Notes under the pieces: generated by a model
What the model saw: the letters and a program-made list of their open reading frames with translations, nothing else
Told to the model about the DNA's origin: nothing
Databases searched by the model: none
Made by a program: the position numbers and the translations under genes
Shown here: positions 1-46,688 of the stretch, piece after piece
Position numbering within the stretch: the stretch's first letter is position 1
Layout: each line of letters opens with the position of its first letter
Assembly (NCBI GenBank): GCA_029838215.1
Contig: JALGVI010000014.1
Coordinates: 1-46,688 of the forward strand
DNA: 46,688 nucleotides
Direction of reading: 5' to 3'
DNA from: Candidatus Helarchaeota archaeon
GTDB lineage: Archaea > Asgardarchaeota > Lokiarchaeia > Helarchaeales > RDOG01

Positions 1-81
1 CTCCCACCTCCTGAGCGTCTTCGTGCAGACTCCCAAGAAACTTGCCGCCTCGCCGATCCTGAAATGCAGTCCCGATCTCAT
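1..81 (-). CDS. tnpA: IS607-family serine recombinase/transposase TnpA, N-terminal MerR-like HTH (partial, truncated by window)
   Basis: Manual translation from ATG at 81 gives MRSGLHFRIGEAASFLGVCTKTLRRWE. The IGEAA-LGV-TLRRWE pattern is typical of the IS607 TnpA HTH. A stand-alone MerR/excisionase HTH cannot be excluded from 27 aa. Confidence 0.75.
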   Translation of the reverse strand, partial: MRSGLHFRIGEAASFLGVCTKTLRRWE

Positions 82-175
82 GAGAAACGTGTTAGAACTC
101 GCCGTACTTGAACCGGCGTGTCATCTCGGTATTTCTCCCCTTTATCAATGTCCAACTTTTTATAGGGTTTCGCGC
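1..175 (-). mobile_element. IS607-family insertion sequence, left end plus start of tnpA (runs off window start; inner boundary uncertain, about 165-180)
   Basis: Contains the tnpA-like ORF start at 81. Sequence 1-120 is visibly more GC-rich than the flanks. Upstream are imperfect repeats at ~10-bp spacing (minus strand CTATAAA/TTGGACA/TGATAAA) and a GGG at 165-167. Confidence 0.7.
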
Positions 176-180
176 ACTAG

Positions 181-411
181 TTAATTACTGCGATTTCACC
201 TTTAACAATTAGGTGGAATCTTTGCCAAGGGACAACTAAGCTGATTGGTGGTGAATCTATTGATGTTATTTGGATAGCACTGAGTGATTTTAATCAAGAC
301 GTGTTTAGGTTTCTAAATACTCATTTAGAAGATGGAACGAAAAATTTTTATTTACAGGAATATCCAAGTTTCACCAAGCTGATGAGTAACCTTTTATTTT
401 ACTTTGTATGA
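181..411 (+). pseudogene. Start-less open frame (76 codons plus stop), possible 3' remnant of a gene next to the IS end
   Basis: Open frame LITAISPLTIRWNLCQG...SNLLFYFV*. It is preceded by an in-frame TAG (178-180) and lies directly upstream of the V4R genes. No recognisable domain. Confidence 0.2.
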
Positions 412-426
412 AAAATTTGATGGGAA

Positions 427-960
427 ATGATAATGGAAGTTTTTAAAGAAATACCATTTAAGATCATGACCAGCGACGAAATGCTTGAAAGTGAATTTAT
501 ATCCGAAATAATATCCATTTTTTATGGTCAATTAGTTCCCAAGCTATTAGCAAAGTTTGAAAATGACAATCAAAAGGTAACAGACGTTTTGATGGAGTTT
601 GGAAGACGTTCAAGAGCAAAATTTACTAATTATTGGCTTCCTAAAAGTAAATCTGTGATAAATATTGTCAAGGAAAGTTATCAAGCAATTATGAAAAGAA
701 AGTTAAAGAAGATCATTACTATAGAAAAAAATAAGAGATGGATAATGGTCGATGATAGTTGTGTCATGTGCTGGGAGGGAATCGAATTCGTTGGGAACGT
801 GCATTATTGTACTTTTATGGCTGGAGTTATCGAAGGGTGTTTTGATTCCTTAAGGGTGAAAGAAGGATTTGAGCATCTTCCTATCGTAAAAGCCAAAACA
901 ATTTCATCAAGGGCGTGTGGGGATAAAGATTGTAGGCACGAGTTCTGGGTAGTGGGATAA
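427..960 (+). CDS. V4R (4-vinyl reductase) domain protein
   Basis: CxxC (SCVMCW), CTFMAGVIEG and C-terminal SRACGDKDCRHEF match the V4R pattern. Confidence 0.75.
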   Translation: MIMEVFKEIPFKIMTSDEMLESEFISEIISIFYGQLVPKLLAKFENDNQKVTDVLMEFGRRSRAKFTNYWLPKSKSVINIVKESYQAIMKRKLKKIITIEKNKRWIMVDDSCVMCWEGIEFVGNVHYCTFMAGVIEGCFDSLRVKEGFEHLPIVKAKTISSRACGDKDCRHEFWVVG

Positions 961-1584
961 ATGGTCAGAAATCACAACACAAGATTTCAGAAATTCTTGG
1001 CAGGAATAGGAAAAAGAGTCCTTCGATTAAGAAAGAAAAAAATGAATACCTTATTTCTTAATATCGTAATCTTAGAATATGTTCGTATATTACAAGAGTA
1101 CTTATATGATGGAAATTTAGAGGACTCCTTAAAATCATTTTATGAAATCGGTAAAATTGCGGGGAATGACTTAATAATAGAAAATTTAAACACTTTAAAA
1201 TTGATACTCTCAAAAGATATTCAAGATTCACCATTAATGATAAGAGTTGCATCGTACTTAGCCTTTGGTGAAGATATTCCCAAGAGAAACATTCATTTCA
1301 TTCCAAAAGGCACAGATGATGATGAATATGATAGGCTTACTTGGTCATATGAACGATGTATATTCTGCTCTGGTTTGGAAGAAGAGAAGGAGTTAGTTAT
1401 AAACAAGGAAACCATGGGGAAACAAACATGGGGTTGTCAAGTTGCTGGCATTTTCGAATCCATAACACAAACCATACAAGAATATATTGGAAATAAATAT
1501 AAGATTAAATGTAAAGAGACAAAATGCTTGATGAAAGGGGATACCTATAATGAATATACCATGTGGTTCATTCCCCTTGAGTGA
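961..1584 (+). CDS. V4R domain protein
   Basis: RCIFCSG, GCQVAGIFES and CKETKCLMKGD match V4R motifs. Abuts the previous stop (TAA|ATG). Confidence 0.75.
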   Translation: MVRNHNTRFQKFLAGIGKRVLRLRKKKMNTLFLNIVILEYVRILQEYLYDGNLEDSLKSFYEIGKIAGNDLIIENLNTLKLILSKDIQDSPLMIRVASYLAFGEDIPKRNIHFIPKGTDDDEYDRLTWSYERCIFCSGLEEEKELVINKETMGKQTWGCQVAGIFESITQTIQEYIGNKYKIKCKETKCLMKGDTYNEYTMWFIPLE

Positions 1585-1775
1585 AATCATGAATTAATCG
1601 CCGATTTCTTCGTCAATCATTGAGATTGCACTTTCGGGAATCTTTTTCAAGTTGGAGGATTATTGTCGTCTTCTTCGATGCGTGCTCCAAGTGCGTCCAA
1701 GAGACAGATTAACTGCTTGCTGGTTGTAGGAGCGGTTATTTCTTGTAAACGAATGGTATCAAAATTTTGTATAAA

Positions 1776-2294
1776 TCATTTTTTCTTTTTTCTTTTGGAC
1801 TTCGCCTTTCTTTTCTTTTCTTTTGATTGCGTGATTGCTTTATCGACGATTCGTCTCGCACGTTCTCTGGCTTTTGTTTTTGCCAAGAGATTATTGATCC
1901 CCATCATTATGACATTATTGAAGTATAATTCGATTTCAGGGTCTTTAACGACTTCTATTCCTCTCTCTTTCATTGCTTTTTTTATGTTTTCGAGGTTTAG
2001 GAAGTTATATTCCTTTGTTTGCAGGCTTTCTTTGACTCGAGAGATTTTTACGGCTTGTTTTTGTTCAATTTCTTGAAGGTTTCGAATAATTGCGAAAGCC
2101 CATTCATCGAGTTCTTTTATTTCAATCAAATCTTTGAAGGCTTTATCTTCTTTTATTCGTTGAAAATGGGATGAAATTTCTTTCATTTCATTCATTATTT
2201 CCCCTAATCGTTTCAAATTGGTGAAGCGTTTCTCGAGAGTTTCTAGTAATTGCTCAAATTCTTCCAAATCTTTCACCTGTTCCCATCTATTCAT
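1776..2294 (-). CDS. Hypothetical coiled-coil protein with Lys/Arg-rich C-terminus
   Basis: 172-aa ORF, E/K-rich and helical, ending KEKKRKAKSKRKKKK. Confidence 0.75.
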   Translation of the reverse strand: MNRWEQVKDLEEFEQLLETLEKRFTNLKRLGEIMNEMKEISSHFQRIKEDKAFKDLIEIKELDEWAFAIIRNLQEIEQKQAVKISRVKESLQTKEYNFLNLENIKKAMKERGIEVVKDPEIELYFNNVIMMGINNLLAKTKARERARRIVDKAITQSKEKKRKAKSKRKKKK

Positions 2295-2459
2295 TATTTT
2301 GATGGTTAATTAGGTTTTTTTCAAATTTCATTCCTATGAATCTTTCTCTTTGATCGGAAATAAATCGTGCATTATTTTTATTCTTTTTCCTTCTTCCCCT
2401 GAGTTTATATTAGAGTTTTCGAATGAAATGTTTAAAAACGTGTTTTTTTAGCATGATGG

Positions 2460-3968
2460 ATGGTGTTAGTTCTGGGAACGCCCCAAAAGGATGCATTTTA
2501 TAAGAAGGCAAAGAAATTAGGACGTAAACTAAAGTCTTGGAACGTGAATGAAAAAGTCTTGGTCATTGGGCATCGTGATGGAGATGGCATGGCTGCGGCA
2601 TCCGTGTCATATCAGGGGTTGAGACATTTAGGGTTTCAAGATATTGAACCCGTGATTTTGTTATCTCCTGAAGAAGATGTAATTGATGAATATTTAAACG
2701 AGTTTCAACCCAAATACGTGCTCACTTGCGACATTTGTTCAAGTTTTGACGAATTTTTCGCCACTCGTGTTGAAGATTATATCATAACGGATCATCATCC
2801 GAATAAGAGTAATTTTTATGGTCCAAATAATCTCAATTGTATCGAGTTTGGATTTGAAGATGAAAAAGATGCTTCGGGCTCAACAACAGTATTTTGCCTT
2901 TTTTTTCCATTATTTCCCTTGAGTTTATGGGAAACGAAAGATGGGCAAGTAATGATAAGTCATGCAATTGCAGGAGCAATGAGCGATTTTCAGTTTACTA
3001 ATGACAATATAACCGGAATCAATGAAGATGTTGTTAAGTTGGGCGTGTCTAAAGGTGCGCTAATTGTGAGTCGAGGCATAAACTTGTTTGGCAGAAGCAT
3101 GTATCCTGTTCATGTTACTCTTTCGCGTGCTAATATTCCTCAGCTTACTTATGTTGAATGTTTAGAGTTCATGAGAGGACTGGGCATTCATTTAAAAAAT
3201 GGAGATGGACTTTGGCGCAGAATCGTTGATTTAACAAAAAGCGAGCAGCAACGCATTATAGAAGAATTGCTTCTTTATCTAAAGGCATTGCAATTTCCCG
3301 ATCCCATTCAAATCGTAAAGCGATTAATTCTTGGAAACACCTTTGATTTGCCGGGGTTAAAGCATCTACCCTGCACGGATTTAGAAGATGGGCGAAAAAC
3401 TTTGGATCCGAGAGAGATATATCACGTGATCAATTACTGTTGCCGCAGGGGAAAGGCACATCTTGCCTTTCAGTTGCTCAATTTTGAAGAAGTAGAGCCC
3501 GAAGTTATAAAGGAAGTCCGGCGGTTGCATTTGAAAGGAGATCAAGAGATCGTTCAAGCCATTCAAGCAGTTGAAGCGGGAAAAATTCAAATGGATTTTG
3601 ATTTTGATGGGCGATTCCTATTTGCAGATTTCACGGATGTAATATATTATGATCAGGTTGGCGTGGCTGCAGGAGTCATAATGAACATTCATCCACAATT
3701 AGAGCTAGTTGCTTCGGCTTGTCACCACGAATATGACATGTATAAGGTTAGCGTTCGTGCGTCAGAAAGAGTGTGGAATAGCACGGATAATAGCGGGTCA
3801 TTGGCTGATGCAAATAGGGTGTTTGAAAAAACGAAAGAGAAATTAGGTGTCGACTTCCAATCGGGAGGACACCGTTTCGCCTGTTCGGCATATATCCCAA
3901 AAACAGCAATACATGTTCTTGTAGAACTCCTCAAGGAATATTATTCAACGTTAAAATTCACAAGATGA
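2460..3968 (+). CDS. DHH-family phosphoesterase, archaeal RecJ-like exonuclease
   Basis: Motifs GHRDGDG, TCDI, TDHH, GAMSD and a DHHA1-type GGHRFA. Confidence 0.85.
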   Translation: MVLVLGTPQKDAFYKKAKKLGRKLKSWNVNEKVLVIGHRDGDGMAAASVSYQGLRHLGFQDIEPVILLSPEEDVIDEYLNEFQPKYVLTCDICSSFDEFFATRVEDYIITDHHPNKSNFYGPNNLNCIEFGFEDEKDASGSTTVFCLFFPLFPLSLWETKDGQVMISHAIAGAMSDFQFTNDNITGINEDVVKLGVSKGALIVSRGINLFGRSMYPVHVTLSRANIPQLTYVECLEFMRGLGIHLKNGDGLWRRIVDLTKSEQQRIIEELLLYLKALQFPDPIQIVKRLILGNTFDLPGLKHLPCTDLEDGRKTLDPREIYHVINYCCRRGKAHLAFQLLNFEEVEPEVIKEVRRLHLKGDQEIVQAIQAVEAGKIQMDFDFDGRFLFADFTDVIYYDQVGVAAGVIMNIHPQLELVASACHHEYDMYKVSVRASERVWNSTDNSGSLADANRVFEKTKEKLGVDFQSGGHRFACSAYIPKTAIHVLVELLKEYYSTLKFTR

Positions 3969-3985
3969 TTTAAAGAATGCATTTC

Positions 3986-4903
3986 TTAATGCATTTTGAG
4001 CCATTCCCGCATTTTTAGCCACCCGCCTTGCTCTACAATCGCAGGATCGGAGTAGGTACAATGAAATGCATCTTTCAACTCGATGAACTGTTTATCCGTT
4101 GTTTTTAACTTATCAAAAAAATCGCGAACTGCTTCAGGAGGAACTAAAAGATCTCCCGTTCCTTGAATGACAAGAACGGGACAAGTTAGATTAGGTGCAG
4201 ATCTAAATGCTTTTTTCACCCATTTATTTACTTGAAGAAGGTACCGAATTGAGATTTTCTTGAGACGATAGTCGTCCACTTGATCGTATTCTTGTCGGAG
4301 TGGATTTCTTGAGCTGACTTTTTGTCTCTTGGCGATATTGACCAAAGGTTTTTCTTTTTTAAATGGATAGATGAGTGCGAAACATGGTAATTGAAGAATA
4401 TCTGTAATGGAAAAATTTATGCTTGTTTTCACGGCGGGACCTGTAAGGATGAGACCTGAAGCCGCGTCTGGATATATAGCTGCGAGGTTGATTGAAAGAC
4501 ATCCTCCCATGCTTTGACCCATCAAAAAGATGGGTATGCCAGGGTGTTTTATTTTTAAATAGGAGATAAATTCATTAACTTGATCTATTAACTCACGGAA
4601 ATTAATTATATCGCCTTTTGGTCCTGACGACCGGCCATGTCCTTTAAGATCTAATGCATAAACGGCGATATCATTTTGAATTACTTGGTCGGCGACCAGC
4701 ACGAAGAATTCGCCATGAGCAGCAAGACCGTGTATGCCCAACACGATTTTTTCGGTATTTTTTGCAGGCCAAGCACGATAAAACAGGCGATCTCCAGAAG
4801 AAGACGTGAAATAATCCTCAAGTCCTTGATTTGCAATGGGATTCACGCGCATCTTCTGCATCAGGTCGTGGTATTGCATTTTTTTTAAGGGTTTAGAAGC
4901 CAT
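3986..4903 (-). CDS. Alpha/beta hydrolase, lysophospholipase/monoacylglycerol lipase family
   Basis: IHGLAAH, DLKGHGRS, nucleophile elbow GQSMGG, GTGDLLV and AFH. Confidence 0.9.
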   Translation of the reverse strand: MASKPLKKMQYHDLMQKMRVNPIANQGLEDYFTSSSGDRLFYRAWPAKNTEKIVLGIHGLAAHGEFFVLVADQVIQNDIAVYALDLKGHGRSSGPKGDIINFRELIDQVNEFISYLKIKHPGIPIFLMGQSMGGCLSINLAAIYPDAASGLILTGPAVKTSINFSITDILQLPCFALIYPFKKEKPLVNIAKRQKVSSRNPLRQEYDQVDDYRLKKISIRYLLQVNKWVKKAFRSAPNLTCPVLVIQGTGDLLVPPEAVRDFFDKLKTTDKQFIELKDAFHCTYSDPAIVEQGGWLKMREWLKMH

Positions 4904-4939
4904 TTTAATTCAACTTTTAGATTTCTAATAAGTATATTT

Positions 4940-5365
4940 TCATTCTTGCATTGTCGTTATTGTCAATATTTTTTTAGGTCCGTTTAAAATTAGAATGATA
5001 AATTCCAATAATTGCCTACCAATGAGAATTTCATAACAAGTAGGATACGTATCGATTTCAATGGTAAGGGATAGCGAGATTTCAGGGATTACTACTTGAC
5101 CCAAAGCCGTGCGGAGCTTGAATTTTTCACCAACAATGGTTTCAGCAAATGAAATTTGATCTGGGGGCAGTTCCGTGGTCATCAAGTTTAGTTTTTCAAA
5201 AATTTTTAATGGTACTAAAATAAATCCGTCATATCCGGTATCTATAAGACCGTTTACGATACCTTTTTTGGGGTGAAGGAAATTGCCTGTAAGGTCTTGG
5301 ATTTTTAGAGGGAGATAAGGGGCATGGATTTCTGAATTGAACGGTTTATCGTAAACAATTTTCAA
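4940..5365 (-). CDS. Clan AA (retropepsin-like) single-domain aspartic protease
   Basis: Catalytic LIDTGYDG and C-terminal ILIGRQLL. TTG start overlaps the upstream TGA (TTGA coupling). Confidence 0.8.
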   Translation of the reverse strand: MKIVYDKPFNSEIHAPYLPLKIQDLTGNFLHPKKGIVNGLIDTGYDGFILVPLKIFEKLNLMTTELPPDQISFAETIVGEKFKLRTALGQVVIPEISLSLTIEIDTYPTCYEILIGRQLLEFIILILNGPKKILTITTMQE

Positions 5366-5745
5366 GTAGTCCGACTCCCGAGACCAAATGTTCTTTTTCT
5401 CATTTTTTTACCTATTTGGAAAATGTAACACGGTTTACCAACAAGATTTCGGGATTTTATATCTTCAATGATTTCTTCGCGTGCATCTCTAATGGTTTGG
5501 AGGTCGCCATTACTAATCAAGCCCCACTTTTGAAAATGGCTTTTTTCTAAATCTCTGATAATGGAGCGGTATGTGGTCAAATTCTTCTTGCGTTCATTTT
5601 CTTCTGCTGTGGACTGGTTTTTTGCATCTATCCAATCTTTTATTGCGAGTGTCAATGCTTCTCCAACTTTAAGACCGTGTTCCATTGCTTTTGCTTTAAA
5701 TTTAGCATAAGTCTCTTTATCGATTCCCCGAATCAATATTGACAT
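5362..5745 (-). CDS. Ribbon-helix-helix DNA-binding protein with DUF5678-like C-terminal domain
   Basis: N-terminus MSILIRGIDKETYAKFKAKAMEHGLKVGEALTLAIKDWI is Arc/CopG-like. The C-terminus DLEKSHFQKWGLISNGD resembles DUF5678. The start was moved from GTG 5754 to ATG 5745 because of the AGGTGA RBS. Confidence 0.7.
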   Translation of the reverse strand: MSILIRGIDKETYAKFKAKAMEHGLKVGEALTLAIKDWIDAKNQSTAEENERKKNLTTYRSIIRDLEKSHFQKWGLISNGDLQTIRDAREEIIEDIKSRNLVGKPCYIFQIGKKMRKRTFGLGSRTT

Positions 5746-5765
5746 GTTTTTCACCTAGTATATTT

Positions 5766-5792
5766 TGATATCTTTGATATATAAAGATATCA
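5766..5792 (-). promoter_or_regulatory. Palindromic operator overlapping the TATA box of the RHH/protease operon
   Basis: Perfect 10-bp inverted repeat TGATATCTTT-N7-AAAGATATCA. The minus-strand TATA-like TTTATATA lies in the spacer and adjacent arm, ~30-40 nt upstream of ATG 5745. Confidence 0.7.
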
Positions 5793-5899
5793 TCAAGCTT
5801 TATATCGTAGAATATCTTTTTTATCCAAACGATTCAACTATTGTTGTATTTATGACAAATTCTTAATGCTACAGAGAAATTGCTTATTGAGGTGAAAGC

Positions 5900-6697
5900 G
5901 TGTCAGGAGAAAATAGCGACAAGGTTTTTGATCTAATGGATCAAACAAAGCGAGCTCATGCGGAACACGTTTGGAACATAATTAAAAATAGGCGAGCAAT
6001 GCGATGGATCTATTCACTGGAAGAAAAGCCCATTCCAAAAGAGTTCTTTGATAAGGTTATTGATGCGGGCTGTCAAGCACCGAGTCCTGAAAACTATCAA
6101 CCTTGGGAGTTTATCGTGGTTACCGACCATGAAACTCGAAAGGCAATTCGCCGGTTTGGAGAAATCTTTTGCAAGTACATGTTTGGAGGTGGGCAAATAA
6201 CGTGGAAAGAAGTGTCCACGTGGCGATTTGGTTACATGCAAAAGCCACATGCTATCGGATCATCTACTGCATTAATGGGTACTGGTTGGCTCATGGAGTA
6301 TATTGAAAAGGCAGCCGTTATCGCCATAGCTTGTCATCAAGGATTAGTGGGTGCAAAGCATTTCACTCATGTTGTTCCAATAACTGCGCAACAATTGGCT
6401 TCCCGAATGGCAATGGGTTGTTCATTCATGGCAGCACAAAACATGATGTTAATGGCTCACGCACTCGGATTAGGGTCTTGTTATTATAATTTTCCGATAT
6501 CAAGTCCTGCAGCCGAGGCAAAAATTGCAAATCTACTCAACGTGGATTATCCTGAATATGAAATAATTGGATTTGTTTCATTAGCTTGGCCCCTCTTTCC
6601 GAGATCTCGAGGACCAAATCGGTCGAATCCAGAAATGAAAGCGTGGCACAACAAATTAGGTAATCCTTGGAAAAATTTCGCGGAGGAATCAAAATGA
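5900..6697 (+). CDS. Nitroreductase family protein
   Basis: RRAMRWIY, APSPENYQPWEFIVV and QNMMLMAHALGLGSC. Confidence 0.9.
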   Translation: MSGENSDKVFDLMDQTKRAHAEHVWNIIKNRRAMRWIYSLEEKPIPKEFFDKVIDAGCQAPSPENYQPWEFIVVTDHETRKAIRRFGEIFCKYMFGGGQITWKEVSTWRFGYMQKPHAIGSSTALMGTGWLMEYIEKAAVIAIACHQGLVGAKHFTHVVPITAQQLASRMAMGCSFMAAQNMMLMAHALGLGSCYYNFPISSPAAEAKIANLLNVDYPEYEIIGFVSLAWPLFPRSRGPNRSNPEMKAWHNKLGNPWKNFAEESK

Positions 6698-7509
6698 GCA
6701 AGCCCTTTCATTTGCGAATTGTTAAACGGATCTTGAATTCTGCCGTTAAATGGGATATTTTAACGAAACGTTCTACAGTAGGGATGTGGCAGGCTCTAAC
6801 ATCAACCCGAGAACTCATGTACATGATTTTTCATGATGTTGGGGAAATTCTTGTTAATGAACTTAAACCACAAGGTGATTCTGTTGACGAAGGAATCAAC
6901 CTCCTTGAATGGACTATTAATAATACTTTAGATATTGAAGTTGAAGTTGAAGGTGATAAACTCATTCTAAAGCGTTGTCCTTTCGATAAAATGCGTTCGG
7001 ATTTCTTTACCCAAGAACCCTTCAAGGAAGTGCCGTATATTTGGAACTGTGCATATCTTTTCTGTCGTCCGGTAATGATCGCAGTTTTAAAAAATTATTC
7101 AAATAAACTCACTATTGAAGTAGGTCAGAATCGTCCGACAGAACACATGAAAAATAACTCTTGTGATTCTTGCACGTTTCGAGTCGTTCCTTGCGAAGAA
7201 GAAACGTTTTCTCAGGCAATTACTTGTGGAAATGAATTTCGAGTTTCTATTTGTAAAAAGGAAATTCAATGCAGTTATGGATTAGGTCTATTACGTAATT
7301 ACCGTGATCCTGAATGCAAGCCCGAATTAAAACAGGATTGTCCTTGTTTTGAAAAGATTTCTGCTGATGACCTTCCCATTATTTATAGAGAACGTGAGTT
7401 CTTCAAAGAACTTCCTGATGGACATAATCCGCATCATATCATTGAAGATCCGAGCCTTCGAGAAGATCCGAAGAAACCCTGCAGTGATGTCTCGAGTTTT
7501 GTAATGTAA
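6694..7509 (+). CDS. Cys-rich protein with V4R/metal-binding-like N-terminal domain
   Basis: LILKRCPF...CAYLFCRP...CDSCTFRV resembles V4R-like folds, followed by a Cys-rich tail. The start is set at ATG 6694 (GGAGG RBS, ATGA overlap with the nitroreductase stop). Confidence 0.6.
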   Translation: MSKPFHLRIVKRILNSAVKWDILTKRSTVGMWQALTSTRELMYMIFHDVGEILVNELKPQGDSVDEGINLLEWTINNTLDIEVEVEGDKLILKRCPFDKMRSDFFTQEPFKEVPYIWNCAYLFCRPVMIAVLKNYSNKLTIEVGQNRPTEHMKNNSCDSCTFRVVPCEEETFSQAITCGNEFRVSICKKEIQCSYGLGLLRNYRDPECKPELKQDCPCFEKISADDLPIIYREREFFKELPDGHNPHHIIEDPSLREDPKKPCSDVSSFVM

Positions 7510-7611
7510 TTTTTTCCTTTTTTTTATTTAATTCATTTCTCGAATATTTTTTATGACATTCTCACGATTTTTAATCTCTCAATTAAAAAAAATAGAAGAA
7601 TTTCTCGTTCG

Positions 7612-8766
7612 TTATTGTCCTGCGAAAGATTTTTTGATGAGAGTCAATATGTCTTCATTCGTGGGTTCTCGTGGATTTGTTCTTGTTGAAGGATCGTTGT
7701 AAGCGACATGAACAGCTCTATCAAGGAGTTCTTCGAATTTGTCTTGCGTGATATTGCATTCTTTTAAAGACATGGGAGCACCAATGATTTTCATAAAGTT
7801 ACGGACTTCTGTAGCAAGGATCTTAGCGGGTGTTCCTTCACCATTAAATTCACAAAATTTGTTTATTTCTTTGAAGAGATCATTTGATGTGGGTTCGTTG
7901 AATTCAATTATGAATGGAAGCATTAATCCCACTGCAGTTCCATGAGGAATGTGAAATAGTGCGCCAAGTGCGTGTCCGATTCCATGAGCAAGTCCTGCTT
8001 GAGAATTTCCGAATCCCAAACCTGCAATGCAGGCTGCATTATGCATTTTTTCTCGAGATATCTTATCTTCAAGATTCTCACAGACCTTTGGAAGCCATTC
8101 AAAGATCATTTTGGTGGCTTGCAAGCAAAGTCCGTGCGAAAAATCATTTCTGATTGTTGCTACGGTTCCTTCTATGGAATGTGTAAGTGCATCCATCCCC
8201 GTTGCAACAGTCAAAGAGTGCGGCATGGACAAAGCTAAACTTGAATCAACGATTGCAATATCGGGAACGATATCATTAGAACCGATGCTCAGCTTTATTC
8301 CTTTTTCAGCACTGGTTATAACCGCTCCCCAAGTGACTTCGGCTCCAGTTCCAGATGTTGTTGAGATAGTTAAAAGCTTTGATTTTTGACCAAGATGCAG
8401 TGCTTTTAGTGGTATTATGTCCGTCATCGATATATCGGGTCGCTCATATAAGGCGTAAATTACCTTTGCCGCATCCATTGCAGATCCTCCACCAAGCCCG
8501 ATGATCCAATCGGGTTCAAATTGTCGAGCTTTTTCAACGCCTTTCAATACCGTCGTGTCCATTGGATTTGGTTCAATTTCATCGAATACCTGCACGTCCA
8601 TTTGATGTTTTGATTTATTGAGTTGTTTAGTGACTTTGTCGAGAATGCCCAATTCTTTAATTACCTTGTCGGTAACTATGAGAGCCTTCTTTCCTCGAAT
8701 ATACCGGAGATTTTTCAACGATCCTCTTCCGAAATGTATTAAGGGTGATCTAAAAGGGACTGACAT
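7612..8766 (-). CDS. Iron-containing alcohol dehydrogenase
   Basis: GLGGGSAMDAAK, TTSGTGAEVT, DALTHSIE, GLAHGIGH and HGTAVG. Confidence 0.95.
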   Translation of the reverse strand: MSVPFRSPLIHFGRGSLKNLRYIRGKKALIVTDKVIKELGILDKVTKQLNKSKHQMDVQVFDEIEPNPMDTTVLKGVEKARQFEPDWIIGLGGGSAMDAAKVIYALYERPDISMTDIIPLKALHLGQKSKLLTISTTSGTGAEVTWGAVITSAEKGIKLSIGSNDIVPDIAIVDSSLALSMPHSLTVATGMDALTHSIEGTVATIRNDFSHGLCLQATKMIFEWLPKVCENLEDKISREKMHNAACIAGLGFGNSQAGLAHGIGHALGALFHIPHGTAVGLMLPFIIEFNEPTSNDLFKEINKFCEFNGEGTPAKILATEVRNFMKIIGAPMSLKECNITQDKFEELLDRAVHVAYNDPSTRTNPREPTNEDILTLIKKSFAGQ

Positions 8767-8916
8767 GTGCCTTCCTCTGAGATTATTTTATTAGGAGGAT
8801 CTCGTTTTTTTTAATATAAAAGATCCGATTTGAGCGATAAGAAAGCAATCGTGAATTATTGAAAAACTTATGTTAAGAGTGTTATTTCTAAAAATCGCAA
8901 ATTTCCATTATTTAAC

Positions 8917-9906
8917 TTAAATCCGCTTTAATTGTTTCAATAGTTTTCCATGTTGCTTCCTTAATTCCTTGACGATCCAAGACATCTCGTAATTTGGATC
9001 TAAATAAATGGCTTTTTTGAAATAATGAACCGCACGTATGATATCGTTTCGTTGAATGTATAATTTAATTCCGAAATTGAAATATTCTTCGGCTTCTGTT
9101 TCGGCAGGTTTCTTTAAGGGATCATGAGAAAATGCAAGCTTTTTTAGTGCTTCGATCATGGTTTTTCTATCAGCTGTTGGCTCTAATCGGCATGCACGTT
9201 CAAAACAATAAAGAGCTTCTCCAAAACGAAAGAGTCTTGCATAAGTAGATCCAAGTTTCTCCCAGATTTTTACGTTTCGTTTTTCGACGCGAATAATTTT
9301 CTCCAACATTTCTCTGGTTTTGTCATACTCTTCGACGCTTTCGAAAAAAAGAGCTAATTCCAAATATTCCTTGATTTTTTGGCGTGTTTGCGCGTCAATT
9401 CTTCCCGAACCCGTCATTGAAGCTCGGATCTTATCTCTAAGCTGTTGAATTGCAGGGTCTACCTTAGAGCTCTTAACATCAACTCGATGTTCTTCACGAA
9501 TTCTTTTTGAAACAGATTCTTTTTTCGTTAGTGCCTTCTTTTCAATATCATTGATTGCTTGATAGGCAACTTGGACGGGATCTTTCTCAATGATAGGCTG
9601 CCGATCTTCAAGACCACGTGCTTCTTGACCTGTTGCTTTCAGGAAACATTCTTTAGCACCATCAGAATCTCCGATAAGTTCAAATATTTTACCCAAGTCC
9701 AAATACGCTTCTCTAAATTCAGGATATAATTTAATACTTTTCTCAAGCAGATCGATCGCTTTCAGAAGCCTTCCTTTTTTTCTAAGTTTAAGGGCTTTTT
9801 TGTGCAGAGATTTCGCATGAACCATTTCTTTTATGCTTGGAGAAATAATTCGTTTCCTCCTCATCACAATTAATGAATAACTAATCTTAATTAGAAAATT
9901 AGTCAA
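8917..9906 (-). CDS. Tetratricopeptide repeat protein
   Basis: Multiple TPR-like helices (KAIDLLEKSIKLYPEFREAYLDLG, IWEKLGSTYARL, AVHYFKKAIYLDPNY). The true start may be a downstream ATG. Confidence 0.85.
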   Translation of the reverse strand: MTNFLIKISYSLIVMRRKRIISPSIKEMVHAKSLHKKALKLRKKGRLLKAIDLLEKSIKLYPEFREAYLDLGKIFELIGDSDGAKECFLKATGQEARGLEDRQPIIEKDPVQVAYQAINDIEKKALTKKESVSKRIREEHRVDVKSSKVDPAIQQLRDKIRASMTGSGRIDAQTRQKIKEYLELALFFESVEEYDKTREMLEKIIRVEKRNVKIWEKLGSTYARLFRFGEALYCFERACRLEPTADRKTMIEALKKLAFSHDPLKKPAETEAEEYFNFGIKLYIQRNDIIRAVHYFKKAIYLDPNYEMSWIVKELRKQHGKLLKQLKRI

Positions 9907-9996
9907 TTTATAGATTGATAAGATAAAATTTCATGCCAATGAAATTAGGTTTTTATGTAATGATAAGAAGGAAAAATTGAGGATGGACTGATCATC

Positions 9997-10653
9997 GTGA
10001 TCGAAAGTATCTACATAATAAAAAAGGATTCTGGTGTTCCTCTGCTGACTCTCGATTTAGTTGAAGTAGAGGGCTTGGATGATCTAGATCGTGACATATT
10101 TTCGGGTTTTCTTAAAGTTTTGGATGATTTTAGCAAGCAAACTCGCAAGGAATCAATAAATCAAATAGTCTTGGCAAATTCACGCATTATTTATGAAAAA
10201 TTTGACATTTCAGATAATTCTTTGCTGTTCATTTCCATTGATGATTTAAAACTGAAACCGAAGCAGATTCGCAAGACGTTGGCGAAAATTGCAACAGAAT
10301 TTGAGCATTTCTATGCTAACGAGATCAAGAATTTTAGGGGAAATATAACCGTTTTTCTTTCTTTTGAAGAGCAAATTCGCAAGATCATCACTTCAGAGTT
10401 AGGGACATTCAAGGAGAAGATCACGCTTCGGTGGAACGAACATCCGATGAAAAATTTTGTCACACAGTTTACTAAAGGTAAGATCAAGGAATTTCAGGAG
10501 TCAAAAAAGGCAAAATTTGCCCGGATCATGGGAAAAGACATGGCAAAAATCGGAAAATTCAAGGACTCTCTAATAAGAATTCTTACGGATCACAAAGCAT
10601 TTTGCATAGAACCCAAAAAGCGGTTTCTGCCCAAAGATCTGCCCCCAGAATGA
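9997..10653 (+). CDS. Longin-like domain protein with basic C-terminal extension
   Basis: MIESIYIIKKDSGVPL...IFSGFL...FEHFYANEIKNFRGNITVF matches the Asgard longin/sigma-adaptin-like pattern. Confidence 0.7.
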   Translation: MIESIYIIKKDSGVPLLTLDLVEVEGLDDLDRDIFSGFLKVLDDFSKQTRKESINQIVLANSRIIYEKFDISDNSLLFISIDDLKLKPKQIRKTLAKIATEFEHFYANEIKNFRGNITVFLSFEEQIRKIITSELGTFKEKITLRWNEHPMKNFVTQFTKGKIKEFQESKKAKFARIMGKDMAKIGKFKDSLIRILTDHKAFCIEPKKRFLPKDLPPE

Positions 10654-10750
10654 TCATTTCGGTAACTTATTATTCGATTCACGATTTATTGAATATGATT
10701 TCAGAATTTTTTAGGAAGTGTAAAACGTAAAAAAAATCGATGTTTCTTCA

Positions 10751-11851
10751 GTGCAATCACCACCAGAAATAGGGCAAGAAGAGATTGATGCTGTTATTAA
10801 TGTTTTGAAATCAAAGAAATTGACATTACTTGAAGGCAACGTGACTAAGACGTTTGAAGAAGAGTTTGCAGAATTCTGTGGTGCTAAACACGCCATTGCC
10901 ACTAATTCCGGTACTGCCGCCATACACGTTGTCTTGGCTGCAGTCGGGATTGGTCCTGGTGATGAAGTTATCGTGCCTCCATTTACTTTTGTCGGTACCG
11001 TTTCACCAGTATTAATGCAGGGGGCTCAGCCCGTGTTTGCAGATGTAGATTCCGATACGTATAATATCGATCCTGAAGACGTAAAAAGAAAGATCACTTC
11101 CAAGACTAAAGCCATCATTCCCGTGCACCTGTTTGGACAATCGGCGGACATGAAACCTCTCTTGGAATTGGCAGCCGCAAGAGATATTTTTGTAATTGAG
11201 GATGCATGTCAATCACATGGTTCAGAATATGATGGTAAGAAAGTCGGAACCATGGGGATTGCAGGTTGTTTCAGTTTTTATCCCAGCAAAAACATGACGA
11301 CAGGTGAAGGTGGGATGATTGTTACTAACGATGCCGAGTTGGCAGCTCAATGCCGTCTAATTCGGCATCACGGTGAACCGGAATGGTATCGCTATGTCCG
11401 ACTTGGATATAATTATCGGATGACGGAAATTCAAGCAGCCCTAGGTCGCGTTCAGCTTAAAAAACTCACGATGATGAACGAGAAGAGAAGTGCTTTAGCA
11501 CGAACATATGATGAAAGTTTTCTTGATCTCAAGGGTCTGCAGATTCCAAAAACGTTGTCAAACGTGAAACACGTTTACAACATATACGCTCCAAAACTTA
11601 ACTTGACAGAAATTGGAATATCAAAGGAGAAATTCCTGGAACATGTTAATGCAGATGTCCCGATTACAAAATTCATTTATCCCAGCCCTCTTTACAAAGA
11701 ACCGTTATTTGATGGGATTTATAAAGGTGAACCGTGTCCTAACGTGGAGCTTCTTTGCACGGAAATAATAAAATTACCGTTATGGCCATCAATGCCTGAC
11801 ACTACTCAGCAGATGGTCATTGACAAAGTAAGAAATGTTTTGGGTAGTTAA
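10751..11851 (+). CDS. DegT/DnrJ/EryC1/StrS PLP-dependent sugar aminotransferase
   Basis: NSGTAA, IPVHLFG, IEDACQSHG, FSFYPSKNMTTGEGG and GYNYRM. Confidence 0.95.
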   Translation: MQSPPEIGQEEIDAVINVLKSKKLTLLEGNVTKTFEEEFAEFCGAKHAIATNSGTAAIHVVLAAVGIGPGDEVIVPPFTFVGTVSPVLMQGAQPVFADVDSDTYNIDPEDVKRKITSKTKAIIPVHLFGQSADMKPLLELAAARDIFVIEDACQSHGSEYDGKKVGTMGIAGCFSFYPSKNMTTGEGGMIVTNDAELAAQCRLIRHHGEPEWYRYVRLGYNYRMTEIQAALGRVQLKKLTMMNEKRSALARTYDESFLDLKGLQIPKTLSNVKHVYNIYAPKLNLTEIGISKEKFLEHVNADVPITKFIYPSPLYKEPLFDGIYKGEPCPNVELLCTEIIKLPLWPSMPDTTQQMVIDKVRNVLGS

Positions 11852-12858
11852 ACTTCAACAACTTGCCTCGTTCTTGCGGATTTCTCCGCGGCTTCAATGA
11901 CAGATATGACTTTTCTTCCATCTCTTGCGGTAATTAATGGTGTCTTATCATTCAAGATACACTCGATGAAATGATTTACCATTTTCTTTTTGGATGGTTC
12001 TTTAAACATGCCAATAGATAATTGTTTCATCGAAGGATGCTTAGAAAGTTCTGTTGGAGAGACATATAGGACACTTTCGTCCCGGGAAATACGAAACGAC
12101 CCTTTCGTTCCGTGAATTTCGAGAATGTCTGCATATTGTGAACACCAGCCTGCTTCAATAACTCCCGTGATTTCATTTTCGAATTGCACGACTGCAATTG
12201 CAGTATCATCGTATCGCATTTTTTTACATTTTGTCTTAAAAGAAGCGGCAAGAACCAAGCGAATGTCTCCAAATAAGTATTGCAAGTAATCGATGACGTG
12301 ACTTCCAAGATCTAGAAAAGCGCCCCCACCAGCTAACGTTGCATCGAAGAACCACGTGGCATGGGGTTGCCACGCGATGTCTGGACCCAGATGGGCTTTT
12401 CGACCTCTCACGTGCGTGATTTCTCCGAATAGTCCTTTTCGAATGATCTCTTTCAATCGTGGCATTAGTGAATGAAATCTCTCGCAATAAGCAGGCATTA
12501 GCAGGACGTGATTTTTCTCTGCACTTGAAATCATCTCATCGGCTTCACGTAAGGAAAGTGCCATTGGTTTTTCACAAAGAACGTGACAACCAGCTTCTGT
12601 AGAAGCAAGCGATAAATTTGCGTGTAAGGCATTTGGGGTGGCTATAACAATTGCATCCAAATCTTCTCTTGCGAGCATTTTTTCATGATCCGTGTACCAG
12701 TGAGGTGCTTTGACTTTGAGTGCTGCCTTTTTAGCATGTTTTTCCGTGCGCGATGTTATTGCGAAAATTTCTGCATTGGGATTTTCAATAAATCCTGGAA
12801 AAAGATCAAAACTTGCCCCACCAGCACCAATAAAACCAACACGTAAGATTTTTCCCAA
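11848..12858 (-). CDS. Gfo/Idh/MocA family NAD-dependent oxidoreductase
   Basis: GFIGAG, HVLCEKPMA and GGGAFLDLGSH. Confidence 0.93.
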   Translation of the reverse strand: MGKILRVGFIGAGGASFDLFPGFIENPNAEIFAITSRTEKHAKKAALKVKAPHWYTDHEKMLAREDLDAIVIATPNALHANLSLASTEAGCHVLCEKPMALSLREADEMISSAEKNHVLLMPAYCERFHSLMPRLKEIIRKGLFGEITHVRGRKAHLGPDIAWQPHATWFFDATLAGGGAFLDLGSHVIDYLQYLFGDIRLVLAASFKTKCKKMRYDDTAIAVVQFENEITGVIEAGWCSQYADILEIHGTKGSFRISRDESVLYVSPTELSKHPSMKQLSIGMFKEPSKKKMVNHFIECILNDKTPLITARDGRKVISVIEAAEKSARTRQVVEV

Positions 12859-12927
12859 CTTAATTCCTCAAGATTGTTGGATTTGTAGGATTTTATATCC
12901 ATCAAGAAATAGAAAGCCGAGTTATTT

Positions 12928-13452
12928 TCAGGTTAGATCCTTGTTTATTAGGTTTAAAGCTAATGTTTCAAAAGCTGCCTCTACATTAGAGCCTGTTTTT
13001 GCAGATGTTTGATAGAAGCGAACTGCCTGAATTCGTTGTGCAATGTCTTCACCTGTTTCGGGATCAACGCGCTTGAGTGCAGGACTCATGTCATCCTTGT
13101 TAGCAATAAGAACAATTGGGCACTTTTTCACGAAATTGCGCAAGTCAGGATACCAGTAATTCTCGATATGCTGTGCAGTAATGGGACGGGTAATATCGTA
13201 CACGCAAAAACAGCCGTGAGAACCCAAATAGTAAACATGTCGCATGTCTGTCCAGCGTTCTTGCCCTGCTATATCCCAAAGCGTGAAGCTTATTTCGTTA
13301 TCATCTAATGTTATTGTTTTTCGCAAGATACTGGTCCCAATTGTTTCTTTATATTCGGGTGCGAATTGTTCTTCAACGAACCTATTGATTAAAGATGTTT
13401 TTCCAACTGCAGGGTCTCCGATGATAATTAACTTAAACTTATAGACGCCCAT
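12928..13452 (-). CDS. Rab-like small GTPase
   Basis: G1 GDPAVGKTS, G2 YKETIG, G3 WDIAGQE, G4 NKDD and G5 TSAK. No C-terminal Cys prenylation motif. Confidence 0.93.
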   Translation of the reverse strand: MGVYKFKLIIIGDPAVGKTSLINRFVEEQFAPEYKETIGTSILRKTITLDDNEISFTLWDIAGQERWTDMRHVYYLGSHGCFCVYDITRPITAQHIENYWYPDLRNFVKKCPIVLIANKDDMSPALKRVDPETGEDIAQRIQAVRFYQTSAKTGSNVEAAFETLALNLINKDLT

Positions 13453-13630
13453 ATGACGTGCACGCTCCTAATTATCGTCGAGTATAACTTGCTCTAGGTG
13501 AGTTATCCTAAGTTGATATTCGTTAATAAATTGAGTGGATCTATTATTTAAAAAAGCGGTTTTTTCATTGATTTTAGAAAAATTACTCGAAAAAATTGCG
13601 TGAAATTCTTTTTAACGCAGGGGATTTAAA

Positions 13631-13653
13631 GAAAAGGGAAAAAGAAAAAAAAA
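13631..13653 (-). terminator. U-rich archaeal terminator after the RHH gene
   Basis: The minus strand reads TTTTTTTTTCTTTTTCCCTTTTC immediately after the stop codon. Confidence 0.55.
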
Positions 13654-13809
13654 TTAGTCTTCTCTGTTGATGACCCATGCTTCTGCTTTTAAAAGATCCC
13701 GCACGGCAACGCGAATGGCTTCGCTCCGGTTAGGATATCTTTTCATTGAAACGAGTTTTTCTAAATCTTGAATATAAGACTGGGGTAAGTGCAATGTTAC
13801 TAATTTCAT
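13654..13809 (-). CDS. CopG/ribbon-helix-helix regulator, CdrS-like (51 aa, missed by ORF track)
   Basis: Manual translation gives MKLVTLHLPQSYIQDLEKLVSMKRYPNRSEAIRVAVRDLLKAEAWVINRED. It has an AGGTGA RBS and the YPNRSEAIR motif of archaeal CdrS-type RHH proteins. Confidence 0.88.
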   Translation of the reverse strand: MKLVTLHLPQSYIQDLEKLVSMKRYPNRSEAIRVAVRDLLKAEAWVINRED

Positions 13810-13868
13810 ACCTATCACCTGAGATTTTAATTCATGTTATGGGTCGCCATGCGGACATATGTGTGTGT

Positions 13869-13896
13869 GTATTACCCGAGTATTACTCATCATAAA
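13869..13896 (-). promoter_or_regulatory. Putative promoter with tandem operator of the CdrS-like gene
   Basis: Direct repeat GTATTAC at 13869-13875 and 13880-13886 (11-bp period), just downstream of a minus-strand TTTATG TATA-like element (13891-13896). Confidence 0.45.
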
Positions 13897-13917
13897 TTTT
13901 AGAAACACGATTTGTTT

Positions 13918-15243
13918 TCAAGTCAATAGTTCCATGAATGCTTCGATTCTGGTGGAGATCTGCCCGACGTTTTCGCCAAAGTTATGAAAGTTGACACCAA
14001 TCACGGGTATTTCCAGTTCATTTCTTGCTCTATCTTTTAGTAATTTGAAAGATGGCGTGATGAAACGACAACCCCAGACTTCATTAAACACGATACCGTC
14101 AGCTTTGACCAATCTTGCTTTTTCTATCCAGAAATCCATGAGATCTTCAGTTCCTTTCTCGAAATTATTCAACAGAAGATAGTCCGTATATTTCTCGATG
14201 AAATCACCATTTAGAGCAATCATGTTTGATTTGTCATAATTTGAGAAGATATCAATATAGAGCATGCATCCGCCATTTTTTTCAATGATTTGCGGAAGGG
14301 CGGGATCAAAACCGGGACTTCCTGCAATCAATATGCGGGGAATTCCTTCTTTCTTGTAGTTTCTTATCGTTCCTTTCTTCATGTTTTGCTCGATTTCAGT
14401 TAATAATAATCTTAATTTTTCATGAAAAAAATCGATATTGCTAAGAGAATCGGTATATGCGCCGTGCACGAGCAAGCTGGAAACCCAATGCAGCGGGACA
14501 TATCCCTTTCGGTAATATTTATTAAAAATTAATGCCGCCATCTGTCTAGTTTCATTGACTAGTTTCATCTTTTTTTTTGCATGGTTGAAATCGACGTTTT
14601 CATTCGTCACTTGTTCAAGAATTACGAAGAAATCTTCTAATTCTTTTCGAACAAGGTTGCGACGGTGTTCGAGCGAGTTGTCTCCATATGGTTTTTCTAT
14701 GTAGAAGACGGGCTTTTTCCTTCCAATTCTTTCATAGAATTTGGCAAAATGCAAGCAATAGTTACCTTCAAAACCGCCTAAAAGCAAGTCGAAGTATTTT
14801 TTATATTTTAGATAAACTCCATAACAAATGCGTGTTTGAATGCAGGAGTCTAGATAAAAGTTAGCTTTCTCGGATAAATTATCAAGGCTTGAAAACGTGT
14901 TTACAAATGCCTGCGAATTCATGTTTGTTTGGGCTGTATTGATTTTTGAAAGAAATGCATTTATTTGATCCCAGAAACCAATAATTAATGATAAAAGCCT
15001 GACTTTGTTAATTTTCGTGAATGCTTCCAAAAGACCTTGAAATGGAAATTCTGTGAACCGCGGTAAGAAAAACGGAATTGTTTTTTCAGAACAAAAACCA
15101 AGCTCTAAAGGTGGGAGGAATCCCGCGATGACTTTTTTTCCTTTCTTCCGGGCTGATTTGATTGTCTTGAAACCATTGATGTATTGCAATCCCATGTCTA
15201 TGATGGATTGCATCTTAAAGTCTTGAACCGTTGTTGATGGCAT
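13918..15243 (-). CDS. 2-hydroxyacyl-CoA dehydratase / benzoyl-CoA reductase-like subunit (HgdA/FldB type)
   Basis: Cys ligands LDSC, GNYC and WGCRF, plus PRILIAG and a family-typical C-terminus GQISTRIEAFME. Confidence 0.8.
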   Translation of the reverse strand: MPSTTVQDFKMQSIIDMGLQYINGFKTIKSARKKGKKVIAGFLPPLELGFCSEKTIPFFLPRFTEFPFQGLLEAFTKINKVRLLSLIIGFWDQINAFLSKINTAQTNMNSQAFVNTFSSLDNLSEKANFYLDSCIQTRICYGVYLKYKKYFDLLLGGFEGNYCLHFAKFYERIGRKKPVFYIEKPYGDNSLEHRRNLVRKELEDFFVILEQVTNENVDFNHAKKKMKLVNETRQMAALIFNKYYRKGYVPLHWVSSLLVHGAYTDSLSNIDFFHEKLRLLLTEIEQNMKKGTIRNYKKEGIPRILIAGSPGFDPALPQIIEKNGGCMLYIDIFSNYDKSNMIALNGDFIEKYTDYLLLNNFEKGTEDLMDFWIEKARLVKADGIVFNEVWGCRFITPSFKLLKDRARNELEIPVIGVNFHNFGENVGQISTRIEAFMELLT

Positions 15244-15257
15244 TTGCGAATTTTACC

Positions 15258-16406
15258 TCATAACATTTCTAAAAACGCCTCAAGTCGCGTGCGGATTTGA
15301 CCAATGCTGTTTTGAGAATAATCGCGTTCGAGATTCAGCACCGGAATGTTTTTCTTCTTCATTTTTTGCTTGAAGTAATCAGCAGAGTTTGAAAAAGAAT
15401 CGCAGAATTTAAGATAATTGTTAATTATTCCTTTGATGTTTCTTTTCTTGTAGATTTCGAGCATTTTTTCCGTTCTATAAGAATCAGGAATCATTCTTCC
15501 CGATAGATTTCGATTTAAATAACGATCTGCGAGTGCATCTAAAGGATTTGAAAAATCCACGTTAACTGGAGAGGAATAGAATTCAAACCCGGTCCAGAGA
15601 TCATCTCCAACAATAATACATCCACTATCTTCTACAATTTGAACGAAATTATCTTCGATTAGGATTCCATTTCCCGTTAAAAAAATCCTAACGCCCTTTT
15701 TAGGTGGTAATTCCGATCTTTTTACAGCATCCAGAAATTCCATAACTTTTTTCAAGTTTAAATCAGGACCATTTAAATTGAGATGATGAATCAATTTTTG
15801 AATTTCTCCCAAGGAGATTTTTGGATTCTCTCCTTGTCGATATTTGTCAATTTCTTGATAAACCGTCCTGAGTTCGTTATATAATTGAATGGACTCGATC
15901 AATTTCCGGTTTGAAATTTTTATATTTGTCTTTTTTTCGAGATATTTCTTCAACTTAATAATCTCACCATGGAAGAATTCGAATGAATTCGGTTTACTTC
16001 CGTGAGGAATTATGAACTGATATTGCTCTTTATCAAAATAGTTGTCCAAATACATGCCGGTATTCTGGACACCATTACAAAACGTGCCCGCTATCACGAA
16101 GTCCATTAACTCATAAATTTGATATGATATTTCTTCTCGTCCTTCGAAAATACCCAGATTCACGCGTTGAAAACCACAAGTGGTTTGGGACAGGTATGTT
16201 TGTCCTAGAACCATCTGTTCTTCGGTTCCACCAAGACAAAAGTGAAGGGGAATACAATCAGCAGCATGAATTATTTCGTCAGGGACGATTGAATGCGCAA
16301 TGACTCCTACGATTTTTTTTCCTTCTTCCTTGAGTCTTGTTAATTGCTCGTGAATGTCGTATAGGTCGGGTTTTTCGATTTTCATGTTCAACTTTTGCCA
16401 TTTCAT
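15258..16406 (-). CDS. 2-hydroxyacyl-CoA dehydratase / benzoyl-CoA reductase-like subunit (HgdB/FldC type)
   Basis: PDEIIHAA, TTCG, GTFCNG, LKFCDS and GQIRTRLEAFLEM. Confidence 0.88.
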   Translation of the reverse strand: MKWQKLNMKIEKPDLYDIHEQLTRLKEEGKKIVGVIAHSIVPDEIIHAADCIPLHFCLGGTEEQMVLGQTYLSQTTCGFQRVNLGIFEGREEISYQIYELMDFVIAGTFCNGVQNTGMYLDNYFDKEQYQFIIPHGSKPNSFEFFHGEIIKLKKYLEKKTNIKISNRKLIESIQLYNELRTVYQEIDKYRQGENPKISLGEIQKLIHHLNLNGPDLNLKKVMEFLDAVKRSELPPKKGVRIFLTGNGILIEDNFVQIVEDSGCIIVGDDLWTGFEFYSSPVNVDFSNPLDALADRYLNRNLSGRMIPDSYRTEKMLEIYKKRNIKGIINNYLKFCDSFSNSADYFKQKMKKKNIPVLNLERDYSQNSIGQIRTRLEAFLEML

Positions 16407-16741
16407 GTTTTATCTTTATTTTTTGCCGAAAGTTCAAGGGCAGATCCATTAATGCAATAATAATTCCATCGGAGACTCATCATTTTGGAAATTGGACATT
16501 GATTACAAAGGCAACCTTTTTTTTCCTTGATTAAACTGCTTTTACCTATCGAACAAAATGCAAGATCGGTTTCTCCAGTCCCGATCAAACTTGGACACTT
16601 TCCGCAATAATCCTTACACGTGTGTTTAACTTGTTCAAGTGAGTCTTGTTTTTGCTTTTCCGTCATTCCATCCATTATTTTGATTTTTTCTTCAAAAGGC
16701 ATCTCCTTGAAATTTTCATCTAAATTCAAAATTAAATTCAC
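16403..16741 (-). CDS. DUF2769-like Cys-rich protein
   Basis: CKDYCGKCPS...FCSIGKS...GCLCNQCPI...YYCING. ATGA overlap with the downstream dehydratase gene. Confidence 0.75.
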   Translation of the reverse strand: MNLILNLDENFKEMPFEEKIKIMDGMTEKQKQDSLEQVKHTCKDYCGKCPSLIGTGETDLAFCSIGKSSLIKEKKGCLCNQCPISKMMSLRWNYYCINGSALELSAKNKDKT

Positions 16742-16916
16742 CTCTTAGTCATAAATTCATTAACGATTTTGTTATTAAATGACTGATGATTTTTAATTTA
16801 AGAAGTTAATGTAAGAAGTTATGTTCTGCAGGATGATGAAAGAAGCAATAAAAGAAGATTCAAGTTTCCCAATTTAAGCTCGAATCCTTTTAAAATGAAA
16901 AGATGGATGGAAAACC

Positions 16917-17699
16917 ATGATCAAGTTATTTCGAGGAAATTGCTTGGAGCTCTTTGAGCAGGTAACGGATGAATCCGTTTCCTTAATAATTGCAGATCCG
17001 CCGTATAACGTGTATCAGGATAATATACGAAAAGTGCCATTTCAGAGACGGAAGAAACAAGTCGGATTTGATGTCTTTAACAAGGATTTTTTGGATTTTT
17101 CTCAGCAATGGATCATGCAATCCGTTCAAAAATTAAAAAAGGATGGATCAATTTTTATTTTTGGTGGTGTTAATTATCTTAAGGGAAACGATCTATTGGC
17201 TCTCCTTCCCATATTGCGTGAAAAATTGGAATTCATAAATTTAATTGTCTGGCATTATAAGAATGGGATGGATGCAAAGCGTTTTTTTTCGAACCGATTT
17301 GAATTAATTGCTTGGTTTGCGAGAGATCGGAAAAAATACAAGTTTTTCTTGGATCGGGTTCGAATAAAATACAATGAAAAAACATTAAACACGTATCTCA
17401 AGGATAAACGGTTGAATCCTGAAACCGTGAAGAAAGGAAAGAATCCTACAAACGTGTGGGAAATTCCGCGGTTGAATGCGAATTCACGAGAAAAACTGGG
17501 ACACCCGACGCAAAAACCAAAAAGCATCGTCGAGCGAATTATTAAGGCGACGACTGATGAAGGCGATCTCGTGTTAGATCCGTTCGTGGGTTCTGGTACG
17601 ACTTTAGAAGCCTGTAAAGATTTGAAAAGGGATTGCATCGGATTTGAAATTAATGAAAAGTACGTGCAAATGATAGAGAAGAGATGCAACCTGAAGTAA
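16917..17699 (+). CDS. Beta-class N6-adenine DNA methyltransferase, M.RsrI-like
   Basis: DPPY precedes DPFVGSGT. The target region KRFFSNRFELIAWF...YLKDKRLNPETVKKGKNPTNVW...GHPTQKP closely resembles my recollection of M.RsrI. Confidence 0.9.
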   Translation: MIKLFRGNCLELFEQVTDESVSLIIADPPYNVYQDNIRKVPFQRRKKQVGFDVFNKDFLDFSQQWIMQSVQKLKKDGSIFIFGGVNYLKGNDLLALLPILREKLEFINLIVWHYKNGMDAKRFFSNRFELIAWFARDRKKYKFFLDRVRIKYNEKTLNTYLKDKRLNPETVKKGKNPTNVWEIPRLNANSREKLGHPTQKPKSIVERIIKATTDEGDLVLDPFVGSGTTLEACKDLKRDCIGFEINEKYVQMIEKRCNLK

Positions 17700-17964
17700 C
17701 ATGTTTGTGAACAGTGTGGAAGTCCATTAATTAATGGACATTAGTTATAATTCTAAAAGCTCTCAAATATTCTTCAGAGATAGGAAACTGTTCCATCCTT
17801 GCATCTGCTTTTTTTTATCAGGGCTGATTGAATAACTTTTAAAAGCTTTAGCCCGTTAGTTAAACAAGTACAGGTTGAATGAACTTTTATTTTTGAGATT
17901 TGAGCTTTTTTCAACAAAAATGCAAGGTCTTCTTCTCTGTATCGTTAAACAATAGGTGTATTAA

Positions 17965-18120
17965 ATGAGTTATAGAAGATATAATGATCGTCCTCGGGAA
18001 ATGCACACCATTACCTGTGAGGATTGCGGTCAAGAGGCTGAAGTGCCCTTCAAACCAGATGGTGTTCGGCCAGTCTATTGCAGGGAATGTTACCAGAAAC
18101 ATAGACCCCGGAGATATTAA
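17965..18120 (+). CDS. CxxC-x17-CxxC zinc-finger microprotein (51 aa, missed by ORF track)
   Basis: MSYRRYNDRPREMHTITCEDCGQEAEVPFKPDGVRPVYCRECYQKHRPRRY has exact CxxC-x17-CxxC spacing and an AGGTG RBS. Confidence 0.9.
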   Translation: MSYRRYNDRPREMHTITCEDCGQEAEVPFKPDGVRPVYCRECYQKHRPRRY

Positions 18121-18255
18121 AATCAAAACTAGTATAGTGTTAAGAAAAATTATGTTTTTATCATGATATTCGTTACATTATCTACTAGCTTTTTTCTTTT
18201 TCTATTTCATTCAAAAAGAAGTGATATTTTTATTTGAATCAGGATTACTGATGTT

Positions 18256-18678
18256 TTATTTATATTTTTTAGTGATTTCTTCGCATACTTCTTGGAATGC
18301 ATCGAATTTGGCCAGATTCTTATCCCAATCTTGAATTGTTTTTGCGAAGAATTCGGAGAATTTGGTTTTTAGTTCTTGTATTAGATTCAAGTCATTTGTG
18401 TCAGGAGGCGCGTTTAGGACTGCCATTACTTCGACATTATGATTTTGAGATATTCGAATGTGAGTTTTACTGAAAATGAGTTCAATGAGCCGTTCATCAT
18501 CAGTCATTAATTGTTGTGATGCCAGCACGGTTTGGATTCCGTTCAGGACCGTCAGGAATCCTTCTAATTGAAATCCGATATTGGTATTAAGCTTGACATT
18601 TTCGAAATGCTTGATGAATACGGGGCGACGATTCACCAAGAATATCATGCCCTTTAGGTTCAAACTTTTTAAACTCAT
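18256..18678 (-). CDS. Longin/roadblock-like protein
   Basis: Small alpha/beta protein ending FSEFFAKTIQDWDKNLAKFDAF, typical of Asgard longin-like domains. ATGA-coupled to the GTPase. Confidence 0.65.
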   Translation of the reverse strand: MSLKSLNLKGMIFLVNRRPVFIKHFENVKLNTNIGFQLEGFLTVLNGIQTVLASQQLMTDDERLIELIFSKTHIRISQNHNVEVMAVLNAPPDTNDLNLIQELKTKFSEFFAKTIQDWDKNLAKFDAFQEVCEEITKKYK

Positions 18679-19328
18679 GATTTCACCTTCACCATAATTC
18701 GAGTGACTAAATCTTCCATTGCTTCTTCAATTCCCCATCCCTCAAGTGCGGACGCGTTGAAGATTGGCGTGTCCTTAAATTGTGGCAGGAATTTTACGAG
18801 TAGATTTGTCATGTAGAAGGCGCGTCCTAGATGGTCGTTCTCGATCATTTTTTTCTGCACGATGTCTTGCTTGTTATATATGATGCAAATTGGAATTGAT
18901 GGGTCGAAGTGGGCGAGAATGTTATTGTAGAGGTCTATAAGACGTTCTTTTTGGTACATCATCGGAATGGAGCTATCGATCAGGAAGAGTATTCCGTCAG
19001 AATCAGTCGACGTGTTTCGAGAGAGGTCGTAAAATTTTTCTTGTCCGCAAGTATCGAAGATCATGCAAGCAATTTCATTTTGCTTAATCGTTCCATTTTG
19101 TTCTTTTTTGATTTTACAGTGTTCATCTAACACGACCTTACCAAAGTTCGGCATTGCTGATGTTGAAACTCGAGTATTCGTGGAGACTTCCCATGCTTCG
19201 ATTTCTTGCTCGGTGGGAGCGCGTTGTTGCTCTGAAATGAGGAAGATGTCCTTTTTGCATAGCAACTTCAAAGTTGTGGTCTTGCCAGCACCTGATGCTC
19301 CGACGAGTGAAATTTTTAGAGAAAACAT
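18675..19328 (-). CDS. Small GTPase, MglA/Arf-like with insertions
   Basis: G1 GASGAGKTT, STSAMPNFG, G3 DTCGQ, G4 NKQD and G5 NASAL. Confidence 0.88.
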   Translation of the reverse strand: MFSLKISLVGASGAGKTTTLKLLCKKDIFLISEQQRAPTEQEIEAWEVSTNTRVSTSAMPNFGKVVLDEHCKIKKEQNGTIKQNEIACMIFDTCGQEKFYDLSRNTSTDSDGILFLIDSSIPMMYQKERLIDLYNNILAHFDPSIPICIIYNKQDIVQKKMIENDHLGRAFYMTNLLVKFLPQFKDTPIFNASALEGWGIEEAMEDLVTRIMVKVKS

Positions 19329-19543
19329 TTTTGGTCTCCAACCGAGAACGATTCTGTTCCATTTTGATAATTTCTATTCAGAATAAAATTCATCTCCATA
19401 TATAAATGAATTGAAGAAGAGGAGAACATGATCGTGTAATCGTAGATGATATTAACATGTACATGGAGAAATGAATTTTGTCGAATTAAGTATTGAAGGA
19501 GAGAATTACTTCATGAAAATATTTCATGAAGAATGATCGTTTA

Positions 19544-20734
19544 TTAATAACCGTGTTCACGATATACTTCACGTTGGATGAGGTATTTGAGGATCTCTGT
19601 CGTGCCTCCACCGATCGGTAGGATTTTAGCATCACGTAAATATCGTTCGGACTTTTTCTCACTAGTATAACCGATGCCGCCTAAAACTTGCATTGCCCGG
19701 GATGCTACATAAACGGCTGCTTCGGAAGTGAAGACTTTTGCCATCGTGCAGATTTTTGTTGCTGCCTTATTTCCGATTTTATTGAGGGCCCTTGCGGCTT
19801 GAACCGTGAGAGCTCGTCCCGCTTCGATTCTAATTGCCATGTCAGCAATTTGGAAGCTTACGCCCTCGAAATAGCGAATTTCTTGATCAAATTGTATTCG
19901 TTCGGTTGAATATTTAAGGGCTTCTTCAAAGGCGGCTCTGGCGATACCCACACCCTGCGCAGCGATTCCAACTCGTTCGGAATTGAGTTCATCCATGAGA
20001 ATGGAAAACCCTTTGTTTTCAGGTCCTAATAAATTTTCCTTCGGAACCGCCAGGTCATTAAATCGGATGTGACCGACACGTGCGCCCCTTAAGCCCGATA
20101 ATTTATAATATTTAACGCGTTCATATCCTTTCCATTTTGTATCGATGATGAATGCACTCATACCCTTTTTTGGATGAACGTTTGGTAGTGGAGTCGTTAT
20201 TGCGAAACAACACATAAAATCGGCTTCAGTGCCATTGGTTATGAACCGTTTTTCACCATTTATGATGTAGTAATCGCCATCCTTAACAGCTCGTGTTTCC
20301 ATTCCCGCTGTGTCCGAACCAACTCTGGGTTCTGTGATACCAATGCAACCAATTTTTTCGCCTTTGATAATGGGTGTCAAATATTTCTCTTTCTGCTCAT
20401 CCGTGCCAAAACGATGAATAGGCATTCCAAAAAGCGATATATTTGCAATGCGTGATAATTCGAATGCTTCATTAATTCGTGCACACTCTTCTGCCACGAT
20501 GCAATCTGCCACGATGCCCTGTCCCGTACCGCCCCACTCGGGTGGATGTAATGGACCAAGAAATCCCTTCTTGCCCATCTCCCGCATTAAAATGCGAATT
20601 GGTTCATACGAATTCATTTTTTCAATTTCATCATCAAATGCTCGAATTCGTTCCTCTGCAAATGCTTGAATTTCAGTCTTAAATTCTAATTCTTCTTTTG
20701 AATAAAGTGCCTTAAGTGATTCATCCCCAGACAT
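19544..20734 (-). CDS. Acyl-CoA dehydrogenase
   Basis: GITEPRVGSD, NGEKRFITNG, FDQEI and IGGGTTEI. Confidence 0.96.
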   Translation of the reverse strand: MSGDESLKALYSKEELEFKTEIQAFAEERIRAFDDEIEKMNSYEPIRILMREMGKKGFLGPLHPPEWGGTGQGIVADCIVAEECARINEAFELSRIANISLFGMPIHRFGTDEQKEKYLTPIIKGEKIGCIGITEPRVGSDTAGMETRAVKDGDYYIINGEKRFITNGTEADFMCCFAITTPLPNVHPKKGMSAFIIDTKWKGYERVKYYKLSGLRGARVGHIRFNDLAVPKENLLGPENKGFSILMDELNSERVGIAAQGVGIARAAFEEALKYSTERIQFDQEIRYFEGVSFQIADMAIRIEAGRALTVQAARALNKIGNKAATKICTMAKVFTSEAAVYVASRAMQVLGGIGYTSEKKSERYLRDAKILPIGGGTTEILKYLIQREVYREHGY

Positions 20735-20864
20735 GATTTTCTCATCCTATATTAATTTGCGATCATGGATCTCATAATACGGATATTTTAATCTTTGAAG
20801 GAAGAAGATATTAAAACGTTTTTTCGCGGCAATGATTATTTTTTACATTTCGAGAGAGACTTTT

Positions 20865-22205
20865 TTATGGATACACGGCACTTGTGGACTGAAAGAGTTT
20901 CGTTGCACGTGTCCGTTGATTCCAAATTTCCTCCGCTTTCATTCGCCATTTTTCAAAATCATTAGGATTTTCGGGAAATTTTTTATAGTGCTTCTTTATC
21001 TTTCCAGAACGGCTAAATGCTTTCAATAATCGTCCTACACTTCTAATCCCAATTTTACCGCATATAATTGACCAAAGAATCTTCAGACCTGCCTTGAGAA
21101 TTTTTCCGAATGAAAGCTTGATTTCTTCTTCATCATCGTTTACTTGTTCTGGGTCGAAGATTGAGCGAAGTTTTATCAGGAGAAAATTGATTTCGTTTTC
21201 GGACAACTGAAAAATCACCGCAGTCAACATGTAGATATAAGCTAATTCTGCGCCGATGCCTCGGAAATATCGAACGTTCACGTCCCATAGGGCTTCTCTT
21301 GAAAGATATTCGTTGGTCTTTAGTGCCTTGCTTATTACATCTGCGGCTTCATTGCATAATCGCCATGTTTCCGGGATTCCACGTGCCGCAAGGGGATTTG
21401 TAATGGAAGCCGAATCACCTGCACAAAAGAAACCATCGGCCACCAACGAATATGGAGTTCGCGAGAATGCAAATGGATTATATTCTTTCTTTATTAATTC
21501 GAATTCAGGGAACTTCTCTCTCGAAATCAATTCTTCAGTTAAAATGGCAGCTTTCTCATATGATTCGGGACCAGCAATCCCCATTATTGCTTCCGTTTTC
21601 GTATAACCGGGATCGAAGAAAACGAAATAATAAGGCCAAATATCGCCCCATTCCGGATGCTTTTCATCAGATTTTATCCATTTTATATAATGGAGAATCA
21701 CGAAGAATTGATTAGATGAATCAAAATTCCAAGTTTCGATTCCATAGTCTTCTGGAAGAGATGTACGAACACAACTTGCGATACCCGAAGCATCTACCAC
21801 GAGTCGAGTCTTGATCTCGATTTCGGTATTATCTTTCTCGACTTTTGCACCGATGATCCTATTGTTTTCGAAGATGAGCTCTTTAAATCGACAAGAGAAT
21901 TCGAATTCGACACCATCTGATTCCAAGACTTTATACATCCGTTGAAGGAAGAGCGGTAATCGTGATACCGATATTCCTTTATAATTAAATAGGAATTCAG
22001 GAGACTCGGTGGGAGGAGGAATGTTTAAATCTTTCATAGTCTTGCGATGAAAGTGAATTATTTCTAATCGTTGCCCTACTTGATTTCGGGCGTTTTTATC
22101 AATGATCAAGACGGAATGTCCCTGTTTTGCAATTTGCCATCCCAAATAGATACCTGTAGTCGCAGCACCGACTATGAAAACGTCACATTTCCTAGTCATT
22201 TTCAT
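20865..22205 (-). CDS. FAD-dependent oxidoreductase, geranylgeranyl reductase-like
   Basis: N-terminal VGAATTG Rossmann motif, LVVDASG and CAGDSASITNPLAARGI. Confidence 0.8.
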   Translation of the reverse strand: MKMTRKCDVFIVGAATTGIYLGWQIAKQGHSVLIIDKNARNQVGQRLEIIHFHRKTMKDLNIPPPTESPEFLFNYKGISVSRLPLFLQRMYKVLESDGVEFEFSCRFKELIFENNRIIGAKVEKDNTEIEIKTRLVVDASGIASCVRTSLPEDYGIETWNFDSSNQFFVILHYIKWIKSDEKHPEWGDIWPYYFVFFDPGYTKTEAIMGIAGPESYEKAAILTEELISREKFPEFELIKKEYNPFAFSRTPYSLVADGFFCAGDSASITNPLAARGIPETWRLCNEAADVISKALKTNEYLSREALWDVNVRYFRGIGAELAYIYMLTAVIFQLSENEINFLLIKLRSIFDPEQVNDDEEEIKLSFGKILKAGLKILWSIICGKIGIRSVGRLLKAFSRSGKIKKHYKKFPENPNDFEKWRMKAEEIWNQRTRATKLFQSTSAVYP

Positions 22206-22275
22206 CAGTTTCCTAAATTTTTATCATATTCATTAGTTTAGTCACTTTATATCCAGAAACAGAATATTCAAGACT

Positions 22276-23055
22276 TTATGGGGGGCGCATGTAATAAGGA
22301 ATTTTATTTCTCTGCCAGTCACGTACAACTATCTTGCCAACTTGCTCGATATCAGGAATGCCACTTTTTTTTAGCTTGCCCTGGGCGCGTCCGACTAGTT
22401 CCAAGAATTCTTCGGCATCGGAGAATTGATCAATGGAATAAATTTTTCTCAGTGTTTCTGAAGGAACCAATTCAAGAATGCGTTCTACCACGCCCAAGAT
22501 ATCTTTTACATTTTCCACTCGCATTGCATTTTTGAGGGCAAGGTTGACTTCATCATCTTCATCGTAATGAATGACTCCAGGCGTGTCGATGACCCAGAAT
22601 TTTGCAGATAGGCGGAGATATTGCTTACCCCGTGTGTGCCCTGCTTCAGGACTTACTTGAACGGATTTCTTCCCACGAAATAAGCAATTTATTAAAGAGC
22701 TCTTTCCCACGTTAGGATATCCTATGACCAGCAAGTAGATTTCGTCATCCGTACATGATTTTTTGATTGTCCGTTTAAGAAGATCCCAATTCTTACGAGC
22801 GTTTCGTGTTGCGGACATGAATATCGTGGGAAACTCTGATTCTAGGTAGGCTTTCCATTGTTTCAAAACGTCGACTGGAACAAGATCGGATTTGTTCAAA
22901 ATTAGAATGAGAGTTTTGGATTGTCTTTTGATGTATTCTTCAAGGTCTTGATGACGCGTTCCGAGTGGATTTCTTGCATCCAGAACTTCCAATATCACGT
23001 TGGACTCACGGATGTTGCGATATATGACGTTCCAAAACTTATCCATTTTTGTCAT
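22276..23055 (-). CDS. Circularly permuted GTPase, YlqF/RbgA/Nug1-like (ribosome biogenesis)
   Basis: VLDARNP, then G4 NKSD before G1 GYPNVGKSS, then DTPG. Confidence 0.93.
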   Translation of the reverse strand: MTKMDKFWNVIYRNIRESNVILEVLDARNPLGTRHQDLEEYIKRQSKTLILILNKSDLVPVDVLKQWKAYLESEFPTIFMSATRNARKNWDLLKRTIKKSCTDDEIYLLVIGYPNVGKSSLINCLFRGKKSVQVSPEAGHTRGKQYLRLSAKFWVIDTPGVIHYDEDDEVNLALKNAMRVENVKDILGVVERILELVPSETLRKIYSIDQFSDAEEFLELVGRAQGKLKKSGIPDIEQVGKIVVRDWQRNKIPYYMRPP

Positions 23056-23175
23056 TTACGTCCCAAATCCCCGCATCTTTTAAATTTCAGCTTTGAATAA
23101 TTCAAGAGAATTTGTTATTTATTGCAGATTTTCTTATTTATAGATTCTTCACGTAAATGCATTAAAAAAGATATA

Positions 23176-23952
23176 TTACCAGATAAAAGGAATTAATCGA
23201 TATCTCGTTTTTTTTGCATATTCCTTATATCCGGGTAATTCTTCTCGCAGGGTGCGGTCTTCCAGGGCCGTCCTGACGATGAATAATGCAATTATTCCCG
23301 CGATGGGAATGAATGCCCACCAAGTCCCCAAGATGAGTACATATCCGATTGATGAAATAATTTCTGCAAGATATCCGGGATGACGAACCATTTTATAAGG
23401 TCCTGTCGTGCAAATTTGCTTTTCTTTATCGTCTTGAACTCGAACGAGTGCTGTAAAATTCGTATTCTCAACCATTGCCCAGGTTCCAAACCAGACTGCA
23501 GATAAAAAGATGATAATTCCAATGATCATCAACCAAATACAAAGCTCAAAGGAAAGGAATTGAAGCATTAGAAAGTTAAATGGCATGAATGGAAGCCGAA
23601 CTTGTGCATCGATGCCTACCACGATCGGTAAAATGATAATTAGCATGAGGAATAGGAATGCAAAGACTTTATCATACGTTTTTGTTTTTTCGTGAAAAAC
23701 CTTGCCGCGTTCATTTAGTAACTGGGGAGATAACTTGTATAGAACAACGAGATTAACGGTCTGATATGATATTCCCATGATGAAATATACCCACGCATTT
23801 ACCCACAACACGTTCAAAGAAAATACGAGCAGGAGAATGAAATGAATGATTCCCATTAGGTATTCTCTCGCGATGTATCTGTATCCATTCTTAGTTAGTC
23901 CTTGCTTTTTTGTTTCATCGATTTGACTTGTGACTTCGTACATTATGCTCAC
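23176..23952 (-). CDS. Isoprenylcysteine carboxyl methyltransferase (ICMT/PEMT) family membrane protein
   Basis: Multiple TM segments, TTGPYKMVRHPGY and EDRTLREELPGYKEY. Confidence 0.88.
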   Translation of the reverse strand: MSIMYEVTSQIDETKKQGLTKNGYRYIAREYLMGIIHFILLLVFSLNVLWVNAWVYFIMGISYQTVNLVVLYKLSPQLLNERGKVFHEKTKTYDKVFAFLFLMLIIILPIVVGIDAQVRLPFMPFNFLMLQFLSFELCIWLMIIGIIIFLSAVWFGTWAMVENTNFTALVRVQDDKEKQICTTGPYKMVRHPGYLAEIISSIGYVLILGTWWAFIPIAGIIALFIVRTALEDRTLREELPGYKEYAKKTRYRLIPFIW

Positions 23953-24105
23953 GTTTAATTTTTTCTTTCCCGAGTTTTTTTAAACATGCTTCTTATTTTA
24001 ATTTAATTTTTAAAATGAATTGGTCTGGAAATAAAAATGAGATGGGATTTAGGAATTAGTTATGAAATAATTAGTTATGAAATCAAGAAAAAGAAATAAA
24101 AATAG

Positions 24106-25812
24106 TTATTTTGCTTCGATGGCAATTCGTTTCGGATTATGGATTTCGTTTTCTTGGACGGGATAGTTGTTTAGATTTACGGTATAATGCATTCGCCATT
24201 GATCTTTAATGTAGTCGAGTGTTTTTTGCTCAATTGAATCGGGAAGTTTTACATCTACCCATAGCGTGTCGCCAAGAAGAGTTTTGACGATTTCACCATC
24301 CTTGACTACGATTTCCCCATTCTTGATGGTATATGCCGCTCTACTAAATGCCTTCTCGATTTTCCTTGGATCTTTTTCCTCGGGGTTAATGTCATAGATA
24401 GCAACGTCTCCGACAGCACCAACACCTAGATGTCCTCTATCGGTCAAGCCCATTGTTCTTGCGTTTCCTGCACGTGTAATGATTGCGATTTCTTCCAGGG
24501 TATATTCCCGATCGATATCGTTAAGTGTTGTTTTTTGCTTTGCGTTATCGTGGACTTTTGCAAGCATTTCTTCCCGGGCTTTCTTGCTCATTAACCAAGC
24601 GATGACCAATGGATAATTCTCAAAGGGACCGCCGTTTGGATGATCCGTGGTCATGGATGTTCGCCATGGATCTTTCAAGAGAAGGATCAATTCGAGTCCG
24701 ATTGCCCATTGAACTGCATTAACGGGATTTTTTGGAGCGAAGACATATGGAACGACACCAGAACCGCATTCGGATTCAATTTGTCCATTAATCCACTTCA
24801 TTCCGCCTTTATTACCCCATGGAGAAATTGCGCCGAGATGTTGGAGATTGAACTCCCATGGACCATCACCAGTCATTGTCGTCGTATCGCCAAAAATTAC
24901 CTGCCCTATGTCAAGAGTCACGTGTTCATTTGAATTTACATATTCGGCGAGCATCGCAGCGTCGGATTTGAAGTCCTTCCAATTGGTACCACCATATGCG
25001 TTGAATTGCGTGTGCGTATAATGAAGCACGTTCTTTCGTCCATTCGTGCCTTTAAATTCCTTAACGAGATCCCAAGTATCCCGAGTGATAGCTGAGCAAC
25101 CAGGATGTCCAAGCTGGTTTCCGTGCACGTGAATGGTGTGCGGAAGGTTTAATCGTTCGTTAGCTTGGCAGAGCATGCTCACGACTTTTCGTGGAGTAAC
25201 TTCCCAGTTAAGAACCGTGTCATCGAGACCGTCAACGTTTTTGCCCCAGCCCCAGTTCTCAACACCGCCAGGATTGACGATTTTAACCGCATACCCTTTG
25301 GTTGCACGTAAAAGCCATGCGATATAGCCAGTGAGCAAGTCAAGATCACCTGCCGCAATGGCATCTAGAACAAACCAATTATTCCCAAATACGGGCATTG
25401 CGAGCTTGTCAATAATGGGAATGTCTTTAAATTCTTCGTGAGTATGTCGGGCTTTTAGAGGAGGCATTGCGGGTTCTACAACGGTAGTATAACCCATTTG
25501 CGCATATTTGTAACCAGTAACAAAGGTAGATGGAACCGAATACCCTGTTCCAGATCGAGTTATGCTCGTTTTAGCGATGGGCTGCCTTCGGTGATCTTCG
25601 GGGCGGAATACTCTCCCACTATTTACCTTTGAACCTGCAATGTGGGAATGAATGTCCACGCCACCGGGAAATACGACTTTACCGCTTGCATCGATGACCT
25701 GTCCACTATTGCCTTCAACAATTCGTCCATTTTCAATGGTAATATCCATTTTATCCTTGATCTTGTTGATGGGGTCAATTACAAGCCCATTTTTGATCGT
25801 GATTCTAGCCAC
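24106..25812 (-). CDS. fwdA: Formylmethanofuran dehydrogenase subunit A
   Basis: PGGVDIHSHIAG, GYTTVVEPAMPP, VKIVNPGG, HTIHVHGN and TTDHPNGGPF. Confidence 0.96.
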   Translation of the reverse strand: MARITIKNGLVIDPINKIKDKMDITIENGRIVEGNSGQVIDASGKVVFPGGVDIHSHIAGSKVNSGRVFRPEDHRRQPIAKTSITRSGTGYSVPSTFVTGYKYAQMGYTTVVEPAMPPLKARHTHEEFKDIPIIDKLAMPVFGNNWFVLDAIAAGDLDLLTGYIAWLLRATKGYAVKIVNPGGVENWGWGKNVDGLDDTVLNWEVTPRKVVSMLCQANERLNLPHTIHVHGNQLGHPGCSAITRDTWDLVKEFKGTNGRKNVLHYTHTQFNAYGGTNWKDFKSDAAMLAEYVNSNEHVTLDIGQVIFGDTTTMTGDGPWEFNLQHLGAISPWGNKGGMKWINGQIESECGSGVVPYVFAPKNPVNAVQWAIGLELILLLKDPWRTSMTTDHPNGGPFENYPLVIAWLMSKKAREEMLAKVHDNAKQKTTLNDIDREYTLEEIAIITRAGNARTMGLTDRGHLGVGAVGDVAIYDINPEEKDPRKIEKAFSRAAYTIKNGEIVVKDGEIVKTLLGDTLWVDVKLPDSIEQKTLDYIKDQWRMHYTVNLNNYPVQENEIHNPKRIAIEAK

Positions 25813-26151
25813 TTTGATATCCTTCCAATATTTTTGTCGTGATGAGCGTGAATTTTAACGACTTTTAATTTCAAATTTGAAGAGAGATTTATTAATTTAA
25901 TCGTATGGTTTCGTCCTGCAATTAAAGTATCGATAAATGGCGATAAGCGACTTGTAATAATAAAATCACGTTAATATCGTGAAGTATCGGCTTGGAAAAA
26001 ATTCCTACCGTGATTTTAAAAAAAAAGAACCTTAAGGAGAGGTATTTCTTTATCATCAAGTTGGATTAATAAAAATTTTTGACATTTCTCCGAGAATTTA
26101 CTAGATGAGATTCATCCTGTTTCTCCATTGCTTATTTTTAACCAAAACTCA

Positions 26152-26222
26152 AAAAACCGGTTTCAATGATTTAGTCAAACGCCCCTTGCATGAGGGGTGG
26201 TTACTTCATGACTCAGGTTTTT
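26152..26222 (-). promoter_or_regulatory. Candidate 3'-UTR SECIS element for the Sec-containing hdrA
   Basis: Begins 9 nt after the stop. RNA: AAAAACC UGAGUC AUGA AGU AAC CA CCCCU CAUGCA AGGGG C GUU UGAC UAAAUCAUUGAAACC GGUUUUU. It forms nested stems with an AUGA...GA motif. Folded by eye only. Confidence 0.65.
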
Positions 26223-26230
26223 CACGAAGG

Positions 26231-28195
26231 TCATCCCTGCTTGACTTCTTTTATGAGTCCGTCGAGATATGCTTCGATTTGCTTGTTTCGATAGCTTCTT
26301 AGCGTCATTGCATTATTTTTACAAACAGATGCACATGCACCACAACCGCGGCAAGTTATTTCATCGACTTCAATCTTGTTTTCAAGGAGAGAAATTGCGT
26401 TATATGGACATACTTCAATACAATTACCGCATCGGCTGCATTTTTCCAAATCCACGATAGCGCGCACGAGTTCGATTTCAAACAGGCCGGCAGACATCGG
26501 AATTGCCGCTGAAGATGCGGCACCCTTGGACATTGCCACCGTGTCAGCAACACTATGTGGTCCTTGAGCAGTTCCTGCTAAGTAGATACCGGGTACTTTA
26601 GTTCCAATGGGATCTAACCTTGAATGAAATTCTTTAATGAAACCATCGGGACTTCTTTCAAGCCGAAGAAGATTTGCAACATTAATGGTTCCTTCAGAGG
26701 GTTCCATTGCAACGGAAAGGACGACAAGATCGGCTTCAACACGACGATACTTGTTCATTAGCGTATCTTCGATGCGTACCAATAGGTTTTTCGTATATTG
26801 ATTTTCTTCAATTCTTGCAAAATTTCCCCGGATAAACCTGATTCCTTGCAGTCGGGCACGTCTAAAGTATTCTTCATACTCCTTGCCAGGCGTTCGCATG
26901 TCAATATAGCAGATTGTCACTTCAGTATTGGGGTCATGTTGCTTGAGGAGGGCAGCATTCTTTAATGCAACCAAACAGCAGACACCGGCACTACAATATG
27001 GATTGGTTTTAATGCTTCGTGAACCAACACATTGAATCATTAACACTCGTGTAGGTGGATTTTCATCGGATATTCTTCGAAGTTCACCGAATGTCGGTCC
27101 ATTAGGGGCAAGGATTCTCTCAAGTTGAAGTTGTGTTATGACATTTTCAAATTGCCCATACCCGTATTCACCAGTTGGATCAAATATCTTGATTCCTGTT
27201 GCAACTATGATCGTGCCAACGTCTATTTCGATTATTTCGTCTTTTTGGTTGAAATCAATGGCATTTTCATTACATTCCCTGACACACAATCCACAACGAA
27301 TGCATTTATCGCCATCAATCGTATATTTTAATGGGACCGCCTGAGCGAACAGTGCATATATTGCCTTGCGCGTATCCAGCCCGCAATTAAATTCATTTGG
27401 AACCACCACTGGGCAGACGGGAGAACATGCCCCACAACCCGTGCATTTTTGTTCGTCAATGAATCGTGCTTTTCTTTTAATTTTTACGTTAAACTCTCCA
27501 ACGTGTCCGGATACACCAATGACTTCACTATAGGCAAATAACGTGATTTTTGGATGGCTTGCGGCTTCGAGCATCAATGGACCCAATATTCAAATACAAC
27601 AATCGTCAGTGGGAAAGATACGATCGAGTTTTGCCATGATGCCACCGATGGTTGGAGATTTCTCGATGAGATAGACATCATAGCCTTGATTTGCTAGATC
27701 TAGGGCACTTTGTATGCCGGCGATTCCTCCACCAATGATGAGAGTTTTAGGAAGAACTTTCAGATGCTTGCGAGGAATTTTCTCAATGAAATGCACCTTT
27801 CTTACAGCAGCCCGCAATAGATCTTCGGCTTGTTCTTGTGCTTCTTCTGGTTCTTTCATGTGAACATACGTGCAATGTTCCCGTATATTTACGAATTCTA
27901 GATAGCTTTGATCGAGACCGCTATCTTCAAGAACCTTCCTGAAGACTTTTAAGTGAGTTTTTGGAGTGCAGGCAAGAACAAGCACGCGATTTATACTATC
28001 TTCCTTGATCTTGCGAGATATCAAAGCGGCTCCTGCTTCAGTACACATTGATATGTATTCCTCAGATACAATGACGTTTGGTAGCGTTTTTCCGAATTCA
28101 ACTAATGCAGTGCAATCAACGAAATCAGCAATATTTTTACCTCAGTTACAAACAAAAATTCCTATGCGAATTGAATTATCTTCCGTTCTAGACAC
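26231..28195 (-). CDS. hdrA: Heterodisulfide reductase subunit A, 654 aa, with two in-frame UGA codons read as selenocysteine (U18, U202)
   Basis: One continuous frame from GTG 28195. It reads IGIFVCN-TGA(28144-28142)-GKNI and FPTDDCCI-TGA(27592-27590)-ILGPLM, both at conserved HdrA Cys positions. It also has GGGIAG, ferredoxin motifs and QCVGSR. Confidence 0.9.
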
Positions 28196-28640
28196 CACCT
28201 CCAGTTGGATTGGCAATAACTTTTTTATTAAACGGAGAAGGACCGAGTTCACGCAATTTTTTAGTGAATTCAATAATTAATTGTTGAAACTTTTGTCCTT
28301 CGCCTGCGCTCACCCATTCTAATCGCAATCTATCTTTTTCAATACCGAGAATTTCAAAAGATTTGATTAGATTTTCCAAGCGTTCTTTGGTTTGAAGATT
28401 TCCGCTTATGTAATGACAATCACCAATATGACATCCTGCAACAAGGACTCCATCGGCTCCATCTTCGAATGCCTGCAGGACAAATACGGGATCTACCCGT
28501 CCGCTACACATGACACGAATGATCCTAATGCTAGGAGGGTATTGGAACCTGCTTAGTCCCGCCAAATCCGCTCCTGCATATGAGCACCAATTGCACAGGA
28601 ATGCCACGATTAATGGTTCTTGCTTGTCTTCAGAGATAAT
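28188..28640 (-). CDS. mvhD: Methyl-viologen-reducing hydrogenase delta subunit MvhD (Cys form); start probably ATT 28640 or ATC 28637, otherwise GTG 28607
   Basis: AFLCNWCSYAGADL, RVMCSGRVDP, GCHIGDCHY and WVSAGEG. Confidence 0.92.
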   Translation of the reverse strand: MISEDKQEPLIVAFLCNWCSYAGADLAGLSRFQYPPSIRIIRVMCSGRVDPVFVLQAFEDGADGVLVAGCHIGDCHYISGNLQTKERLENLIKSFEILGIEKDRLRLEWVSAGEGQKFQQLIIEFTKKLRELGPSPFNKKVIANPTGGGV

Positions 28641-28653
28641 CTCAACTCCAATT

Positions 28654-31600
28654 CTATGGCATGAAAACGCTTTTTATCATTTCAGTAATCTGTTTAGTCT
28701 CAAAGTGATGTTGTGATATTGCCCGAACGGGGCATCTAGCAACGCAAGTCCCGCATCCCTTGCATAATGCTGGATTTATGCGACTCTCAGTAGTAAAGAA
28801 AACTCCTTCTTGAAATTGTTTCTCCACTTCAACGAGACTGATAGCACCATACGGACATACTTCCACGCAAGTACCACATCCGATACAAACTTCGGGATCA
28901 ACATATGACGTGATTCCTTCAACTTCGATTTCGTCCTGTGATAATAAACGGGCCGCACGGGCAGCGGCACCACTTGCTTGAGCCATGCATTCAGGTATTA
29001 GCTTTGGGAATGAAGCCGAACCACATAGGAAGATGCCTTCTGTTGCAAAATCTAGAGGTCGTAATTTTACATGGGCTTCAAGAAAGAATGGGGGATTGTT
29101 TTTCAATAATGGTACTTTTAATAAAGCGGATAGTTTTTCAGCATCCGGATTTGGAATCATCGGCGTGGCAAGTACCACGAGATTTGCTGAGATTGCAACT
29201 TTCTCATTATTTAAGATGTTATTTACTTCAATGCTAATGCTTCCGTCATCTAGTGTTGATATACGTGGAGGATTATCAAGAGAGTATCTTATAAAAGTTG
29301 CATTTTCCCGAGACTTGCGATAAAATGTTTCATTCTCTTTTCCTGCTGCCTGTATGTCTCTATACAGAACATAAATATTCGCATCAGGGTTTAATTCTTT
29401 TAGAATATTAATATTCTTAAGGCTTACCTTGCAACAAATATTTGAGCAATAAGTAAAAAGACCTTCCTTTTGACGTGAATTATAACATAAATAGAATACG
29501 ACATTCGGATTTTCGGAACCATTTGTTGGAATTACACCAGTTTGTAAAAAAGCAATACGCTCTTCCAAGTCAGCAAGCGTAAGTATGTTGGGATTCTTTT
29601 TATATTGGTCAGGTACTAATTCCCGAGCACCTATTGCAACAATTATGGCTCCAGATTTAATCGTTTCAACCTTTTCGTTTTTTAGTTTAATATCGGTTTC
29701 AAAATTTCCCACGTATCCTCTAATGTCTAAAATCGTGGATGATTCATGAACGTAAATGTACTTATCTTTCATGACACGCGTGAAAAAACTTTGAATCAAT
29801 TCTTTGGTTGTTTCTCCAGTATATAGCTTGTAAAAATGCCGTAAAAAGCCACCGATTTTTAATTCATTACTGATCAGATGAGTTTCAAATCCTTGTTCTG
29901 CCAAATCCAAAGCAGCCCGACAGCCAGAAATTCCTCCACCAATTACCACTGCTTTTTTCGTTATCGGTATCTTTATTTTTTGAAGAGGCTCTAAAAGGCG
30001 TGCTTTTGCAATGCCGATTCGTACTAAATCCTTTGCTTTTTCCGTTGCAGCCTTGCGATCATTCATGTGAACCCAGGAACATTGTTCTCTCAAGTTAACG
30101 AATTCAAACAAGTATGGATTCAAACCACCTTCCTTGCAAGTTTCTGCGAATAACGGTTCATGTGTTCGAGGCGTGCAGGAAGCAACGATAAATCTATTGA
30201 GTTCTTTTTCTTGGATGAGTTGCTTTATTCGTTCCTGAGTGTCAGAACTACAAGTGTATAAATTAGATTCGGCAAATTCCACGTTTGGTAGCGTTTTTGC
30301 GTATTGCGCAACTTCTTCGGAATCTAAAAAACCAGCAATGTTTGAACCACAATGGCAAACCATTATTCCAATTCGAGGGGGATCATCAATCTTCACGGGT
30401 TTCTCAGGTATCAGGTATTCTTTCTTTTTAGCATATTTTCCGCGCTCGGAGCTAAGAAGCCCTGAGACTTTTGCCGCAGCAGCACTTGCATTTGCTACGG
30501 ATTCAGGAATGTCACGAGGACCCGTCGCGCAACCACATAACATGATTCCCATTTTGGTGCTTTTTAACGTGGCATAATTCGAATGTTCTTTAAAAAAGCC
30601 ATATTCGTCGAGTTCAATTCCAAGAACCCTTGCTAAGTCCTTGTTTTTTGGAGAGGGAATTAATGCTGTTGCTAAAACAACAAGATCAACAATCATTTCA
30701 CGGCTTTCGCCAGAATCAATATCCTCATAATAAAGAATTAAATTTTTAGTATCGGGATCTTCTTCAATATAAGATACTTGACCGTATATATATTTCACGC
30801 CGTATTCTGATTGAGCTCGCATGATGTATTCATTAAATCCCTTGCCATATGCCCTAATATCGTTTCGAAAAATGATGCACTCGGCATGAGGATCATGTTC
30901 TTTTGTTATTATTGCTTCTTTTGCCAAGTACATGCAACACACGGAAGAACAATACGGAACACCTTTGTGAGGGTTTCGGGATGCCACGCACGATAAGAAT
31001 GCAATTTTATGAGCATGTTTCCTGTCTGATGGTCGCACGATTTGACCTTGGGTCGGACCAGACGCGCACATGAGACGTTCGTATTGCATGCTAGAAATGA
31101 CATTATCGAATTCATGTCCATATTGCGGTAATTTTGAAATATCAAATAGTTCTATACCCGTGGCAACAATCAATGCGCCTACATTTAACCTGAACTGTTT
31201 TTTCTTTTGTCTGAAATTAATGGCATTAGCTTGGCAGACTTTCGAACAGGCACCACAAACTTTGCCATCAGAATTCAGATACAAGCAATGTTCGGCATCA
31301 ATGGAATATACAGGGGGAACAGCTTGCGGGCTTGGAATGAAGATTGCACAACGAGTGCCCAACTCTTCGTTAAACTCATCGGGAATGCCGCGGACAGGGC
31401 AAATTTTAGCGCAATCACCACAATTCTTGCAAATTGATTCCTCAACATATCTCGGTTTTTTTTCGATGGTAACTTCATAATTGCCCATGGTGCCACGTAA
31501 TCGTGTTACTTCGCAGTTTGTCAGGAGCTCAATGTTAGGATGGCGATAGATTTCAACTATTTTTGGTGCTAGAATGCAAATAGAACAATCGTTGGTGGGA

Positions 31601-31758
31601 AATGTTTTATCAAGCTGTGCCATTTTTCCACCAATATTTGGGCGTGAGTCAAGGAGATAAACCTTGAAACCGAGGTCCGCAAGATCCAAGGATGCTTGAA
31701 TCCCTGCTACACCACCTCCAATGACCAATACAACACCAAATTTTGTAACTTCACTCAT
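28654..31758 (-). CDS. hdrA: Large HdrA-like flavoprotein (1034 aa, two FAD modules, multiple Fe-S clusters)
   Basis: GGGVAG, FPTNDCSIC, internal IGIMVCHCG, a second GGGISG and a C-terminal 2x[4Fe-4S] domain. Confidence 0.92.
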   Translation of the reverse strand: MSEVTKFGVVLVIGGGVAGIQASLDLADLGFKVYLLDSRPNIGGKMAQLDKTFPTNDCSICILAPKIVEIYRHPNIELLTNCEVTRLRGTMGNYEVTIEKKPRYVEESICKNCGDCAKICPVRGIPDEFNEELGTRCAIFIPSPQAVPPVYSIDAEHCLYLNSDGKVCGACSKVCQANAINFRQKKKQFRLNVGALIVATGIELFDISKLPQYGHEFDNVISSMQYERLMCASGPTQGQIVRPSDRKHAHKIAFLSCVASRNPHKGVPYCSSVCCMYLAKEAIITKEHDPHAECIIFRNDIRAYGKGFNEYIMRAQSEYGVKYIYGQVSYIEEDPDTKNLILYYEDIDSGESREMIVDLVVLATALIPSPKNKDLARVLGIELDEYGFFKEHSNYATLKSTKMGIMLCGCATGPRDIPESVANASAAAAKVSGLLSSERGKYAKKKEYLIPEKPVKIDDPPRIGIMVCHCGSNIAGFLDSEEVAQYAKTLPNVEFAESNLYTCSSDTQERIKQLIQEKELNRFIVASCTPRTHEPLFAETCKEGGLNPYLFEFVNLREQCSWVHMNDRKAATEKAKDLVRIGIAKARLLEPLQKIKIPITKKAVVIGGGISGCRAALDLAEQGFETHLISNELKIGGFLRHFYKLYTGETTKELIQSFFTRVMKDKYIYVHESSTILDIRGYVGNFETDIKLKNEKVETIKSGAIIVAIGARELVPDQYKKNPNILTLADLEERIAFLQTGVIPTNGSENPNVVFYLCYNSRQKEGLFTYCSNICCKVSLKNINILKELNPDANIYVLYRDIQAAGKENETFYRKSRENATFIRYSLDNPPRISTLDDGSISIEVNNILNNEKVAISANLVVLATPMIPNPDAEKLSALLKVPLLKNNPPFFLEAHVKLRPLDFATEGIFLCGSASFPKLIPECMAQASGAAARAARLLSQDEIEVEGITSYVDPEVCIGCGTCVEVCPYGAISLVEVEKQFQEGVFFTTESRINPALCKGCGTCVARCPVRAISQHHFETKQITEMIKSVFMP

Positions 31759-31771
31759 CGTTCATACCCAA

Positions 31772-32956
31772 CTAGTACACGAGATACATGGCTTTAGCCA
31801 CGAAATCTGCCAAATCAATAATATTCATGTTAAATTTATGCTGTCCTTTATTTTCATATTCTTTTTCAAGGCACGTAAGGTGCATTTCACATTTAGGACA
31901 GGTCGTGATGAAATCGTTCAAGTCGATTATTTGTTCCGCTTCAATCAAGCGATTCGTGCGTAAGTATTTTGTATACACATTGCAATTATTCCAAGCACTC
32001 ACACCACAACATTGTGCGTTTCGGCGGTTATGTTTCATTTCTACCAATTTCACGCCAGGAATTGCACGTATGACTTCTCGAGGTGCTTCGTATACACCCA
32101 ATTGCCGTCCCATTCTACAAGGATCATGATATGTTACAACACGCGGATATTCATATTTAAACTCCAATTCGCCTGACTTTATTTTTTCGTTCAAAAATTC
32201 TGCAAATGAGATTATTTTGAAATCAAGCTTTCCGTGATATCGTTCATAATCCAATTTCATTGTTCTATAGCATTCTGCACAAGTCGTTATGACAGTCTCT
32301 GCTCCTGAATCAGATATCGCCTTAATATTTTGCACGGATAGTTTTTCAAAAGTCTCTACATCACCTTGCCAAAGCGAATCATGTCCGCAACATTTTTCAT
32401 CGTTTAAAATCATGGGTTTAATTCCCATCTTATTCAGGAGCCGAAGAGAGCTTTCGATGGTTCTATTTAAATTAACGCCAATTTGACGGGCGTGTGATTC
32501 TAACGATATTAAAGGAATGCACCCCATGAAAAAAAGAATATCGCTTTCGCCCGGTTTTGAAAACTCTAGATTTTTCGGAATGACATCCCATTTATTTGGA
32601 TGGACGTTTTCATTGGCCATTAATCGACTCAAAGCAGTAAAATATCCAAAATGAGCCTCCTTAAATCCCTTTTGACGTGCCATTTCATGTGAATTTATGC
32701 GACAATTTAAAATAAAATCCGAGAACGTGATGTCATTTGGACAGTGCACGGAACATCGGTCGCAAGTTAAACACCACCACGTCTTATGCGTGATCTTTTC
32801 ATTCCACAAAAAGTCTGAAGCGATGTACCGGGGTGAGAAATTTGGAATGAGTTCACCCAATGGACATGAATCACTACACTTGCCACATTGATAGCAAGTT
32901 GCCACCAGATCACGCATATCCTTTGAAGTATTTTTACGTGACGATATTTCAACCAT
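31772..32956 (-). CDS. HdrD-like Fe-S oxidoreductase (HdrC-type 2x[4Fe-4S] plus two CCG domains)
   Basis: CYQCGKCSDSCP, CLTCDRCSVHCP, KCCGH, YHDPCRMGR, CCGVS and TTCPKC. Confidence 0.88.
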   Translation of the reverse strand: MVEISSRKNTSKDMRDLVATCYQCGKCSDSCPLGELIPNFSPRYIASDFLWNEKITHKTWWCLTCDRCSVHCPNDITFSDFILNCRINSHEMARQKGFKEAHFGYFTALSRLMANENVHPNKWDVIPKNLEFSKPGESDILFFMGCIPLISLESHARQIGVNLNRTIESSLRLLNKMGIKPMILNDEKCCGHDSLWQGDVETFEKLSVQNIKAISDSGAETVITTCAECYRTMKLDYERYHGKLDFKIISFAEFLNEKIKSGELEFKYEYPRVVTYHDPCRMGRQLGVYEAPREVIRAIPGVKLVEMKHNRRNAQCCGVSAWNNCNVYTKYLRTNRLIEAEQIIDLNDFITTCPKCEMHLTCLEKEYENKGQHKFNMNIIDLADFVAKAMYLVY

Positions 32957-33213
32957 TGTTCAGGAAGCTCCAAATTTTAACTTCATTGAAATAGACTAAT
33001 TTCTTTGAATTTTCCGTAAACTCTCGTTACGATTTCATCGAATAAAACCAATGCTTGATTTCCGTGATATTTTATTCATTCGTTTTTTTAAACCTTTAGT
33101 ACCTATCAGGATTCTTAAACGATTCGACACGTCGCACTTCTTACAGATTTATTTTCCATTTCATACAGATTCGTGTGTTCGTTATTACCTAATAAATCAA
33201 AGCGAAAAGTTAA

Positions 33214-33480
33214 TCAATCCACGACAAGTTCAATGCATTGCTTTGGACAAGAACTGTAGCAGATATTGCAAAATCCTCCATTATTGTTAATGCATTTTTC
33301 AGGATGGAGGATCATGCATCGCCCATTCTTAAGACAATGAATCACATCTTTGGTTTTCGGTCCTTCTCCATATTTTAAATTTGGCTCGATTTGTTGATTG
33401 ATGGGACAATTGTTAATGCACATGCTACAACCTTGGCATTTGCTTGCATGAACTTTAATCTTGTAAAACATTTTATTCAC
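33214..33480 (-). CDS. 2x[4Fe-4S] ferredoxin, FwdG-like
   Basis: CQGCSMCINNCP...GEGP...CINNNGGFCNICYSSCP. Confidence 0.85.
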   Translation of the reverse strand: MNKMFYKIKVHASKCQGCSMCINNCPINQQIEPNLKYGEGPKTKDVIHCLKNGRCMILHPEKCINNNGGFCNICYSSCPKQCIELVVD

Positions 33481-33635
33481 GAGTTTTTGGTTTTTTAAAG
33501 ACGTTTTTTTGATTTTGAATTTAAACTTTCTTTCAGTTAATGAGCATCCTGACAGGAATCATTGAATGAGTTAGTAATTAAACAAGAAATCAAAGCTGAT
33601 GTTCGTCTAGAGGGTTTTATGAATGAAAAAAAAAA

Positions 33636-34910
33636 TCAGAGAAGCTTGTATAAGCTTCGAATTCCTCGACCAAGAATATATTGTTGAATTTGGCGCGTTC
33701 CGCCGACAATTTCTTGAATACGGGTGATGCCCAAGAGATCTTGCATTAAAGTATTGTCGGATACTCCGGCTCCACCCATCAGGTTGGCGCACTCATATGC
33801 TACTCTTTCAGCTAACATTGAAGCACGGTACTTGAACATTGAAGCATTCAACTCAAACATTTGGGCCATGTCCTTGGGGATTTTTCCGTTGAATTTTTCA
33901 TGTTTTTCATCATATTTTTCAGATAATTTTAATAATCCCAGCGTAATCGTGCCAACCTGAGACCAAAGGTCTGCAAGCGTAAAGCCAACACCCTGAAAGT
34001 TTAGAATGGGCTTACCAAATTGTAGTCGCATGTTACTATATATCATTGCATGACTTAAAGCTCCCCAGCACTCGGCAATGTTTTCGAATGCAATTCCAAT
34101 CCGTTCCATTGTAAGACCCATGAAAAGGTTAGGGATTCCACGTCCTGCAGGTCCCAGCACGTATTCTTTTGGGACCTTAATGTTTTTTAGTTCTTCTTTT
34201 CCAATCCAAATGCGGGGCACCCACGGAATTTGGACACGTTCGACATTCCAACCATCCCAGCTGGTATTGATAAGGAATTGTCCCATTGTTTCGCCTTTAT
34301 TTTGTTCCAAACAAGCGTAAGCAACTGCCCATTTTGCTTTAGGACCATTGGTGCTAAAGATCTTGGTGCCGCTAATGCTATAGCTCCCATCGTCATGTTG
34401 TTCGCACGTTGAAACCATATGTGTTGCATCCGAACCTCTCTCAGGTTCAGTAATAAGAATACATCCCAGTGCTTGCCCAGTAACCAGATCCTTTAGTGCT
34501 TCTAATACTTCAGATCGACCTTGATGATGTGATTGACAGGGATTGATCGCAAGAGTCGTTGCGCCGATTGACATGGAAAATTGAGTATCAAACATGTCCA
34601 CGGCTAAATAGCGCATCATTTCCATTGCCAGCCCCCATTCCTTGTAGTTCTGATCGATCTCATCAAACTTGTGGAACCTGCTAATGTAACCCTTGGCACC
34701 AAAATCCGGAAAGTAGGAATAAATGTCCTCCGTGTGATCAATGTTCTTGGTTTTTTCATAATTTACACAAAAATCTTGAACTTGTTTCAAAAAATTCATT
34801 TGTTCTTCGCTACAAATCGCTTTTAGATTGATGTTGACGATCTTGTAACGGTTTTCTAAATTCATTTTTTCAAGAATTTCATCCTTGACGGCTTGACACT
34901 TGAATCTCAT
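33636..34910 (-). CDS. Acyl-CoA dehydrogenase
   Basis: ITEPERGSDA, GTKIFSTNG, QFGKPI and IVGGTRQIQ. Confidence 0.93.
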   Translation of the reverse strand: MRFKCQAVKDEILEKMNLENRYKIVNINLKAICSEEQMNFLKQVQDFCVNYEKTKNIDHTEDIYSYFPDFGAKGYISRFHKFDEIDQNYKEWGLAMEMMRYLAVDMFDTQFSMSIGATTLAINPCQSHHQGRSEVLEALKDLVTGQALGCILITEPERGSDATHMVSTCEQHDDGSYSISGTKIFSTNGPKAKWAVAYACLEQNKGETMGQFLINTSWDGWNVERVQIPWVPRIWIGKEELKNIKVPKEYVLGPAGRGIPNLFMGLTMERIGIAFENIAECWGALSHAMIYSNMRLQFGKPILNFQGVGFTLADLWSQVGTITLGLLKLSEKYDEKHEKFNGKIPKDMAQMFELNASMFKYRASMLAERVAYECANLMGGAGVSDNTLMQDLLGITRIQEIVGGTRQIQQYILGRGIRSLYKLL

Positions 34911-35145
34911 ATAAAAACACGCTCATTTTTTTTACGTGATCAATTGAAAAGTTATAAAAAAATATTTTGATTTGGATTTCAAAAAGTCATGGATAGACCG
35001 TTTTAAGAGAACTTCTAAAGTCAATGCTTGATTAGAGGTTTGAAAAAGACGATACTTCAGTATTCGGATTTTCCTTGAGATAGTAACTTCCTTGTGGGAA
35101 AGCAAAATTTTTTATTTTGCATTTTTATTACAAGTTTGAGGAACG

Positions 35146-35616
35146 ATGCCAAAAAAACCATCAGCTTTTGAAATTTACAAGTTGCTCCCAAAAAAGAATT
35201 GCAAGGAATGTGGAGAAGCCACGTGCATGGTCTTTGCGACGAAATTATTGGCACTGGAACGAAAGATTGAAGAGTGCCCGCTATTGGAAGAACCAATGTT
35301 TAAAAAGAACGCCGAAAAATTAGCAGATCTTCTAGAGCCATTTTCAGGCGAAGTGGGTTTATCAGGCGTGAACATAAATGCAGACCTTTGCACGGGTTGT
35401 GGTAATTGCGTTCATTGTTGTCCTGCAAATAACAAATACCATCCTGAGATCGGTCAAGGTCAAGGGGTATTGGACGAAGAAAAAACAACCTATAAAATTG
35501 TTGATGGTAAGGTGAAAATTTGTAATTTGAATATTTGCAAGCGTGTTGAAGAAAAAACAGCTTGCAGCGTGTGTGAAACCTTTTGTTATTCAAAAGCATT
35601 GCAAATCATTGGATGA
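35146..35616 (+). CDS. Fe-S protein: putative Fe-S cluster domain fused to a FwdG-like ferredoxin
   Basis: LLPKKNCKECGEATCMVFA...ECP, then CTGCGNCVHCCP and CSVCETFC. Confidence 0.85.
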   Translation: MPKKPSAFEIYKLLPKKNCKECGEATCMVFATKLLALERKIEECPLLEEPMFKKNAEKLADLLEPFSGEVGLSGVNINADLCTGCGNCVHCCPANNKYHPEIGQGQGVLDEEKTTYKIVDGKVKICNLNICKRVEEKTACSVCETFCYSKALQIIG

Positions 35617-35635
35617 TTTTAAAGGGGTAATTTTC

Positions 35636-35836
35636 ATGCCAAAATGTCCGAATTGTGGAGAAATTGAAGAATTAATCGAAATAGGTCCTGATTGGTGCAA
35701 TGAATGTCATGCGGAAAGCGTGAAATACATGTGTGATGAATGCATGAAGGAATTTCTCGCTTGTGGCCATCTACCTGCCGAAGTTCATGCCTGTGATTCA
35801 ACAGCTTCAAAATTAAAACGTGAAAAACGTTTGTAA
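35636..35836 (+). CDS. Small Cys/His-rich zinc-binding protein (66 aa)
   Basis: MPKCPNCG...CNEC...CDEC...CGH...HAC. Start at ATG 35636 after a GGGG RBS-like sequence. Confidence 0.7.
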   Translation: MPKCPNCGEIEELIEIGPDWCNECHAESVKYMCDECMKEFLACGHLPAEVHACDSTASKLKREKRL

Positions 35837-35969
35837 CCTTTCTCAAAGCATTTTTTTTATTATTTCAATGTCTTAAAAATCAACACATTTGCCTTTAGAG
35901 TTCGAACCAATCGTTCCATTTTTCATTGAATTAAATATCATTTCATTGAAGATTTTCGAATTATCGATT

Positions 35970-36080
35970 TCTGCTGAAAACTGCAGAGATGACAGTGTAA
36001 TTGACGCCATTCAGTAATTATTACACTGTAACTTTCCGAAATTTGATGGTAAGCACTTCATCCTTCTGATGTTGCTTCAT
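35970..36080. other. Multi-hairpin structured intergenic element upstream of the OsmC-family gene
   Basis: TCTGC/GCAGA hairpin (35970-35987) and a perfect 10-bp IR ACAGTGTAAT/ATTACACTGT (35992-36029). A third AAGCA..CATC/GATG..TGCTT hairpin lies at ~36051-36077. Confidence 0.4.
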
Positions 36081-36155
36081 TTTAAAATAGAACTTTTTTT
36101 TATTATCGTTTTTTCTCGTTTACTCACCAAAAAATAATGAAAGTAATATTCTGGA

Positions 36156-36656
36156 GTGATAAAAATGGGTTTCATGGAAACTTATGAAGCAATTAAGGCA
36201 GATGCCTCTAAAGGTGAAAAAAATTTCAATGTAGTAGTCGAATCACAACCCGATGGCAGTTTTCTGGCAACGATGGGTGAAAATTTCAAATTTACCTTCG
36301 ATGCACCGCCGGGATTGGGTGGTAAAGATTTGGGACCTTCCCCATTATTAGGAATACTCGCAACTGTCGGAGCGTGCATTGGTGCGGTGACCATGTTCTG
36401 GAGTCAAATACTAAATATTCCCGTGGAGCACGTCAAGGTTTTCTCCCGAGGACATATTAATTTAGCAGGAATCTTCGGAACTGATGATGCCAAATATAAG
36501 GGAATGTACGATAAGGTTGAACCAATTATAGAAATCACGTCTTCCGCATCTAAAGAGGATATCGACAAGCTAATGGATGAAGTTTGGAAGCATTGTCCCA
36601 TCATAAACAATTTTAATTCTGATTCTGGTTTGAAATGGCGAATCAAAATCAAGTAA
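36156..36656 (+). CDS. OsmC/Ohr family protein
   Basis: DAPPGLGGKDLGPSP, GACI and HCPI. Confidence 0.88.
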   Translation: MIKMGFMETYEAIKADASKGEKNFNVVVESQPDGSFLATMGENFKFTFDAPPGLGGKDLGPSPLLGILATVGACIGAVTMFWSQILNIPVEHVKVFSRGHINLAGIFGTDDAKYKGMYDKVEPIIEITSSASKEDIDKLMDEVWKHCPIINNFNSDSGLKWRIKIK

Positions 36657-36669
36657 AATAGAAAAAATT

Positions 36670-37440
36670 CTATTTTTCATTTTTTTTATGCAAAATTTCT
36701 CTTTCTGAATGAATGGCAGATCCTGGCATTACTCCTTTTGGACAGACGATATTACAGGCAAAGATTCTCTCACACGCAGGAACGGCATCTTTTCTTGCAA
36801 TTCGTTCTAAAATGATATCTTTGTGTTCTTTGGTTGACCGGGTGTCAGCAATAAAACGAAAACCTTTAGCAAGGGCTGCTGGACCGAGATAATTTCGTTT
36901 TTTTCCAGATACGGGACACGTCCAGCATAGACCACAGAGGATGCAATAAATCAAGTGCTCAAAAACCTTTACATCTTCAGCAGATTGTCGGCTTTCTTGT
37001 CCTTCATCTCTCCATTGTCGTGTTAAAAATGGCTTGACTTCACGATAAAAATCCCAGAATGGATTCATGTCAACGATCAGATCCTTTATGACATCCATGT
37101 TTGGAAGAGGTTCAATGAGAATTTCGCTTTCTTCATTCCAATCAGGGATGTCTCCAAATACGATTTCAGGAATTCGGGATGGAATTGCCTCGTTCGCAGA
37201 TTGGACTTGAAGGTTGCAAGCCAATCGGGGATATTTATTAATTGTCATGCCGCAAGAGCCGCATATCGCACCTCGGCAAGCATATCTAAAGGACAAGGTC
37301 GAATCAAGATGATCTTGAATGTAAAATAGGGCGTCGAGAATCGTCATCCCGGGTGATAGAGGCACGGCAAATCGTTCATAATGGGGTTCCTTTTCATCTG
37401 CGTCCTTTCGATAGACAAGAAAGACTTTTTCTTTGGACAT
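36670..37440 (-). CDS. sdhB: Succinate dehydrogenase/fumarate reductase Fe-S subunit
   Basis: ACRGAICGSCG, RLAC, CILCGLCWTCP and CNIVCPKG. Confidence 0.93.
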   Translation of the reverse strand: MSKEKVFLVYRKDADEKEPHYERFAVPLSPGMTILDALFYIQDHLDSTLSFRYACRGAICGSCGMTINKYPRLACNLQVQSANEAIPSRIPEIVFGDIPDWNEESEILIEPLPNMDVIKDLIVDMNPFWDFYREVKPFLTRQWRDEGQESRQSAEDVKVFEHLIYCILCGLCWTCPVSGKKRNYLGPAALAKGFRFIADTRSTKEHKDIILERIARKDAVPACERIFACNIVCPKGVMPGSAIHSEREILHKKNEK

Positions 37441-39152
37441 TAATATTTCCTCTCCTTTACGGGGAAAAATCCCAATTTTACGGGTTTTGTTTGCATTTGG
37501 AGACCATCTCTCGTTCGTGATACTAATGAATGAACTAAATAATCGTCATCATTTCGGTTGGGAAAATCTATTCGAAAATGGGCTCCGCGACTTTCTTTTC
37601 GCCACCGTGCCGCAAATGCCGTAACTTCCGTAATCTCAATCATGTTACGGAGTTCTAATGCCCTTATTAACCCAAAATTAAATTTTCTCGAATCCGTAGA
37701 GACTCTGACATCTTCGAAATTCTTACGTAGCTTGTTGAGAGCTGCCACGGCGAATTTTAATTTACTTTCTTCTCTAAAAACGCCAACATGCTCATCCATT
37801 ATGGATTTCATTTCCTGCCTGATTATAACGGGTTTTTCTCCAGTGCTTGAATTCCATTTCTTGAACAGGTTTTCTGTTGCGTTTACCACCCGATCTTCTG
37901 CTTGCTTGACTTTATCCGAAGCAGTTATTTGTCTTAATCCTTGTTTCAGAAGGGTTCTTCCCACGAGTCGACCAAAGACGATAGTCTCTAGAAGAGAATT
38001 TCCACCGAGCCTGTTTGCACCATGTACCGAGATGCAGGAGGTTTCGCCAATTGCCCACAATCCCTTGAAAGGTGTTTCCCCCAATTCACCACCATATTTT
38101 GAGGCGATGCCTCCCATGCTATAGTGTTGTGCAGGTTGAACGGGAATCGGTTGCTCAATGGGATCTATCCTCGCAAAATTAATGGCAATCTCCCGAATAC
38201 CAGGAAGTCGTTCTTTGATTTTTTCGGTGCCTAAATGGGTCAGATCAAGATGAACATAATTGTTTTCAAACCCACGGCCTTCTAAAATCTCCGTTTCGAT
38301 GGCACGAGCAACAATGTCGCGGGGTGCGAGTTCCGCGGACTTTGGAGCGACCTTTTTCATGAATCGTTCGTTTTTATTATTATATAAATGGCCGCCTTCT
38401 CCCCTAGCGCCTTCCGTGATGAGTATGTTCGTGCCATATAAAGTGGTTGGATGGAATTGAACGAATTCACAGTCTTGCATGGGCACGCCCGCCCGGAATG
38501 CTGCACCCAGACCATCTCCAGTATTGATGAGTGCATTTGTTGACCGTTTAAAAATCCGTCCGAAACCGCCGGTCGCAAGGATTATCGTTCCCGTGCGAAA
38601 TATGACTAATTCCCCTGAGTTCATGTCCAAAGCAATGAGCCCGATGATGGCATCATCTGCCGTTATTAAATCAATAAGGAAGTATTCTTCGAAAAAGATC
38701 ACTCCTAAACGCACGCACTGCTCAAAGACAGTATGCAATAAAGCGTGACCAGTTCTATCACCAGCATAGCAGGTTCTAGGAAAGCCAGCCCCTCCAAATG
38801 GTCTCTGTGCTATGAGACCACTTTCCAATCGTGAAAATGGAACACCCATACTTTCTAATTCAATTACGATTTTAGGTGCTTCTTCACATAGTATCATGAC
38901 TGCGTCTTGATCTGCTAAATAATCCGAGCCATAGATCGTGTCGTAGGCATGTCGTTTAACAGAATCTTCTTTTCCTGCTTCAGTATTTCCCAAAGAAGCG
39001 TTTATTCCACCTTGTGCAGCCCCAGAGTGGCTTCGCACGGCAAAAACTTTTGAAATAATTGCAACGGAATGCTCATTACACAGTTCTAAAGCTGCACGGA
39101 GACCACTAAGGCCACCGCCAACAATAACAGCATCAAATTCTTCAATTTTCAG
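37440..39152 (-). CDS. sdhA: Succinate dehydrogenase/fumarate reductase flavoprotein subunit (570 aa, extended to CTG 39152)
   Basis: The in-frame N-terminal FAD motif VIVGGGLSG lies upstream of the ORF-track start. Also RSHSGAAQGG, QFHPT, HYSMGG and HGANRLGGNSL. Confidence 0.93.
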   Translation of the reverse strand: MKIEEFDAVIVGGGLSGLRAALELCNEHSVAIISKVFAVRSHSGAAQGGINASLGNTEAGKEDSVKRHAYDTIYGSDYLADQDAVMILCEEAPKIVIELESMGVPFSRLESGLIAQRPFGGAGFPRTCYAGDRTGHALLHTVFEQCVRLGVIFFEEYFLIDLITADDAIIGLIALDMNSGELVIFRTGTIILATGGFGRIFKRSTNALINTGDGLGAAFRAGVPMQDCEFVQFHPTTLYGTNILITEGARGEGGHLYNNKNERFMKKVAPKSAELAPRDIVARAIETEILEGRGFENNYVHLDLTHLGTEKIKERLPGIREIAINFARIDPIEQPIPVQPAQHYSMGGIASKYGGELGETPFKGLWAIGETSCISVHGANRLGGNSLLETIVFGRLVGRTLLKQGLRQITASDKVKQAEDRVVNATENLFKKWNSSTGEKPVIIRQEMKSIMDEHVGVFREESKLKFAVAALNKLRKNFEDVRVSTDSRKFNFGLIRALELRNMIEITEVTAFAARWRKESRGAHFRIDFPNRNDDDYLVHSLVSRTRDGLQMQTKPVKLGFFPVKERKY

Positions 39153-39155
39153 ATA

Positions 39156-41849
39156 TTACGTCTCCATTTCCTTTTTAATCATGTTACGTAAAACAGCATG
39201 TAAGATTCCTCCATTTCGGAAATATTCTATTTCTATCGGAGTGTCCAATCTTGCAATGACATTGAATTTAATCTCCTTTTCACCTTCAATTGCCCGTACT
39301 TCCAACTCTGCTTTTGGCTTGATGTTTTTAACACCAATGATTTCAAAAGTTTCAGTTCCCTTTATACCTAATGTTTCAGCATTCTGTCCTTCTTTAAACT
39401 GTAATGGTAAGACTGCCATTCCAACAAGATTGCTACGATGAATTCGTTCATACGATTCTGCGATTACTGCCTTGACACCTAAAAGATACGTGCCTTTCGC
39501 AGCCCAATCACGGGAACTCCCCGTGCCATATTCTTTTCCTGCGATGATAATGAGGGGAATATCGCTTTCTTTATATTTCATGGCAGCATCGTATATTGGA
39601 ATTTCCAGTCCTGAGGGTAGGTATTTTGTCCAACCGCCTTCTTTTTCAGGAACTAGCTTATTCTTTAACCGGATGTTACCAAACGTACCTCTAATCATTA
39701 CGTCATGATTTCCACGTCGGGAACCAAATGAGTTGAAATCCCTTGGAGCAATTCCTTTTGAAATTAAATATTGTCCTGCGGGTTCATCTACTGGAATGGC
39801 TCCTGCAGGTGAAATGTGATCCGTGGTAATGGAATCACCCAATAATGCCAATACACGCGCACCGTGAAGATCTTTGATTTCAGGGACTTCCAATGGGAAA
39901 TCCTGGAAAAAAGGTGCTTCTTGAATATAAGTAGAATTTGAATCCCAGTCGTATAAGTTTCCTTGAGGGATGGTTAGGTCATTCCAAAGCTTAGTACCTT
40001 CGAAGATTTTGGAATATTGTTCACGAAAAATATCGGGCTTTAGAATTTCTTTGCTGATTCTTTCGATCTCTTCTTTTTTTGGCCAGAAATCTTTTAAATA
40101 AATGGGATCTCCATTCAAATCATATCCCAGGGGTTGTGATATCAGATTAACGTCAACGCTTCCAGCGATGGCAAACGCAACAACTAACAGAGGGGAAGCA
40201 AGGTAATTTGTTTTAACTAAAGGATTAATTCGACCTTCAAAATTCCGATTACCACTAAGAACAGCAGCGACAACAAGATCATTATCCTTGATATTTTTTA
40301 CCACATCTTCTGAAATGGGACCACTATTACCAATGCAAGTCGTACATCCATATCCAACAACATGAAAACCTAATTTTTCCAGATATGGTAGTAAACCGGC
40401 AGCCTTGAGATAATCCGTTACAACACGAGATCCTGGTGCTAAACTTGTTTTAACAAATGGCTTTGCTTTTAGCCCTTTTTCTACCGCTTTTTTTGCTAAT
40501 AGACCGGCACCAATGAGGACAGAAGGATTTGAGGTATTTGTACAGGATGTTATGGCAGCGATAACAATGCTTCCATGTTTAATTTCTTTAAAATCTTGGG
40601 ACATCCCCGTGTTTGTTATCTTCTTTTTAAAGAGATCTTGCAAGTCTTTTTCAAATGTTGTTTTCAATTTATTTAATGGAATGCGGTCTTGTGGTCGTCT
40701 CGGTCCAGCCAAGCAAGGTTCAACAGATCCTAAATCAATTTCCAAGATATCTGTAAACTTCGGCTTGGTGCTTTCAGGAGTAGAGAATAGACCTTGCTCC
40801 AGGGAATAAGCTCGAACTAATTCAATCAAATCGTCCCTACCCGTCAATTTAAGATAATCCAAAGTGATTTCGTCAATTGGAAAATAGACTACGGTAGCAC
40901 CATATTCTGGTGTCATGTTTGAAATCGTTGCACGATCTGGCAGGCTTAACTTGCTTAGAGCTGAACCAGAAAATTCTACAAATTTACCCACAACACCATA
41001 TTGTCGCAATTTTTGCGTGATCGTCAAGACAAGATCTGTAGCAGTAACTTCTGGTTTAAGATCTCCAATTAATTTTACACCAATGACTTCCGGAGCAGGC
41101 ATGTAGTAGGGCTGTCCTAGCATTGTTGCTTCCGCTTCGATTCCTCCAACACCCCAACCTAGAACACCTAATCCGTTAATCATTGTTGTATGCGAGTCAG
41201 TCCCAAGGACAGTATCAGGAAATGCTACCAATTCATTTCCTCTTTTCGTAACTTGGATTACTTTTGCTAAATACTCAAGATTTATTTGATGAATTATGCC
41301 CTTACTTGGTGGAACTACTTGGAAATTATCTAATGCTTGTTGTGCCCATCTCAAAAGAGCATAGCGCTCACGATTGCGCTCATATTCTTTCTTTTCGTTT
41401 AGCATTAATGCTTCAGAAGAGCCGAAATAATCGACTTGAACGGAATGATCGATTATTAATGCCGCAGGAATTACGGGATTTATTCGCGTGGGATCACCGC
41501 CAAGTCGTTGCATGGCTGATCTTAAAGCAGCAAAATCAACAACTGCAGGTACTCCTGTAAAATCCTGCAATACGACACGTGCAGGGATAAAAGGGATTTC
41601 CCGCTCTGGAATTCTCGTTGGTGTCCATTTAGCAAGAACTTCCACGTCTTTCTCAGATATTAATTTTCCATCAACGTTTCTAAGAACCGATTCTAACAAA
41701 ATTTTTATAGAATTAGGAAGATGAGAGATTTTTCCTAAACCCAATTCTTCTAGACGATTTAGTCGATAAATCACGTAATTTTTATCATGGACTTTCAAAA
41801 TGCCTTTTGCATCAAATGCATCCTTTACAACGGTCATTTGCTTCACCAA
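39156..41849 (-). CDS. acnA: Aconitate hydratase A
   Basis: LQDFTGVP, DHSVQVD, AITSCTNTSNP, GYGCTTCIGNSG and GSSRDWAAKG. Confidence 0.97.
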   Translation of the reverse strand: MVKQMTVVKDAFDAKGILKVHDKNYVIYRLNRLEELGLGKISHLPNSIKILLESVLRNVDGKLISEKDVEVLAKWTPTRIPEREIPFIPARVVLQDFTGVPAVVDFAALRSAMQRLGGDPTRINPVIPAALIIDHSVQVDYFGSSEALMLNEKKEYERNRERYALLRWAQQALDNFQVVPPSKGIIHQINLEYLAKVIQVTKRGNELVAFPDTVLGTDSHTTMINGLGVLGWGVGGIEAEATMLGQPYYMPAPEVIGVKLIGDLKPEVTATDLVLTITQKLRQYGVVGKFVEFSGSALSKLSLPDRATISNMTPEYGATVVYFPIDEITLDYLKLTGRDDLIELVRAYSLEQGLFSTPESTKPKFTDILEIDLGSVEPCLAGPRRPQDRIPLNKLKTTFEKDLQDLFKKKITNTGMSQDFKEIKHGSIVIAAITSCTNTSNPSVLIGAGLLAKKAVEKGLKAKPFVKTSLAPGSRVVTDYLKAAGLLPYLEKLGFHVVGYGCTTCIGNSGPISEDVVKNIKDNDLVVAAVLSGNRNFEGRINPLVKTNYLASPLLVVAFAIAGSVDVNLISQPLGYDLNGDPIYLKDFWPKKEEIERISKEILKPDIFREQYSKIFEGTKLWNDLTIPQGNLYDWDSNSTYIQEAPFFQDFPLEVPEIKDLHGARVLALLGDSITTDHISPAGAIPVDEPAGQYLISKGIAPRDFNSFGSRRGNHDVMIRGTFGNIRLKNKLVPEKEGGWTKYLPSGLEIPIYDAAMKYKESDIPLIIIAGKEYGTGSSRDWAAKGTYLLGVKAVIAESYERIHRSNLVGMAVLPLQFKEGQNAETLGIKGTETFEIIGVKNIKPKAELEVRAIEGEKEIKFNVIARLDTPIEIEYFRNGGILHAVLRNMIKKEMET

Positions 41850-41859
41850 TTAAACAAAA

Positions 41860-42984
41860 TCATTTTCTGAGATGGATTTCGTGTTCTCCAATGTATCTTG
41901 CCCGCGGTCGAATTAATCTGTTATCTCCATATTGTTCAATGCAATGAGCAAGCCAACCCGCTATCCTACCGATGGCAAACACGGATGTCGCAAGGAGAGG
42001 TGGAATTTCAAGATACTTATACATGACTCCTGCATAAAAATCGACATTTGGATAGATAGGTTTGTTCTTTTTTTCGACAATTTCTTGAAAAACAGTATTT
42101 TCGATTTTTTGAGCCGTATCATACCACGTCATGTCTTTATTTTCTTTTGCGATTTGAATTGCGAGTTTCTTAAAGATCAATCCACGTGGATCATGTGTTT
42201 TATAAACACGATGACCGAAACCCATTATTCGTTGTTTTTTAGATATCAAATCTAACGTGTATTTCTCGGCTTCATCAGGAGATGGTATTTCGTCAAGCAT
42301 TTCCATTACGGCTAACCGGGCTCCACCGTGTAATCTTCCTTTCAAAGTACCCAATCCCGAAATTATCGCAGAGTAAATGTCAGAGGTTGTCGATGCAGTT
42401 ACTCTCGCCGAGAACGTTGATGCATTTAATTCATGCTCTGCACTGATGATAAAATCAGTTTCCATTATTCGAGCTTCGATATCTTTTGGTCTAAATCCTT
42501 TTAACATGTAAAGGAAATTTGCCCCATGAGATAATGAAGGATCGGGGTGAATGACATCCTCCAATTCGGAGATTCGATGGAATGCCGCAACGATTGTTGG
42601 AAATTTCGCGATCAGTTTTGTTGCCTTGCGTATGTTTGCAGTCATTGAATTGTCATTTAAATCTTGGTCACAATGAGAAAGATATGAGATTATGGTCCTT
42701 AAAGCATCCATGCCTTCAATGTTAAAGTTGCAAATCTTAAGAAGATTTAAAACTTCGTCATCAATATCTCGATTATCATGCATCTGATTGAAGAAATCCT
42801 CGAGTTCATCATTATTAGGTAGATGTCCGAAAATAAGCAGATGTGAAACCTCAAGGAATGTAAGTTTCACCAATTCATTGATGTTGATTCCTCTATATTC
42901 CAATAATCCCCTTTCCCCATCAATGTATGATATTTTGGTTTCCAATGCAATGACTTTCTCCAAACCTTTCTGTACATCCGTCAA
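41860..42984 (-). CDS. gltA: Citrate synthase / 2-methylcitrate synthase (start probably TTG 42984)
   Basis: EHELNAST, LHGGA, MGFGHRVYK and PNVDFY. Confidence 0.93.
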   Translation of the reverse strand: MTDVQKGLEKVIALETKISYIDGERGLLEYRGININELVKLTFLEVSHLLIFGHLPNNDELEDFFNQMHDNRDIDDEVLNLLKICNFNIEGMDALRTIISYLSHCDQDLNDNSMTANIRKATKLIAKFPTIVAAFHRISELEDVIHPDPSLSHGANFLYMLKGFRPKDIEARIMETDFIISAEHELNASTFSARVTASTTSDIYSAIISGLGTLKGRLHGGARLAVMEMLDEIPSPDEAEKYTLDLISKKQRIMGFGHRVYKTHDPRGLIFKKLAIQIAKENKDMTWYDTAQKIENTVFQEIVEKKNKPIYPNVDFYAGVMYKYLEIPPLLATSVFAIGRIAGWLAHCIEQYGDNRLIRPRARYIGEHEIHLRK

Positions 42985-43000
42985 GAAATCATCCTTCTTT

Positions 43001-44059
43001 CTAATAATTATATAGAATATTCCGTGAAATATCATTTAGGGAAGAACATCCAGTCATCTTCATTGCTTTTGCAAGAGTTTTCTGCAGGTATTCCATTAGC
43101 CGCTGAACGCCAGCAATCCCTCCTCCAACTGCGGCCCGTATGACATCTCTTCCGACCAGCACGCCTTTAGCACCCAAGGCGAGCATCTTTAAAACATCGT
43201 AACCAGTCCGGATTCCCCCATCTACAAGAACGACGACCTTTTTCCCAACTTTTACGGCGATTTCTGGAAGCACCTCTGCCGTGCCTGGTGTCGAATCCAA
43301 AACGCGACCGCCATGATTTGAAACTACAATTGCGGCGGCTCCTATATCGGCTGCGATTTCGGCATCCTCAATGCACATGATTCCCTTCAGAATAAACGGA
43401 AGTTTTGTAGAATTGACGAGCTCTTTTAGCTCCTTTTCAGATTTCCTGAATACGGGTTTTCCATGCTTGGGCATTGCGTACGAGCCGCACCCATCTATGT
43501 CGACCCCAACAGCAATGATATTTTGTTCTTCTGTTTTTCTTATAAGCTTGAGAAGCATTTCCTGCTCTCGAGGTTTCCAAATTTTAACACCCCAACCCTT
43601 GGCTTCAGCTATGGCTTCCAAGCAAGGCGTATTATCGTAAGAATAAGTATACGTGTCTCCTCTAAAACCAATCGTGCCTGCTTTCTTGCATCCTAAAACT
43701 ATGGATCTGCAAAGTTCCTTTTCCGTGATTACAGAATCGCCGCCAAAACTGTTCACACCCGAAACACTGGCACCCATGATTGGCATTGAAATCTCATTTC
43801 TTAGAAACGTGGTTTTTGTATCAGGTTCAAAATGTTCTCCAATTAGACGCATTTTTAGTCGTAGTGCCTCTAATGCCGTACAGTTAGCCGTGAAACTAGC
43901 TCCAGAACCGATCCCGCCAATTCCTAAAGGACGCCCATAACTTTGTCCCTGACAAAGTCGAGAAGGATGACCATCACAGATTCTATAAACCCCGCAGACT
44001 CCTTTGAGTTTTACCTTTGCTCTTTCTCGATCCTCTTCAACAGACATGATCCTCACCAA
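43001..44059 (-). CDS. FMN-dependent alpha-hydroxy acid oxidase/dehydrogenase family protein
   Basis: LKGIM, SNHGGR and DGGIRTGYDVLKMLALGA, plus N-terminal CGVYRICDG...C. Confidence 0.9.
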   Translation of the reverse strand: MVRIMSVEEDRERAKVKLKGVCGVYRICDGHPSRLCQGQSYGRPLGIGGIGSGASFTANCTALEALRLKMRLIGEHFEPDTKTTFLRNEISMPIMGASVSGVNSFGGDSVITEKELCRSIVLGCKKAGTIGFRGDTYTYSYDNTPCLEAIAEAKGWGVKIWKPREQEMLLKLIRKTEEQNIIAVGVDIDGCGSYAMPKHGKPVFRKSEKELKELVNSTKLPFILKGIMCIEDAEIAADIGAAAIVVSNHGGRVLDSTPGTAEVLPEIAVKVGKKVVVLVDGGIRTGYDVLKMLALGAKGVLVGRDVIRAAVGGGIAGVQRLMEYLQKTLAKAMKMTGCSSLNDISRNILYNY

Positions 44060-44211
44060 TTTTTCATTAGTTTATACATGACAGGATTAAGATTAATTAA
44101 GTTATTGACGAAAAAATCATCATTATTCGATTTGTACGTGTTTTTTTCGGCTAGATTTATACTGAAATCGTTATAAAATTTTAAAAATGAGATGAATCAT
44201 ACTAAGATTTC

Positions 44212-45939
44212 ATGAGTCTATCTTCTTCTATTGAAAAAAAAGACGACATTTCAATAGTCATTTGTGGAGCAGCAGGGCAAGGAATCCAAACAGTCGAGCA
44301 TTTTTTAACACGCGTGATTAAATCTGCCGGTTTTAATGTATTCGCCATGAAAGAATACATGTCTCGCGTTCGTGGCGGATTAAATTCAACGGAGATTCGT
44401 GTTTCATCAAAATTTGCTACGGCATTTATTGATCGAATTGATATTCTCATTCCTTTGAATAATAAAGCAATAAATCATTTATACAATCGAATTGACGAAA
44501 ATACGATTATAATTGGAGAAAAAGAGAATATTCAAAATTATAAAAATCTACCCACAGATAAGATTTTTGAAATTTCCTTCACTCAAATGGCAATTAAGAT
44601 TGGTGGTAAAGTCTATTCAAACATAATATCTGCAGGGCTTATTTCCGAATTACTCAATGTTGATTTTGAAATTATTAAAGAATACATCACCAGAGCATTC
44701 CAAAAAAAAAATATTAAAGCAATAAAAAAAGGAATGGAAATTGCAAGCACCTTAAAAGGCTCCAGTGGAATAAAAATAACGATACAAAAGGATTCTTCGG
44801 TTTGTAAACACATTCTGCTAGATGGAACTGAAGCCGTGGCAATGGGAGCCATCGCAGGAGGATGCAATTACATATGTGCATATCCAATGTCTCCTTCAAC
44901 GGGTGTCCTTACGTTTTTGGCACAAAATACGACAGATTTTGACATTATAGTTGAGCAAGCAGAAGACGAAATCTCAGCCATTAATTCTTGCATTGGTTCA
45001 TGGTATGCTGGTGGCAGGGGATTGGTTTCTACGTCTGGTGGAGGGCTAGCACTGATGAGCGAAGGTTTAAGTCTCGCAGGAGCGAGCGAATCTCCAGTCG
45101 TAATACATCTTGCCCAAAGAGTGGGACCGGCTACGGGACTACCAACTCGAACGGCTCAAGGGGATCTCAATCTAGCACTTTATTCAGGACATGGTTTTTT
45201 TCCTAAAATAATTCTTGCTCCAGGTAAGTTAGATGATGCTTTCTATCTCACGCAGAAAGCATTTGATCTTGCCGATAAGTTCCAAGTTCCCGTTTTCATC
45301 TTGACGGATCAATATTTTGTTGATTCATTTTATAACGTGCCGCCTTTTGATGTCTCAAAATTGAAGATAACGCATCATTACATCCAGACTGAAAATGATT
45401 ATAAGAGATACAAGTTTACGGAGACAGGAATTTCTCCCAGGGGCATTCCTAAATTTGGTAAAGGTCTTGTTTGTGTTGATGGACACACGCACGATGAAGA
45501 AGGACACATTTCAGAAGATCTTGGTAACATTCGCATCAAAATGGTTGAAAAGAGACTAAAAAAAATGGAATTAATGAAAAAAGAAGCAATCCCAACAGAA
45601 ATCCTTGGGAATGATGGTGCAAAAATTGTCGTGATTGGTTGGGGGTCCACGTTTCAAGCTATAAAAGAAGCACTAGTTCTAATAAATAGCGATGAAATTA
45701 CGTTTTTACACTTCAAACAGGTCTATCCACTTCCAAATAACACGGCAGACTTGCTGAGAATGGGAAGGAAAAGAATAATCTTTGAAAACAACGTCACGTC
45801 TCAATTTGCTCGATTATTAAAGGTGGAAACGGGAATTGAAGTTGAATATCAGATTCGCAAATATAACGGATTGCCTTTCTCTGTGGAAGAGATTCATGCC
45901 AAATTGGTTGAAATAATGGACGATATTGGAGGGATATAG
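44212..45939 (+). CDS. 2-oxoacid:ferredoxin oxidoreductase alpha subunit (gamma-alpha fusion, KorA-like)
   Basis: GAAGQG, YPMSPST, AEDEISA, TSGGG and GPATGLPT. Confidence 0.94.
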   Translation: MSLSSSIEKKDDISIVICGAAGQGIQTVEHFLTRVIKSAGFNVFAMKEYMSRVRGGLNSTEIRVSSKFATAFIDRIDILIPLNNKAINHLYNRIDENTIIIGEKENIQNYKNLPTDKIFEISFTQMAIKIGGKVYSNIISAGLISELLNVDFEIIKEYITRAFQKKNIKAIKKGMEIASTLKGSSGIKITIQKDSSVCKHILLDGTEAVAMGAIAGGCNYICAYPMSPSTGVLTFLAQNTTDFDIIVEQAEDEISAINSCIGSWYAGGRGLVSTSGGGLALMSEGLSLAGASESPVVIHLAQRVGPATGLPTRTAQGDLNLALYSGHGFFPKIILAPGKLDDAFYLTQKAFDLADKFQVPVFILTDQYFVDSFYNVPPFDVSKLKITHHYIQTENDYKRYKFTETGISPRGIPKFGKGLVCVDGHTHDEEGHISEDLGNIRIKMVEKRLKKMELMKKEAIPTEILGNDGAKIVVIGWGSTFQAIKEALVLINSDEITFLHFKQVYPLPNNTADLLRMGRKRIIFENNVTSQFARLLKVETGIEVEYQIRKYNGLPFSVEEIHAKLVEIMDDIGGI

Positions 45940-46688
45940 ATGGAAGAAAACGTTTATGATATGGGAGATATTGACATTGGCTGGTGTCTTGGCTGTGGAA
46001 ATTTTATCATCCTTGACTTGTTAAAAAAGACTCTTGTAGAACTGGGTATTGATCCTCATGACTTGGTAATTGTTTCGGGGATAGGTCAGGCGGCAAAAAC
46101 GCCTCATTATGTTAAAACTAATTTTATAAGCGGCTTACATGGACGGTCCTTGCCGATTGCAATGGCAATCAAAGCGGTTGATCCGGATCTTAAAGTCATT
46201 GCGATGAGCGGAGATGCTTGTACCTATGCAGAAGGCGGAAATCATTTAATACATGCAATTCGTCGAAATATCAACGTCACTAATATCGTTCATAATAACA
46301 TGATAATGGGACTCACGAAAGGACAATCTTCACCTACAAGCGAACGTGGCTTGATTACACCACTTCAGGTAACAGGTGTCATTAACGAACCGTTTAATCC
46401 ATTGAGATTTGCAATTGCTTTAGGGGCATCTTTTGTTGCAAGAGCATTTTGCGGAGACCGAGAGAAAACTAAGGAACTACTTATAGAAGCCATAAATCAT
46501 GAAGGATATGCACTTCTAGACATTCTCCAACCATGCGTGAGTTTCAACAAAATTAATACTTATAAGTGGTTTAAAGAGAAAACATATTATCTTGAAGATG
46601 ATCACGATTCTCAGAATATCGTCGAAGCATTCAAAAGAGCATCGGAAACAAGCAAGATTCCATTAGGCATATTTTACAGGGACAAAAA
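45940..46688 (+). CDS. 2-oxoacid:ferredoxin oxidoreductase beta subunit (KorB-like, partial, runs off window end)
   Basis: Manual translation from ATG 45940 gives [21 protein letters not shown]...VSGIGQA...LHGRSLP...[10 protein letters not shown]. Confidence 0.92.

Follow-up and report, generated by a model that had tools for sequence, protein, structure and literature searches.

The stretch of DNA analysed here, hereafter the window, is the 46,688-nucleotide contig C12 of a MAG that comprises 3.6 Mb in 170 contigs and is 94% complete, with an estimated contamination of 6%. The best named relatives of the organism are 'Promethearchaeota archaeon' MAGs, and the window also codes for a Ras/Arf-type small GTPase; together, these observations are in keeping with an Asgard archaeon of class Lokiarchaeia. 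Four co-oriented genes on the minus strand form an apparent operon, in which a gene for an HdrD/TfrB-like protein comes first and is followed by a gene for a fused double HdrA-like protein, by mvhD and by an hdrA gene with two internal UGA codons (Table 1). A gap of 418 nt follows hdrA.

Table 1. Features of the hdrA operon and of the 3' end of hdrA, in window coordinates.
Feature	Position	Strand	Basis or remark
HdrD/TfrB-like protein, Fer4 dicluster and two CCG domains	31772..32956	-	Pfam CCG, 95.3 bits
Fused double HdrA-like protein, 1034 aa	28654..31758	-	Module and motif content
mvhD (FlpD family), Cys form	28188..28607	-	Pfam FlpD, 181.7 bits; overlaps hdrA translationally
hdrA (predicted di-Sec)	26231..28195	-	Reading frame and HdrA homology
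UGA codon 18	28142..28144	-	Context FVCN-TGA-GKNI (VCN-U-G); second position of the C-x-C motif of the N-terminal domain
UGA codon 202	27590..27592	-	Context FPTDDCCI-TGA-ILGP; canonical HdrA selenocysteine site
Candidate Loki-type (eukaryote-like) SECIS	26192..26237	-	Best R1 covariance-model match in the window
Second small hairpin (CCCCU / AGGGG, 6-nt loop)	26182..26197	-	Just 3' of the SECIS; U-run near 26155

Translation of hdrA gives a single frame of 654 codons plus a stop, in which the only internal stops are the two TGAs and no frameshift occurs. The terminal stop is also a TGA (26233–26231). Translation probably starts at the GTG at 28195, and a second in-frame GTG at 28198 leaves the start uncertain by one or two codons; with this start, the first 8 nt of hdrA are shared with the end of the upstream mvhD, including its TAG stop. 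A mechanical ORF list splits the gene into 26231..27586 (451 aa) and 27590..28048 (152 aa), which agrees with the preliminary description of this locus in that the ORF track shows two fragments and lacks the first 49 codons. The same description had proposed that the whole region is one HdrA frame, and the translation bears this out.

Residues 10–652 of the recoded protein, the N-terminal domain included, align to solved HdrA chains in a phmmer search of PDB sequences, with matches to 9sfi_A (E 1.9e-214), 5odc_A (E 2.5e-210), 8rvu_a (E 2.2e-193) and 7bkb_A (E 6.2e-169). In these alignments, codon 18 lies opposite the second Cys of the VCHCG motif in 5odc_A (Cys13), and codon 202 lies opposite both Cys197 of 5odc_A and the non-standard residue X of the Methanococcus maripaludis-type chain 9sfi_A. 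Pfam models place Pyr_redox_2/FAD at residues 150–238 and Fer4 pairs at 244–313 and 580–630, amounting to four Fer4 stretches. Beyond its full-length homology, the protein thus has the features of the HdrA superfamily: a Cys-rich N-terminal domain, an FAD-binding thioredoxin-reductase-like domain with GxGxxG, and inserted and C-terminal ferredoxin domains. The nearest NCBIfam families are HdrA2 and HdrA, whose models take in a fused MvhD tail; the scores of 783 bits for HdrA2 and 662 bits for HdrA fall below the equivalog cut-offs of 1100 and 1400, respectively. The protein is accordingly an HdrA-family member to which CoM-S-S-CoB cannot be assigned as substrate by homology. The predicted product is a 654-residue flavin/iron–sulfur protein with Sec18 and Sec202.

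The fused double HdrA-like protein encoded upstream carries a DCxxC motif in module 1, which is missing its N-terminal domain, and an N-terminal VCHCG domain in module 2, which is missing the FPTxDC motif. Both of the paralog motifs that had been cited as counterparts of the two UGA contexts are present in this protein, at residues 53 (FPTNDCSICIL) and 463 (IGIMVCHCGSNI). The HdrD/TfrB-like protein scores 128 bits against the NCBIfam TfrB model, below the cut-off of 385. The local mvhD has the motifs CNWC and GCHxGDC, compared with CWKU and GUYxGEC in the Sec-type VhuD of class-level relatives, where a vhuD gene lies downstream of hdrA and has two TGAs at those motif positions. An upstream mvhD is common to only one relative, L017, which belongs to the same family; L018–L020 have a private SECIS and no adjacent mvhD. 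No separate hdrB or hdrC was found in the 46.7-kb window, and the candidate partners are mvhD, directly upstream, and the CCG-domain HdrD/TfrB-like gene further upstream. Judged from its predicted subunits, the four-gene complex is probably a flavin-based electron-bifurcating thiol/disulfide oxidoreductase.

A candidate Loki-type SECIS element begins at the hdrA stop codon itself. Its AUGA core occupies 26234–26231, such that the UGA of the core is the stop of hdrA. The core is followed by C, the first strand of an 8-bp stem CUUCGUGA (26229–26222), a 10-nt loop AAAACCUGAG (26221–26212) that starts with AAAA, the second strand of the stem UCAUGAAG (26211–26204), U and AA, with a C/U mismatch beyond the stem. 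The AA at 26202–26201 takes the place of the usual GA, giving an AUGA_AA variant. The element therefore has the AUGA 5' of a roughly 9-bp stem, the A-starting loop of ~11 nt and the location near the 3' end of the gene that characterise lokiSECIS elements, but the 3' half of its core has AA in place of the GA that would complete a GA/GA kink-turn quartet. An AUGA_AA variant has been reported in Lokiarchaeia hdrA/frhD (PMC11227280), so the AA core does not exclude lokiSECIS membership.

The element was located with R1, a covariance model built from the SECIS elements of 17 relatives with the hdrA locus itself left out. In the R1 training alignment, each of the nine stem pairs shows changes in both of its strands, with pairing in 92.8% of cells; this covariation count is partly circular because the elements were chosen by a pairing rule. 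When both strands of the window were searched with filters off, the top match was 26237–26192 (minus strand; 20.2 bits, E 0.01), and the runner-up was a stemless match of 13.6 bits. The match is modest: at the scale of the whole genome, its E-value rises to about 0.8. The AA in the core and a stem of 8 instead of 9 bp also count against it. Among the 150 of 6034 genome-wide candidates that were scored, this locus and C1:38297 were the only matches with E ≤ 1; the same search missed the SECIS elements of the organism's own hdrA paralogs on contigs C144 and C110 and is therefore unfit as a selenoproteome census. Folded in isolation, the hairpin takes the predicted form, with an energy not better than that of shuffled sequences (z -0.77). 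The minimum-energy fold of the 111-nt 3' UTR does not display the SECIS hairpin and is likewise not better than shuffles (z -0.97). An Rfam scan of 25500–28700, with E up to 10, returned no SECIS family and only chance snoRNA- and miRNA-like matches.

Comparison with relatives places the element in a recurrent arrangement. In a motif scan, the canonical lokiSECIS of relatives consists of AUGA, a 9-bp stem, a loop of 11–13 nt starting with A's, and then GA; a scan that required the 3' GA missed the hdrA element, which was found under a GA-or-AA rule. The SECIS lies directly at the hdrA stop in the same-order relatives L017–L020, and in L017 and L018 the stop UGA is also the core UGA. In most class-level relatives (L021, L022 and L025–L035), the SECIS lies 420–500 nt past hdrA, after vhuD. 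The organism's own paralogs have both layouts, with a SECIS 40 nt after hdrA on C144 and 464 nt downstream, after vhuD, on C110.

A different element of the same 3' UTR could in principle serve the gene. This would be a type-II-like SECIS with its AUGA at 26209–26206, the CCCCU/AGGGG hairpin as its apical hairpin and UGAC at 26177–26174 supplying a canonical GA. Such an element would have a canonical AUGA...UGA pair and an unpaired AA ahead of its mini-stem, and the CCCCU/AGGGG hairpin does appear within the 111-nt minimum-energy fold. Against this, a helix of only about 3 bp would separate the core from the bulge, and the AUGA at 26209–26206 is missing from the equivalent arm in L019 and C144. 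By contrast, the stop-adjacent AUGA, the 8–9-bp stem and the A-rich loop of 10–13 nt occur in all relatives, and it is 26237–26192 that is selected by R1, a model built from relatives only. The CCCCU/AGGGG sequence is more readily accounted for as a conserved second hairpin distinct from the SECIS, as hairpins of different sequence occur at the equivalent place in L017, L018, L019 and C144. The type-II-like element is thus an improbable choice, and the AUGA_AA hairpin at the stop is taken as the SECIS of hdrA.

The preliminary description had called for a search for Sec machinery, and the genome contains it. An Infernal tRNA-Sec model detected a tRNA-Sec(UCA) in L001, where ARAGORN reported no tRNA. 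The match scores 52.9 bits and so exceeds the gathering score; the anticodon loop is CUUCA, and an insert of 25 nt follows the anticodon. Adjoining the tRNA-Sec on contig C165 is a SepSecS gene (498 bits), and a gene for EFSec/SelB (282 bits) lies just upstream. This contig was assigned to the same organism as the hdrA contig by binning. The SelD gene of the genome itself contains one in-frame TGA. A PSTK-like gene spans positions 1–243 of the 249 in its model and scores 160.6 bits against a curated cut-off of 290.5; it is a probable PSTK. A search of the genome for SelA gave no match, as expected for archaea. From this gene content, the predicted Sec-tRNA route is of the archaeal/eukaryotic type.

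Sequence alone does not distinguish Sec from Cys insertion at a UGA, and the two codons could accordingly be read as one of the standard amino acids (Cys, Trp or Gly), either under a changed genetic code or by near-cognate read-through. Several observations make this very unlikely. TGA ends 9 of the 28 long ORFs in the window, as well as hdrA, and no other substantial frame joined across TGAs occurs in the 46.7 kb. Furthermore, the genome has a complete dedicated Sec system and a SECIS, and codon 202 coincides with the Sec site seen experimentally in Methanococcus HdrA.

The two UGA codons are conserved among close relatives. A search of 30 relatives' genomes, in which stop codons were read through, yielded dozens of HdrA paralogs with two to five in-frame TGAs, as well as TGA-free paralogs. 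The 20 best orthologous loci, one per genome with the query locus counted, share 51–65% amino acid identity with the query. Within this set, the codon-202 column is TGA in all 20 loci, and the codon-18 column is TGA in 18 and Cys in two. Additional TGAs in these loci fall in the Cys51 and Cys76 columns, and relatives with three or four Sec (for example, L043) have them at sites 18, 51, 76 and 202. Identity to the query is 51–64% over residues 19–201 and 51–65% over residues 203–654; such similar values on either side of each TGA indicate that all segments are under the same selection. The organism's own genome contains at least three further hdrA paralogs, each with two TGAs.

In more distant homologs, Cys predominates at both sites. 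Among 80 such sequences, bacterial and archaeal (from Chloroflexota, Bacillota, Thermoplasmata and others), the codon-202 column holds Cys in 75 and TGA in five, and the codon-18 column holds Cys in 67, TGA in four, Thr in one and a gap in eight. These columns confirm that both TGAs fall on conserved Cys positions, as the preliminary description had stated. Such agreement lies well outside what chance would give. The pattern is that of a selenoprotein gene: in-frame UGAs stand opposite Cys in homologs and are kept as UGA in orthologs. A pseudogene with two nonsense mutations, which the fragments given by standard gene calling might suggest, is scarcely credible when orthologs from up to 20 genomes, at 51–65% protein identity, have TGA at these very codons and three equally conserved segments are joined without frameshifts or other stops. 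That TGT/TGC codons were turned into TGA by faulty sequencing or assembly, a concern with any MAG source, is just as remote, given TGA in the same columns of many relatives' independent assemblies and the three additional two-TGA paralogs in the genome itself.

The Sec recoding proposed in the preliminary description stood up to every test that could be run against it, namely the machinery, the homolog columns and the full-length HdrA alignment. The favoured reading is that hdrA is intact and that both UGA codons specify selenocysteine (Sec18 and Sec202), jointly with the stop-adjacent SECIS and the archaeal Sec route; a probability of roughly 93% is assigned to this combined reading. For annotation, it means that the locus should be entered as a single selenoprotein of 654 residues rather than as a pseudogene or as three fragments, and that the same applies to at least three two-TGA hdrA paralogs in the genome.

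In the proposed mechanism, the hdrA mRNA would be translated through the two UGAs as Sec to give the 654-residue product. Recoding would be directed by the Loki-type SECIS hairpin that starts at the stop codon itself and would act on UGAs that lie 1.36 kb and 1.9 kb upstream of it; at the UGA within the SECIS, translation would end. The lokiSECIS is reported to act on distant UGAs and not on one that is too close (PMC4989117), and this minimal-distance rule would account for termination at the core UGA. Sec-tRNA would be made via PSTK, SepSecS and SelD and delivered by EFSec.

Structural work on methanogen HdrA suggests what the two residues might do. Cys197 has been described as a ligand, contributed by the partner protomer, for the [4Fe-4S] cluster of the N-terminal domain (PMC9012536). 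In the cryo-EM structure from M. maripaludis, Sec197 lies between cluster A3 and FAD and forms a bond with a cysteine (PMC13518236). In M. marburgensis, the equivalent pair, Cys202/Cys205, is located between FAD and the MvhD cluster and holds a ligand of unknown identity (PMC13580544). HA3 is regarded as the shuttle cluster, to which the low-potential electron passes. The methanogen papers do not wholly agree on the equivalent of Cys/Sec197, which is described either as an HA3 ligand or as part of a C-x-x-C/U pair.

By analogy with these structures, Sec202 would be the U of a C-x-x-U pair near the bifurcating FAD, at the interface between the flavin and the mobile arm, and Sec18 would lie in the mobile N-terminal domain that carries the HA3 [4Fe-4S] cluster. 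With Sec202 by the FAD and Sec18 near HA3, both selenols would serve, speed or tune electron transfer there. The Sec sites of the gene (18 and 202) and of relatives with three or four Sec coincide with the invariant cysteines of the mobile N-terminal domain and with the Cys197 equivalent, which suggests that the extra Sec sites of Asgard HdrA may not be scattered. A broader and rather doubtful extension builds on the structural reading in which the Cys197 equivalent, from the partner protomer, completes the coordination of HA3. In that case, the low-potential cluster of these enzymes would have selenolate as some or all of its ligands, or a Sec–Sec relay would run between FAD and HA3. Selenium would then tune the low-potential branch of flavin-based electron bifurcation. 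The Sec sites also bear on a question raised by the 2026 cryo-EM papers, the role of these cysteines in bifurcation.

The preliminary description had noted that Sec-containing HdrA is already known in Methanococcales and Lokiarchaeota, and the literature agrees (PMC4989117). All-Cys HdrA proteins, such as that of Methanothermococcus thermolithotrophicus (PDB 5odc) and bacterial forms, align with the protein over its full length (E 2.5e-210 for 5odc); 5odc has Cys13 and Cys197 where hdrA here has Sec18 and Sec202. The VhuD-associated HdrA of M. maripaludis and Methanocaldococcus (PDB 9sfi; PMC13518236) shares with the protein about 50% identity over the full length, the four-domain architecture and a Sec in the identical column within a DC-x-x-U motif (Sec197). 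The methanogen protein has a single Sec, its SECIS is of the archaeal type and its substrate, CoM-S-S-CoB, is known. In contrast, the protein described here has a second Sec in an N-terminal C-x-C motif, a Loki-type SECIS and other operon partners, and MCR alpha was not found in the 94%-complete genome.

The closest known systems are the multi-Sec HdrA proteins of Lokiarchaeota and other Asgard archaea. Lokiarchaeota HdrA was described with up to four Sec at five positions and a shared, long-range, eukaryote-like SECIS (Mariotti 2016, PMC4989117), and a survey of Asgard genomes counted 1439 selenoproteins, with HdrA in 58% of Sec-using genomes (Huang 2024, PMC11227280). The gene here resembles these in its family, in the canonical Sec near residue 200 and additional Sec at a conserved Cys, in the 3' eukaryote-like AUGA SECIS acting over about 2 kb and in the archaeal Sec machinery. 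A stop codon that overlaps the AUGA core has also been described in Loki selenoprotein genes (PMC4989117). The layout differs. In the published Loki loci, a Sec-containing vhuD always follows hdrA, one shared SECIS lies past vhuD and the hdrA stop is UAA or UAG, whereas in the present locus a Cys-type mvhD precedes hdrA, no vhuD follows it, the SECIS is private and has an AA core, and the stop is UGA. Multi-Sec HdrA is thus already on record for Lokiarchaeota and Asgard archaea, and the departures seen here are modest variations on it. This layout softens the published rule by which Loki hdrA relies in every case on the SECIS of a downstream vhuD and does not terminate in UGA. The lineage indicates that hdrA can own a private AUGA_AA SECIS, the UGA of which doubles as its stop, independently of vhuD.

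Every hdrA with a private SECIS element (the window gene, its same-order relatives L017-L019 and the paralog G000:C144 of the same genome) carries a second short hairpin 2-4 nt after the SECIS. The stems of this hairpin vary in sequence (CCCCU/AGGGG, CCCG/CGGG, CCGAAU/AUUCGG and CUCC/GGAG), and in the window a U-run lies 3′ of it. This hairpin could act as a terminator or belong to the SECIS platform. The selD gene of the same assembly, which contains one in-frame TGA, is also followed by an AUGA hairpin whose 3′ side carries AA rather than GA, so this genome employs the AUGA_AA core in more than one place.

Features described in this section
Feature	Location	Strand	Size or note
AUGA hairpin downstream of selD	G000:C55:1349	(-)	~180 nt after selD
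Second short hairpin	window 26182-26197	(-)	also L017-L019, G000:C144 ~12350
tRNA-Sec gene	L001:1501-1612 = G000:C165:48883-48994		112 nt
Fused double HdrA-like protein	28654-31758	(-)	1034 aa
SdhA/TfrA-like flavoprotein	37440-39155	(-)	
Ras/Arf/Roc-family small GTPase	18675-19328	(-)	217 aa
Two 2-hydroxyacyl-CoA dehydratase D-component and two acyl-CoA dehydrogenase genes	13918-16406 and 19544-20734, 33636-34910	(-) and (-)	

The HdrA of a Promethearchaeota MAG (L043; RDOA01000101.1) has four in-frame TGAs, in the columns of residues 18, 51, 76 and 202, and a bacterial HdrA from a Clostridia MAG (L056; JASKKH010000003.1) has a TGA only in the residue-202 column.

Genes for two 2-hydroxyacyl-CoA dehydratase D components and two acyl-CoA dehydrogenases lie on the flanks of the Hdr cluster, whose physiological context may be electron-bifurcating acyl-CoA metabolism. 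The frame of the SdhA/TfrA-like gene reads stop-YLKIEEFDAVIVGGG, and its first ATG/GTG/TTG comes only after the FAD-binding GGGLSG motif; this gene probably uses a non-standard start codon, or a gene caller would cut it short. A 140-aa ORF without a Pfam match comes after the small GTPase gene, and the two form an Asgard-type signature gene pair.

SepSecS directly precedes the tRNA-Sec gene on contig C165 and EFSec lies upstream, so that all three constitute one compact Sec cluster. ARAGORN gave no call for this tRNA gene. A 25-nt insertion immediately 3′ of its UCA anticodon is probably an intron that occupies the canonical position or one close to it, whereas the 31-nt intron published for the Lokiarchaeum tRNA-Sec lies in the T-loop.

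The two modules of the fused HdrA-like protein are complementary: module 1 retains FPTNDCSIC (the Cys197 equivalent) and lacks the N-terminal domain, and in module 2 the FPTxDC motif is missing and the N-terminal VCHCG domain is present. The same complementarity has been described for the fused HdrA of ANME and Moorella, but with the modules in the opposite order.
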